Positions 1 through 64,000 of a stretch of DNA of 64,000 bases are shown one piece after another (positions within the stretch are counted from its first letter, which is position 1; every line of letters starts with the position of its first letter). The position numbers and the translations under genes are program-made. Where the stretch lies: assembly GCF_006345805.1 (NCBI RefSeq), contig NC_043022.1:5828001-5892000 (forward strand), in the 5' to 3' direction. The stretch is from Octopus sinensis (lineage: Eukaryota). Under the pieces are notes generated by a model, which saw only the letters and a program-made list of their open reading frames with translations, had not been told where the DNA came from and ran no database searches.

Positions 1-190
1 TGTACAGGTTCCCCTTATATCAAAGTGATACCAACCTTGACATGTACAATTCTAGAGACTCTGCTATCTCTCTTGGAGTCCCTGTTGGTCAAGGTTATCC
101 AAACATGGGTGTTTCTCCTCTCAAACTCCACTGATGTTTATCCAAGGTAAACACTGCCATCTTGGACCAATGGAGGTAGGTATCAGGAAA

Positions 191-425
191 AGGCAGTGAG
201 CTGGCAGAATTGTTAGCACACCGGGCGAAATGCTTAGTGGTATTTCGTCTGCCGTTACGTTCTGGGTTCAAATTCCGCCAAGGTCGACATTGCCTTTCAT
301 CCCTTCAGGGTCGATTAAATAAGTACCAGTTACACACTGGGGTCGATATAATTGACTTAGTCCGTTTGTTTGTCCTTGTTTATCCTCTCTGTGTTTAGCC
401 CCTTGTGGGTAGTAAAGAAATAGGT
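191..425 (+). mobile_element. SINE family A (tRNA-like head plus central gtcgactttgcctttcatcc...gataaattaagtaccag domain), long-tail variant A1
   Basis: A-box-like gagctggcagaa..gttagc and B-box-like gggttcaaattcc; about 10 similar copies in the window; central domain resembles the Meta/MESC SINE domain (from memory). Confidence 0.85.
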
Positions 426-826
426 GTCAGTGTTGTCATGGGTGTTACTGTCAGCCAAAAAAGGGCCAGGACAGAGAATGTAAGGCCTTTCATCAACCCC
501 AAACCCTTTTAATTCCATGTACAAGATTTACCATTTTATTTATTTTTTTTTTCTCGTCTCAGTTGGCATTTAGTAGGCTATGGGCTGACTCCTTCCTCAG
601 TGGAACACCACAGAAAAGATCCAGTGGATAGCAGTTGTTTATGTAACCACAAACATATCAACTTGGGTATTCAGAGAAACTTGATCTGACCCAGGGGCAT
701 CACGCTACCCCTATTTTTGTCTACCCCCACCCCTCAACACCACTGGGTTTTCACAACTTTATAAAGAACTTCTGTTACTTCCTGCTAAGCACTTAGGGGT
801 TCCTCAGCTGGCAGATCAGCTGTGCG

Positions 827-1088
827 TGTGTGTGTGTGTCTGTGTGTGTGTATGTGTGTTTATGTGTGTGTGCATGTGTGTGTGTGTGTGGTTGGTTGTA
901 TGTTTATGCATGAGTAGTGTTTCTGTGTGTGTGTGTGTGTGTGTGTATGTGTGTGTGTATGTGTGTGTGTTTATGTGTGCGGTTGATTGTATGTTTAAGC
1001 ACAAGTAGTGTTTCTGTGTGTGCGTGTGTGTGTGTGTATATATGTGTGTGTGTGTGTGAATGTGTGTATGTGTGTGTGTGTGTGTATT
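827..1088. repeat. (TG)n compound microsatellite
   Basis: Direct reading. Confidence 0.95.
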
Positions 1089-1631
1089 TGTACTAAGTTA
1101 ACCCTGCACTGCTTTACTTTATCTGACCTCACTCATTACAGCCAGCAATGGATAATCCTCTTTCTCTCCTCCTCACCTCCCCTTCCACCTCCACCTCCTC
1201 CTCCTCATCATCATCATCATCACTGCCACCACCACCACCACCACCACTACCACCAAAAGCGTAAATGTGTGTCGTGTGGTGTTATGCTTGTCTGAAGAAT
1301 GTTGTGTTGTGGAGTTATGCCTTTCCCAAGAACGTGATCCCAAGTTGTGGTGTTGTTCCTTCCCCGAAAAGCATTTTTGAATATAGGTGAAGAGACGAAA
1401 CAGCTGCAAGAATTCATTGGAACTGTGTCAGAATCCAGACATGCTGGGAACCTCCTCTCAAGAGCAACAGATCTGTGACAAGAGAACCAAAACCAGGAAA
1501 CCAATATTTACAGAAACTCCAGTTACAATTAGCAGCAGTAATGCTGTTGTTGATGTTGTTGTCATTTGAGAAGATTCTATTATTTTCTTATTTGTTTCAG
1601 TCATTTTAAATTTTATATTTTATATATATAT

Positions 1632-2030
1632 ACTCTTTTACTCTTTTACTTGTTTCAGTCATCTGACTGCAGCCATGCTGGAGCACCGCCTTTAGTCAAT
1701 CAAATCGACCCCGGGACTAATTCTTTGTAAGCCCAGTACTTATTCTATCGGTCTCTTTTGCCGAACCGCTAAGTGACGGGGACGTAAACACATCAGCATC
1801 GGTTGTCAAACAATGCTAGGGGGACAAACACAGACACACAAACACATATATATACATATACATATATACGACAGGCTTCTTTCAGTTTCCGTCTACCAAA
1901 TCCACTCACAAGGCATTGGTCGGCCCGGGGCTATAGCAGAAGACACTTGCCCAAGATGCCACGCAGTGGGCCTGAACCCGGAACCATGTGGTTGGTTAGC
2001 AAGCTACTTACACACAGCCACTCCTGCGCC
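1632..2030 (-). mobile_element. SINE family B, full length (tRNA-like head, CORE-like tggcatcttgggcaagtgtctt, internal TA/TG microsatellite, (AGTAAAAG)n tail)
   Basis: Reverse complement of the copies at 30959, 50138 and 53463; CORE-like segment resembles the gtgaccttgggcaagtcactt motif of CORE-SINEs. Confidence 0.9.
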
Positions 2031-2417
2031 TATATATTATATTAATTATATTTATATTTTTTGTTATTTATGTATTGGTTTATGTCTATCACTACTTGAG
2101 TTGCCTAATAGTAGTTTTATCTCTTATTTAATTTATATATATATAATAATAATAATAATAATATGAGGGAATATTATTCCAAACTTACAGGGAAAAATTA
2201 GAAATACTAAATCAAATTTCACAAAGTACAATATATAAATTAGAAAAAAACCACCTTTTATCAATTCAATAAGGAAAAATTAAATTATACCATTTAGAAA
2301 AATTACATCTTATAGAAAGATGTAATTTTTGCACATTACTTAATCTTATACAATGATTAAGTAATGTGCAAAATAATAAATAAAACATATATATATATAT
2401 ATATTATATATATATAT

Positions 2418-2690
2418 CGACATAGCCGAAACAGCTGTAAGATCTAATTTATACTTATATTTATATTTACTTGTATTTATATTCTTTTTTATATATATTC
2501 TACTTATTATACAACATTACTCTTTTATGTACACTTTTTTATGTACATTCCTTTATGTACACTGATTTGTTCTGCTTTTTATATTTAACCCTACAGTCTC
2601 TTATGTGGTGGTTTAATAAAGTATGTGATTGAGTATTATCTGGTAATTGATATTTGATTTAGGTGTATTTCTCCATTTTCTTATCTTGTA
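2418..2690 (+). mobile_element. TA-flanked AT-rich fragment starting at a partial hammerhead motif (possible Penelope-like terminal repeat remnant)
   Basis: ccGAAACAGCTGTAaga at 2426-2442 matches the motif at 26262; flanked by (TA)n. Confidence 0.35.
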
Positions 2691-2896
2691 TATACATATA
2701 CATATATCTATATGTATATATATGTGCATATATATCACATGATCACGTGACCAACCTGACCATCAGATGTTGCTAGACATCGCTGGTCACAATGCGTTCG
2801 CATTGCTTTATATATATATGTGTGTGTGTGTTGTGTGTGTGTGGAGGTGCAATATATATATATATATATATATACACATGTACATATATATCTACA

Positions 2897-2932
<36 letters not shown>

Positions 2933-2971
2933 AATATATATATATATATATATATATGTACATACATACAT

Positions 2972-3008
<37 letters not shown>

Positions 3009-3714
3009 CATATGTGCTAACAAAATTCAACCAAACTACGAACGTAGACAGATATGTAACAAAAACAGAAAAGAACAGGAAATGTAAAAGAAAAAAAAGT
3101 GGTTTGCATTTTCCTACTTCTTCCTACCCAGAATGCTTTGCCCCAATTCCATTCCCAACCACCCCCTCCACACATAACAAAAAAAAATCTAAAAAATAGG
3201 TGAAGGAATAAAGGTAAAAAAAAAAATAGTTGGGGATATGCAGAATTTGAAAGTGTAAATATTTTTACTAAAGTAAGTAAAACAGGGCTGTTTTGGCAAA
3301 TGAGCCGACATCAAAATAAATAGTGTTTTATCGTATTAATTGATAAATATTGATAGCCACAGCTTAGGGTATTTTCCCGGAACCAATTTGGTGGCAATGA
3401 AGGAGTAAATTATATTTTGGGATGTGATAACGGTGTATTTCTTAGAATGGTGAGTATTTAGAAAGTAAATAGAGAAGATGGAATTGCAGGAGGAGTCTGG
3501 AAGGCTGGCAGCAGCATCATTGATAATGGCAGTTAAAAGAACGACGCCTGGAGGAAGAATTTGTTGTTTTTGTCTTCTGTTTGTAGGTAAATATATGCAA
3601 AGATTTAAAGTTCTTTCTAATATTGGCAGCATAATTTATTTATGGACATTCAGGTTGCATTGAGAATTTTGCGTGTGGGTGTTTGCAGGAATGTGCCACA
3701 ATTTTTGTATGGCT

Positions 3715-4650
3715 TGCATGGGAGATGCAGATGCAAAGTGGCTGAGTTCCTTTCAAGCATTGGGCCTTACGGAGGCAAAGTGGCTGAGTTCCTTTCAAGC
3801 ATTGGGCCTTACGGAGGCAAAGTGGCTGAGTTCCTTTCAAGCATTGGGCCTTACGGAGGCAAAGTGGCTGAGTTCCTTTCAAGCATTAGGCCTTATGGAG
3901 GCAAAGTGGCTGAGTTCCTTTCAAGCATTGGGCCTTACGGAGGCAAAGTGGCTGAGTTCCTTTCAAGCATTGGGCCTTACGGAGGCAAAGTGGCTGAGTT
4001 CCTTTCAAGCATTGGGCCTTACGGAGGCAAAGTGGCTGAGTTCCTTTCAAGCATTGGGCCTTACGGAGGCAAAGTGGCTGAGTTCCTTTTGAGTATTGGG
4101 CCTTACAGAGGCAAAGTGGCTGAGTTCCTTTCAAGCATTGGGCCTTATGGAGGCAAAGTGGCTGGGTTCCTTTCAAGCATTGGGCCTTACGGAGGCAAAG
4201 TGGCTGAGTTCCTTTCAAGCATTGGGCCTTACGGAGGCAAAGTGGCTGAGTTCCTTTCAAGCATTGGGCCTTACGGAGGCAAAGTGGCTGAGTTCCTTTT
4301 GAGTATTGGGCTTCACGGAGGCAATGACCAAGACCTTTGACATTATGTCGTGCTTGAGAAGAAGACCCAGGAAGCTGAGCAAAATCACAGTCGTGGCAGA
4401 TATCGGTGTCACACACATCGGCACCTGTGCCAGTCGCACGTAGATGCACCCTGGTGTCATGCAAATGGCACCCGTGCTGGTGGCATGTGAAAGTACCCTT
4501 TACACTCTCAAACTGGGTGGCGTTTGGGAGGGCATCCAGCTGTAGAAAACCATGCCAAATCAGACAGGAGTCTGGTGCAGCCTTCCAGCATGCCAGCCCA
4601 GTCAAACTATCCAACCCATGCCAGCATGGACAACAGACATTAAACGATGC

Positions 4651-4682
<32 letters not shown>

Positions 4683-4685
4683 ATA
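3715..4685 (+). mobile_element. Family D non-autonomous retroposon (agggcatccagctgtagaaacc...ccaacccatgccagcatgga...(GAT)n-type tail) carrying an internal tandem array
   Basis: 3' half matches about 9 other copies in the window; ends in (GCT)n/(GAT)n. Confidence 0.8.
3733..4320 (+). repeat. Minisatellite, 14 x 42 bp (gcaaagtggctgagttcctttcaagcattgggccttacggag)
   Basis: Units start every 42 bp from 3733 to 4279, with few point variants; explains ORFs 3642-4340 and 3886-4614. Confidence 0.97.
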
Positions 4686-6039
4686 TATGTATGTGTATAT
4701 ATATGTGTATGAAAAATAATGTGTGTGGATGTGTGTGTATATAATTATATAATATGCATATACATATATGTTATAATTACATAGACACACATATACATTA
4801 AACATACAGACTCACATAAATGCATGCACACATGTATATGTGGGTATGTATATATAATTGATATATTGGTGTGTCACACATTATATGCATTATCATGCGT
4901 GTGTATGTGTGTGTATATAGACAATAGGTGAGAACTACAGATGCTCAGTCTAGAAAATGTGTAGTATTACTCAAATGAATTTGACTATAAACTCTGGATT
5001 CTTCATCCAGGACTTTGTCCATATCTTCAGGAGTGGGTATAAGAGAAATCCAGAAGAAGCTGATATGGAGGTAGTGACACAGAGAAGCACAATTAAGTTT
5101 CACACACACACACACACACACACACGCACGCACATGATTGAAATTTATAGAAAAACAAAAGATGAAGACAGGTGTATGAACAAGAAGCAAGTGTATTAGT
5201 TTGATGCTTGGGAAAATGAAAACATCTTTTATGTTTCGAGCCTACGCTCTTCAACAGAAAGGAATAAGAGAAAATAAACAAAGAGAAATACACATAGATA
5301 GAGGCATACATAAATACATACATCTAGACACATATATCTACATATATTCAGAAAGATAATACATATATGTGTGTACATATACATATATAAATATATATGT
5401 ATATATATAAGGCAGTGCTCCAGTATGGATGCAGTCAAGTGACTGAAACAAATAAAAGAATATATATGTATATAGATAGATAGATTGAACGATATAGACA
5501 TATATTTATGTAGAACATAAAAAGCACAAAATACTAAGATAATACATAGTTTCTTAGCTCGACAGCTGTTTCAGGAAGCTCAGAGTTATGCAATATATAT
5601 ATGTGTATGTATGTGTATTTTTTCCCCAATTTTGTTTTTCTAAAAGGGGACATTAGGTAATGTTTTCCGAGAAGTACTTAGACAGAATAACGAAGAATAA
5701 GACAGACTCATTAGTGCTGGAATGTCTTTGGTTGAACTCTCCCTTGCTCAACGTTGATCAACAACAACCAGAACAACAACAACAACAACAATCTCAAGAA
5801 GATGCCTGGCCAACTAAGAAGGGATCTGATCTGTTGTTATCGTAAACTGAAAGAAAATAAACATTGAAGATAATTAAATAATATAATAATTAGGAGAACG
5901 AGCAGAAGGACAAAGGCCCTGGAAGTAGATGGAATGTGGTATCGGGTAGGGGTGGGGTGGAGAATGGTGCTTGGGCAGATTGGAATTATTTATGGTAATA
6001 ATAACAATACTATGCTACTATATATATATAGAGAGAGAT

Positions 6040-7140
6040 AGCCACCACCACCACCACCAGCGTCGATAGGAACACCACTTCCAACACTACAACCACTACT
6101 GCTATCACTACGCACCATTACTGTCCACCATCAGCAGCAGCAGCACTACTACAGCTACTACGGCTACTACCACCTCCACCTTCACCCTCCAACACCATCG
6201 TGATCTCTATTACCACCGGTCGGCTCCACTGCACTAACACCACCACCACCTCCCATTATTGCCACCGTCACCACCACCACCACCACCACCATTGCCACTG
6301 TTACTGCCACCACCCTCACTGTCAACCGTACCACCACAACCACCAGCCACATCATCACTACCACCTCCACCATCACCACCACCTCTACCACCACCACCAA
6401 CACAACCACCATCACTACCACCACATCCACCACAACTACCACCACCACCACTACTACCACCTCCACAACTACCACCACCACTACTACCACCACTACCACC
6501 ACCACCACTACTACCACCTCCACCACAACTACCACCACCACCACCACAACTACCACCACCACCTCCACCACAACTACCACCACCACCACCATTGCCACTG
6601 TTACTGCCATCACCCTCACTGTCACCCGTACCACCACAACCACCAACCACATCATCACTACTGTCCCCCATCCCCCCCCCCCAACCCTCCACCACCACCA
6701 CCACCTCTACCACACCACCAACACAACCCATCACACACCACCTCTACACACCACCACACCACCACTACCACCACCACCACTCTACCACCTCACCACAACT
6801 ACACCACCACCACCACAACTACCACTACCACCTCCACCACAACTACCACCACAATACAATTGCCACTGTTACTGCCATCACCCTCACCACCACCACCACC
6901 AGCCACATCATCACTACCACCACCGCCAATTTATATAAGAAAACTAAAGATAATCTATCTAAAACTTGTTTGTTTTGTGCATTTGAATTGTTGTTAATTG
7001 CCTTCAAGTAACACAATATACTTTTAAGTAACAGCCACCACCAATGCCACAACCACTACACCACCATCATCATCATATCACATCCAATTCCTTCACTCAA
7101 ACACCACCACCACCACCACCACCACCACCACCACCACCAC
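6040..7140. repeat. CAC/CTA low-complexity tract with three copies of a ~70-bp unit (attgccactgttactgcc...ccacatcatcactac)
   Basis: Unit seen at ~6290, ~6590 and ~6858. Confidence 0.9.
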
Positions 7141-7354
7141 TACAGCATCTTTTTTCCATCACTTGCAGATGCCTCCATTCTCCTTCCTCACATCTCTCTA
7201 ACATCAATCTACACCAAGTTCGTCTCCTGCTTTCTTCTTCAATCACATGCCACTTTTCCACCTGGGTGGCCTTTATCCTCCCTTACACACCTCACAACTG
7301 CACACTTCTCTCAGCTGTATATATATTTCTCTTATAACGCTTTCAAGATTATTT

Positions 7355-7780
7355 TATTCTTCTACTTGTTTCTGTCATTTGACTGCAGCCATGCTGGAGC
7401 ACTGCCTTTCAGTTGAAGAAATCGCCCCCTGACTTATTCTTTGTAATCCTGGTGCTTATTCTATTGGTCTCTTTTGTCAAACCGCTAAGTTATGGGGATG
7501 TAAACATACTAACATCAGTGTCAAGCAATGGTGGCGGGACAAACACACACACACACACACACTATATATATATATAGATATATAGATATATTATATATGT
7601 GTGGTGGTATATATATACCATGGGTTTCTTTCAGTTTGCGGCTCCAAATCCACTCACAAGGCTTGGTCAGCCCGAGGCTATAGCAGAAGATACCTACCCA
7701 AGGTGCCATGCAGTGAGACTGAACCCGGAACCATGTGGTTGGGAAGCAAGCTTCTTACTACACAGCCACTCCTGCACCTA
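7355..7780 (-). mobile_element. SINE family B
   Basis: Diverged reverse copy; both halves present. Confidence 0.85.
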
Positions 7781-7794
7781 TATATATATATATT

Positions 7795-8175
7795 CTTTTG
7801 TTCTGTTATTTGTTCCAGTCATTTGACTGCAGCCATGCTGGAGCACCGCCTTTAGTCGAAAAACTCAACCCCAGGACTTATTCTTAATAAGCATAGTACT
7901 TATTCTATTGGTCTAAATTACGAGGATGTAAACACACCAACATCAGTTGTCAAGCGATGGTGGGACTATACACACACACACATATATACATACATATATA
8001 CATACATATATACATACATATATATGTGATGGGCTTCTTTCAGCTTCCATCTACCAAATCCACTCACAAAGCTTTGGTCGACCTGAGGCTATGGTAGAAG
8101 CCACTTGCCCAAGGTGCCACACAGTGGGACTGAACCCAGAAACATGTGGTTGAGAAGCAAGCTACTTATCACAGC
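7795..8175 (-). mobile_element. SINE family B (in tandem with the previous copy)
   Basis: Diverged reverse copy. Confidence 0.8.
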
Positions 8176-8274
8176 TTTCAAGTTTTGGCACAAGGCCAGC
8201 AATTTTTGGGGGAGGGGAGAAGTCGATGACGTTGTACCATGTGATCCGCTGGCACTTATTTTATTGCCTCCTCC

Positions 8275-8443
8275 TCCCTCCGCCATCACCGTCGTTCTTA
8301 TCACTACATCTAACTCTTCCTTCTCCTCCTCATCACCACCACCACCATCACCACCACCAGTACCTCCATTCATCATCATCCTCATCATCATCATCCTCAT
8401 CATCATCATTATCATCATCCTCCTCCTCCTCCTCCTCCTCTCC

Positions 8444-8510
<67 letters not shown>

Positions 8511-8520
8511 TATCATCCTC
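8275..8520. repeat. (CAT)n/(CCT)n microsatellite
   Basis: Direct reading. Confidence 0.95.
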
Positions 8521-9039
8521 ATCTATTCGTCTATCTAGCACAATGTCGTCTACGTCGTTAGTCAATTTATTAGATGGCAGGGTGTGATTTGAGGGGTATT
8601 TGACTGCTGGAGATTGCCTCGTTAGTGAATTCAGTTGTAATGTGTTGCACGGGTCTTATAAAATCACACACACACACACACATACACAGAATGGGTCCTT
8701 GGAAGGGGAGATATCGATGTGGCCGGGACATCAGAGGGAAATATTCAGGAGACAGAACAAAAACAAAAAAGCTGTTGTAATTGATAGATGAAAGCGATAT
8801 CAATCAATGGTTAGTCATTGATTAATGATTAGTGAGAGTGAGTGAGGGTTTGTGTGAAAGCACCTGTCAGCTTGGTGGTCCCTGGCTCCCAGACATGCTG
8901 GGTCCATATAAAGTTGGCTTAAATCCGATGCGAGGCAAATGAGATCGTTTACTGGGAGAGGAAATACTTTTTCTGCAAAGTCGGTTGATGAGCAAAAGGT
9001 TTGCAAAAGGTTTGACAAGATTAATGAGGTGCCATGTAA

Positions 9040-10110
9040 TTGTGTGTGTGCGTACGTGAGTGTGTGTGAGCGTGTGTGTGTGTGAGTGTGTGTGTGAGTG
9101 TGTAAGTGAGTGTGTGTAAGCGTGTGTGTCTGTGAGTGTGTGTGCATGCAGGCATGTGTGTTTGCAAGTGTGTGTGTATGTGTATGAGTGTGTGTGTGTG
9201 AGTGAGAGAGTGTGTGTGTGTGTATATGTGTGTAAGTGTGTGTGTGAGTGTGTGTAAGCGTGTGTGTCTGTGAGTGTGTGTGTGTGTGTGTGTGCATGCA
9301 GGCATGTGTGTTTGCAAGTGTGTGTGTATATGTATGAGTGTGTGTGTGTATATGTGTGTAAGTATGTGTGTGAGTGTGTGTAAGCGTGTGTGTCTGTGAG
9401 TGTGTGTGTGTGTGCATGCAGGCATGTGTCTTTGCAAGTGTGTGTGTATGTGTATGAGTGTGTGTGTGTGTGTATGTGTGTGTGTGCATGCAGGCATGTG
9501 TGTTTGCAAGTGTGTGTGTATGTGTATGAATGTGTGTGTGTGTGTGTGAGAGTGTGTGTGTGTGTGAGAGTGTGTGTGTGTATATGTGTGTAAATGTGTG
9601 TGTAAGTGTGTGTGTGAGTGTGTGTAAGCGTGTGTGTGTGTGTGCATGCAGGCATGTGTGTTTGCAAGTGTGTGTGTATATGTATGAATGTGTGTGTGTG
9701 TGTATGTTTGTGTGTGTGTGTGAGTGTGTGTAAGCGTGTGCGTCTGTGAGTGTGTGTGTGAGTGTGTGCATGCAGGCATGTGTGTTTGCAAGTGTGTGTG
9801 TATGTGTATGAGTGTGTGTGTGTGTGTATGTGTGCATGCAGGCATGTGTGTTTGCAAGTGTGTGTGTATGTGTATGAGTGTGTGTGTGTATGTGTGTGTG
9901 TGCATACAGGCATGTGTGTATATGTGTGTAAGTGTGTGTGTAAGTGTGTGTAAGCGTGTGTGTCTGTGAGTGTGTGTGTGTGTGCATGCAGGCATGTGTG
10001 TTTGCAAGTGTGTGTGTGTATATGTATGAATGTGTGTGTGTGTGTATGTGTGCATGCAGGCATGTGTGTTTTCAAGTGTGTGTGTATATGTATGAGTGTG
10101 TGTGTGTGTG
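9040..10110. repeat. Compound GT-based minisatellite with recurrent gcatgcaggcatgtgtgtttgcaagt core
   Basis: Core recurs about 9 times, separated by variable (GT)n. Confidence 0.95.
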
Positions 10111-10207
10111 AGAGAGCGATGTAATGTTGATCTTGGCCTGGATTTGGAGTAAACAACAGCAAATGTCTGCAACCAGCAACCATCTGGTATCATTATGCAC
10201 TTAGCAA

Positions 10208-10425
10208 AAGGCAATGAGCTGGCAGAGCCATTAGCATGCCGTACGAAATGCTTAGTGGTATTTCACCTGTCTTTACGTTCTGGGTTCAAATTCTGCTGCA
10301 GTCCATTTTGCCTTTCATCCTTCCAGGGTCGATAAATTAAATACCAGTGAAACACTGGGGTCAACGTGATTTATTGTCCCCTTCCCCACAAAAATCAAAA
10401 CCTTGTGCCTATAGTAGCAAGAATT
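10208..10425 (+). mobile_element. SINE family A (short-tail variant A2) ending in (ATT)n
   Basis: Similarity to 191-425; different 3' tail (ccttgtgcctatagtag..). Confidence 0.8.
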
Positions 10426-10664
10426 ATTATTATTATTATTATTATTATTATCATTATTTTTATTATTATTATTATTATATATTATATTGTCATTATTATT
10501 ATTTTATTATTATTATATCATTATTATTATTAATTATTATTATTATTATTATTATTATCATTATCATATTATTATATATCATTATTATTATATTTTATTA
10601 TATTATATTCATTATATTATTAGTATTATTTATTTATATTATCATTATTATCATCATCATTATT

Positions 10665-10699
<35 letters not shown>

Positions 10700-10718
10700 T
10701 ATCATTATCTTATTATTA

Positions 10719-10749
<31 letters not shown>

Positions 10750-10833
10750 ATCATCATCATTATTATTATTATCATTATCATTATTATTATTTATTATCAT
10801 TATCATTATATTATTATTATCATTATCATTATT

Positions 10834-10877
<44 letters not shown>

Positions 10878-10938
10878 TATCATCATCATTATTATATCAT
10901 TATCATTATTATTATCATTATCATTATCATTAATTATA

Positions 10939-10969
<31 letters not shown>

Positions 10970-11053
10970 TATCATCATCATTATTATTATCATCATCATG
11001 ATATTATCATTATCATTATTATATTATATTATTATTATCATCATATTATCATT

Positions 11054-11084
<31 letters not shown>

Positions 11085-11296
11085 CATTATTATTATCATT
11101 ATTATTATTATTTATCATTATTATCATTATCATTATTATTATATTATTATATTATTATTCTTATCATTATTATTATTATTATTTATTATCATCATCTATT
11201 ATTATCTTATATTATTATCATTATCATTATTATTATCATTATTATTATTATTATTATATTCTATTATTATTAATTATTATTATTGTTATTATTATT
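10421..11296. repeat. ~870-bp (ATT/ATC)n tract, continuous with the SINE A tail
   Basis: Direct reading. Confidence 0.95.
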
Positions 11297-11512
11297 AAGG
11301 CAGTGAGCTGGCAGAAATGTTAGCACGCCAGGCAAAATACTTAGTGGTATTTCATCTGTCCTTACATTCTGCGTTCAAATTCTGCCAAGGTCGACTTTGC
11401 CTTTCATCCTTTTGGGGTTGATAAATTAGGAACCAGTTGTGTACTGGGGTCAATCTAATCAACTGGCCTCCTCCCCCAAAATTTCGTGCCTTATACCTAG
11501 AGTAGAAAAGAT
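11297..11512 (+). mobile_element. SINE family A (A2)
   Basis: Same head, central domain and tail as the 10208 copy. Confidence 0.85.
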
Positions 11513-11622
11513 TATGCATTTAGCTAATGGATAATCTTTTATTAACCAGAGACACCTACCACCGTTCCTCTCCCCCGTCTTCTTCACTTAATGGAACTTA
11601 TGCATCATCAACCTCTATGTCA

Positions 11623-11946
11623 GGCACATGGCTTAGTCATTAAGATATTTGGCTAACGATCATGACATCATGAGTTCGATTCCTGGTGGTGCATTGTGTT
11701 CTTGAGCAAGACACTTTATTTTCATATTGCTCCAGTCTGTTCAGCTGGCAAAAATGAGTTGTACCAGTAATTTAAAGGGGCCAGCCTTGTTGCATCCTGT
11801 GTCTTGCTGGATCTCCCTGAGAGAACTATATTATGGGTACACATGTCTGTGGAGTACTCAGTCACATGCACGTTAATCTCACAAGCAGGCTGTTCTGTTG
11901 ATCAGATCAAATGGAACACTCATGATTCTAACTGATGGAGTGCCAG
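11623..11946 (+). mobile_element. SINE family C, variant C2 (tRNA-like head plus CORE-like tgtgttcttgagcaagacacttta)
   Basis: A/B-box-like motifs; homologous to 51670-51990. Confidence 0.75.
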
Positions 11947-11969
11947 GTTTTTTTATCACCATCACACGT

Positions 11970-12352
11970 GACTGGGTGGTAAGAAGCTTGCTGCCCAACC
12001 ACATGGTCTCAGGTTCAGTCCCACTGCATGGCACCTAGGGCAAGCCTCTCCTACTATAGCCTCTGGTCAACCAAAGTCTTGTAAGTGGATTTGGTACACG
12101 GAAACTGAAAGAAGCCCATCATGTATGTGTGTGTGTGTGTGTGTGTGGTGTGTGTGTGTCCATGTTTGTCCCCACTCTACCATATGACAACTAGTTCTTA
12201 CATCCCCTGTAATGTAGCAGTTCAGTAAAAGAGACTGATAGAATAAGTACATAGCTTACAAAATAAGTCTTGGGGTTGATTCAGTCGACTGAAAATTCCT
12301 CAAGGCAGTGCCCCAGCATGGCCACAGTCTAAAGACTGAAACAAGTAAAGAA
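11970..12352 (+). mobile_element. SINE family B, diverged
   Basis: Both halves recognisable. Confidence 0.8.
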
Positions 12353-13675
12353 AAAAAACACTCCACTGTTTTGTTTATTTACCGCCCCCCCATATATATA
12401 TCTTGTAGTACCAGTTCTACATTAAAACATGAAAAAAAGACACATGGAAAAGTTAAACAAAAGCCAAAAAAGAAAATGGCAACTGCCATACCAACAACCT
12501 ACCAAAGAGCAAAAAAGATAAATTGACTCCATCATATTTTTTCTGTTGCGTGGTTTTGTTGTTTCGTTTTTGCCATATTTCTTTTCCTGCCGTGTTCTCG
12601 TCATTCCAAGTGCCGTTCCCAACCAATCATCGTTCCTTCTCTTTTAGTAGAACGGTAATTACAATGTTTTATGTCAGCAGTCAAAGAACACAGAAAGCTT
12701 TGATCAATGGAGTATTACTGTGTTCCACGGAGCGGCGGTGGAGGGGGTGGGTGGGGCGGGCGGGCGTGCTGGAACGTTTGCCATCCTTCAAAATATAGAA
12801 ATAAATGTCTACCATCAACAGACTTTTTCAAAACAAATTGAAATCTGAAATTAAAAGCCCTTTTCACTAGTTTCTGCCAAAAAAACCTTCTTTCCTACGT
12901 TCCTTCCTTCCTTCCTTCTTTCTTTCTTTCTTTCTTTTTCTTTTTAAATATACAACTTTTAAATTCTAATAAAACAGGAAAACAGTTTGGCAAATTGGTG
13001 AAATTCTTTTTTTTTTTTACCTTTTAAAGACAAAAACAACCCATAAAACCAAATTCTAAAACTATTCTCAGACTAAATATGAAATAACTGCGTTTTATTG
13101 GTGGTGGTGGTGGTGGTGGTGGTGGTGGTGGTGGTGGTTGTGGTGGTGGTGGTGGTTGTGGTGGTGGTTGTGGTGGTGGTGGTGGCAGTGCAATGGAGGG
13201 GGACGATAATTGGGGAGTTATAAAATTAGTTGTTTAAAATTAAGAGGTCGTTACCGTTTTTATCATTGCTATTGCATTGTTTTGTTACTATATTAGGAAT
13301 TTTTTTGGATCTTTTTCTTTTTTGTTTATGCATGTGTGTGCGTGTGTGTGTGTGTGTGTATGGGCAAGTGTCTGTGTAAGGATGGTATTTGTGTATCAGT
13401 GTGTGTGTGTGTGTGTGTGGGTGTAAACATGAATGTGTAAATCAGAACACTGCAATAACAGTATGTAAACATTGTTACTGTTCAACAATATGCAAACTAC
13501 TTGGTGCAGATGTGGTTCCAGGTTCAGTACCACTGTGTGGCATCTTGGACAAGTGTCTTCTACTATAACCCTTGGCCAACAAAATCCTTGAGGGTGGATT
13601 TATGTGGAGTGGCCCTTCAAAATCTTCCCTCGTTCTCTTCCTGAACATTTAAATTATACTGATTTACCTCAGGAC

Positions 13676-13832
13676 AAGGGCAGACTGAGCCATCAGTCAA
13701 TCAGGCACTGCCCAAGGGCCTGGAGATCTGAGGGGCCCGCACTCAACATGTTAACTCTCTTTGATATCAATGCTAAGTGGCCTGGTGAACAGTTATACCT
13801 GAGGGCCCTTAATACTCTCAGTCCGACCCTAA
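13676..13832. mobile_element. hAT-type MITE (157 bp)
   Basis: Imperfect TIRs (aagggcagactgag / ctcagtccgaccctaa) flanked by a perfect 8-bp direct repeat ctcaggac (13668-13675, 13833-13840). Confidence 0.6.
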
Positions 13833-13911
13833 CTCAGGACCTCAACTCGTGAAGGAACCACAGAGGCATTGTCATGTCATATGGCATACTTTGAACATCT
13901 TTATATCTTTA

Positions 13912-14244
13912 CCCTTTAGTGATTAAACCGGCAATATCCGGCCTAAATATTCTACATGTCTTATATTCAAATAAACAATCATTGAAACCTCAAAACTATA
14001 AGATAATGCATGATTAATTAAAAACAACTTGAGTGAAAAATTATTACATTTAACAGAGTAATCTGAACAATAAAGGCGGCAAGCTGGCAGAAACTTCAGC
14101 ATGCCAGGCGAAATGCTTAGCGATATTTTGTCTGTCTTTAAATTAAGTACCAGCTGCATACTGCGGTCAATCTAATCAACTGGCCTCTTACCCAACATTT
14201 CGGGCCTTGTGTCTAGAGAAGAAAAGAATCTGAACACTAAAGGG
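13912..14244. mobile_element. piggyBac-type MITE with a nested SINE A
   Basis: Perfect 10-bp TIR ccctttagtg/cactaaaggg, TTTA/TTAA flanks, homologous to 30652-30871; internally deleted SINE A at 14076-14226 is bounded by a 16-bp near-TSD aatctgaaca(a/c)taaag. Confidence 0.8.
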
Positions 14245-14384
14245 TTAATGACTTGTAAAGATGTATTTCGTTATGCAACCCTAACATACTACAAAGTATA
14301 TAAAATGTTTTTTTTATAAGCCAATAGCATGTCCTTCTGTGTTAGCAGTGCATTTTACAACACTTATGGTTATCATCTTTGTTA

Positions 14385-14975
14385 TGATTTCATCTTCCTT
14401 GGCTCCAAAATAAATCGAGATGGTGACTGCACTCCAGAAATAAGACGGCGGATAGTACTAGGCAGAGAGGCTATGATCAGCATGAGTAGGGTCTGGAAGA
14501 GTAGAGACATCAGACTCACTACCAAATGCAGATTGGTGAATGCAATTGTCTTCCCAGTAGCAACATATGGATGCGAGACCTGGACACTAAATAAAGCTGA
14601 CCAGAAGAGAATTATGCATTCGAGCTTTGGTGTTGGAGAAGACTTTTACAGATTCCATGGACAGCGAGGCTCACCAATGGAGAAGTTCTTAAGCAGATCA
14701 GGCCGAAAATGTCGCTAGAAGCTAGGATCACCAGCATAGATGGCATATCTGGTCATAATAGCAGAGAAAATCCCTGGAGAAGGACATCATGCTCGGAATG
14801 GTCAGTGCAAGAGAGGAAGAGGCTGACCAAGAACCGCTGGCTGACACAATCAAGAGTGATACCAGAATGGACATAGCCAATCTGAAAGAAGCGACCCAGG
14901 ATAGAACTGACTGGAGGACACTGATCCAACGAGTGACCGAGAGTCGACTTCGACTGAGCGGATAGATAGATAGAT
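14385..14975 (+). mobile_element. RTE-BovB-like LINE, 3' fragment (post-RT C-terminal region), with frameshifts and an (ATAG)n tail
   Basis: DFIFLGSKINRDGDCTPEIRRRIVLGR...VFPVATYGCETWT...FELWCWRRLLQIPWTAR parallels BovB DFIFLGSKITADGDCSHEIKRR...FELWCWRRLLRVPWTAR. Confidence 0.9.
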
Positions 14976-16042
14976 AGTTATGGTTATTTCTTCAGATACT
15001 GCATAGAAATTATAGCCAGCACTGATTTTTGCTATGATCAGGACTAGCTATAATTTCTGTAGAATATCTGTAGAGATTACCTTAACAAGAGATCTTTATA
15101 TCTGGCACAATCCATGCCTCACCTGGTCTAAATGGTTTCTTCCAGTAAAAGACAGATAAAGAGAAGAAACAATCCCTAGCACAGCGCAGGGGCTTTATTT
15201 ATCAACGCTGAAAGTATGGAAGACAAAGTTAACCTCAGAGTGCAGGGTAGCTGGAACATTTACCAAGACACAATCTTTCCAGCGCTTTACCAACTTTTCC
15301 AGCAAACCACTTTAATATCAAAATTAAGAAAATTCAAATTGTATTTTTTCCCATAAACGGAGAAAAATACTTTCGGAAGTTTGTAATTCCATTCAATCAT
15401 GAAGAGAATGAAATCTATGATTGATATATTAACTTCAGTGTTTCTCTGACATTAGTGTTCCAACTGACTGGTTTTTATATCTTACCACGACCGTTTCTCC
15501 AAGACTTCCAAGTCTTAAACAACTCTCACACACATGCTGGTTCCCTTACCAATTCTCCATTAACCTTCAGTTTCTCATTTCTCACAAGAAAGGGCGTGTT
15601 TTTTGATCTTCGACTAAAACTTCAAAGTCCCAATGTACATCAGCACCCTTCAAACTTTATGGTCCAAATTTCTTTGGTTGCTTCCAACTGACCATAAATT
15701 ATGTCGGCTTCTAAAGTAGACACACAGACAGATGGAGATTTTTGTGTGTGGTCAAATTCTATTGTCTCATCAGTAAACATGTCTGACTGTGCAGTTATAT
15801 AAACACATGCATATGCACACTCATACACACACTTTTACATATATGCAAATGTATGTATATATATGCATACATATATGTACGTAAATATATATATACATAT
15901 ACACACACATATATATATACATGCGTGTGTGTTTATACGTAGGTGAGAGTATGCGTATGCATGTCTATACATGCACTTTTGATAAATAATCTTGTGTTCA
16001 CACACTGATTCTAATGTATACATGAATGCGTGTATAATGTGT

Positions 16043-16087
<45 letters not shown>

Positions 16088-16354
16088 GTATATTATATAA
16101 TATATATATATATATATATAGTATGTATGTATGTATGTATGTATATATATATGTATATATATATATTTATATATATACATATATAAATACATATCTACCA
16201 TATACACAATATATACATGTGTATTTATATATATATATATATACATACACACACACATATTTATATACATAAATACATTCATATATATAGAATCCCACAA
16301 ATTTAGTTTATCTAATCACACTAACATATAACGTGTATATATAAACACTATCAC

Positions 16355-17485
16355 ATATGCACTGTGAGTGTTTGTGTGTGTTTATGTGTGTGTGTGTTTG
16401 TGTTTGTCTGCATGCCTGTGTGTGTGCGTGCATGTGTGTGTTTGTGCGTGCATGTGTGTGTGTGTGCATGTATGTGTATGTGTGTGTGTGTGTGCATGTG
16501 TGTGTTTGTGCGTGCATGTGTGGTGTGGTGCGTGCATGTTTGTTTGTGCGTGCATGTGTGTGTGCGTGCATGTATGTGTATGTGTGTGTGTGTGTGGCAT
16601 GTGTGGTGTTTTGTGCGTGCATGTGTGTGTGTGCGTGCATGTTTGTTTGTGCGTGCATGTGTGTGTGCGTGCATGTATGTGTATGTGTGTGTGTGTGTGC
16701 ATGTGTGTGTTTGTGCGTGCATGTGTGTGTATGTGTGTGTTGTGTGCATGTTTGTTTGTGCGTGCATGTGTGTGTGCGTTGCATGTATGTGTATGTGTGT
16801 GTGTGTGTGTGCATGTGTGTGTTGTGCGTGCATGTGTGTGTGTGTGCGGCATGTTTTGTTTGTGCATGCATGTGTGTGCGTGCATGTATGTGTATGTGTG
16901 TGTGTGTGTGCTTGTGTGTGTTTGTGCGTGCATGTGTGTGTGTGTGCGTGCATGTTTGTTTGTGCGTGCATGTGTGTGTGTGCGTGCGTGCATGTATGTG
17001 TATGTGTGTGTGTGCGCGTGCATGTGTGTGTTTGTGCGTGCATGTGTGTGTGTGTGCGTGCATGTTTGTTTGTACATGCATGTGTGTGTGCGTGCATGTA
17101 TGGTCGGTGTGTGTGTGTGTGCATGTGTGTGTTTGTGCGTGCATGTGTGTTGTGTGTGCGTGCATGTTTGTTTGTGCGTGCATGTGTGTGTGCGTGCATG
17201 TATGTGTATGTGTGTGTGTGTGTGCTTGTGTGTGTTTGTGCGTGCATGTGTGTGTGTGTGCGTGCATGTTTGTTTGTGCGTGCATGTGTGTGTGTGCGTG
17301 CGTGCATGTATGTGTATATGTGTGTGTGCGCGTGCATGTGGTGTGTTTGTGCATGTATGTGTGTGTGTGTGTGTGCATGCATGTTTCTTTGTGCGTGCAT
17401 GTGTGTGTGTGTGTCATGTATGTGTATGTGTGTGCGTGTTGTGTGTGTGTGTGTGTGTGTGTGCGTGCGTGCATGTGCGTGCGCA
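16355..17485. repeat. Compound GT/GCAT minisatellite (gcgtgcatgtttgtttgt core)
   Basis: Direct reading; source of the 350-430 aa spurious ORFs. Confidence 0.95.
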
Positions 17486-17774
17486 TTTCAAGTATATGAT
17501 TGGCTCCTTTAATATTCCTTTGCACTTGAAAGTTTCCGTCCCTCCAAGTTTCCGTCCCTCCATGTTTTATTTCTCCTTTGATATTCCACAACTGCAGACT
17601 TTATTTTAAGGGTTAGACTTAACACATCACCCCCATGTGTAACAATCACCATTAACACCCGGCCCCTTGCTGGCACCTTAACTGGAGTCCAGTCTGCGAG
17701 TTGGTCAGAAGTGTTTAGGGGTTGAATCAAGAGGAAATGGTTCAAAAAAGAGGGAGAGATAATGTAAGAAGTCA

Positions 17775-17928
17775 CCCAGTACATTCTGTGAAGTGGTTGG
17801 CATTAGGAAAGGCATCCAGCTGTAGAAACCATGCCAAAACAGGTAGCTGAGTTCGGTAGAGTCTTCTGGCTTGCCAGTTCCTGTCCAACCCATGCCAGGG
17901 TGGGAAACGGACATTAAAGGATGATGAC
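17775..17928 (+). mobile_element. Family D 3' fragment
   Basis: aggaaaggcatccagctgtagaaaccatgcc...ggacattaaaggatgatga. Confidence 0.8.
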
Positions 17929-17930
17929 AA

Positions 17931-18195
17931 TGCGTGTTGTGTTCTTGAGCAAGACACTTTATTTCACGTTGCTCCAGTTCACTCAGCTGTAGAAATGAGT
18001 TGCGACGTCACAGGTGCCAAGCTGTATTGGCCCTTGCCTTTCCCTTGGACAACATCGGTGATGTGGAGAGGGGAGGCCGGTATGCATGGGCGACTGCTGG
18101 TCTTCCATAAAAAACAACCTTGCCCAGACTTGTGCCTCAGAGAGTAACTCTCTAGGTGCAAACCCACGGTCAGTGTCTGACCGAAGGGAGTCACC
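17931..18195 (+). mobile_element. SINE family C1, 5'-truncated
   Basis: High similarity to 20416-20756. Confidence 0.85.
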
Positions 18196-18251
18196 ACCAT
18201 CACCATATATATATACATATATACATATATGTACATACTTACATGTATACG

Positions 18252-18290
<39 letters not shown>

Positions 18291-18737
18291 CTATGCTTAT
18301 ATACATATATGTACATACTTACATGTATATGTATATATATATACACATGCATATGTGGGCATAGGACGTCACGAAACATGTACAAAACAAACAAAAATAC
18401 GAAGCATTATGAACTATTTTTTTGAGCAACAAAAGACAAATGGAAAACAAAGCAAACAACATAAAGAAAGACCCTTCATCAGTTGTTGGCTGTTTAAATA
18501 TATATATATATATTACTGATATCTTTATATATATATATATATATATTATTGATGTGTGTGTGTGTGTTTATATGTATCAAAATTTGAAAAATTTAAATTG
18601 TATCTTTTTCCTGTAAAAGTAGAAAAAGAAATACTTTGAAAAATTTGCAAAAATCTGTTCAGCTGTGAAGAGAAGCGAATGTATGATTGATATATTATCT
18701 TCAGCGCTTCTCTGGCATTAATGTTCCAATATATATA

Positions 18738-18779
<42 letters not shown>

Positions 18780-18861
18780 TGGGCCAAAAGTCATTCACCA
18801 TGACATTTGGAATTTTATTTATATTACAGTATTACTATTACGTACAGTATATATATATCGT

Positions 18862-19165
18862 CATCATCATCATCATCGTTTAAACGTCCGTTCTCCATGC
18901 TAGCATGGGTTGGACGGTTCGACCGGGGATCTGGGAAGCCAGAAGGCTGCACCAGGCTCCAGTCTTATCTGGCAATGTTTCTACAGCTGGATGCCCTTCC
19001 TAATGCCAACCACTCCGTGAGTGTAGTGGGTGCTTTTTATGTGCCACCTGCACTGGAGCCAGGCGAGGCTGGCATCGGCCACGGTCGGATTGGTGCATTT
19101 TACGTGCCACCTGCACAGAAGCCAGTCGAGGCGGCACTGGCTTCGGCCACGATTCGGATGGTATA
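18862..19165 (-). mobile_element. Family D
   Basis: Reverse complement of 38311-38565. Confidence 0.85.
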
Positions 19166-19289
19166 TATATATATACTGTTTCAATGTTACTGCATCACTT
19201 TTCACCCACCCTGTATATGCTTGTATGTATGTATGCATGTATGTATGTATATATATATGTGTGTGTGTGTGTGTTGCCCCCTCCTCTCT

Positions 19290-19323
<34 letters not shown>

Positions 19324-19325
19324 TA

Positions 19326-19492
19326 TAGGTGCAGGTGTGGCTATGTGGTAAGAAACTTGCTTCCCAACCACATGGTTCTGGGTTCAGTCCCACTGTGTGG
19401 AACTCTGGTCAAGTGCCTTCTACTATAGCTTTGGGCTGACTAAAGTCTTGTGAGTGGATTTGGTAGATGAAAACTGAAAAAAGCTCGTCATA
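19326..19492 (+). mobile_element. SINE family B, 5' half
   Basis: Head plus CORE-like segment. Confidence 0.8.
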
Positions 19493-19820
19493 TGTGTGTG
19501 TGTACATGCATGTGTGTGTGCATATATGTATACACACATATATATGTATGCATTGTATATATATAGATATACCTTCCTTCCTGAGCATCCAATAATACTA
19601 TACTTGTTCCACGTCCTCGCGTTGTTGTGTTTTCTCTTTGTGTTTTCATGTTTGGATTAACTATATATATATATATATAAAATAATAATAATGGTATTAT
19701 ATATATAATAATGGTATTTTTATATAAGCTTAAAGTTTGTGGCGATCACCATGCAATGACTGAGGAAAATAGTCTAATAAAGAGACATATAAGCCCTCGA
19801 CAGAAAAAAGAAAGCTTTCC

Positions 19821-19889
19821 TATCTGTGTGGGGCTCGAACCCACATCCCTTTGTTAACATGACTAAGTGTGTTACCTTTACACTAGCGA
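19821..19889 (-). pseudogene. tRNA-like sequence (degenerate tRNA or SINE head)
   Basis: Minus strand: D-arm GTGT-AAAGGTA-ACAC and perfect T-arm GTGGG-TTCGAGC-CCCAC; weak anticodon stem around CAT; no acceptor stem. Confidence 0.5.
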
Positions 19890-20415
19890 ATTATATATAT
19901 ATATATATATCACAGTATTGACCAGACTGTCAGATGTTTCATCCCACTGGTTGCAATGCACTTCATCACATTGTTTTAGCTTTGAAGTGATGCCACCCCT
20001 GCTGGCTAGGCATGAAGGCCAACATTCACCCAAAACAGAAGCTCAGTCTGTTACAGGGTAACCCATTTAGTGTTGTGTATATTTGCTCACACACATGCAG
20101 TCTAGGGTTGCAGAGGCATGGAAAGGCCTGTGAAAATCTACTGATAGGTCCTCCTGTAAAAAAAAAAAAAGGCCCATCCACTGAATTTTGTCTGGATAGT
20201 GAAAGTGAAAGTAAATTTGTTAACCCAGCAAGATCGCACTTGGAGAACCAGACCAAGGACCATATCTTTTTGGCTGGCACCAAAGGGAGTTACTATATTC
20301 ATCTCATTGATTCACCTCTACATCACATATGTTTATCGGAGAGTTCACAAGAGTACCTCAATAAAGCTGACAGATGTGAGGGGAGAGTGAATACTCTAAT
20401 ATTTCAGGTAATATT

Positions 20416-20756
20416 GTGAAGGCGCATGGCTCAGTGATTAGAGCGTCGAGCTTACGATCGTGAGGTTGTGAGCTCGAATCCCGGACCAGGCTGCGTGTTG
20501 TGTTCTTGAGCAAGGTACTTTATTTCACGTTGCTCCAGTTCACTCAGCTGTAGAAATGAGTTGCGACGTCACTGGTGCCAAGGTGTATCAACCTTTGTCT
20601 TTCCCTCGGATAACACTGGTGGCGTGGAGAGGGGAGGCTGGTATGGATGGGCGACTGCTGGTCTTCCATAAACAACCTCGCCCGGACTTGTGTCTAGGAG
20701 GGTAACTTTCTAGGTGCAATCCCATGGTCTGTGTCGTGACCGAAGGGGGTCTCTCT
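20416..20756 (+). mobile_element. SINE family C1, full length, with TSD
   Basis: tRNA-like head (tggctcagtgattagagc...gagctcgaatccc); 12-bp TSD tcaggtaatatt at 20404-20415 and 20757-20768. Confidence 0.9.
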
Positions 20757-21197
20757 CAGGTAATATTACCCTCTGTCTGAGAGGGAGAGAAAGAGAAAGA
20801 GAGAAGGAATGAAAGAGAGAATGAGAAAGAGAAAGAGACTGAGGGAGAGAGTGGTATTTTTACTCTTGGTTGTAAGCAAGTAAAATGGAGCAAAAACTGA
20901 AGGGATGGAGAGATTCTGAGTTGAACGATGTGGAGAGAGAGATGGGGGGGGGGAGACAGAATGGAGGAGAAAAAGGGAGGGTATATGTGGGAGGGTGAAT
21001 AAGATGAATGAAGGAGGAAGTTAATAGGAAAGCGAAAGTAGGAAGAGCCAATGGCTGAAGTGAGCCAGAAGTTGTAGAAGTTAGTGTTGAAGTGGTGTTG
21101 GAGATGGATAACTCAAGGGTCCAGAAGACACAGACTAACCAGACCAAGAAAACTATTTAAGTAAAAGACACAATAAATTCTCAAATCTATAGAAGAG

Positions 21198-21445
21198 TGT
21201 GGAGGTTCCTGGCTCAGTGGTTAGGGTGTCAGTATCATGATCATAAGGTCGTGGTTTCAATTCTTAGACCAGGCGATGCGTTGTGTTCTTGAACAAAACA
21301 CTTCATTTCACGTTGCTCCAGTCCACTCAGCTGGCAAAAATGAGTAATGCTGTGATGGACTGGCATCCTGTCCAGCTGGGGAACACATACACCATAGAAA
21401 CTGGGAAACCGGGCCCAAGAGCCTGGCTAGACTTTAAAAAAAGGG
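21198..21445 (+). mobile_element. SINE family C, variant C3
   Basis: Homologous to 50822-51070 and 51090-51320. Confidence 0.75.
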
Positions 21446-22189
21446 CGCATAAAAGAGTAGGATATGAGAAGTGAAAGACGAGAGAAGTGGTATGAGGTGA
21501 ACAAAGAAGTGGGAAGCTAAGACTAGGAAAATGAGAGAGTTACAAGATGGAAGCTGGAAGTTGAAAAAAAGGGCTGAAACTGCAGGAAAAAAAAATGGAG
21601 ACTGCAGCTAGAAACAAGGTGAAAAATGTATCTCTTTCTACCTGTTAGCAGGGAAGCAAACTAATTAAGATCTAGAAATAAATGCTGAAATTTGATCCGA
21701 GAACACTGAACCACATGAAGTCGATGGAGTAGGATGGATAGTGGTGATACAATATATTTACAGACTTGTCCAACCCACGCCGTTATGGAAAAAAAAAAAA
21801 AGAAAATTATGTATTTGCTGAAATAGTGATAACAATTTTAATGGGGAGGTGTAAACTTGTCATCTTTTAATAACTGTCTCATTATGAGAAACAGAAACAT
21901 AAAGCGCACATTTATGGCCTGGTTTGTCACTTAACGGACATAAACACTGTTTGTAACAATTAAGGGAAATAAAGAAGACATCCTGACAACTGGTTGATCT
22001 CCAAGCTACGTCTATCTAATCAACGCACACAGACCCTGCCTGGTGGCGCAGTATTTTTTGGAAGAGAAGGAGCAAAATAATTTATGTACATTTGGAAAGA
22101 AAGAACGGTGATATTTGATACGTTACAATGGTCTTGCAGATAGATTACACTCTAGTTATTTCAGAGAATTTATATACATTTGTGTGCGT

Positions 22190-22257
22190 GTGTGTACGTA
22201 CATATGTATGTATGTATGTATATATATATATGTAAGTATGTATGTATATATGTATAT

Positions 22258-22295
<38 letters not shown>

Positions 22296-22704
22296 CTATA
22301 ATATATATGATACATATATATATGTATATATGTATATATACATATGTTATATATATACATATATATATAATACATATATATGTATAATATATATACATAT
22401 ATATGTATATATATATAGATATAATATATACACAACACATATATATATATATATAATACATATATATATTACATATATATATAACACATATATATATATA
22501 TAATAATATATATATATATATATGACTATATATATATGATACATATATATATGTATATATGTATATATACATATGTTATATATATATCCATATATATATA
22601 ATACATAGATACATGTATAGTATATATATATAGTACATATCTATGTATATATATATATATATACAACACCATATAATAGATATAATACAACTATATATCT
22701 ATAC

Positions 22705-22764
<60 letters not shown>

Positions 22765-22790
22765 GTATATGTATATGTCTATATGTAATG
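22190..22790. repeat. (TA)n-rich compound microsatellite
   Basis: Direct reading. Confidence 0.95.
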
Positions 22791-22884
22791 CCTATATCTT
22801 CTGCCTGGCTTCTACAAATTCTCGTCCTTCTCTCTTCCATTCGTTTGTTTTATGTTGGCATTCGATTTTTTTTTTTAAAACAAG

Positions 22885-23020
22885 TCTGACATATTACCCT
22901 CGTCATCACAATCTCCAACATCAACAGCAACACCGTTATCATCACCATCGTCATCGTCATCGTCATCATTCAAACGAGCGAGCGGTCATTGTGCTGATAA
23001 TTTCCAGCAGAAGACATAAA
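22885..23020 (+). other. Possible exon (His/Gln-rich if translated)
   Basis: Poly-T tract plus AG at 22883-22884; donor gtaagt at 23021; one open frame (..YYPRHHNLQHQQQHRYHHHRHRHRHHSNERAVIVLIISSRRHK); no homology recognised. Confidence 0.25.
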
Positions 23021-23406
23021 GTAAGTCCGGCTGTCATTTCGCAAACGATAAATAAAGTAACGAGGAATAAAGCAAAATACAAATTGAAATAAATAAAATG
23101 AAAAATGAAAATCAAATCTATGAAGGAGCATAAAATAATGTGAAATAAAATGAAATGAAACTCAATGATTTTTCACAGAAAGAAAAGTTCTTTAAAGAAG
23201 ATGGCTATGCAGAATATGAATATAAAGTTTCAAAATGGGAAGAAAAAAATGGAAGAAGTCTGATGTCATTGGGAAGTTTGATTATTAAAGGTTTATGTTG
23301 GACATCTGATACTTTATATATATTTATATACACATATATATACATAAATGCATACATATATATGTATATTTAACAAATATATGTATGCATGTATATAGTA
23401 TTATAT

Positions 23407-23456
<50 letters not shown>

Positions 23457-23945
23457 AACATGTATGTAATATACAGTATGTAATCTCTCTCTCTCCTCTC
23501 TCTCTTCTCTCTCTATATATATATATATATATAATATATATATAGATGTATGTATACACCTATGTTGAGTGTGTGTGTGTGTATATATATATATGACATA
23601 TATACAAACACATGTACACATGCACACACATACACACACACATGTACGTGCACACTGTTGCGATGTCAGTGGGTGGAATTCTTTACCGAAATTGCAGCTG
23701 AGATATATGATTCTCAGACATAAAAACAAACAGGAATCGTAGATAATAAAACCATTTTAGTATTTTACTGTCAAAGAAGCCGGAATGTAAAGAAAAATAC
23801 AAGGAAATAGAAGAAAATATCAGGAAAAACAGGAGAATAACCCAGAATATATATGCCAAAAGCCAGAATAAAACAAATATATATATATTATATATATATA
23901 TATATATATATGTATATTAAATATGCATGTGTGTGTATATGCATT

Positions 23946-23995
<50 letters not shown>

Positions 23996-24799
23996 TATAT
24001 ACATAAATGTAAAGTGAAAACCAAAGAACGCCAAGAGAAGAATAAAATCAAAAAATAAATGGAAGAAGCGATGTCGTCCTTTTTTTAGCATAATGTACAT
24101 TAAAGCTGTAAGATTCCTCTTCTCTGATATTCTATGTAGCCCTCTCCATCAATATTACCGTCTTTGGTGGTGGGCAGGATGGATGTATACATATATATGT
24201 ATACATACATACACACATACATTTATACAAATATATATATACACATACATATATACATACATATAAATATATACATACATATATATATATACACATACAT
24301 ATATATAATTATATATATGTATGTATATATGTGTGTATATATTCTAATTTCGGCTTCATTTAACACCAATGGTTTACCCTCTTCAGGTATTCTTCCCGCT
24401 ATCATCTGTGGTCTACCAAGGGCATATTATTATTCTCGGTTAAGCAAAGCAATGAATCATTTGGAATATTTTACCAGCAGACAACCGATTCCATAATTGA
24501 AAGTCTTGCAAGATGGGAGGCATGATCGGTGTAGCATATCTTCGGCTTAATTAGATTTGTACGCTGATGTAACGGAATCCCTTTGCCAAATTTTAAACAC
24601 CTACTGAATTCTAATAAGTTTCACGGTTATTATGAATTACACAACAAACCCCCACCACCACCACCCCCACCCCTGCCCTACCCCCCCTGAAACTGTCCTC
24701 CCATGTTTTCTTTAATCAGTCTCCCAGAGATTATTTCAGGATTCCTCATGCTAAAAATATATTGAAATTTTCATTTAAATTACTATAAATATATAGACA

Positions 24800-25025
24800 G
24801 GCGCAGGAGTGGCTGTGTGGTAAGTAGCTTGCTAACCAACCACATGGTTCCGGGTTCAGTCCCACTGCGTGGCATCTTGGGCAAGTGTCTTCTGCTATAG
24901 CCCCGGGCCCGACCATGCCTTGTGAGTGGATTTGGTAACGGAAACTGAAAGAAGCCTGTTGTATATATGTATATATATATGTATGTGTGTGTGTGTTTGT
25001 GTGTCTGTGTTTGTCCCCCTAGACA
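24800..25025 (+). mobile_element. SINE family B, 5' part (young)
   Basis: Near-identical to the 53463 copy. Confidence 0.9.
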
Positions 25026-25032
25026 CAAAAAT

Positions 25033-25063
<31 letters not shown>

Positions 25064-25129
25064 TATATCTATATATATATATATATATATAGGTAAACAG
25101 TAAAATATAATTACAGACATGGACAATAT

Positions 25130-25282
25130 ACACAACAGGCTTCTTTCAGTTTCCATCTACCTTATCCACTCACAAGGCTTTGGTAGCCTCGAGGATATAG
25201 TAGAAGACACCTGCTTAGTGGGACTGAACCCAGAACCATGTGGTTGGGAAGCAAGCTCTTTACCACAGAGCCACACCTGCAC
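25130..25282 (-). mobile_element. SINE family B, 5' half, inverted relative to the 24800 copy
   Basis: Reverse complement of head and CORE-like segment. Confidence 0.8.
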
Positions 25283-25324
25283 ATCATCATCATCATCGTT
25301 TAACACCCATTTTCCATGATGATG

Positions 25325-25870
25325 TTCCAGAGGACTTTCCCGTCGGGCACTATCATGGATAATCCCCAGATGTCCTTGGCCCGGGAGTGCTACCGAGCAG
25401 TGCTGTTCATTTGAGATAAATTCTGTAGGTATGGATGTGCTATCAGACAGGTTTGTCTGAGATGCATGTAGAATGATAAAACTGTTGTGCATTCACTCAT
25501 TCAGTGTCAGGGCATTGCTGACTTGTGGGGTTATATCAAACCGTTGCCGTCATGTGTGGGACAGATCCATCTTTCAGCTGAGTCTGTAGTGATGATCGCA
25601 CCACTGCCCTCCTTCAATTGTGCAGGCGAGGCAGTTTTCCTTTGCCTGGTGGCTGTGGCGAAAGAGGTTGTTTGGTGGACAAGGCTGAAAGGCATGAGGA
25701 CACATACATTCCTCTTTGGTAGAGATCTCATTGACTCCTTCAAGATTCTCTTGAAGAGGAAACTGAGAGTGGAGAGGGAAGTGCTTTCCTCGAGGGAGTT
25801 TATTGACTGGTGGGTGAAAGTTGCGGAAATGGCAAGAGTGGATGGTCCCTCTCTAAGTGTAGACCTGTGA
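25325..25870 (+). mobile_element. L1/Tx1-clade LINE ORF2 C-terminal fragment (degenerate CCHC zinc knuckle)
   Basis: VCLRCM*NDKTVVHSLIQC fits C-x2-C-x8-H-x4-C; followed by FLCLVAVAKEVVWWTRLKG...RKLRVERE...F..WW, typical of Tx1-like C-termini. Confidence 0.7.
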
Positions 25871-25914
25871 GTAGGAGAGAAGGAATTGGAGAGAATTCCT
25901 TGGAGAGAGGAGGA

Positions 25915-26115
25915 ATTGGCACCTATGCTGGTGGCATATAAAAGCACCCATTACACTCTCAGAGTGGTTGGTGTTAGGAAGGGCATCCAGCTGTAGGAAA
26001 CCATGCCAAATCAGACTGGAGCCTGGTACAGCCTTCCAGCATGCCAGCTTGGTCAAACTGACCAAACCATGTCAGCATGGACAACAGATGATGATGATGA
26101 TGATGATGATGATGA
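25915..26115 (+). mobile_element. Family D 3' part
   Basis: Diagnostic core and (GAT)n tail. Confidence 0.85.
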
Positions 26116-26201
26116 TATATAAGAAATATGAGGGGTTCAGTTCACTTGTGATCTAACCAAATAGGCACGCTGGGTAAGTGCTGTAAAATAGTCATACCCT
26201 T

Positions 26202-26277
26202 GTCTCTGATGACAGAATATCCAGTGCATGGACATGCTAACCTACCACTTGGGTTATCCCAGAAACAGCTGTAAGAC
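26202..26277 (+). ncRNA. Type I minimal hammerhead ribozyme-like motif (Penelope-type), probably decayed
   Basis: GTCT-CTGATGA (26206-26212)...GAAA-CAGCTG-TA-AGAC: stem I gtct/agac, short stem III with palindromic AGCT loop, GUA cleavage triplet; base of stem II is mismatched. Confidence 0.5.
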
Positions 26278-26909
26278 TTCAAATTCACTTTATCCTAATT
26301 AAATCATTCTAAATGACTCGAGATACTCGTTCTGCCTTGGTTTTGATTTTCTTCTACAACCCACGATATTTCAGGTAATATAATATAGATGTTAAATTAA
26401 AATTTCAAAATTAAGGTTTAGAAAGGGGTCATTAAATGCAGTAGCCAAACCTTGTTTTGGGTAAGTCCCAAGAAGTGTGCCTGTGAAGCACATTTTCCAT
26501 TTATGGCTACCAGGTTGTCACTGGCGTTAGTGTGCATTCATTGCTGGATCTATTCCCAGAATTCCTAGGGTCACGTTGGGTAAATTTTAAATGATTGGTA
26601 TAGAAGACGGAGTGTAACTAGAAGCTTTATCAGCATGACAATTGTTTCGACTTCATTCTGCACAGCTCCCGATTGGGTGTGGCACAATGTAATGACATCA
26701 GATGCAACGCACAGTGAAGTTGACCAAAATGCGTGTGAACTGCCAGCAACTCACCACCAGCATAGAATCTTGGGAGTGAAAACGAGATGTAAATCTTATA
26801 ACTTTTGAAATCACCTGAAGATGTTCCCTGCACTGTGAATTGCATCATCCCACACCCACTGGGGAGCAGTGCTAAAGGTAAGATCCAAGGATCTTACATA
26901 TCATATGCT

Positions 26910-27295
26910 CTCTTTTCTTTTTCTTTTATTTGTTTCAGCCATTTGACTGTGGCCATGCTGGAGCACTGCCTTTAGTCGAACAAACCAACCCCTGGACTTA
27001 TTCTTTGTAAGCCTAGTACTTATTCTATCAATCTCTTTTGCTGAACCGCAAAACACACCATAAACACACCGGCATCGATTGTCAAGCAATGGTAGGGGAC
27101 AAACATAGACACACACACATACATATACATCTATATATGATGGGCTTCTTTCAGTTTCCGTCCACCAAATCCACTCACAAGGCTTTGGTTGGCCCGAGGC
27201 TATAGTAGAAGACACTTGCCCAAGGTGCCATGCAGTGGGACTGAACCCAGAGCCATGTGGTTGGTAAGCAAGCTATTTACCACACAACCAATACC
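26910..27295 (-). mobile_element. SINE family B
   Basis: Both halves present. Confidence 0.85.
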
Positions 27296-27324
27296 TCTAT
27301 ACACATATTATAAAGATATATATA

Positions 27325-27371
<47 letters not shown>

Positions 27372-27504
27372 GTTTCAGGTGCAGGCGGAACATATATAAA
27401 CAGTCTGGTCCAGGATAATGCTGAGTTTAAATACCTTGCAAGAAGCAGAAATATGATTCATAAGTATTTGCATGTCATCTGGTCAATGAGTGACTAAGTC
27501 ATCT

Positions 27505-27957
27505 GTATAATTGCTGTGTACTGTGAATCTGTACTGACATCGCTCCTTTTTTCATGTGAGGAGACATGGACCCTTTACAAACATCATGTAAAGGTCCTTG
27601 AACGCTTCCAACAGCGATGTCTGAGACACATTCTGAATGCTGGCTGGACCTCAAAATCTCCAGACACACACGTCCTGAGGACAGTTGATATCTTGAGTAT
27701 TGAGGCGATGGTGCACAAGCATCGGCTACGTTGGACTGGACACCTTATGAGAATGAAGGATAGCAGGATCCCTAAGTAGATGCTACATGGGGAACTTGTT
27801 AGTGGAAAGTGACCCCAGCAGAAGCCAAGACTGTGATTTAAGGACTGGGTAAAGTCCTCGTTAAAGGCCTGTTAAATGTGGGATGCTGAGTGTGATAGTA
27901 ATGTTTGTCATTTCCACGGATGGAGGAAACAGGTAAAGCGGGGAGTCGATACCTTTG
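27505..27957 (+). mobile_element. RTE-clade LINE 3' fragment (RTE-1-like), with stop codons
   Basis: ETWTLYKHHVKVLERFQQRCLRHIL...SIEAMVHKHRLRWTGHLMRMKDSRIPK*MLHGEL.SGK, the typical RTE C-terminal region. Confidence 0.85.
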
Positions 27958-28345
27958 ACGTTCTGAGTTCAAAACCCGCCGAGGTCGACTTTGCCTTTCA
28001 TCCTTTCGGGGTCGATAAATTAAGTACCTATTTCTTTATTACCCACAAGGGGCTAAACATAGAGGGAACAAACAAGGACAGACATAGGTATTAAGTCGAT
28101 TACATCGACCCCAGTGCGTAACTGGTACTTAATTTATCGACCCCGAAAGGATGAAAGGCAAAGTCGACCTCGGCGGAATTTGAACTCACAACGTAACGAC
28201 AGACGAAATACCGCTAAGCATTTCGCCCGGCGTGCTAACGATAAATTAAGTACCAGTTACACACTGGGGTCGATGTAATCGACTCAATCCGTTAGTCTGT
28301 CCTTGTTTGTCCCCTCTGTGTTTAGCCCCTTGTGGGCAATAAAGA
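27958..28345 (+). mobile_element. SINE A1 host copy interrupted by an antisense A1 insertion
   Basis: Host sequence resumes after the duplicated cgataaattaagtacc. Confidence 0.85.
28029..28238 (-). mobile_element. Young SINE A1 inserted antisense into SINE A
   Basis: Flanking direct repeat cgataaattaagtacc at 28013-28028 and 28239-28254. Confidence 0.9.
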
Positions 28346-28789
28346 AACAGATACCTTTGAGAGTCACATATTCTGTACAAAGAATTCAAGTGTGCTGCTT
28401 GAAAACGCACTGCTAGAGTAATGAATGGGGAAAGCTTGGTCTGCAATGTTTGCAGTTGTGTAAGTTTGCCAAGAGCGGGGCTCGTTAGTCACCAATGGAG
28501 CCGCAGGTGTAAAGCATAAGGTAGTCTTGAGTGCACAATGTTCTAAAGGGCAGTAACGGTTATCCTTGGTCACAAGTGGACAGCCATCATCATATATGTG
28601 TGTGTAAGTGTGTGTGTGTGAGAGTGTGTGTGTGAGAGTGTGTGTGAGAGTGTGTGTGTGAGAGTGTGTGTGTGAGAGTGTGTGTGTGAGAGTGTGTGTG
28701 TGAGAGTGTGTGTGTGAGAGCGAGTGTGTGAGAGTGTGTGTGTGAGAGTGTGTGTGAGAGTGTGTGTGTGAGTGTGTGTATACACACAC

Positions 28790-28821
<32 letters not shown>

Positions 28822-28898
28822 ATCCTACTTATTTATATTTATATACACTTGACACACACAAATAAATGTGCATGTGTGTGTTTGTATATATATGTGTG

Positions 28899-28929
<31 letters not shown>

Positions 28930-28930
<1 letters not shown>

Positions 28931-29075
28931 CATCCAGCTGTAGAAACATTGCCAATAGACTGGGCCTGGTGCGATTTCTGGCTTCCAAGATCCCCGGTCG
29001 AATCCTCCAACCCCCGGTCGAATCCTCCAACGGATGCTAGCAGAAACGACGTTAAACGATGATGATATGATGATG
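28930..29075 (+). mobile_element. Family D 3' fragment with a small internal duplication
   Basis: catccagctgtagaaac...; ccccggtcgaatcctccaa occurs twice. Confidence 0.75.
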
Positions 29076-29130
29076 ATATACATATATTAAATACAAAACG
29101 GGAATAGAACGCAAAACATCAGGACATTAT

Positions 29131-29199
<69 letters not shown>

Positions 29200-29579
29200 A
29201 ATATATGTTGGATATATATGTATGTGTGTGTGGGAGTAAATATAGCTATGGTTTACTGAAACTAACCCCACCAATCATATACACACACTCAAACACGTAT
29301 GAATGCACTTTGAAATGGAAACAAATTTGTAAACAAGAGCATTAACAAGTATGTGGGTGTGAGAGACAAGTATGCGTGTGTGTGTGTGTGTCAGTGTGTG
29401 CAGACACACACACACACATGTGTATATGTATGTAGATATGGTTACAAGCTAAATTTTATTTCCATGGAAACATAATCCCTAAATGAATTCTGGGTTTACA
29501 GAATAAATTGGTAAATGCTTGAAGGATTTACTATAGGGAGCGGGCAGGGGTGGGGGTGGGGAGTGGAGTAGGAGAGATG

Positions 29580-30209
29580 TCACCTAAACAGGGGCTGGGG
29601 AAGGAGAGAGAGTGGGGGAGAGAGTAAATAAGATGAAGAGATGAAAGGAAGGATAGCAAGAAGGAATAGGATAAACAAATAATAAAGGGGAAAATGGGAT
29701 AGAGAGAGAGGGAGAGGGAGAGAGAAAGGGGAATAAAGAGAGGGGAGGAGGAGGGATATAGAGAGAGGGGGATTAATGAAATAAAGAGATAGATAGAGAA
29801 ATGGACTAAGGAGATAAAGAGAAGGAGGAGGAGTAGAGAGATAGAGGGAGGGGGATTAATGAAATAGAGAGAGAGGAAATGGACTAAAAAATAGAGAGGG
29901 GTTAATGAGAGAGGGAGGGGGAGGTTAATGAAATCAGGAATGAGAGTGAGAGAGAGAGAAAGAGAGAGAAAGAGAGAGAGAGTGATTGAAAGAAATGGGG
30001 TATAGAGATAAGGAAAAAGAGAGAAAGAGAGAAGAGTAAAGAGAGAGAAAGAGAAGGGGAGTAAAGGGGATAAAGAGAGAGGTGTGCTAAGGAAGTAGAG
30101 AGAGAAGGAGGAGGAGTAAAAAGAAGGAAATGGGGAAAAAATGAGAGAAAAATGAGGGAGGGATGTGAAAAAGGGGGCAAGTGAAAGTAGAATGTATGGA
30201 AATGATAGA

Positions 30210-30250
<41 letters not shown>

Positions 30251-30255
30251 TGAGG
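29580..30255. repeat. Purine-rich (GA/GGA) low-complexity tract
   Basis: Direct reading. Confidence 0.9.
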
Positions 30256-30458
30256 GGGAGTGAGAGGTGGTGGAAGTTGTTGTTAAGGGTCAGTGAAGGA
30301 TTTTAAGAATTTGCAAGGATCAAAGTCTTGTAAATGACCAATTTCTTTGTAATGGCAGGAAAGCTGCTATTTATTGGAGAAAGGAAAAAAAAACAGAATG
30401 TTGTGATGTTCATCCATTTCTTAAAAGAACCTACAAACAAAGTGAAAATTTGTTGGAA

Positions 30459-30917
30459 TTGGAACCTAGATTAGCATAAACGTCACGGGGCACTTTTGCA
30501 ATATTTACCTCTCAAAGACAAATGGTTTTAGGAACCAAAGTTTAAGAGTTGGGAGAATAACATGGAACCTTGTTCACACCTGCTTCATCTGTAGGGAGTG
30601 GTAATGCTAGTCTCTCAGACAGGGCTGGATTAAAACCCATAAAGGCCTTAACCCTTTAGTGTTTAAACTGGCCATATCCGGCCGAAGTTTTCTACCAATT
30701 TTATGTTTAATCTGACCAGATCAGGGCTCTCACACCTAACCTACATTGACATTATAAAAATAAACAATCACATCATTGAAACCTCAAAACTATAAGACAA
30801 TGCATGATTAATTAAAAACAATTTGAGTAAAAAAATATTACATTTAACAGAGTAATCTGAACACAGAAGGGTTAAGCACTTAAAAGATTTTGGTGCCTCC
30901 AGATATATGAAGTTCAA
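30459..30917 (+). repeat. Local duplication, copy 1 (paralogous to 32964-33198)
   Basis: Near-identical ~235 bp once the MITE is removed. Confidence 0.95.
30652..30871. mobile_element. piggyBac-type MITE (220 bp) with TTAA TSD
   Basis: TTAA at 30648-30651 and 30872-30875; CCCTT...AAGGG ends; empty site (single TTAA) at 33153-33156. Confidence 0.9.
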
Positions 30918-30958
30918 AATATAAACAACAACAAACCATAAAATAAATTTTCATTTTT

Positions 30959-31352
30959 GCAAGAGTGGCTGTGTGGTAAGTAGCTTGCTAACCAACCACA
31001 TGGTTCCGGGTTCAGTCCCACTGCATGGCATCTTGGTCAAGTGTCTTCTGCTATAGTCCCGGGCCGACCAATGCCTTGTGAGTGGATTTGGTAGACGGAA
31101 ACTGAAAGAAGCCTGTCGTATATATGTATATATATATATGTGTTTGTGTGTCTGTGTTTGTCCCCCTAGCATTGCTTGTGTTTACGTCCCCGTCACTTAG
31201 CGGTTCGGCAAAAGAGACCGATAGAATAAGTACTGGGCTTACAAAGAATAAGTCCTGGGGTCGATTTGCTCGACTAAAGGCGGTGCTCCAGCATGGCCGC
31301 AGTCAAATGACTGAAACAAGTAAAAGAGTAAAAGAGTAAAAGAGTAAAGAGA
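30959..31352 (+). mobile_element. SINE family B, full length, young
   Basis: Near-identical to 53463-53878. Confidence 0.92.
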
Positions 31353-32229
31353 AACAAAATTAATTGCAAGATGGAAAATAATATTTATTTTTCTATTTCA
31401 TATACTTTCACTTCATTTATATTTTAAAAGTTTTCTCTTATTTTTTTGAAAAATTGCAAAATCTTTGATCAGATCCTCAAAATTAATCTTACAAAACACA
31501 TCTGCTTCTATACTCAGCAGAGATAAGGCATCCAGCCTGTCTGGTTGCATAGGTGTTCTGATGAGATTTTCAACTGAGAAAATGGATGGTCAGCCAAGCA
31601 ATTTGTGACCCTTAATGTTAAGAATATACAAAAGGCAATGCCTACATTCAGAAAGGCAAACTCAATAATGTCTATTTTTGTATACTTCCACTTTATTTAA
31701 GTTTTCTCCTAATTTTTGTTAATTGCAAAGTCTTTAATCAGATCCTCATTATGACATCATGAAGACTTTGAAATTATATTTCTGATCATATAAACCATTT
31801 TGAATATTATTTCAGCAAGTTTAAAGTGATTTCTTTTGTACTGTGAACCATTTACCATTTCTGTGGCGCCCCACCGCCTCCCTTGATGCCCCAAGCACAT
31901 GCTTATTTTGCTTAATGGTTAATCAGTTCAAATTTTGACAATTTGCATTGCCTGGTCAACATCTGTGGATACTCATGTGACTTCTTAGGCCAAAGGCAGG
32001 GGCACAAATACAGTTGCTGGCTTGGCAAGGAACACCACTTCTTGGGGTAGAAGCAGACACCTTTTGGGGTCGCAAGATTTGTAAACCCGTGCAACCCAAG
32101 CCAGGTAGGAAAGCAGGTATAAATGATACTCACATAAAATATACATCTGTATGAATGTGTGTCTATGTGCATATGTGTGTGTTCATATGTGTGTACATGC
32201 ACGTGCTTGAGTGTATACATATATGTGTG

Positions 32230-32271
<42 letters not shown>

Positions 32272-32963
32272 CATCATTTTCTTCCTGCTTTCCAATCTGG
32301 TCTAGGTCGGATGGTTCAACAGGATCTGATGTGCCACAGTACCATGTTGGGGTCCAATGCCACATGTTTCACATGGTTTCCATGGTTGAATGCCAGTTTA
32401 TCTTTCCATGTTAACATGGGTTGCATGGGAGCACATTCAAGGCAAGAATTTACAGCTGGATGCTCTTCCTATCACCAACCCTTACTTGATTTTCAGGTTT
32501 TTGTGTCTGCTCCCTGCAACCTAAGCTCTAATTCCAGTACACACACACACACACATGCACACACATATGCACACACATGCATACATAGACTCATATGCAT
32601 GCACACAAACACATACAACACACATGCATGTACTCATATGCACACACACACACATCTTTTTCATAGGGTGGGGGGGTAAAAAAATATAATACCTTGTCAA
32701 TCCTTCAGTATTGTTAGACAACATTCACCCCCCCCCCCTCCCACACACCCACCCAAAAACTTCCCTTACAACATAGATAAAAAGGCTAGGCTGAAATAAA
32801 GGGTCAATGACCTTATATCAGTGAATGAAGTGGCAAACAATAAGATTTGGATAAGTTGAATAAGCCACGATTTATTCCTTTCATTATAAAAATAAGATTT
32901 CCAAACGAGAATGATGAGTTAGGAACAAGGACTGAACAAGGACTTCAGTTCTGCAGGGTCTGT

Positions 32964-33198
32964 TTGGAACCAAGATTAGCATAAACGTCACGGGGCACTT
33001 TTGCAATATTTACCTCTCAAAGACAAATGGTTTTAGGAACCAAAGTTTAAGAGTCGGGAGAATAACATGGAACCTTGTTCACTCCTGTTTCATCTGTGGG
33101 GAATGGTAATGCTAGTCTCTCAGACAGGGCTGGATTAAAACCCATAAAGGCCTTAAGCACTTAAAAGATTTTGGTGCCTCCAGATATATGAAGTTCAA
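32964..33198 (+). repeat. Local duplication, copy 2 (empty site)
   Basis: ggccttaagcactt lacks the MITE. Confidence 0.95.
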
Positions 33199-33597
33199 GG
33201 GTTTGCTAAGGGTTTGCTGTCTGTTGCAATAACAATGAAGACCAGAGAAGGCTGGTTGAAGAAAGCTGTGAGACAGGCTAGATTTTTGGTTCATCGATGC
33301 TGGTTGTGTATGGTCAACGGCTGCGGCCAAAGACCAAGCCAGGTAGAAGAGAAGGGTTTTTATAACATTTTGGTTGGCTCCAGAGACAAAGAGGTCTTGA
33401 AAACAAACTGTTGCAAACACACGATTGTACAATTAGTAACCAACCAATACATGTTTGACTAGCCACTGGATCATGTGACTCAATGAAAAGGTCAGGTGAG
33501 CCCATTCTGCAGCATTTAAGCCTAAACAACCAAACATAATAAAAGCCTGACACACTTCTGCTACAACTTTGTCTCCTCACACCAACACTCTCTACAG

Positions 33598-34428
33598 CAG
33601 CGGTTCTCAACCAGGGTCCATATGGTCCTTGAGGGTCTATATAAGATTTTTGGGGTCCACACAACAAAACAGTAAATTGGGGACCCACAATGGTATTATA
33701 AAACTTCTGCTTTCTCTCTTTCTCTTTTACTTGTTTCAGTCATTTGACTGCGGCCATGCTGGAGCACCGCCTTTAGTCGAGCAAATCGACCCCGGGACTT
33801 ATTCTTTGTAAGCCCAGTACTTATTCTATCGGTCTCTTTTGCCGAACCGCTAAGTGACGGGGGACGTAAACACACCAGCATCGGTTGTCAAGCAATGCTA
33901 GGGGGACAAACACAGGCACACAAACACACACACACATATATATATATATACATATATATAATACAAAATGAGAAAATGGAGAAACATACTTAAATCAATC
34001 AATCAATCATCAACCATCAGATAATACCCAATCAATACTTTATTACACCATTACATAACAGCAATAACATTATACATAATATATTACAAATATAACTAGA
34101 CATGGAAATAGAAATATAAAATACAATTACATCATATCTGAATTTACAACCCCTATCTCATTTTATATATATATATATATATACAACAGGCTTCTTTCAG
34201 TTAATACTTACAGCTTTAGATGTAAGTATTGTAAGAATGAGCCAGGTTCCTTTCTCTGACTTTTTACATAAGTTCAACCTTCACAAGTGAATGTCTGATG
34301 GACAAAATAGGAATTTTGAAGGAAGTCCCTAGAAAACTAGTTTTTAAACATCGAATGGCTACCGGGGTCCACCAGAATAGAATAGCAATCAAACGGGACC
34401 ATAGATAAAAAATGGTTGAGACCCTCTG
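33598..34428. mobile_element. hAT/Charlie-like non-autonomous element ends, with a nested SINE B 3' half (33716-33950, minus strand)
   Basis: cagcggttctcaacc ... ggttgagaccctctg imperfect TIRs; flanks ctctacag / ctctagac resemble the NTCTAGAN Charlie target. Confidence 0.5.
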
Positions 34429-35084
34429 CTCTAGACGAATACTGAAGCAGGTAGATAGCAGGGATGGATATTGTGGGTGTGCTAGGTGTGTGCTGCACCC
34501 ACCCACCCCCCGTCGAAAATGGCAAATTCATTATAAATATTAATCTTACTCGTTAATTTAATTATAAATCTTAATGGGAAACTTTTGTTATACCCCCTGC
34601 TTGGAATTTGGTGGTAATGGGTGGGGCAGCACATCCAGGGGCAGCACAACCACCAAGGGCCAGTGGTAGGTAGGCAGGTAGGTATGGAGGTAGACAGACA
34701 GACAGATCGATTGATTGATTGATTGATTGAGTGAGTGATTGATTATGCAGGAAATGGTGTGTGTGTGTGGGAGGAATCAACCTTGACTGACAGAGCTCCC
34801 TGACCCCTATAGATTTAATGTGTATGTATGTGTTAATGTGTAGACATAGTGTGTGTGTGTGTGTGTGTGTGTAGTTAGGGGATACGAGTGGGTTGAAGAA
34901 GACTTGGAATAACTTCCCATCACACGGAAACGACTGTGTCACATTTAGTAGACACTTCGTTAGTCATTATTCGTTATTCGTTATTCAATATTTAACATTT
35001 ACCGAGTGTTGTTGTTATCTTTATATGTAAGAAACCATAGGTGTGTGTTTGAAGCCATACGTGCAAATGAACACCTATAAGACA

Positions 35085-35520
35085 CACACACACACACACA
35101 CACACACGAATGTGCTCATATGCACACACTCACACACACACACACACACGAATGTGCTCATATGCACACACTCACACACACACACACACACGAATGTGCT
35201 CATATGCACACACTCACACACACACGAATGTGCTCATATGTACACACTCACACACACACACACACGAATGTGCTCATATGTACACACTCACACACACACA
35301 CACACACGAATGTGCTCATATGCACACACTCACACACACGAATGTGCTCATATGTACACACTTACACACACACACACACACGAATGTGCTCATATGCACA
35401 CACTCACACACACACGAATGTGCTCATATGTACACACTCACACACACACACGAATGTGCTCATATGCACACACTCACACACACACACACGAATGTGCTCA
35501 TATGCACACACTCACACACA
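35085..35520. repeat. Compound minisatellite: cgaatgtgctcatat(g/gt)cacacact core with variable (CA)n, about 11 units
   Basis: Direct reading. Confidence 0.95.
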
Positions 35521-36018
35521 GACATGCACATACACACACATGTACATGTACATACGCATACACATACACACATACACACTCACACATACACACACACACA
35601 TACACACACACACATGCATATTCAGACATGCTTACACACTCAATGCCATTCTACACACACACTCACACACATTCAACATATACACATGCATTTTTGCTCA
35701 CATACTCATATACACTCTTCCAACACACACATATATACATACATATATATACACACACACACACACAAAACGTTACACAGATATTTATATACACAAGCAC
35801 AACATGCATACATACACAGCCACAGCACAAACACCATCCTACACACTTCTGCACGCTCACAATGGATACACATACACACACCATTGAACTCATACTCACA
35901 TACACACATTCAACATATAGTCATATACACCATCACATACATACATACACTGAACACACATACATACACTCTCTCTCTTTTCTTAGCATCTCTTCTCCTC
36001 ATCCCACGATTTACTGCA

Positions 36019-36066
<48 letters not shown>

Positions 36067-36074
36067 CTACATGT

Positions 36075-36284
36075 GTCTATCTATTTATCTATCTATCTAT
36101 CTGTCTGTCTATTTATCTATCAATCTACCTACCTGTCTGTCTATCTATCTAGTTACCTAGCTATCTACCTGTCTATCTATATATCCATCCATCTATCCAT
36201 CTATCTATCTTTCTATCTATCTATCTATCTGTATATCTATCTATCTATCTATCTATCTATCTGTCTATCTATCTATCTACCTAC

Positions 36285-36340
<56 letters not shown>

Positions 36341-36363
36341 TTGTCTATCTATCTATATATCTG

Positions 36364-36442
<79 letters not shown>

Positions 36443-36468
36443 GTCTGTCTATCTATCTACCTACCTAC

Positions 36469-36549
<81 letters not shown>

Positions 36550-36640
36550 AATTTATCTATCAATCTACCTACCTGCCTGTCTACCTATCTAGTTACCTGT
36601 CTACCTATCTACCTGCCTACCTGTATATCTATCTACCTAT
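36075..36640. repeat. (TCTA)n microsatellite
   Basis: Direct reading. Confidence 0.97.
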
Positions 36641-37213
36641 CTATCTTCTCCTCTTCATCTATCATTTCTCACCCACACCTTCCATACACAAGCGCAATCT
36701 TCTCCAACAACACAACACAAACAAAACATCCTACCATATCCTACGGTATGGAACAGTAGAATCTATTCCTTATTATGATCATCGTATCCTTTTGCTGGCA
36801 GCCATTTTATTGTCATCTCTCCTCCGTTCCACTTCTCTGGTTCCACCAACTTTGCAATCTGGTCTCAGATATTTTAGTAGAACAACTGGAGTTTATTTCC
36901 ATCCCCCTCCCCACTTCTCCCTCTGTCTTTTGTTTTGTGTTTTCAGTTTGTGTGTGTGAGGCACGTGGCTGCTGTGTGCAAATACTCAGGGTAGGCAGTA
37001 GGTGTTAATAAAGTGTCATTGAAAGCCATAGAACCATGAGACAGGAAGTAATTTTGACAAAAAATATAACACACACACACACACACACACACGCATAAAA
37101 CATACACACACACACACATGCATGCACACACACACACACATGCTCGCACGCACACATGCTCGCACACATGCATGCATATGCACACACACACACACACCAC
37201 ACACACACACACA

Positions 37214-37244
<31 letters not shown>

Positions 37245-37869
37245 AGGTCAGATTGATGCTTCTACACAAATAATGCAGGCAAAAGCAAGAAAACAATAAA
37301 AAGAAAAACCTCAAAAGCCCTCCCTCCCCTCCCTGCCGCACCACGTGTCTTTGAATCCTAAGACCCACTGCGTAGTAGTGGCCTTCATTCCTATCTCCAC
37401 CCCCCCCCCCCAAACTCCTTTCCAAAGTCTCACAGACATTCTGTCGCTGTTCTCCCTGTCAGGAATACAATGAACCAATATTCGGCCAGCTGGAATCTCA
37501 TAACCGACGGGGCCCCTCTTGTCCATGAAATGTAATGTAAAAGAAAATAATTGATAACCAATTCCAGGAGCCGAGATGTGCCACCGTAGAAATGGTGATT
37601 CTATAATCAGTCTGCATGCATTGTGTAGTGGAAGGATTAATATCTGATTCCTCTTAAATAATTGATGTATGCTGCCTCATCTCTTTTAGAACTGACGCAA
37701 TTAGAAGATTCCATGTATATTGCAATTGACTTTGTCTGTCACACTTGTCAGAATTTCTAAATGATGGAAGGGTTTGCGCTGTTGCGTTTTGTCGTCCTCC
37801 TCCTACGTTTTAAATTCACACTCAGCCGCGGCTGCCTCGGTTTTCCATTCCTCCAGAGTCTTCACTTTA

Positions 37870-39045
37870 TCTTAGTCATCCATTACAATTTGATTGCTGT
37901 CTCGGATGATTTATAGCAATACTAAACAAACTTTAGTATTTAACTGGTATATAATTTTACCAACATCAAACGGATGAACGATAAAGTTAGTATAAGTCTT
38001 CTATCATAATTGCATTCACATCTCGGATGTTTTACAGGAATGTTAAGTCTACCCCCAGTATATCACTGCTACTTTATTTTATCAACCCCCAGGAGGATGA
38101 AAGTTAGTCTTCTATAATAATTCTATTTACATCTAAGATTTTTTATAAGAATATTAAATTTACCCCAATATTTCACTGGTATTTTATCAACCCCAGGAGG
38201 GTGAAAATTAAAGTTAGTCTTCTATTATAATTCCATTTACATCTAAGATGCTCCATAAAAATATCTAATTTATCCTAGTATCATTATCATCATCATCATT
38301 GTTTAACGTCATGGCACGTAAAATGCACCAATCCGACCGTGGCCGATGCCAGCCTTGCCTGGCTCCAGTGCAGGCGGCACGTAAAAAGCACCCACTACAC
38401 TCACGGAGTGGTTGGCGTTAGGAAGGGCATCCAGCTGTAGAAACATTGCCAGATAAGACCGGAGCCTGGTGCAGCCTCCTGGCTTCCCAGATCCCCGGTC
38501 GAACCGTCCAACCCATGCTAGCATGGAGAACGGACGTTAAACGATAATGATGATGATGATGATGAGGATTTCCATGCTGGCATGGGTTGGACGGTTTGAC
38601 CAGGTCTGGTAAGCTGGAAGGCCGCACCAGGTTCCAGTCTGATTTGGCATGGTTTCTACAGCTGGATGCCCTTCCTAATGCCAACCACTCTGAGAAAGTA
38701 ATGGGTGCTTTAACGTGCCACTGGCATGGGTGCCATTTGTGTGACACTGCTATCAACTCCACAAGGATGAAAGACAAAGTTAGCAGTTTATTACGATTCC
38801 ATTGACATCTAGGATGTTTAATATGAATATTAACTCAACCCCAGTATATTACTGCTACTTTCTCATATCGGGATCAAGAGGACACAAGTTAAGTAAGTCT
38901 TAATCTTATATTTTAATTCCATTCATATCAAAGATGTTTTGTAAGTATATAAAATCAACCCCAGCATTTTACTGGTACTATATTTTCTCAAACATAGAGG
39001 GATGAGAGATTAAGTTAATCTTAATCTTCTATTATAATTCTAATG
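37870..39045. repeat. Diverged ~110-125 bp tandem repeat, apparently derived from antisense SINE A, interrupted by family D copies
   Basis: Recurring ccccagtat..actg(c/g)ta...ttttatcaacccc.ggaggatgaaa...gttagtcttcta; resembles the reverse complement of the A central domain. Confidence 0.65.
38281..38735. mobile_element. Antisense family D host split by a sense family D insertion (38311-38565)
   Basis: Host tail catcatt.gtttaacgtc ends at 38310 and resumes as tttccatgctggcatgggttggacgg after ~38566. Confidence 0.7.
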
Positions 39046-39316
39046 AAAAACGTAGAGGGTGAAAGAATGGGAGTAAAGGACGGGTGGGTGGGTGAAAGAC
39101 ATATAGATAGATAGAGAGAGAGAAAGAGAATGAGAGAAGGAGAGAGGGAGAGAGAAAGAGAGAAAGAATAAAGAGACAGACGTAGATGGGGAAAGAATGA
39201 GAGCTAGATATAAAGAGAGAGGGAGGGAAATAGAGAAGTAAAGAAATAGAAGAAAGGTGAAAGAATGAAGCTGGGAATAGATAGAGAGATAAAGAGAGAG
39301 GGGGAGAGGGGAGAGG

Positions 39317-39416
39317 NNNNNNNNNNNNNNNNNNNNNNNNNNNNNNNNNNNNNNNNNNNNNNNNNNNNNNNNNNNNNNNNNNNNNNNNNNNNNNNNNNNN
39401 NNNNNNNNNNNNNNNN
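39317..39416. other. Assembly gap (100 N)
   Basis: Run of N. Confidence 1.
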
Positions 39417-39690
39417 GGTCGAAAAATCAAGTACCAGTTGCATACTGGGGTCAATCTAATTGCCTGGCCCCTTCCACAAAAATTTCAGGAAAGCATCGTT
39501 AGCATATCAGACAAAATACTTAACAACATTTTTTCTGGTTTCATGTTCCAAGTTCAAATTCCTCAGAATTCGACTTCACCTTTTATCCTTTCAGGGTCAA
39601 CAGAATAGGTACCAGTTGTGCGCTGGGGTTGATGTAATTGATTAAACTGCAAAAATTTCAAGTTTTGTGTCTACAGTAGAAAAGATTATT
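39417..39690 (+). mobile_element. Two tandem SINE A2 fragments
   Basis: aagtaccagttgcatactggggtc... repeated; (ATT) tail. Confidence 0.7.
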
Positions 39691-39859
39691 ATTGTTATTA
39701 TGTTGTGGAGTCTTTATTCTTTGTTTATATACACTGGGATATATATATATATATATATAACAAAGGGTAAAATTAATTAATTAAGAAGTAATCAATAATT
39801 TCACCAAGTAGATTCGGCATGAAAAAGGAAACATCTCACGGTAAACTGACGTAATACCG

Positions 39860-40063
39860 AATAATTAGGGTTCAGCAAAGATTTGCTGTACCACATACTG
39901 AGTTTAGAAATAGCAGCCAAAACCTTAGCTATTTCTTCTACTTTAAAAGGGCTCCCAGAGAAACCAAAATACTTTTTAAAGTAGAAGAAATAGCTAAGGT
40001 TTTGGCTGCTATTTCTAAACTTTGGTATGTGGTAAAGCAAATCTTTGCTGAACCCTAATTATT
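39860..40063. repeat. Fold-back inverted repeat, ~90-bp arms, 25-nt spacer
   Basis: Arms 39860-39948 and 39974-40063, differing at about 4 positions. Confidence 0.92.
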
Positions 40064-40089
40064 AAGTATTATATATATATATGTATTAT

Positions 40090-40345
40090 ATATTGTTATA
40101 TTTCGGAATGGTCATATTGCCAGTTTAGCCAATAAAAACACACGCACTATATATTTGGTGTTATTTTGCTTCAGTGATATTTATTTTTTACATTAATCTT
40201 AATCTTATTTCGGCCAAATATATAGTGCGTGTGTTTTTATTGGCTAAACTGGCAATATGACCATTCCGAAATATAACAATATCTGTTTCAACACACGACT
40301 TCACATAAAAAATCTTGCACAACAAATATTTAAACGTATATATAT
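40090..40345 (-). mobile_element. TA-flanked fold-back element with perfect 69-bp arms (40090-40158 / 40214-40282)
   Basis: Exact reverse complement arms; second copy in opposite orientation at 61700-61950. Confidence 0.9.
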
Positions 40346-40559
40346 GTATATACATACACACATAGACACATGCATGTGTGTGTGTGTGTGTGTATGAAGT
40401 CTAGACATTTTTGTGTGGGTCCATAAAAACATGCAGAAAATGTCTGAGAATGTGTGTGTGTGTGTGTGTGTGATAGGGAGCAACATGAGGTTGGATGTTA
40501 TTGGAAAGGAAAAGTGGAAGGAACGGAAGGAGGGAAGAGAAGCGAAACAAACAACAAGA

Positions 40560-41145
40560 CTGGATCCAACTGACAACGGTCAATAAACGAGAGAGCGTTG
40601 TGTTGGCTGGCAGCACCTCACTGCAACAGTCTTTGACAGTCAAACACGTCTCCTCCTCCTCCTCCACACTGTTGTGCCTGCATTCTTCTCTCTCTCTCTC
40701 TCTCTCCTCTCGTTCTCCCGTTCCCACCCAGCCACCCACCCCTTCCCACCAGTTACATATTTCGACTGTTGCCTTCTCTCCGCTGCTATTGTCATTGTCA
40801 GCCAGCAGTAGTGCTACCTCCGCTGCCGACAACGCCGCCGCCACCACCACCACTGCCTCTGTGATGCTCAGTACCGCTGCAGCTACTGCACATCCTACTG
40901 CTGCTTCTGTTGATACTACTACTACTACTACTGCTGCTGCTGCCAACCAACGGAATGGACATTCCCTTACAACACAGTCTCCCGAGCAGGTGGCTGTCTG
41001 CTTAGGAATGTCGGCATCTTCGACTGGGTGCAGTCTGCTCTCTATGACAACCACACTGACTTCCTTGTCGAGAGAATACCTCCAGCACTGGTGACACTCT
41101 CTTCCTATCTCTATATCCGCCCATTTAGCCACCCTGACACCACAG
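40560..41145 (+). other. Putative first/5' exon of an unidentified + strand gene (start uncertain)
   Basis: Non-repeat, GC/CpG-enriched island ending in the strong donor CAG|GTAAGC at 41145/41146; no ATG-initiated ORF crosses the donor. Confidence 0.5.
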
Positions 41146-41647
41146 GTAAGCAAACTTTCTAACCGTGTTCTCACACACCCCACCAAACACCAACACCACC
41201 ACCTTCACCACCTCCACGTTTCTCTATCAACAAATAACACACACACACACATCACGGTAAATAAGAAATATTAGTCACCTAAACACATACTGCTTCAATT
41301 CTTGACTCACCTCTTTCCTTATACTCTCTCTCTCTCTCTCTCTCTCGCTCTCTCTGTGATGGTCATGGTGGGAGGGATGGTGGCGGCGTTGATTCCGATG
41401 CGATCCAAATTAACAATGGCATTCCTTTCTTCTCTTTATCTATAGATGTGGAAATTAACGTGCAAACTCCGATGATGTGCACACTCAAATGCTGGCATAT
41501 TTTACACGCACACACATATACACATGCACACATGCATATGTATATATATATACATATAATATATACACACATGCACATATATATTTATGAAAGTATGCTT
41601 GTATAATAAATGTTTATATGTAACTATATTTGCATGTGTGTGTGTAT

Positions 41648-41684
41648 ATATATGTAAAGTTAACTCTCTTATATTTATGGATCA

Positions 41685-41720
<36 letters not shown>

Positions 41721-41804
41721 AAGTTAACTCTCTTATATTTACGGATCATGTGTGTGTGTGTGTGTGTATATATATGTAAAGTTAACTCTCTTATATTTAC
41801 GGAT

Positions 41805-41844
<40 letters not shown>

Positions 41845-41872
41845 AAGTTAACTCTCTTATATTTACGGATCA

Positions 41873-41904
<32 letters not shown>

Positions 41905-41982
41905 AAGTTAACTCTCTTATATTTACGGATCATGTGTGTGTGTGTGTATATGTAAAGTTAACTCTCTTATATTTACGGATCA

Positions 41983-42016
<34 letters not shown>

Positions 42017-42045
42017 AAGTTAACTCTCTTATATTTACGGATATA
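41648..42045. repeat. 7-unit compound minisatellite: constant tatgtaaagttaactctcttatatttacggatca core with variable (TG)n spacers
   Basis: Cores at about 41650, 41713, 41772, 41838, 41898, 41948 and 42010. Confidence 0.95.
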
Positions 42046-42104
42046 TATATATATATATATATATTTGAATACATGTTTGTATGTGAGTGAGATTGTGAAT
42101 ATGT

Positions 42105-42135
<31 letters not shown>

Positions 42136-42439
42136 ATTTCATCAACAGCAACTCGTGTGGCATTGTCAACAGTAGAATTTCTGTCTTCCATTTGCCCACA
42201 TGTAGGAACATTCATTCACGCTTACGCATACATGCATGTATATATGTGTGTATGGTATGTGTGTTTGTTGTAGTACATGTCGTATATGTATGTATGTGTA
42301 ATATATATATATATATCTATTATATATGTGCGAATATATGTTTGTGTATATGTGTACATTGTGTGTGTATTTATTCATCTGTAGTTATTTATTATGTATG
42401 TATGTATTCATGTTCATATACCTTTGTATGTGTGTATAT

Positions 42440-42750
42440 AGATAGATGGATAGACAGATAGACAGACAGATAGACAAACAGACAGATAAACAGATTGATA
42501 GATAGATAGATAGATAGATAGACAGATAGATAGACAGATAGATAGATAGATAGATAGGTAGGTATGTAGGTAGATAGATAGATAGATAGAAAGATACGTA
42601 GGTATGTAGGTAGATAGATAGATAGATAGATAAATAGATAGAAAGATAGATAGATAGATAGGTAGGTATGTAGGTAGATAGATAGATAGATAGAAAGATA
42701 CGTAGGTATGTAGGTAGATAGATAGATGGATGGATGGATGGAGTGATTGA
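42440..42750. repeat. (GATA)n microsatellite
   Basis: Direct reading. Confidence 0.95.
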
Positions 42751-43629
42751 TTGGATGATAAAATCTGTATATTAAGTATACTCACGCATAAATGAATATA
42801 GACAAACACACACACACACACACCACACACACACACACACACACGTGTCTATTTTATCAAGGTGTTTCTCATGAAAAGTACACAGCATCTGGCATAATTC
42901 CACAGCTATTCCCTTCCATAGGTATTTCAGAGGGCTTTATACAGCTTTATATGCATATACATACATACATACCTACCTACATATATATATATATATATAT
43001 ATATACATACACACACACACATACATACTTGTGCAGTATCCTATTCCTTCATGTGTGTGTGTGTGTGTGTGCATGTGCGTGTCTGTGTTAGAACACCTCT
43101 CTTACAAACTTGCATTGTTCTCCCTCTTCTTCCTCCCCCCCCACACCTGCATCATTGTGTTGTTTCCCTGTTTTTATTGATCCCTTTTCCCTCTCTTGTT
43201 CCACATCTTGCCCCCTATTTCGCCCCCTTCCTCTTCTAATTACCATCAGCACTTCTGCCAGCCAAGTCTAACAAGAGAATCTCTTTCTCCCTCCCTCTCT
43301 CTTTCTCTCTTACTCTCTCTTTCTCTCTTACTCTCTCTCTCTCCCTCTCTCTGGTCGATGGACCTGCTATCAAACAAATATAAAAAGAAATAGCAGCCAA
43401 ACTTCCCTCAAAGCTCTACCCAACCCTGTTTATTTTTCATGCTGTATGTTTCTCTATCTAGATAGACTTTTCCACAAACCAGACATGATGGTCACAGCCT
43501 GATTGGTTTTGATCAACAAGCTCTGCTGGACCAGGAATGACTCGGGTTTAAATAACAGCAACAACATTGACACTAAATTGCTGTTGTTCTTGTTTGTAGG
43601 GAGGGAACGACCCTTTAGATATATATATA

Positions 43630-43860
43630 TGTACTTCTTTCTTTCTTTCTTTCTTTCTCTCTTTCTTTCTTTCTTCCTTTCTCTCTTTCTTTCTTCCTTC
43701 CTTTCTTTCTTTCTTTCTTTTTTCCTCCCTTCCTTTCTTTCTTCCTTTTTCCTTCCTTCCTTCCTTTCTTTCTTTCCTTCTTTTCCTTCTGTTCTTCCTT
43801 CCTTTCTTCCTTCCTTCTTCCTTCCTTCCTTCCTTCCTTTCTTTCTGCCCCCCCCCTTTC
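43630..43860. repeat. (TTTC/TTCC)n tract
   Basis: Direct reading. Confidence 0.95.
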
Positions 43861-43979
43861 AGATTCTACTAAATTAATTCATTTATTCAATTCCTCTCTC
43901 ATTTTCCATTCAACTTTCTCCATTTTGTTTCGAAACATCTTTTATTCAGTTCTAAAATGTATTTTATTGCATGTTCTTG

Positions 43980-44660
43980 TTGTTGTTGTTTAACCCAAGG
44001 CCAACTCTGAATGAACAGGCCTACAATGAAAGGCATTCCAGCCTTGGCCATCCTGTCATTTTGTATACTTGTGCAGAGCTACATTATCCACTGAGTCTTT
44101 TCCTTTCCCCAAGATGGTAGGATGCAATTAGAGGGTGATCTGGCTGCTATTTCTAACAAGCTGAATGACCCTATACAAGCTTGCTACTCTGTTGCAAATT
44201 TCTTTCAAAGTCCAGATGTGTTGTTGTTATGGTTTAGCCCCAGGTGAACCATGATCAGGCATTTCAGTGAACAAGATGCTACAGCCATGACCATCACCAC
44301 CACCACTCACGAGGATTATATTATCAAATGTGTCCTGTTTTAAGGTAGATGGATTTGTGATTTGAGTAAGATTTAGCTGCTATTTCTCACAGGTCAAGAG
44401 ACTAACATGTATTTTTTTTTAATTAATTACTTAGGTGTTGATGGGTGGTCCCTTTTTGGGGTTCTAGTGTACTGATGTTGTGTTCTGTTACAGTCTACAC
44501 ATCACTAACAGCTGAGCCTATACATAGTAACTCGACATGCTAGAAATAGCAGATAACACATTGAACAAAATAATCCTTGACATATGAATACACCAGCTGG
44601 TCATGGTTGGAATGTCTGTGATCACAGGTTTGCTCAATCAGGTTATATGTTCAGTAGATA
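43980..44660. mobile_element. Several diverged copies of a further dispersed repeat (ttggctgctatttct core)
   Basis: Core recurs near 43390(-), 44140, 44375, 44540(-) and 56375; class not determined. Confidence 0.5.
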
Positions 44661-44963
44661 AAGCAACACTGCTAAATCTCCAGGAAGTGGTAACCGAGAA
44701 AAACTCAAACAAAACCCCTACCTGGATCACTACCCTAAAACCCTGGTTGTAGGTTTTCCCTGACCTTTCAAGGTCCTGGAAAGGTTACACCAATGGTTCT
44801 CAACCATTAAAACACCCACTTCCTCTGCTTTATTCTATAGACTGTTCGTGCACTTTTTCTCCACTTTTTCTGATGAGTTTTCTTGCACTTCAGCATTGTA
44901 TACAATAAGTTCCTCATCATCATCATCATCATCATCATTATTATTATTATTATTATTATTATT

Positions 44964-45195
44964 AAAGGTGGTGAGCTGGCAGAATCATTAGCATGCTGGA
45001 TGAAATGCTATGTTATGTTCTGAGTTCAAATTCCACTGAAGTCGACTTTACATTTCCTCATTTTGGGGTTGATAAAATAAGTACCAGTTGAACATTGGAG
45101 CCGATGTAATTGACTTTATCCCGTCCCCCAAGCTGCCCTTGTGGCAAAAATTTGAAATCATTACTATTATTATTATTATTATTATTATTATTATG
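44964..45195 (+). mobile_element. SINE family A2 with (ATT)n tail
   Basis: Similarity to other A copies. Confidence 0.8.
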
Positions 45196-45349
45196 TTGAT
45201 TCTACATGACCCCTAAAAAGTCAGGATGGTCACAGTTGGAGCGTTATTGATTATAGGTCTGCTTGAGTCAGGGATGACTTAACAGCTAAACTTTTGAAAC
45301 CTTATGAAATCCCTTATAATTCACTGAATTCCCCACAAAATCCCATTAT

Positions 45350-45700
45350 CATTATCATCTAATATCTGTTTTCCATGCTGGTAAGGGTTGGACAATTTGA
45401 CAGGGGCTGTTTGACAGGTTGACAGTTTGACAGTTGGACAGTGTGAAAAGTTCCAGTTGTCTGTGTTCATTTGGCATCTACGACTGGATGGCCTTCCTAA
45501 TGCCAAACACTTTACAGAGTGTTTTAGGTGCACACACACACACACACACAATGGGCTTCCAGGCAGTTTCCGTCGGCCAGATCCATTCACAAGGTTTTGG
45601 TCAGCCCAGGGCCCTAGAAGAAAACACTTGCCTAAAGTGATGCAGAGTGGGACCAAAACTGGAACAATTTAGTTTGGAAGTAAACTTCTTTACCACGTGA
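45350..45700 (-). mobile_element. Degenerate family D (45350-45530) followed by SINE B 5' half (45550-45700)
   Basis: Diagnostic motifs, reverse strand. Confidence 0.65.
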
Positions 45701-46074
45701 CCCTACGTCCACCTTGCCTAAATATCAGTCAAAAAATGGGTGGAGGTGGGCATGGATAAGTCCAACCAAACCTCTCCCTCATAAGATCCATCCCTTCCTG
45801 ACTGTTAAATTATCAAACATGACTCCTATCGTCAACCCTCAACTTGCTTTTGAAACACAATCCCTTCTTCCTTTCTCCCAGAGTCTACTCACCAATTCTG
45901 ATTACATTTCTTCCAAATCTAGATGGCCACCACAAAAACTCGGTAACAACGGAACCAAGACAATCCACCTTCAACTGCAATATTAGAGATTGCTTTCTTT
46001 TAGTCTGAACCACTTTCAAAGGGGGTGGCCCTGGTGCCTAGGGATTCCTTTGAAGACCTGCTCAAATGGGAGGA

Positions 46075-46395
46075 ATCAGTGGTTAGAGTGTTCGGATCAC
46101 AATCAGGAGGTAGTGAGTTCGATTCCTGGATCAGGCTGTGTGTTGTGTTCTTGAGCAAGACACTTTACTTCACGTTGCTCCAGTTCACTCAGCTGTAGAA
46201 ATGAGTTGTGCCAAGCTGTATCGGCCCCTTTGCCTTTCCCTTGGATAACATCAGTGGTGTGGAGAAGGGAGGCTGGTATGCATGGGCAACTGCTGGTCTT
46301 CCATAAGCAACCTTGCCTGGACTTTTGCCCCGGAGGGTAACTTTCTAGGTGCAATCCCATGGTCATTCATGACTGAAAGTGGTCCTTACCCTTTT
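46075..46395 (+). mobile_element. SINE family C1
   Basis: Similarity to 20416-20756. Confidence 0.85.
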
Positions 46396-47579
46396 AGGTG
46401 GAATCACAACAGCTGATATTTAAAATGTAAATTGAGGTCTGGAGGAAGAATGTGAATTCCAGGGTGCAGATGAGGAAAAACTTTAGCACGGGGATCGGTA
46501 GAGACAATCAAAGTGATGAGAGGAAGGAAAGAAAAGGACATTGGATGGATGTGGGTGGAGGATGTACTCATTGGAGGAGGAGGAGGAGGAGCAGAGATGG
46601 CGGTTATAGTAGTGATCTTGATTATAGCAGTAGTAGTGGTTGGTGGTGGTAGTAGTTGTAGTAGTAATAGTAGTAGTGAAGGCAGCAGCAATAGTTGTAG
46701 TAGTAGTAGTTGAAGAAACAAAGAGGAAATACAGTACTAGATATGGCGTTTTGTCTACACCTTATTTAATCCTCATGGTCCCATCACAGTGATAGGGATA
46801 TGACATGGATGGATCAGGCCACAGGCAGTTACCCTGGATGCTAAGTTCTTAGGGGCACAAAATTTCATGTATTCTCTTAGCAGTCCTTATTTTGCCCAAA
46901 GTACTGGCCACTACCCATACTACGCCACTGCCCATACTACGCCACTACCCATACTACGCCACTGCCCAGTTTATCTGCCCACCCCTCTTACTATTAGAAA
47001 TGCTGGTTTGAAATGTTTATGTACCAATGGGACTGTCCCCTCTGTGTATGCAGCCCCTCAATGTTGAGCTTAGGTTTTCTTTTGATCTTTAGGGATGGTC
47101 ATTAGCTGATCTAGGCTGGAGTGTGTTCAGGACCTAAATATCTTCAGGATGCAATTTCCTGCAGGGTTCGACCTCAATGATCTTTTCTACACACATTTGG
47201 GTGACATTAAAGCCAAAAACCCACGACAAATAAACATCTGCAAACCTTAGAAAACATTACACCCTGTCACATTAAACAGTTTATATCTGTTGCCTTTTTT
47301 TGTGAGTCATACGACTCCGGCAACAACATGTCTTATGTCTCACGAAAGCACATCTCAACATTTCTGTCAACCCATATGGGTCCTTCCAACTTCATGTTAA
47401 TTGTCCTTTATTAAAAACATTGTTTCTTCTTCTCTTTGAGCCAAACACACACACACACCAATGAAGGATCTTGTACATGGTTACTCAACCAGCAAGAAAC
47501 AGCAGCCAAACCATTTTTTAAATGACTCCCTAACAACATGTAAAGGGAGAGAGTGGTAGTAAATGAATGGGGGGGCAGT

Positions 47580-48270
47580 AGTATGTAGTGTATTGCTACG
47601 TTCACCATTTTTTGTTGATTCCCTTCTTCTCCAGGCAGAGGACCTTTGCACCATTCTGGTGACAACCCTTCGACCCATGGCTCTGTTTTCGGTTGTTCTT
47701 GCTGGCCAGAGTTTTACGAGGTCAGAGTGCAAATCCTCTCTCAACCTTTTTTAGTCACCTTCTACAACACAAATGTCTGTTCTTTGACATGCTGGTCCCC
47801 ACACAGAATGTATGTAAATGTATGTGTAAATATTTATACATATGTGTAGTAGTAGTAGTAGTAGTGGTGGTGGTGGTGGTGGTGGTGGTGGTGGTGGTGG
47901 GTGGTGGTGGTGGTGGTAGTAGTGGTGGTGGTGGTGGTGGTGGTGGTAGTAGTGGTGGTGGTGGTGGTGGTGGTAGTAGTAGTAGTAGTATGGGGGAAAT
48001 GCACAATAACAGAGTGTCACTGCATTTGCCATTTGTTGGTGACTCCCTAATCCTGGTAGACGACACCTTTGCACCATTCTGGTGACAACTGCCCCACCCC
48101 CACCCGACTCATGGGTATGTTTGTGGGGGTAGTTGTTGCCAGTGAGGGTTTTATGAGGCTGGTGGGCAAATCCTAGCTGTGCCTCTTTTAGTCACCCTTT
48201 ACAACACACAGAAGAAATGTTGGGCCCCTTCTTCGGCATGCGCGTCCCCACACAGCACAAAAGGGAGAGA
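47580..48270 (-). mobile_element. Two diverged tandem copies of another SINE-like repeat, separated by a (GGT)n tract
   Basis: acctttgcaccattctggtgacaac...tttagtcacc..tacaacaca...ccccacacag at ~47640-47807 and ~48065-48255. Confidence 0.6.
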
Positions 48271-48719
48271 CATGCTAGATGAGGTAGTCCGAGATACGCA
48301 ATTCCCAAGAGAAAGATTCAATGATCATGATTGAAGTACCTTTGATCATAGGCCTTCTCATTCAAAACTGTCCTTGGGCTAAACAGCAAAAGTAATCGTG
48401 TTTAATCCAGACATTGTGTTGGTCTGGCAATCACCTTTAAGAAGCCAAAATGTAACAACAGTCCAAATCTATTCGTTAATTAAAATCTTTAATTAATTCG
48501 GTGGAAACACTGCGAAATACTGATATACTGCAATATGTAGCCAGGTGTGTCACAAATAGAATTATTAAACGCATGTAAAATACAGAGAGAAATTCTATTT
48601 CATTAATTAACTTACAAAGTAACGTTTAATGACATTTTGAAGTGTATTTATATTATAATTTAGATAATTATATTTATAGGTTTTAACTATTTTAATAGAT
48701 TTGTCAAAAAATATATTTC

Positions 48720-48875
48720 AATGGGCTTCTTTTTCTGTTTCCGTCTACCAAATCAACTCACAAGGCTTCTGTTGGCCCAAGGCTATACTAGAAGACACTT
48801 GCCCAAGGTTCCACGCAGTGGGACTGAACCCAGAACCATGTGGTTGGGAGGCAAGCTTCTTACCACACAGACATG
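48720..48875 (-). mobile_element. SINE family B, 5' half
   Basis: Reverse head and CORE-like segment. Confidence 0.8.
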
Positions 48876-49480
48876 CCAGTTTTGTGATTGATTGCTTTTA
48901 CTGTAGTTAAGGAGCTCAATCTGCCCTTATGAAAATTTATTTAATCCATGGATAGGACCCTGACCTGTACTACTCTTCTGGGGTCAGAACAGATCTGGGA
49001 GTTATGGTAATTAAGGGGGTGACTCCAGAACTCCCCATCTGGAGTTTCAACACCAGAAGCAGTTTAATGTCAAACCCAGGTAATTTTCCCCTGTGGTCAA
49101 AAACGAAAACTAGGATGGATACCTTGGAAAATGTTGTTTCAGACACCTTAGGCAAGAACTCAGACAGAATGGTCATGTTTGGAGTGTTTTTGATCAGAGC
49201 TTGTTTGGAGATGAATGATGACAACAATGATTTCGTGCTAGCAATAATAGTTTGCATGTGTGCGCGTGTGTGTGTGTGTGTAAGTATGTGTGTGTATGTG
49301 CATGTGTGTGTGTGTGTGTAAGTATGTGTGTGTGTAAGTATGTGTGTGTATGTGTAAGTATGTGTGTGTATGTGTGTGTGTGTGTAAGTATGTGTGTGTA
49401 TGTGCGCGTGTGTGTGTGTGTGTATGTGCATGTGTGTGTATGTGTGTGTGTGCGTGTGTGTGTGTGGTGTGTGTGTGTGT

Positions 49481-49705
49481 GTACACCTTTCACATCCCCC
49501 CCCCTCAACTCAAACTCCGATGTCTTGAAAACAAGTTGCATTAGATCCTATGCAGTATTAGGTATATCAAAAAGAACAGGGTGGGCATGGTCGGGGTGCT
49601 TTTGATAACAGAGGTATGTTTGAAGCTGTAACAATAAATACCTACAACGGCAATAACAACAACAGCATCATCGTATCTACGATGCAACAGACCCATTAAT
49701 ATCAC
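49481..49705 (+). repeat. ~225-bp segment duplicated at 52687-52908
   Basis: Near-identical sequence, both copies preceded by (GT)n. Confidence 0.95.
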
Positions 49706-50103
49706 CAGATATCACCCAAACAATTCAGTGAAAAGACAGCATTTAGCTTAACAAAAGGTAATATCCTCAGTGTGTGTGTGTGTGTGTATGAGGTGAGTGT
49801 GTACGTATATACATGTCTGTATGTGTGTGTGTGTGTTTATATTCACCCTACCTGCACCTACTCTATGTCACATGAATGGAATTCCAATCTCTTCTTACTC
49901 TAATAACACTTTTCTCTCTCTCTCTCTCTCTCCCCATCGCCACACACACATATTTGTCTCTGTCTACCTGTCTGTACTTCAATAAATACAGGAAATGGTT
50001 CTTGTATTGTAATCTCTATGCAGGTATGTGCATTGTGCATGCATGCACGCACACACATGCATGCATGCATTTAATAGACCTAATACACATAATAGACAAT
50101 ACA

Positions 50104-50137
<34 letters not shown>

Positions 50138-50528
50138 GGCGCAGGAGTGGCTGTGTGGTAAGTAGCTTCCTTACCAACCACATGGTTCCGAGTTCAGTCC
50201 CACTGCATGGCACCTTGGGCAAGTGTCTTCTGCTATAGCCTCGGGCCAACCAATGCCTTGTGAGTGGATTTGGTAGACGGAAACTGAAAGAAGCCCATCG
50301 TATATATGTATATATATATGTGTGTGCGTGTGTTTGTGCCCCTAGCATTGCTTGACAACCGATGCTGGTGTGTTTATGTCCCCGTTACTTAGCGGTTTGG
50401 CAAAAGAGACCGATAGAATAAGTACAGGGCTTACGAAGAATAAGTGCCAGGGTTGAGTTGCTCGATTAAAGGCGGTGCTCCAGCATGGCTGCAGTCACAT
50501 GACTGTAACAAGTAAAAGAGTAAAAGAT
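50138..50528 (+). mobile_element. SINE family B, full length
   Basis: Complete head, CORE-like segment, microsatellite and tail. Confidence 0.92.
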
Positions 50529-50821
50529 ATATATGTATATATATATATACACATACGCACAGGAGTATAACTATTACGTTTCCACACTGGAATATCTGAC
50601 CCCAAATCACAACCAAGGAATTATATTTGTCTCCCAGTGCAACAGTTTTGTAAACCCCCTGGAATTATTAACTGACTTTGAGCATATCAGGTGACCATGC
50701 TGGATGGGGGTAGGGTGGCACAGTACCTTCTAAATCTTATAAAAACCCTGCTGTGGCTAATAATTGTATGGGTGTGAAGTTTGAACCGTAAGGGTGATTG
50801 ACACCAAGTGAGTGAGGGTGG

Positions 50822-51320
50822 TGTGGAGGTGCATAGCTTAGTGGTTAGGGATGTTGGACTCGTGAACATAAGATTGTGGTTTCAATCCCTGGAGCAGGTG
50901 ACACGTTGTGTTCTTGAGCAAGACACTTCATTTCACATTGTTCCAGTCCACTCAACTGGCAAAAGGGAGTCATCCTAAGAGGGACTAGCATCCTATCCAG
51001 GTGGGGAATTTATACGCCGTGAAACCAAGAACCTGGTCCTCATGAGTCGGCATAACTCAAGGAGGTAATTTTACTTCTACTGTAGAGTTACATGGCTTAG
51101 TGGTTAGGGTGTTGGACTCATGATCATAAGATTGCGGTTTCAATTCCTGGACTGGGCGATGCGTTGTGTTCTTGAGCAAGACACTTTGTTTCACATTGCT
51201 CCAGTCCACTCAGCTGGCAAAAGTGAGTTATCCAGCGAGGGACTGGCATCCTATCCAGGTGGAGAATTCATACGGCATGGAAACAGGAAACCGGTCCCTC
51301 TGAGCTGGCATGACTGAAGA
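50822..51320 (+). mobile_element. Two tandem SINE C3 copies
   Basis: tggcttagtggttagggtgttggactcatgatc... repeated at ~50830 and ~51090. Confidence 0.8.
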
Positions 51321-51669
51321 GGGTGGTTGAAGAGGACGTGTTGCTGTCAGGCATTGTGTTTAGGGTTAGGGCAACACCCTTGGATGATTCAGTTCTGAAG
51401 GAGACGAGAGGGAATTTGAAAAGTAGGGACAATGGTCAGTCAATGAAAACTGTGATGTTTATTAGGGATCAGAATCACTGTAGCTATGTCTTTAGGGGCT
51501 GGGCATATGGAAATCGGTCTTGCAGTTGACAAACGTGGAGGGATTGCATCGAGGCTGAACAGGGAGGACCCAGGCAGAGTGTAGCTTCAGCATGAGTCCG
51601 CAGTGAGTGGTGGTCATATCTGAGGGCCCCTTTCATACTCCTCAACCATGAAGATGGTTGAGTGAAGAC

Positions 51670-51990
51670 CCATGGCTTAGTGGTTAGGGTGTTCAGCTGA
51701 CAGTTGTAAAGTCATGAGTTCAATTCTCAGTGGCACATTGTGTCCTTGAGCAAGACACTTTATTCCACATTGCTCCAGTACACTCAGCTGGCAAAAGATA
51801 AGTTGTACCTGTAATCCAAAGGGGCCAACCTTGTCACATTCCATGTCACACTAAGTCTCCTTAAGAACTACATTAAGGGTACACGTGTCTGTGGAGTACT
51901 CAACCACTTGCACATTAATTCCCCAAGCAGGCTGTTCCGTTAATCAGATCAACTGAAACACTCGCCCTCATAAACAACGGAATACCAGTT
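51670..51990 (+). mobile_element. SINE family C2
   Basis: Homologous to 11623-11946. Confidence 0.8.
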
Positions 51991-52574
51991 TATTAGTAAC
52001 ACAATCTCACAATACAGGTTGCCAACCTACCATTCAGCATTCATCAATGGGTGATTTTATTTTTTTGTGTTTGCGTTGTGTTGTTGTTTTGTTTTTGTCC
52101 TTTTCCTTGTGTCCGCCAGCACTTTGTGGCATCATTTCTTTGAATGAGATGTCTAATAAGTGTGTTCAATAATATCACTATTGACCTATTGTGGAAAATA
52201 CTATCTTAAATGGCAGTCTGGCGGTGAAGTAGGTTTGTAGTTTGTAGGTTGAAAATGCAATTTGAAGGAGAAACTAAATTTACAACTACTTCAACACTTA
52301 CAGATCTGGCCTGGAATTAAATGCAAAGAAAATATCAAAACACACAAATTACAAATCTTGTTTAAAATTTATTTCATTCATTCTTAGGTTTTTCATTGTT
52401 CAGTTCTTTTTTTTATTTTTAGATTTGAAATTAGTTTTCTTTTTTTTTAGATTTTTTTTTTAGATTTTTTTTAAAGATTTTTTTTAAAGATTTAGATTAG
52501 AAAAAAGTTGTCAGGCTGTTTGTTTGCTATTTTCTTCACTTTTTTTTACTGTTAATTCATTTTTGTAGTAAGAT

Positions 52575-53200
52575 GTTGGTTTCTCAACTCCATGGTTCCG
52601 GGTTCAGTCCCACTGCATGGCACCTTGGGCAAGTGTCTTCTACTATAACCTCAGGCATGTGTGTGTGTGTGTATGTGCGTGTGTGTGTACACCTTTCACA
52701 TCCCCCCCCCCTCAACTCAAACTCCGATGTCTTGAAAACAAGTTGCATTAGATCCTATGCAGTATTAGGTATATAAAAAGAACAGGGTGGGCATGGTCGG
52801 GGTGCTTTTGATAACAGAGGTATGTTTGAAGCTGTAACAATAAATACCTACAACAGCAATAACAACAACAACATCGTATCTACGATGCAACAGACCCATT
52901 AATATCACAATTGTGAGTGGATTTGTAGATGGAAACTGAAGGAAGCCTGTTGTATATATATATATGTGTGTGTGTGTGTATGTGTCTTTGTGTCTCTGCT
53001 TGTTCTCCACTCCCTCTTGAAAACCTATGTTGGTGCAGTTATGTCCCTGTAACTTAGCGGTTCGGCAAAAGAGACCGATAGAATAAGTGCTAGGCTTAAG
53101 AAAATAACTCCTGGGGTCAGTTTATTTGACTAGAAATTCTTCGAGGATTGGTGCCCCAGCATGGCCACAGCCTAATAACTGAAACAAGTAAAAGATAAAA
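52575..53200 (+). mobile_element. SINE family B interrupted by the duplicated 225-bp segment
   Basis: B sequence breaks after ctcaggc (~52657) and resumes at tgtgagtggattt (~52912). Confidence 0.85.
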
Positions 53201-53462
53201 AAAAAAAATGGAAAAAAAGTCTTCAAGTTCAATCCAGGCCAAAATTATTTACATGAAAGATGGCAAATACAAACTCCAAGAGAAACACCTATCTAACTGC
53301 TTGACCTGCTGGAATCAACAGTTTAATCTCCCTCAGAAGACACCCTGCTGTATTGCTAATTAAATACACCGTCCATATTGTCATCATAATCATCATCATC
53401 ATCACCACGTGTTTTTAATTTCGGCAATATTAATTTAGAGGAATTTGGTAAAATAAAAATCT

Positions 53463-53878
53463 GCGCAGGAGTGGCTGTGTGGTAAGTAGCTTGCTAACCA
53501 GCCACATGGTTCCGGGTTCAGTCCCACTGCGTGGCATCTTGGGCAAGTGTCTTCTGCTATAGCTCCGGGCCAACCAATGCCTTGTGAGTGGATTTGGTAG
53601 ACGGAAACTGAAAGAAGCCTGTCGTATATATGTGTATATATATATATATATGTGTGTGTTTGTGTGTCTGTGTTTGTCCCCCTAGCATTGCTTGACAACC
53701 GATGCTGGTGTGTTTACGTCCCCGTCACTTAGCGGTTCGGCAAAAGAGACCGATAGAATAAGTACTGGGCTTACAAAGAATAAGTCCTGGGGTCGATTTG
53801 CTCGACTAAAGGCGGTGCTCCAGCATGGCCGCAGTCAAATGACTGAAACAAGTAAAAGAGTAAAAGAGAAAAGAGAAA
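53463..53878 (+). mobile_element. SINE family B, full length, young
   Basis: Near-identical to the 1632 and 30959 copies. Confidence 0.92.
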
Positions 53879-53979
53879 GAGTTGTTGTGTACCTTAGCAC
53901 TCGATACCTTAAGCTCATCATCATCATCTTCTTCTTCGTTATCATCGTCGTCGTCATCATCATCATCATTATTATTATT

Positions 53980-54306
53980 CAAGGCAGTGAGCTGGCAGAA
54001 TCCTTAGCTTGCTGGATGAAATGCTTATCGGTATCTCATCCGTCACTGCGCTCTGAGTTCAAATTCCACCAAGGTTGACTTTGCCTTTCATCTCTTCAGG
54101 GTCTAATTAAGTACCAGTGAAACATTGGGGTCAATGTAATCGACTAATCCCTTTCCCCAAAGACCTTGTGCCCCTCAGTAGAAAGGATCATTATTATCAT
54201 TATCATCATTATTATTATCATTATCATTATTATCATTATTATTATTATTATATTATTATTATTATTATTATTTTATTATTATTATTATTTTATTATTATT
54301 GTTATT
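53980..54306 (+). mobile_element. SINE family A2 plus (ATT)n tail
   Basis: Similarity to other A copies. Confidence 0.8.
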
Positions 54307-54959
54307 AAATTTTAGGGTAGAGTTTTAATCGATTGTTATAATGATTTTTTTTTTCATTAATGACTAAAATTAATTTTATTATCTGATTTAATGTTAGCAG
54401 TTAGACTTATAGTGGGAAGTAGGGTGGTAAATAGCGCTGGGTGGTAATAGCAGGGGAGAGGGGATTAGTGCCCCCTCGTGTCTTAGTAACTCAATGAATT
54501 ACCTTTGAACATAGAATGTGCCAAGGCCATTCTTTAGACTTTTGCTAAACTCACATTCCAGAGAAACGATTAAACCTACCTCTACCTCCCTCCCTCGCTC
54601 CCTCCATCTCCGTGCAAACCCCTCACCACTACCCTAGGTATTTTCCCTCCGTCCCCCTCCCCTTTCCTCTATAACTTTTCCTCTCTTCAAAGACTTCTTT
54701 CTCCAAGTTCTTCATCTTCTTTCTACCTTCTCTTCCTCCTTCCTGTCCTCCAATCCTCCCCCCCCACCACCACCACCACTACTGGCTCTCTCCTTATCCT
54801 CCTCCCCTATCCATCTCACCTTTTCTCCCTCGTTCTCCTCCCTCCCTGCTCTTCACCATATATATGTGCATACACATGGACACACACACACACACCACAC
54901 ACACATACACATACATAAAAGTGAGAGAGAGAGAGAGAGAGAGAAAGGTTTGGCAGGAG

Positions 54960-55440
54960 GGGAGCCCAGTAACTCATTAACAGTCCTGATTAGCCTAATC
55001 AATCATGATTCCATTATGGCAACAACAGCAGCAGCAGCAGCACCAACAGCAGCAGCAGTTATTGGAACGGTGTAGATTTGTCTACCAGAGTGCAGTTGCA
55101 TTGCTTCCTTCCTGCAGCGTGATCGCAGTTGGTTTCGTTCACCAAAGAACTGAAATTATCCAAACTGCAGGAATTAACCGTCTTCTCATTAATATTTTTG
55201 TTGTATTTTTCTTAAATCATTTTCCAAAATTAATTGATTTCCTTGCATTTATTCGTTAAAAATGAATATTTCCTTTATTGAGTTTTTATTCCTGTACGTG
55301 CGATCAATTATTGTCCACCAGGCCAAACAACACCAGCTTCATTCCTGCATGGCTAATTAGATAATTAGCCAATGGACTGAGCAGTGTTGTTATTGTGTTG
55401 TGATTATTGAATTAGGCAAGGATTTGTTGCTACCTTAAGT
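54960..55440. promoter_or_regulatory. Candidate enhancer island with palindromic homeodomain (TAAT) sites
   Basis: tgattag-c-ctaatca (54987-55001) and ggctaatta-ga-taattagcc (55351-55370) in non-repeat intronic DNA; function is inferred. Confidence 0.3.
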
Positions 55441-55789
55441 TGGATTTCTAAAATAAAGAACCTCTTCTAATTCATACTTCAGTGGTTTGGGTGGAATTAA
55501 AAAGAACAGAACTCCCCGATGTGTGTGTGTGTGCATGTGTGTGTTTGTTTGTACACACACACACACACACACGCACCTGTACTTCGGTTCCAATCCAATG
55601 CAAATTATGGATCCACCATAGGGATGGTCTCAGGTGTGGCATTTGCATAAAAGGAGAACACAGGTGGAGTTTAAAGTTTCCCAACAGTCGTTTCAGCAGC
55701 CTGTCTCTGTTGATGAGTAGTTTCACATCAGTCCTTAGCCTGCAGCCATTCAGGGGCCACTGCTTTGCAGGGGTTTAGTCAAACAAACT

Positions 55790-56325
55790 GGTGATCCCAG
55801 TACTTTTTTTTTTTAATCAAAAAGTCTGGTGGTTATTCTGTCAGTCTCATTTTGCTGAATTGCTAACTTACGGGGATGGAGACAGACCCAGGTGTCATGT
55901 GATGGGACACAAACACACACACACACACCACACAGATAGATAGATAGACAGACAGACAGATTGATAGATAAAGACAGATAAATAGATAGATATCGATCGA
56001 TAGATAGATAGATTGACAGACAGACATAGATAGTATAGATAGATAGACAGATAGATATAGAGATAGATAAATAGAGAGAGAGAGAGAGAGAGAGATTGAT
56101 GGATAAACAGACAGACAGAGAGACTGATGGACAGATAGATAGATAGATACATAGATAGATAGACAGACAGGCAGGTAGACAGACAGATGGACTGATAGCT
56201 AGATGACAGTCTTCTTTCAGTTTCCGTTGACCACATCCACTCACAACAAAGCTTCGGTCAGTCCAAGGCTGAGGCAAAAAAGCAATTGGGAAGCAGACAC
56301 CTGACCACACAGCCACACCTGTGCC
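55790..56325 (-). mobile_element. SINE family B with the internal microsatellite expanded to (GATA)n
   Basis: 3' half 55790-55915, GATA tract, 5' half 56205-56325. Confidence 0.7.
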
Positions 56326-56449
56326 TTTCTTCTTTTTTTGCAAAGATGGAGGAGAGCATTGTTTGAAGTAGATCTGGCTGCTAGTTCTAGCACGTCAAAT
56401 GTTTATATAAAAACTCCAGTTAACAAGCTCCATGTGTGTGTGTGTGTGT

Positions 56450-56685
56450 AAGTGCACATGTGTGTGTATATGTGTGTATGTGTATGTCTTTATGTTTGTC
56501 TCCATCCTCTCCCACCGCTTGACAACTGGTGTTGGTTTGTTTACTTCCTCATAACTTAGCAGTTCAGCAAAAGAGACTGAAAGAATAAGTTAAAAAAACA
56601 AAATGGGTTCTGGGGTCAATTTGTTCAGCTATAAACCAGTGCCCCAGCATGGCCACAGTTGAGTAACTGAAACCAGTAAAAGATA
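56450..56685 (+). mobile_element. SINE family B, 3' half
   Basis: tttgtctcc...gcaaaagagactga...ccccagcatggccacag. Confidence 0.75.
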
Positions 56686-56989
56686 AACACATTGGATAAC
56701 ATAGTCCAAGGTATACTATGCCTAGTTAAAAACAATATAAATAATGGAATGGTCATGGTAGGAATGCCTTTAATCATAAGTCTTCTCAATCAGGACTGAC
56801 CCCAGCTTAAACCACAACTCATGCCTATCCCTTCCTTTTATATCTCTTTGTCCCCTGTTGCCTTCAAATTGATGAATGACCATTAGTTTGAATTAGCTCT
56901 GATTTCTTCCCTTGTGGATATGTTAGGGGTCACTTCTTGCACATACATGGACATCTCATCTCATCTTTCTCACCCACTTATTCCTATTG

Positions 56990-57270
56990 GAGGTGGTGGT
57001 CATGGAGGGCAGAGTCCTCGAGCTTTTATTAAGTCCCATCAGAAGCATCCATCTCCAGTTGATCCAAATAGATCCCCCAAGTGAACCCAACCAAGCTCAT
57101 AGATGTTATCCGACCATCTGGTTCGTGGTCTACCCTTGGTCTCCAACCCAGTGAATCTTTCCTCAGACATCCTTTCCACTTGTCTGTAGTACCATAGCTA
57201 TGATCTCTCAACTCTGAGGAGCACTAGCTCCATCTTAAGTGCCTTTCTCATCTCCATAGGTGCCGGACTC
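56990..57270 (-). mobile_element. RTE Expander/Rex3-like LINE 3' fragment
   Basis: Minus strand TGLETKGRPRTRWSDNIYELGWVHLG parallels Expander-type PTGRRPRGRPRTRWRDYISRLAWERLG. Confidence 0.65.
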
Positions 57271-57584
57271 CACAATGGCTACATACTGTCACCCCTCCTG
57301 TTCATAATCTTCATGGACAGGATTGATAAATACACAAGTAAATAAACACTCATTTTCGAAAGATTTATTTCTAGAAACAAAATAATCTTATTCGATGCAT
57401 TTAAAATCTTAATCTCAGGAACCATTTTCGATTTAAGAATTGTGTCCAATGTGTTCCACAGAGTGTCAAGAATCAGTAACTCAGCAGTGGCATTTGGTGG
57501 TTGTTGTCCTGAATGTGCTGCCACACCCAATGCCACCAAATTCCAAGCAGGGGTATAACAAAAGTTTTCCATTAAGAATTTTAC

Positions 57585-57930
57585 GTGTCACCGGCACGCC
57601 AGCCTCGCCTGGCCCCCGTGCCGGTGACACGTAAAAGCACCATCCGTTCGTGTCCGTTGCCAGCATTGCCTGGCCCCGTGCCGGTGACACGTAAAAGCGC
57701 CATCCGTTCGTGGCCGTTTGCCAGCTCTGTCTGGCACCTGTGCGGGTGGCACGTAAAAAGCACCCACTACACTCATGGAGTGGTTGGTGTTAGGAAGGGC
57801 ATCCAGCCGTAGAAACACTGCCAGATCTGACTGGGCCTGATGATGCCTTCCAGCCTCACAGACCCCAGTTGAACCGTCCAACCCATGCTAGCATGGAAAA
57901 CGGACGCTAAATGATGATGATGATGATGAT
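57585..57930 (+). mobile_element. Family D with internal tandem modules, inserted into an older repeat (57485-57985) whose antisense homologue lies at ~34480-34660
   Basis: ccgtgccggtgacacgtaaaagc.ccatccgttcgtg repeated; short gaattt duplication at the flanks. Confidence 0.75.
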
Positions 57931-58288
57931 GAATTTGCCATTTTCAATTGGTGGGGTGCACCCCCCAGAATATACGTCCCTGCCACTCAGCATGTTTCAG
58001 CAGAGATCTATTTCTCAGTCCATTCATTACAACACTTTGTTAACCTTTAACCGTCAACTGGGTTAATTTCTTCAACTAAAACAACCCTGTGTTGCCAAAG
58101 TTCTGTGGCTGGATTCCAGCTAACAACAGCAGCATATTCTTCACCTCCATAGAGGATTCCAATATACGAGTTCAATTATGTTAATGTCCAAAGTCCCCCT
58201 CATCACCCATAAAATTAATCCAGAGTTTTAAAAAAAAAATAATTAATGAATAATTGCAGTCTACATAATATTAATATTTAGACAAATT

Positions 58289-58625
58289 AAGGCAGCAAGC
58301 TTAGCAGAATGGTTAGGGTGCCAGGCAAAAGTCTTAGCGGCATTTCATCTGGCCTTTCAAGGTCAATAAAATAAGTACCTATTTCTTTATTACCCACAAG
58401 GGGCTAAACATAGAAGGAACAAACAAGGACAGACATAGGTATTAAGTCGATTACATCGACCCCAGTGCATAACTGGTACTTAATTTATCGACCCCGAAAG
58501 GATGAAAGGCAAAGTCGACCTCGGCGGAATTTGAACTCAATAAAATAAGTACCAGTCATACACTGGGGTCAATGTAACCAACTTAGTCCTCTCCTGAACT
58601 TGCTGGCCTTCTACCAAAATTTGAA
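58289..58625 (+). mobile_element. Older SINE A host interrupted by an antisense A1 insertion
   Basis: Host resumes after the duplicated tcaataaaataagtacc. Confidence 0.8.
58380..58536 (-). mobile_element. Young 5'-truncated SINE A1 inserted antisense into SINE A
   Basis: Direct repeat tcaataaaataagtacc at 58363-58379 and 58537-58553; almost identical to the insert at 28029. Confidence 0.9.
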
Positions 58626-60107
58626 ACAATATTGAGAACATATGCAAAATTATAACTGCACATTATATGCACCATTATATGCACAGGTATGTTTTATAAG
58701 CATTCCTATTCATACCTACATGTGTATATGTATATACAGGTATATATATATGTATATGTAGGTATGTATATTTAACCCGTAGTCTGCGTATATCTGAAGA
58801 TGCAACAACTGTGCACAGTATATGCATGCATGCATGCATACATACATGCACACAGACGCACGCACGCATGTGCATGAACAGAGCTAGCAATTTTCACATT
58901 CCATCACTCTTACTTTCAACACTGCCGCCGCCCAACCACCCCACCCCCCACCACCAGTTATTGATTTCTTGTTATTTATTTTCCGTCTTTCAAACGTTCC
59001 ATTCCACACTTCGCCTTTCCCCCCCCTCCCTCCCTCCTCCACCCCCTCCCTTTCACTCATCCTCACCCACCCACCACCACCACCACCGCCGCCGCCACCA
59101 CCATTCCACCGTCAACCTTTCACGTAAACAACTACTATACGTATCTCCTCGTTAACCTCATGTGACTAATTACCAACAATGGAGCTCAATTTTATTATTA
59201 ACTCAAATTTCTCAAATTCCCATTTTCAAACTGTTTTGCCAAACACTCTCTGTCGGTGCCACAGCGTTTGCCAAAAATTGGCTGCAAACGTTTCTCATAT
59301 CAGAAATCTTCCATTAAAGTTCAACCATTGAACACAACAACAACAACAGCAACAACAACGGCAACTTTAAGTCCTGCAGTTTCTGTTTGTTTATTCCTGT
59401 TTAATGTTTTTTTTTCTTCCCTTTTCACAAAATCTAAAAGAGACGTAGAAGCCACGATGAACGATGATGATGATGATTGTGATGGCAATTGTGTTTCTTG
59501 TGTAGTTTGCATTTTAACTGAAAATAAAATTCAAAGCCAAACCTGTCTGCACCTTAGCCAGGTGCTACCATTGTAATACATCCATCTATTAATTTAATTC
59601 GTTTAAATTGTTTACAAAGATGCAGTGGAGCAGTGACAAAGAGTACTTAGGTGGTGCTGTTGCCGTTTACTTAAATTGCTAACGATAAAAGGAATCTATC
59701 TAATTTTGGTTTAACTACATTTTAATTAATAATTATAATCAGGTTAAGAAGTGTATTGTAAAGTTTGCAACCAGATTTTATTTGAAAGTTCTTTAATCCA
59801 TTCTTGTAATGTTGTATAAAAGTTACAGGTGTTGTGTATGTGACTGTTCGCTTATCTTGTTGATTGGTTCCATTATGAGATGTTGGCCATACTGGAGCAC
59901 CATCTTTCAAGGTTGTTGATTGTTGTTTATAACAAACCCAGGACTTAGTTATTCTGATGTTAAGTTTATTGATCTCTATTTATCTGATGGTTGAGTCAAA
60001 TTATTTTTGGAGAGTGAATTGTCTTTAGTGATGTAAATATAATTAACACTGGTAGGAGCTTCAGTCCGCACACACACACACTGTGTGTGTGTGTGCATGA
60101 GTGGGGG

Positions 60108-60328
60108 GTTGGGGGTGAAAAGTTCCTGGCTTTAAGGGTGTCACGAAAAGCCTGGTTTGAGGCCCAACCTTCTGAGTTCTTTTACAGGGCTTAGAAAAAC
60201 TAAAGGACAAGTACAGTAAATGTGTGAATCTGGGAGGGGAATATGTTGAATGAAATCATAATTAACTGGTCCTCATCCATTTCTTTTCTTTTGCCCAAAA
60301 CCAGGAACTTTACAACATCCCCTGTGTA
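60108..60328 (+). mobile_element. Mariner-derived MITE / internal deletion derivative
   Basis: TIR-like aaagttcctggcttt / aaaaccaggaacttt; retains a transposase C-terminus GLEKLKDKYSKCVNLGGEYVE*. Confidence 0.75.
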
Positions 60329-60534
60329 TGTGTGTGTGTATGTGTGTGCGTGCATGCGTACACACACACATTTAATGGTGATTGTTGAGACAAAAATGAA
60401 TACGCATCGCCATAGTAAAGATTGATAATATATTTTCATTTTGGTTGAATCTGTCTCTTCCTTCTCTGATTTTATTGACTTTCACCTGTGCATAAATAGG
60501 GTCTTCAGGCAAATTACAGCTTGTGTGTGTGTAT

Positions 60535-60585
<51 letters not shown>

Positions 60586-60760
60586 TTCATAAGATGGTCT
60601 ACTTAATAGCTGTTAGAAATTCATGTTTCAAGTTTGAGTTAACCCATTAAGTCCCAGAGTAATTAAATTTCTGAATATTACTTTTAAATTTTTACAGATG
60701 ATTGAAAACAGGTTAAAATGAAAATAATTAATTATTAAAACTCCTTTAGAAATGGAAATA

Positions 60761-60847
60761 CCGGGTGTCCTATAAATAGGACACTGAGACAATGTGATAT
60801 AGCTTATTTAAGGTTCTCATTTAGTGTCCTATTTATAGGACAGTGGG
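60761..60847. mobile_element. Tiny palindromic MITE-like element
   Basis: tgtcctataaataggacact ... agtgtcctatttataggaca inverted arms; each arm is itself palindromic. Confidence 0.55.
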
Positions 60848-60972
60848 ACTTCAAGGGTTAATTCATGCTTCTTTTAATAATGCTCTATTCCATGGAACTA
60901 CATGACCATAATATACAGAAATTATCCAAAACAACCACCACACACACATACACACACCAATATTTAATTTTG

Positions 60973-61202
60973 ATGGCAAGCTGGCAGAAACGTTAGCACG
61001 CCAGGCGAAATGCTTAGCGGTATTTCGTCTGCCGTTACGTTCTGAGTTCAAATTCCGCCGAGGTCAACTTTGCCTTTTATCCTTTCGGGGTCGATAAATT
61101 AAGTACCAGTTACACACTGGGGTCGATGTAATCAACTTCATCTGTTTGTCTGTCCTTGTTTTTCCCCTCTGTGTTTAGCCCCTTGTGGGTAATAAAGAAA
61201 CA
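60973..61202 (+). mobile_element. SINE A1, full length, with TSD
   Basis: 14-bp TSD aatatttaattttg at 60959-60972 and 61203-61216. Confidence 0.92.
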
Positions 61203-61374
61203 AATATTTAATTTTGTGGTTCAGTACAAAGATGTCTGATCTGCGAATATTTGTTCTTTGAAAGAATCCAGTTTTGTCATTAATAAATTGCTTCGTTGTA
61301 ATTTTTTAATTTTTGTCTTCATCTCATTTGAATATATTTTACTATAATATTGATTTTTTTTCTGTCTTTTCTAG

Positions 61375-61446
61375 GTAAGTTCATCTTTGAAATTATTTTA
61401 CACTCACTTCTTTAAGTCTAAGATGTGGACAACGAGACGATCAGAG
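61375..61446 (+). other. Putative 72-nt exon starting with a donor consensus (candidate recursive-splicing exon); contains an ATG at 61423 (MWTTRRSE)
   Basis: gatttttttttctgtcttttctag|GTAAGT acceptor and GAG|gtaaaa donor; open in phase 0 (VSSSLKLFYTHFFKSKMWTTRRSE). Confidence 0.55.
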
Positions 61447-61659
61447 GTAAAACAAAATCCATTTTCATTTTATACTCCCTGAATGCAGGCATATATATAC
61501 ATGTACTTATATACATTTATATATATTACGGAGATATACTTGCATAGCAAGTGACCTGATCTGAGATCATGTGCTGGAATGAAAACAATTGCAGCATGGA
61601 AGGTGTTTATAAGCCATTTAAGAAACACACAAAAACCGTTAGATTCACTTCAACATATA

Positions 61660-61699
<40 letters not shown>

Positions 61700-61701
<2 letters not shown>

Positions 61702-61950
61702 CGTTTAAATATTTGTTGTGCAAGATTTTTTATGTGAAGTCGTGTGTTGAAACAGATATTGTTGTATTTAGGAATGGTCATTTTGCCAGTTTAGCCAATA
61801 GGAGTGTGACGAAAGAACTCTGGCCGAAATAAGATTAAGATTAATGTAAAAAATAAATAACACTGAAGCAAAGTAACACCAAATATATAGTGCGTGTGTT
61901 TTTATTGGCTAAACTGGCAAAATGACCATTCCTAAATACAACAATATATA
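61700..61950 (+). mobile_element. Second copy of the TA-flanked fold-back element
   Basis: Reverse complement of 40090-40345, with shorter mutually perfect arms. Confidence 0.88.
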
Positions 61951-62455
61951 TATATATGTATGTATGTATATATGTATATACATGTATATATGATATGATA
62001 TGAACTAACAGACTTGGTTTCCATAGCAGGTTTCTCTTGCGTTGCCCAACTCCATCGTTCACATTCTTTCATTTCTGTTCATTTGTAATCCCTGATCTGA
62101 AATAATATCAGCCTCCTTGCTGCTGTTAGAACTACAGACCACGCCACATGGGAGGGGGTTGCGTCTAGCGAGTGCTCAACCATATACATTTCTAACTGGT
62201 ATTTACAAGCATTTTCCTGAGATAGATCACTACTGTTCACAGGTTCTGAAATCTACACTGTACGTGTGTGTATTTTTGAGAGAGAGAGACAGAGACAGAG
62301 ATGATGGGAGAAAGAAAGATCAAGAGAGAGAGAGAGAGAGTGAGTCGAGAGAGGGAGAGGAGAGGAAAGGTCGGTAAAATGTTGCACGTAAAGTTTCCTC
62401 TCTCTCTCTCTCTCCACACCACAACACTCTCCTTACATGCCCTCTCCTCCTTGTT

Positions 62456-62535
62456 AACTTATTTAGTTGATTCATGATAGGAACTGGATCAATATCGAAC
62501 TGGTTAGCAGATTGGCACAATCTCTGTGGGTGGGC
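62456..62535 (+). repeat. Diverged ~80-bp module, copy 1
   Basis: About 80% identical by eye to 63402-63480. Confidence 0.8.
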
Positions 62536-62964
62536 GTATGTGTGTGCGGGGGGTGGGGAGTGCATACGTGTGTGTGTTTGTTTGTGTGCATGCATGTGTA
62601 AATAGATAAGTGTGTGTGTGTGTATGCGTGCGTGTGCATGTATGTGTGTGTGTGTATGCGTGAATGTATATGAATGAATATGTCTCTGTCTTCCTCTCTC
62701 CCTCTCTTTCTCCCTTTGTCTTTCTCTCTCTCTCTCTCTCTCTCTCCCCCTCTCTCTCTACATATACATATGTGTGTGTATGTGTATATATGTGTGTGTG
62801 TGTGTGCATGTATATATATGCATGTATATAAGTGTGTGCCGGTATATGTATGTGTGTGTGTGCATGTGTATGTATGTGTGTGTGCATGTATATATGTGTG
62901 TGTGTGTGTATCTAAATGTAAATGGAGATGTACATACATGCACACACATATAAACTGTCATATA

Positions 62965-62998
<34 letters not shown>

Positions 62999-63316
62999 CA
63001 TACACACACACAAACACATATATATGTGTGTTTATATATATATACATGTACATTCACACACACACATTCACATACACACACACATATATACGCAAGCAGG
63101 TGTATAATTCCCCTGTGCATGTGTTGATGTGTTGTGGCTCTGTACGTGCAGAGTTCAAATCACAGCAAGATCAACAATGCCTATCAACCTTCCGGGGCTC
63201 AATAAAATAAAGTAGTAGTCAGGTATGCCAGGTGATTTAATTGACTGATGCTTGTATATGCGCCCCCAGGCTCTAGCGGGGGGGAGGGGGGAAGAGACAA
63301 TGGGAGAGATAGGGAC

Positions 63317-63351
<35 letters not shown>

Positions 63352-63401
63352 AGTATGGCTGTGAATGCCATAGATTTGCACACTTCCTTCCCTGCACAAC
63401 A

Positions 63402-63480
63402 AACTTATTTAGTTGCTTCGAGATATCAATGGATCAATATCAAACGGGTTAGCATATTGGGAAAACTGTGTAGGTGAGTG
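63402..63480 (+). repeat. Diverged ~80-bp module, copy 2
   Basis: aacttatttagttg...tggatcaatatc...ggttagca.attgg shared with copy 1. Confidence 0.8.
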
Positions 63481-63596
63481 TGTGTGTATGTGTGTGTGGT
63501 GGGGGGGAGGGTTGGGTGTGTATGCAGATGTAAATGCTTGTGTGTGTATATATGTATGTATGTATGTCTAGACACGTTTGTATATATATGCATAAA

Positions 63597-63638
<42 letters not shown>

Positions 63639-63712
63639 GCTCCCACAAACATATAAACAAAAATATGTATATAAATACATATGTATACATATATCTGCCT
63701 ATACACATGTGA

Positions 63713-63758
<46 letters not shown>

Positions 63759-63865
63759 GTATTTATATATATACATACATATATGTACATATATACATAC
63801 ACATATGTATATGTATGCCTATATTTATGTGTATTTATACAAATGTGTGTGTATATATACGTATG

Positions 63866-63919
<54 letters not shown>

Positions 63920-64000
63920 TATATACATTTGCATGCATCTATAGATATATACATATACCAGAGTAAGCACTTAATTGTGAAACAAGGTAGGAAAAAATAG

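What the first reader, a model, noticed from the sequence alone, without database searches (positions are those of the whole stretch)
28013..28254. SINE A inserts antisense into the same site of its own family (case 1 of 2)
Seen: a sense A copy is split at ...cgataaattaagtacc, a reverse-oriented young A1 sits in the break, and the 16-mer is duplicated on both sides (TSD plus microhomology). The same event, at the same position and orientation, occurs at 58363-58553 in a different, older host with different flanks, so the two look independent. The 3' end of a free A1 copy (aaagaaataGGT, 191-425) matches the antisense target (GGTACttaatt). Inference: 3'-end microhomology priming steers the SINE into its own conserved central domain, systematically creating inverted-repeat hairpins. 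Coleoid cephalopods have very high ADAR A-to-I editing (established), so this could be a self-generating source of dsRNA substrates or a self-limiting mechanism. I do not know of this being described.
Basis: partly seen in the sequence, partly recalled or inferred. Interest (0 to 1): 0.8.

Follow-up and report, generated by a model that had tools for sequence, protein, structure and literature searches.

The report
Young SINE nested backwards in SINEs
Two copies of a young short retroposon landed independently, and backwards, at the same nucleotide inside two older relatives, most likely because that spot carries the short DNA motif this family prefers; the hotspot is real but of a known kind, and its genome-wide weight could not be tested here.

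Summary
At 28013-28254 and 58363-58553, a 5'-truncated, reverse-oriented copy of one young SINE subfamily splits an older SINE directly after ...AAGTACC. The two inserts are 98.7% identical. Each is flanked by a 15-17 bp target-site duplication written in that host's own sequence variant. Hosts, truncation points and outer flanks all differ, so these are two independent insertions, not one copied composite.

The four other copies with the same 3' tail (three in the window, one in an outside contig) sit in unrelated DNA. Their 3' flanks nevertheless resemble the nested target (RRTAY; P about 0.002). The family therefore has a general target preference, and the shared SINE core carries a good match to it. 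GTACC occurs at 34 pre-insertion sites in the window, 10 of them in SINE cores.

I could not separate 3'-end base pairing from endonuclease preference. Orientation bias (n=2), genome-wide recurrence and any ADAR link are untested, because no cephalopod genome was reachable. Site 1 can form a long hairpin; site 2 forms only a weak one. The closest precedent is the single-nucleotide Alu-in-Alu insertion hotspot.

The parts
28029..28238 (-). Insert 1: young A-subfamily SINE copy, 210 bp. 5'-truncated (lacks about 23 nt including the A-box-like TGGCAGAA segment), with an intact 3' end ...AATAAAGAAATA abutting the left TSD copy.
28013..28028 (+). Left copy of the 16-bp target-site duplication CGATAAATTAAGTACC. 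Its 3' end (GTACC^) is the inferred first-strand nick and primer end.
28239..28254 (+). Right copy of the 16-bp target-site duplication.
27959..28028 (+). Host 1, left part: an older A-tail SINE, itself 5'-truncated (starts CGTTCTGAGTTC).
28255..28349 (+). Host 1, right part, ending ...GGGCAATAAAGAAACA.
27948..27958 (+). Host 1's own TSD, GATACCTTTGA (left copy). The right copy is at 28350-28360. Host 1 sits in the 3' region of a decayed LINE.
28350..28360 (+). Host 1's own TSD, right copy.
58380..58536 (-). Insert 2: the same young subfamily, 157 bp, 5'-truncated at GTTCAAATT (lacks the whole head), with the same intact 3' end.
58363..58379 (+). Left copy of the direct repeat TCAATAAAATAAGTACC. 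The TSD is 15-17 bp because the first 2 nt are ambiguous with the insert's 5' end.
58537..58553 (+). Right copy of the same direct repeat.
58289..58379 (+). Host 2, left part: a different SINE subfamily with the same head and core, and with the B-box region missing.
58554..58627 (+). Host 2, right part, with a non-A tail (...CCAAAATTTGAAAC).
188..422 (+). Non-nested older A-tail copy. Its TSD is GGTATCAG (179-186) / GGTGTCAG (423-430), with one mismatch and 1-3 extra nt at the 5' junction.
60973..61202 (+). Non-nested older A-tail copy. Its exact 14-bp TSD, AATATTTAATTTTG, lies at 60959-60972 and 61203-61216.

Best explanation
Both loci are ordinary LINE-mediated (target-primed reverse transcription) insertions of one young SINE subfamily. 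They hit the same nucleotide of two older, related SINEs because that nucleotide lies in a short motif the family prefers.

Inferred sequence of events: the host's sense strand is nicked after ...A-A-G-T-A-C-C^. That 3' end primes cDNA synthesis on the SINE RNA's 3' end (...AAAGAAAUA). This puts the new copy in antisense orientation. The second strand is nicked 15-17 bp upstream, which makes the TSD. The cDNA is joined while incomplete, which gives the 5' truncation, with 1-2 nt of junction overlap.

The preference (primer strand R-T-A-Y-Y^, flank RRTAY) belongs to the whole A-tail family. The core shared by the many SINE subfamilies here carries a conserved instance of it. The SINE's relatives are therefore among the commonest carriers of its own target. 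Nesting, and the resulting inverted repeat, is a by-product.

Shown: the anatomy, the independence of the two events, and the shared flank motif. Inferred: the order of nicks, and whether the motif is read by the endonuclease or by pairing of the primer with 3'-terminal RNA bases.
For: - Exact TSDs, each in its host's own sequence variant.
- Different 5' truncation points (210 vs 157 bp) with identical, intact 3' ends.
- Inserts 98.7% identical to each other, but only 91-92% identical to host 1.
- Hosts from different subfamilies, and unrelated outer flanks.
- All six A-tail copies seen (five in the window, one in L001) end at AAAGAAAYA. Five are followed by RRTA, the sixth (copy 191) by GGTG, with GGTA in its 5' TSD copy.
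- The four non-nested flanks match GGTAC at 11 of 20 positions, P = 0.0018 against random window 5-mers.
- GTACC occurs 38 times on both strands, 34 of them before the insertions, and 10 of those lie in SINE cores. If GTACC alone were enough, two hits in cores would have P about 0.09.
- Published precedent for insertion hotspots inside TEs, explained by nick motif plus 3'-tail annealing (PMC2836564).
- Published precedent for 1 to several nt of overlap between the 3' end and the target in CR1, L2 and RTE elements (PMC6007223).
Against: - The motif rests on only six insertions. One TSD is imperfect (copy 191) and one copy has no visible TSD (L001).
- With the loose motif RTAYY there are 956 sites in the window, only about 14 of them in cores. 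Two of two in cores would then be P about 2e-4, so more context than five bases, or something family-specific, may contribute.
- No partner LINE with this tail is present in the window, so neither the enzyme clade nor the true RNA 3' terminus is known.
Confidence: 0.75

Rival explanations
1. Family-specific homing. Beyond a 5-nt motif, the SINE RNA recognises homologous SINE DNA. One route is pairing with the antisense strand of a resident copy (R-loop), which would expose the sense strand to nicking. Another is a read-through 3' flank from a master copy that itself sits in this site. Either would make antisense self-insertion the preferred outcome rather than a by-product.
For: Both young copies in the window (2 of 2) are in SINE cores and both are antisense. 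The loose motif alone makes this unlikely (14 of 956 sites). The two events also share the position of the second nick to within 1-2 nt.
Against: Four of six A-tail copies lie in unrelated DNA carrying the same short flank motif. Host 2 is strongly diverged from the insert around the site (49 nt at 86%), which is poor for homology pairing. If GTACC is the real requirement, core sites are already 10 of 34. n = 2.
Confidence: 0.12
2. The two loci are copies of one composite element, spread by segmental duplication, by retrotransposition of a composite, or by gene conversion of a junction.
For: The block 28002-28188 matches 58353-58539 at 96.8%, including 27 nt of host core to the left of the junction.
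Against: That 27 nt is simply the conserved core, and it differs at five positions between the hosts. Each locus repeats its own variant on both sides of the insert. The host tails are unrelated, the host heads differ, the insert lengths differ by 53 nt, and the outer flanks share only microsatellites.
Confidence: 0.02
3. An artefact or a non-retroposition rearrangement: misassembly of repeats, or fold-back (inverted) duplication of the host's own sequence.
For: The region is repeat-rich, and there is an assembly gap elsewhere in the window (39317-39416). Reads could not be examined.
Against: The inserts are not inverted copies of their hosts: they carry diagnostic bases that the hosts lack. 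Two loci show clean, host-specific TSDs together with 5' truncation, which is the signature of target-primed insertion and not of a collapse or mis-join.
Confidence: 0.03
4. Coincidence: insertion is random and the two events share a position by chance.
For: None beyond the small sample.
Against: Roughly 1e-8 under uniform insertion (about 12 cores in 64 kb on two strands). Non-nested copies share the flank motif (P about 0.002).
Confidence: 0.01

Closest known systems
Alu-in-Alu single-nucleotide insertion hotspot, and TE nesting hotspots generally (Levy, Schwartz & Ast 2010, Nucleic Acids Res, PMC2836564)
   Same: A SINE inserts into older copies of its own family at one preferred consensus position and in a preferred orientation. 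The paper explains this by sub-optimal endonuclease nick sites about 15-16 bp apart, plus annealing of the RNA 3' tail to the nicked strand.
   Different: The Alu case is in sense orientation, at the A-rich linker, driven by poly(A)/T-tract pairing, and backed by about 15,000-19,000 events. Here the orientation is antisense, the site is a non-homopolymeric GTACC in the central core, the SINE has no poly(A) tail, and there are two events.
3'-end/target overlap in target-primed reverse transcription of tail-specific LINE/SINE pairs (CR1, L2, RTE; Nishiyama & Ohshima 2018, PMC6007223, citing Ichiyanagi & Okada 2008)
   Same: The first bases of the TSD correlate with the 3'-terminal bases of the RNA. 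The authors propose either base pairing at initiation or RNA-influenced choice of nick site, and say the two may not be exclusive. That is the same ambiguity as here.
   Different: Those signatures are 1-2 nt in animals, plus an upstream T-stretch. Here a 4-5 nt pattern (RRTAY) is seen. No T-stretch signature was tested, and the partner LINE is unknown.
Inverted SINE pairs as ADAR substrates (inverted Alus in primates; metazoan hyper-editing survey, Porath et al. 2017, PMC5625713)
   Same: Two similar, oppositely oriented SINE copies in one transcript can form long dsRNA. Octopus was reported as exceptionally rich in loci able to form long near-perfect dsRNA.
   Different: Known pairs are neighbouring insertions, not one copy nested within the other. 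Nesting gives two alternative hairpins that cross each other, so both cannot form at once. No expression or editing data were available here.
Sequence-specific non-LTR retrotransposons that live in one repeat target (R2 in 28S rDNA, Tx1 and NeSL types; from my own knowledge)
   Same: A precise, recurrent nick position within a multicopy target, in a fixed orientation.
   Different: Those elements sit almost exclusively in their target. Here four of six copies are in unrelated sequence, so this is a preference rather than site specificity.

Membership tests
SINE mobilised by a LINE (target-primed reverse transcription) | Short, non-coding, multicopy element | tested here: met
   About 230 bp. 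There are five A-tail copies and about ten relatives sharing the head and core in 64 kb. Only short spurious ORFs are present.
SINE mobilised by a LINE (target-primed reverse transcription) | Each copy flanked by a TSD of different sequence | tested here: met
   TSDs of 16, 15-17, 14, 11 and 8 (imperfect) bp, all different. The L001 copy shows none.
SINE mobilised by a LINE (target-primed reverse transcription) | Variable 5' truncation with a constant 3' end | tested here: met
   Insert 1 lacks about 23 nt, insert 2 about 76 nt and host 1 about 68 nt. All end at AAAGAAAYA.
SINE mobilised by a LINE (target-primed reverse transcription) | tRNA-derived head with an internal Pol III promoter | tested here: inconclusive
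   ARAGORN finds no tRNA. Rfam gives no tRNA match at gathering or E-value thresholds. By eye there is a B-box-like GAGTTCAAATTCC and an A-box-like TGGCAGAATTG.
SINE mobilised by a LINE (target-primed reverse transcription) | 3' tail shared with a partner LINE | not testable with these tools
   The A tail occurs only in the five SINE copies in the window. No cephalopod genome or repeat library was reachable.
TE self-insertion / nesting hotspot (Levy et al. 2010 sense) | Independent insertions at the same consensus position of the targeted TE | tested here: met
   Two events directly after AAGTACC of the core. Independence is shown by the hosts, TSD variants, truncation points and flanks.
TE self-insertion / nesting hotspot (Levy et al. 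2010 sense) | Significant excess over the expected distribution across many nested events | not testable with these tools
   Only 64 kb plus one 543-bp outside contig were available.
TE self-insertion / nesting hotspot (Levy et al. 2010 sense) | Hotspot sequence matches the integration motif seen at non-nested insertions | tested here: met
   Non-nested flanks GGTGT, GATAC, AATAT and AATAT against the nested GGTAC, P = 0.0018.
TE self-insertion / nesting hotspot (Levy et al. 2010 sense) | Orientation bias | tested here: inconclusive
   Two of two are antisense (P = 0.25). The opposite strand of the core reads GTACT^, which also fits RTAYY. L001 shows an A copy abutting a SINE core in sense orientation.
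Site-specific non-LTR retroelement | Nearly all copies reside in one target sequence | tested here: not met
   Copies at 188-422 and 60973-61202, and host 1, are in unrelated sequences.
CORE-SINE superfamily (MIR-like central domain) | Significant similarity of the central region to the CORE domain | tested here: inconclusive
No curated CORE or octopus OR1/OR2 sequence was available. The two papers I read disagree on which octopus SINE (OR1 or OR2) is the CORE-SINE.
ADAR substrate formed by inverted SINEs | Long, near-perfect intramolecular duplex | tested here: met
   Met at site 1 only: arms of 116 nt at 91% or 71 nt at 96%, MFE -213.7 kcal/mol, z = -18. Site 2 is marginal: 49 nt at 86%, z = -5.7.
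ADAR substrate formed by inverted SINEs | The locus is transcribed and shows clustered A-to-G mismatches | not testable with these tools
   No RNA data were available. No gene was recognised in the window.

The most novel reading that the evidence does not exclude
The young subfamily homes preferentially, and in antisense orientation, into the conserved core of its own superfamily across the genome, more often than its short target motif predicts. If so, a sizeable share of new insertions would arrive already paired as tight hairpins. This self-nesting would then be a major and continuing source of the long near-perfect dsRNA that makes the octopus an outlier for hyper-editing, and it would also inactivate resident copies.
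Probability: 0.15. Interest if true: 0.7.

Novelty: new member of a known kind. Interest (0 to 1): 0.4.

Why it matters
If the preference holds genome-wide, it gives a simple sequence-level reason why a very abundant SINE superfamily accumulates inverted pairs with almost no spacer. It also offers a concrete, countable class of loci (SINE nested antisense in a SINE core) to test against hyper-editing, small-RNA and genome-instability data in cephalopods. In addition, it would supply a clean natural data set for separating nick-site preference from 3'-end pairing in a LINE/SINE system without a poly(A) tail. As it stands, it is a well-documented pair of insertions illustrating a known principle.

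Tried and rejected
Attempts to sample more of the genome all failed:
- A 42-aa peptide spanning the left junction of site 1 found no protein sharing even three 5-residue words.
- The SINE antisense ORF found one protein, on a 543-bp ENA metagenome scaffold (L001).
- A LINE reverse-transcriptase fragment from the window (14329-14718) found only short ENA/Logan contigs. The three long ones I fetched (L003-L006) contain no copy of this SINE and are not from this organism.
- Exact-pattern scans for the nested junction and for the A tail found nothing in JGI metagenomes, GTDB genomes or IMG/VR.
- Searching the paper library for four sequence strings from the SINE found nothing.

Other ideas I tested or considered:
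- Classifying the central domain as CORE, using a MIR consensus from memory, gave no significant match.
- ARAGORN and Rfam give no tRNA call for the head.
- I considered that the second-strand nicks also fall at TAYY^ on the opposite strand of the core (TTATC^ / TTATT^, if the ambiguous 1-2 nt belong to the insert). The three non-nested copies with TSDs do not show this, so I did not build on it.
Both hosts were already defective before the hits (host 1 is 5'-truncated, host 2 lacks the B-box region), so these two events inactivated nothing.

Full report
**What is there**

The window is repeat-rich non-coding DNA with no recognisable gene. It holds about fifteen copies or relics of a roughly 230-bp SINE-like family. 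These share a head and a central core (...GGGGTCGATAAATTAAGTACCAGTTACACACTGGGGTCGAT...) but carry different 3' tails. Five copies carry the 'A' tail...TTAGCCCCTTGTGGGTAATAAAGAAAYA:
- 188-422 (+)
- 60973-61202 (+)
- host 1 (27959-28349, +, interrupted)
- the two reverse-oriented inserts

**Check of the observation**

At site 1, host 1 is split directly after CGATAAATTAAGTACC. A reverse-complement A copy of 210 bp fills 28029-28238, and the 16-mer is repeated exactly at 28013-28028 and 28239-28254.

At site 2, a different SINE is split at the homologous core position. It has the same head and core, an internal deletion of the B-box region, and a ...CCAAAATTTGAAAC tail. A reverse-complement A copy of 157 bp fills 58380-58536. 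TCAATAAAATAAGTACC is repeated exactly at 58363-58379 and 58537-58553. The first two bases of that repeat could equally belong to the insert's truncated 5' end, so the TSD is 15-17 bp.

The inserts are 98.7% identical to each other. They share diagnostic substitutions that the other A copies lack, and they are 86-92% identical to those copies.

**Independence of the two events**

- Each locus repeats its own host's sequence variant on both sides of the insert (CGATAAATT... versus AATAAAAT...).
- The inserts are truncated at different points.
- The hosts belong to different subfamilies.
- Beyond the SINE parts, the two regions share only microsatellite similarity.
- The inserts are not inverted copies of their hosts, which rules out fold-back duplication.

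A composite that was copied, gene conversion of a junction, and misassembly are all poor fits. Under uniform insertion the coincidence is of the order of 1e-8 (about 12 cores in 64 kb on two strands, my arithmetic).

**What steers the insertion**

All six A-tail copies I could examine end at AAAGAAAYA (five in the window plus one on an outside contig, L001). Five are followed by RRTA and one by GGTG. The flanks are GGTAC twice (nested), GGTGT (GGTAT in its 5' TSD copy), GATAC, AATAT and AATAT. In four of them those bases are also present in the 5' TSD copy, so they come from the target.

I took the nested target GGTAC as a reference fixed in advance. The four non-nested flanks match it at 11 of 20 positions, and random sets of four 5-mers from the window reach that in 0.18% of trials. 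The family therefore has a general preference: the first-strand nick falls after R-T-A-Y-Y on the primer strand. The core shared by all these SINEs carries a conserved instance, AAGTACC^AG.

Because the SINEs are so common, they hold a large share of the best sites. GTACC occurs 38 times on both strands, 34 of them before the two insertions, and 10 of those 34 are in SINE cores. If GTACC alone sufficed, two of two in cores has P about 0.09. With the loosest motif (956 sites) it has P about 2e-4. The truth lies between, and a contribution from wider context or from homology cannot be excluded.

**Microhomology or endonuclease?**

That GGT belongs to the copy's own TSD (GGTATCAG at 179-186, GGTGTCAG at 423-430). 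That copy is also not of the young subfamily (88% identity to insert 1). So the argument as given is circular.

The idea itself is not excluded. TAYY on the primer strand is exactly what would pair with an RNA ending in GGUA if G.T wobble is allowed, and 1 to several nt of such overlap is documented for CR1, L2 and RTE elements (PMC6007223). A nicking preference would produce the same pattern. Telling the two apart needs the partner LINE's or the RNA's true 3' terminus, which the window does not contain.

**Orientation**

Both events are antisense, which is P = 0.25 if the two orientations were equally likely. GTAC is a palindrome, and the other strand of the core reads GTACT^, which also fits RTAYY. 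A strict ...TACC^ requirement would explain antisense-only insertion; a loose one predicts both orientations.

The one outside copy (L001) has its 3' end abutting a SINE core in sense orientation, at the left edge of the same AT-rich 15-mer. It has no visible TSD, so its history is unclear.

**Consequences**

Site 1 has two alternative inverted-repeat pairings:
- 116-nt arms at 91% complementarity (28024-28139 with 28239-28354)
- 71-nt arms at 96% (27958-28028 with 28124-28194)

The order is left-host, insert-3'-half, insert-5'-half, right-host, so the two helices cross and cannot both form. The predicted fold uses the longer one (-213.7 kcal/mol, z = -18).

Site 2 offers only 49 nt at 86% (z = -5.7), because its host is diverged and the insert is short. 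Nesting therefore does not automatically give a strong hairpin.

None of the four elements looks able to drive its own Pol III transcription: insert 1 lacks the A-box-like segment, insert 2 and host 1 lack the head, and host 2 lacks the B-box region. Any dsRNA would need read-through transcription. No expression or editing data could be consulted. The ADAR and 'self-limiting' ideas remain untested, and these two hosts were already defective.

**Comparison with what is known**

Levy, Schwartz and Ast (PMC2836564) analysed about 300,000 nested human TEs. They found that TEs insert at hotspots within other TEs. [quoted passage not shown] They explained this by two sub-optimal nick sites 15-16 bp apart plus annealing of the RNA tail. 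The present case is the same kind of phenomenon in a different LINE/SINE system, with no poly(A) tail, a non-homopolymeric motif and the opposite orientation.

It fails the test for a truly site-specific element, because most copies lie elsewhere. I found no description of this particular nesting in the searchable literature. Octopus is reported to be unusually rich in loci able to form long near-perfect dsRNA (PMC5625713). That is the reason the genome-wide count would be worth doing.

**Limits**

Everything quantitative rests on 64 kb and six insertions. No cephalopod genome, repeat library or read set was reachable with these tools. The organism itself was not verified. The SINE is consistent with the octopus-type families discussed in the literature, but I could not match it to a named one.

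**Verdict**

It is a new member of a known kind and of moderate interest.

Noticed in passing
L001 1-543 (ENA metagenome scaffold ERZ23499442, read on the minus strand): This is the only outside copy of the A-tail SINE I found. Its 3' end (...AACGAAATA) abuts, in sense orientation, the 3' part of a different-tail SINE. That SINE begins at AATATATTAAGTTGCC, which is the counterpart of the GATAAATTAAGTACC 15-mer duplicated in the nested events. The upstream flank is an (ATT)n/(GTT)n run and no TSD is visible. It could be a sense-orientation hit on the same AT-rich segment, a template-switch chimera, or a short-read mis-join.
   Followed up: partly
window 10209-10400, 11298-11490, 44971-45150, 53982-54180: SINE copies with the same head and core but other tails (...CCTAGAGTAGAAAAGAAT or ...AAAATTTGAAAT). 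Their tails end in (ATT)n-like runs, and they lie directly next to (ATT)n microsatellites at one or both ends. This suggests a tail-repeat/target-repeat relationship for the sister subfamilies too.
   Followed up: no
window 37766-39018, especially 37995-38250: An array of about 110-bp units (2.3 copies at 78% by TRF, with further weak nhmmer hits on both sides). The units contain a degraded piece of the SINE core (..GGGGTTGATAAAATACCAGTGA..) on the minus strand, so this is a tandem repeat apparently derived from the SINE.
   Followed up: partly
window 39317-39416: A run of 100 N (an assembly gap) that cuts a SINE copy. The sequence resumes inside a core (GGTCGAAAAATCAAGTACCAG). A second, 5'-truncated SINE follows head-to-tail at 39492-39641.
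   Followed up: no
window 14074-14210 and 58289-58627: Two SINE copies lack the B-box region (about 40-60 nt between the head and the core) at slightly different boundaries. These are either recurrent internal deletions or a deleted subfamily.
   Followed up: no
window 27480-28560: A decayed 3' end of a LINE: a reverse-transcriptase C-terminal region with stops (...LRWTGHLMRMKDSRIPK*). Host 1 inserted into it, so the structure is three layers deep: LINE, then older SINE, then young SINE. A second RTE-like RT fragment, an open 129-aa ORF, lies at 14329-14718.
   Followed up: partly
window 3642-4340: A minisatellite with a 39-bp unit that reads as a repeated 13-aa string (GKVAEFLSSIGPY) in one frame, about 15 units. 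It is open in several frames on both strands, so it is probably non-coding.
   Followed up: no
window 27958-28354: Nesting places the two inverted-repeat pairs in a crossing order (L, R', L', R). The 71-nt and 116-nt helices are therefore mutually exclusive, unlike an ordinary pair of neighbouring inverted SINEs.
   Followed up: yes

What the first reader, a model, noticed from the sequence alone, without database searches (positions are those of the whole stretch)
61351..61452. Candidate recursive splice site (AG|GTAAGT) with a downstream RS-exon in a ~20 kb intron
Seen: a long pyrimidine tract plus ctAG directly abuts a perfect GTAAGT donor at 61374/61375, and a second donor (GAG|gtaaaa) lies 72 nt downstream. 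This is the architecture of ratchet points/recursive sites with short cryptic exons described in long introns of Drosophila and vertebrate neuronal genes (established). Unusually, this exon is frame-open and carries an ATG (MWTTRRSE), so the choice between the two donors could decide whether a start codon is included. I am not aware of recursive splicing being documented in cephalopods.
Basis: partly seen in the sequence, partly recalled or inferred. Interest (0 to 1): 0.75.

Follow-up and report, generated by a model that had tools for sequence, protein, structure and literature searches.

The report
Recursive-splice-like motif, use unproven
A textbook back-to-back splice acceptor/donor motif really sits at 61374/61375. 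A motif this good is expected by chance hundreds to a thousand times in a genome of this size. No transcript or cross-species evidence could be obtained to show it is ever used.

Summary
An 18/19-pyrimidine tract plus TAG (AG at 61373-61374) abuts GTAAGT (61375-61380). GAG|GTAAAA follows at 61446/61447. The 72 nt between them are an open frame with an ATG (MWTTRRSE).

The junction is the best of 381 AGGT sites in the window. Y8-AGGTRAGT is expected only about 0.02 times per 64-kb window. That rate still gives roughly 600-1000 chance sites in a 2-3 Gb genome.

The supporting details carry little information. About 46% of random positions have an equally good donor within 30-250 nt, and a 24-codon open frame with an ATG is common.

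I could not test whether the site lies in a plus-strand intron. The only hints are a strong donor at 41146, a slight T>A skew, and fewer polyadenylation hexamers on the plus strand.

No transcript, annotation or cephalopod genome was reachable. The protein searches were negative, but a control search showed the database barely covers this organism.

Best reading: an unused chance pseudo-site (about 0.65). A real recursive site is about 0.17, and an ordinary exon starting with GTAAGT about 0.08. Interest is low until RNA-seq or conservation data exist.

The parts
61348..61354 (+). Candidate branch-point heptamer TATTGAT (YNYURAY). The branch A is at 61353, 21 nt upstream of the AG. A second candidate, tactataa, lies at 61340-61347.
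   Evidence: Read directly; matched to the consensus from general knowledge; not tested.
61272..61372 (+). AG-free zone of 101 nt upstream of the acceptor.
   Evidence: Read directly. The last upstream AG is at 61270-61271.
61354..61372 (+). Polypyrimidine tract, 18 of 19 pyrimidines.
   Evidence: With my approximate matrix the 3' splice-site score ranks 8th of 3539 AG on the plus strand.
61373..61380 (+). AG|GTAAGT: juxtaposed acceptor and consensus donor. This is the candidate recursive site; the junction is at 61374/61375.
   Evidence: It is the only AGGTAAGT in the window on either strand. It is the top of 381 AGGT sites by juxtaposed score. Y8-AGGTRAGT is expected 0.02 times per window.
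61375..61446 (+). 72-nt interval, the putative RS-exon. The frame is open (VSSSLKLFYTHFFKSKMWTTRRSE) and the ATG is at 61423-61425.
   Evidence: No protein in the 5.8-billion-sequence set shares three 5-mers with its translation. That is weak evidence because the database hardly covers this organism.
61447..61452 (+). Second donor-like site, GAG|GTAAAA. It lacks G at +5.
   Evidence: Score 5.9 bits, rank 238 of 4715 GT sites. 46% of random positions have an equal or better donor within 30-250 nt.
41143..41151 (+). If it were spliced to 61375 it would recreate CAG|GTAAGT.
   Evidence: Third-best donor score on the plus strand. All three frames are closed or lack an ATG before it, so any exon here would be non-coding. 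The exon itself is not verified (one search found no hit).
60979..61214 (+). SINE-type repeat copy ending about 160 nt upstream of the site. This is context only. The site itself lies in DNA that is unique within the window (61215-61490).

Best explanation
The site is most likely a pseudo-splice site. A strong-looking acceptor and a consensus donor have come to lie side by side by chance in T-rich, repeat-rich non-coding DNA. It is not spliced at a meaningful level. The downstream 'exon', its open frame and its ATG are incidental. What is shown: the motif, its rank in the window, and its chance expectation. What is inferred: that it is unused.
For: - Chance rate: the dinucleotide-shuffle expectation for Y8-AGGTRAGT is 0.02 per 64-kb window. 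The tail of the juxtaposed score gives about the same, z = 3.8 over 381 AGGT sites. That means roughly 600-1000 chance sites in a 2-3 Gb genome.
- Published counts of efficient recursive sites are far smaller: 197 in Drosophila and 10 in human, as cited in PMC6224609. They are described as rare in mouse brain (PMC8797253 abstract).
- The core AGGTRAGT is not enriched in the window: 4 against 5.1 expected.
- The downstream donor is uninformative: rank 238, and 46% of random positions do as well.
- The plus strand holds 5 exon-like acceptor/donor pairs at these thresholds, and the minus strand 2.
- No protein contains the exon's translation.
- The window shows no convincing coding exon, and no gene spanning the site could be demonstrated.
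Against: - The junction is far ahead of the runner-up in the window, 13.7 against 8.0 bits.
- After joining to ...CAG it would give CAG|GUAAGU. By established U1 snRNA complementarity this pairs perfectly with the U1 5' end.
- There is a 101-nt AG-free zone and a plausible branch point.
- The site lies in DNA that is unique within the window, not in a repeat.
- The presumed upstream donor at 41146 is the third strongest on the strand.
- After masking tandem repeats, 41146-61374 shows T>A skew on the plus strand (-0.049, against +0.041 upstream).
- The same interval has 29 AATAAA/ATTAAA hexamers on the plus strand against 56 on the minus strand. Both this and the skew are weakly consistent with plus-strand transcription.
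- The negative protein searches weigh little. A LINE fragment used as a control found only 29 hits, the best at 80% identity.
Confidence: 0.65

Rival explanations
1. It is a genuine recursive splice site (ratchet point) with a cryptic RS-exon. The exon 61375-61446 is first defined by the 61374 acceptor and the 61447 donor. Exon 1 (...CAG, 41145) is then ligated to 61375. The regenerated CAG|GTAAGT outcompetes the weaker GAG|GTAAAA, so the 72 nt leave with the downstream intron segment. The long intron is thereby removed in two steps, and the mRNA keeps no trace.
For: - It matches the defining motif: juxtaposed 3'ss and 5'ss around AG/GT (PMC6110457).
- It is the top-ranked AGGT in the window and rare per window.
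- The downstream donor lies 72 nt away. Most fly recursive sites have a second 5'ss less than 100 nt downstream (PMC6224609).
- The regenerated donor scores 12.7 bits and the downstream one 5.9 bits. That is the relation under which donor competition gives skipping (PMC8605326).
- Strand-asymmetry hints favour plus-strand transcription.
Against: - There is no RNA or conservation evidence of any kind.
- The gene, exon 1 and the intron are all assumed.
- Chance sites probably outnumber real ones unless cephalopods are fly-like.
- The upstream segment is only 20 kb, whereas fly recursive sites occur mostly in introns >40 kb and near intron midpoints. The total intron length here is unknown because the window ends at 64000.
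- The second donor has no evidential value.
Confidence: 0.17
2. It is an ordinary constitutive or alternative exon 2 (61375-61446) that follows a non-coding first exon. It carries the start codon (MWTTRRSE...) or an upstream ATG, and it merely happens to begin with GTAAGT. This would be an 'annotated RS-exon' in the sense of Blazquez et al. 2018. Its inclusion depends on repression of the regenerated donor.
For: - The acceptor is strong, rank 8 of 3539.
- The ATG has A at -3 (aagATGt) and the frame is open to the donor, phase 0.
- No frame of the presumed exon 1 reads through its donor with an ATG, which fits a 5'UTR exon followed by a start-codon exon.
- Hundreds of annotated exons that regenerate a 5'ss exist in deuterostomes.
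Against: - No protein among 5.8 billion cluster representatives shares three 5-mers with the exon's translation, which includes the four words of MWTTRRSE. This is weak given the poor coverage of this organism.
- The donor GTAAAA is mediocre.
- By my rough estimate (inference), real exons beginning with GTRAGT behind an 8-pyrimidine run would number fewer than 100 per genome, against hundreds of chance sites.
Confidence: 0.08
3. It is a sporadically used cryptic or decoy exon inside a transcribed intron. The splice sites are recognised at noise level and yield rare NMD-prone or uORF-bearing isoforms, with no selected function.
For: Strong-looking sites in a possibly transcribed region. This is the general behaviour of pseudoexons (established knowledge).
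Against: It has the same lack of RNA data. Without expression data it cannot be distinguished from the best explanation.
Confidence: 0.07

Closest known systems
Drosophila ratchet points / intronic recursive splice sites (Ubx, kuz, Bx; Hatton 1998, Burnette 2005 and Duff 2015 from my own knowledge; Pai 2018 PMC6110457; Joseph 2021 PMC8605326)
   Same: A long pyrimidine tract plus YAG is directly fused to GTAAGT, and a second 5' splice site lies <100 nt downstream. The regenerated donor is stronger than the downstream one.
   Different: The fly sites are supported by junction reads, saw-tooth coverage and lariats. They show about twofold higher conservation than control AGGT motifs, and they sit mostly in introns >40 kb near the midpoint. 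None of that is available here. The host intron is not demonstrated, and the taxon is outside any group where recursive splicing has been reported.
Vertebrate RS-exons in long neuronal genes (Sibley et al. 2015, from my own knowledge and as cited in PMC6224609)
   Same: The RS-exon is defined first, then two 5' splice sites compete. Inclusion of the cryptic exon can change the transcript's fate.
   Different: Only about ten efficient sites are known in human and mouse. They lie in very long first introns and are conserved. Here there is no evidence of gene identity, intron size or conservation.
Annotated RS-exons repressed by the exon junction complex (Blazquez et al. 2018, PMC6224609)
   Same: The exon's first bases (GTAAGT) would regenerate a strong 5' splice site after ligation to ...CAG.
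   Different: Those exons are present in mature mRNAs. Inclusion of 61375-61446 in any mRNA is not shown.
Pseudoexons / decoy splice sites in long introns
   Same: The acceptor and donor look good, the exon length is plausible, and there is no evidence of use. Such pairs are frequent: 5 on the plus strand of this window at the same thresholds.
   Different: The abutting consensus donor makes this one rarer, at about 0.02 per window.

Membership tests
Recursive splice site (ratchet point) | Juxtaposed 3' splice site (pyrimidine tract, YAG) and 5' splice site (GTRAGT) around a central AG|GT | tested here: met
   18/19 pyrimidines, TAG|GTAAGT, best of 381 AGGT sites in the window.
Recursive splice site (ratchet point) | Lies in the sense strand of a long intron of a transcribed gene | tested here: inconclusive
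   No annotation or transcript could be retrieved. There are only indirect hints: a strong donor at 41146, T>A skew of -0.049, and 29 against 56 poly(A) hexamers, plus against minus. The window ends 2.6 kb downstream, so the total intron length is unknown.
Recursive splice site (ratchet point) | RNA evidence of stepwise removal: exon-to-RS junction reads, saw-tooth nascent coverage, lariats starting at the RS donor | not testable with these tools
   No RNA-seq access.
Recursive splice site (ratchet point) | Motif conserved above the flanking intron and above control AGGT sites | not testable with these tools
   No cephalopod genome is reachable. Exact-pattern scans of metagenome and prokaryote genome contigs found nothing.
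Recursive splice site with cryptic RS-exon | A second 5' splice site within about 100 nt downstream that defines the RS-exon and is weaker than the regenerated donor | tested here: met
   GAG|GTAAAA lies 72 nt downstream and scores 5.9 bits against 12.7 for CAG|GTAAGT. The feature is uninformative, because 46% of random positions have as good a donor within 30-250 nt.
Annotated RS-exon (EJC-repressed type) | The exon is present in mature mRNA or in an annotated CDS | tested here: inconclusive
   No protein shares three 5-mers with the exon's translation. The control search shows the database hardly contains this organism.
Annotated RS-exon (EJC-repressed type) | The exon-exon junction regenerates a 5' splice site scoring like canonical donors | tested here: met
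   CAG + GTAAGT = 12.7 bits, above every genomic donor in the window. This is conditional on the unverified exon ending at 41145.

The most novel reading that the evidence does not exclude
The site is a working recursive splice site in a cephalopod long intron. It would be the first documented outside insects and vertebrates. Its cryptic RS-exon carries an ATG, so the competition between the regenerated CAG|GTAAGT and the weaker GAG|GTAAAA would decide whether an upstream or alternative start codon enters the mRNA.
Probability: 0.15. Interest if true: 0.55.

Novelty: not a real feature. Interest (0 to 1): 0.2.

Why it matters
If it were used, it would extend recursive splicing to lophotrochozoans. 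It would also suggest that large cephalopod genes with long introns rely on stepwise intron removal, and that a cryptic exon can gate a start codon.

One motif cannot carry that claim. The informative experiment is genome-wide: sense against antisense enrichment of the motif in long introns, plus nascent RNA-seq. As it stands, this is a sequence look-alike of a known element, with an expected chance background of hundreds of copies per genome.

Tried and rejected
1. Exact look-up of a nearby 52-aa ORF, to fetch orthologous contigs: not on record.
2. Protein search with a chimeric 52-aa query (exon-1 tail + 72-nt exon + read-through). It was meant to catch spliced transcripts, annotated proteins or genomic ORF calls. 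No candidate was found.
3. Protein search with the 199-aa ORF of the presumed exon 1: no hit.
4. Control search with a LINE reverse-transcriptase fragment (14320-14715): only 29 hits, the best at 80% identity, from a Logan run and metagenomes, none from an annotated genome. The database therefore does not cover this organism, the negatives in 2 and 3 are weak, and the taxon could not be confirmed.
5. Rfam and tRNA scans of the window: nothing.
Not pursued, since single short exons rarely score.
7. CpG observed/expected around the presumed exon 1: not island-like (0.57 against a median of 0.42).
8. GTAAGT strand excess (28 against 9): explained by GT microsatellites and a repeat family, so it is not evidence of transcription.
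9. Self-BLAST: the site is not part of any repeat present elsewhere in the window. An origin from a repeated element was therefore rejected, as far as one window can show.
10. Exact-pattern scans of metagenome and prokaryote genome contigs: no hits.
11. Literature string search for the SINE sequence: no hits.
12. A minus-strand donor-like site at 41310 next to a (GA)n run was considered as the start of a divergent gene. It was judged a chance match.

Full report
**Observation**

The sequence is as described.
- A pyrimidine tract at 61354-61372 (18 of 19 pyrimidines) is followed by AG at 61373-61374 and directly by GTAAGT at 61375-61380.
- GAG|GTAAAA lies at 61446/61447.
- The 72 nt between translate without a stop as VSSSLKLFYTHFFKSKMWTTRRSE, with the ATG at 61423.
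- Upstream there is a YNYURAY-type heptamer, TATTGAT (A at 61353), and a 101-nt stretch without any AG (61272-61372).

**Is it more than chance?**

- The core AGGTRAGT is not enriched: 4 matches on both strands against 5.1 expected from dinucleotide-preserving shuffles.
- Requiring eight pyrimidines before it leaves only this site, against 0.02 expected; 2 of 100 shuffles had a match.
- With approximate metazoan splice-site matrices (written from memory, so ranks matter more than bits), the acceptor ranks 8th of 3539 plus-strand AGs. The donor ranks 7th of 4715 plus-strand GTs.
- A juxtaposed intronic score puts the site first of 381 AGGT sites, 13.7 against 8.0 bits, z = 3.8. That again implies about 0.02 per window.
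- So the site stands out within one window. At that rate, however, a 2-3 Gb genome would hold about 600-1000 such sites by chance.

The other details add nothing.
- The 61447 donor ranks 238th, and 46% of random positions have one as good within 30-250 nt.
- An open 24-codon frame with an ATG is commonplace.

**Surroundings**

- The window is repeat-rich animal DNA. About 25% is tandem repeats. There are many copies of a SINE-type element, one ending at 61214, about 160 nt upstream of the site.
- It also holds a decayed LINE reverse-transcriptase fragment at 14.3-15.0 kb and a 100-N gap at 39317-39416.
- A MITE-like element with perfect 45-bp inverted ends lies at 61756-61947, with a related copy at 40090-40375.
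- The candidate site and its 'exon' (61215-61490) match nothing else in the window, so they are not part of a repeat that recurs within it.
- No Rfam family or tRNA was found.
- No convincing coding exon is visible.

**Is it inside a plus-strand intron?**

This could not be established.
- The presumed exon 1 (about 40.5-41.1 kb) has a donor that ranks 3rd on the strand. It is unique sequence.
- No reading frame with an ATG runs through that donor. At best it is a non-coding first exon.
- Its CpG content is unremarkable.
- After masking tandem repeats, AT skew changes from +0.041 (1-40400) to -0.049 (41146-61374).
- AATAAA/ATTAAA hexamers in 41146-61374 number 29 on the plus strand against 56 on the minus strand.
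- Both are what sense-strand intron sequence tends to show, but they are weak and partly the same signal.
- The apparent plus-strand excess of GTAAGT (28 against 9) comes from GT microsatellites and a repeat.

**External evidence**

- The only route to eukaryotic data was the protein collection.
- A chimeric query was designed to catch an exon1-exon2 spliced ORF, any CDS containing the 72-nt exon (including the four 5-mers of MWTTRRSE), or a genomic read-through ORF. It found no candidate.
- The 199-aa ORF of the presumed exon 1 found nothing.
- An exact look-up of a neighbouring ORF found nothing.
- A control with the LINE fragment returned only 29 hits. The best was 80% identical, from a Logan run and metagenome assemblies, with no annotated-genome protein.
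- That control shows the collection barely covers this organism. The SINE resembles octopus SINEs as I recall them, but that is memory, not a test.
- Exact-pattern scans of metagenome and prokaryotic genome contigs were empty.

**Comparison with what is known**

[quoted passage not shown] In flies they occur in most introns >40 kb, tend to lie near intron midpoints, and are about twice as conserved as control AGGT motifs (PMC6110457).
- Most fly sites have a second 5' splice site <100 nt downstream that defines a cryptic RS-exon. Efficient intronic sites number 197 in Drosophila and 10 in human.
- Hundreds of ordinary annotated exons in deuterostomes also regenerate a donor and are kept in the mRNA by the exon junction complex (PMC6224609).
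- Competition between the two donors determines RS-exon inclusion (PMC8605326).
- The present site meets the motif criterion and the downstream-donor criterion. All criteria that separate used sites from look-alikes are untestable here.
- No paper in the library combines recursive splicing with octopus. The single paper mentioning cephalopods does so incidentally.

**Weighing**

- Chance sites occur at about 0.02 per window.
- If cephalopods resembled vertebrates, real sites of this strength would be about 0.001 per window or fewer (my estimate from the published counts).
- If cephalopods resembled flies scaled to a genome full of long introns, perhaps 0.02-0.05 per window.
- Giving the fly-like scenario about one chance in four or five (my judgement) yields about 0.15-0.2 for a real recursive site.
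- An ordinary exon beginning with GTAAGT gets about 0.08. By my rough estimate, fewer than 100 such exons with this tract are expected per genome.
- Noise-level cryptic use gets about 0.07, and an unused pseudo-site about 0.65.

**Mechanism if real (inferred)**

1. Exon definition across 61374-61447.
2. Ligation of ...CAG (41145) to G61375.
3. Regeneration of CAG|GUAAGU, which by established U1 complementarity pairs perfectly with U1 and scores 12.7 bits against 5.9 for GAG|GUAAAA. The 72 nt are therefore normally removed with the downstream segment.
4. Occasional use of the weaker donor would insert 72 nt carrying an ATG in good context (A at -3). This would give an upstream ORF or an alternative N-terminus, depending on the unknown next exon.

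**Verdict**

The most probable reading is a chance pseudo-site. The finding is of low interest until RNA-seq or comparative data are brought to bear. The cheapest decisive computation is a genome-wide count of the motif in long introns, sense against antisense.

Noticed in passing
window 61756-61947 and 40090-40375: A MITE-like element with perfect 45-bp terminal inverted repeats (61756-61800 / 61903-61947). A related copy, about 88% identical, lies just upstream of the presumed exon 1. Both are flanked by TA/GT microsatellites.
   Followed up: partly
window 60979-61214; also 199-420, 10217-10370, 11306-11464, 28017-28353, 53990-54145, 58368-58584: Many copies (74-93% identical) of a roughly 230-bp SINE-type repeat, in both orientations. 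ARAGORN finds no tRNA in them.
   Followed up: partly
window 14320-14962 (+): A frameshifted C-terminal fragment of a LINE reverse transcriptase. The best database relative is only 80% identical (Logan run ERR11630394). This shows the protein collection barely covers this organism.
   Followed up: partly
window 3733-4324: A 42-bp minisatellite with 14 copies at 96% match. It is open in several frames on both strands and is not a gene.
   Followed up: no
window ~40400 (boundary between 1-40400 and 41146-61374): After masking tandem repeats, AT skew switches sign from +0.041 to -0.049. Poly(A)-signal hexamers go from 66 plus / 53 minus upstream to 29 plus / 56 minus downstream. This would fit divergent transcription from about 40.5-41.4 kb, but it is weak.
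   Followed up: partly
window 41305-41312 (-) and 41311-41400 (-): A strong donor-like GAG|GTGAGT on the minus strand follows a (GA)n run and a cccaccATGacc motif. It could be the first exon of a minus-strand gene, or chance.
   Followed up: no
window 39317-39416: A run of exactly 100 N, which is an assembly gap about 1.1 kb upstream of the presumed exon 1.
   Followed up: no
window 58900-59562 (+): A C-rich, CpG-richer unique segment (CpG observed/expected 0.72) that ends in CAG|GTGCTA at 59561/59562. It resembles the presumed exon 1 in composition and could be an alternative first exon 1.8 kb upstream of the site. It has no sequence similarity to 40.4-41.4 kb.
   Followed up: partly
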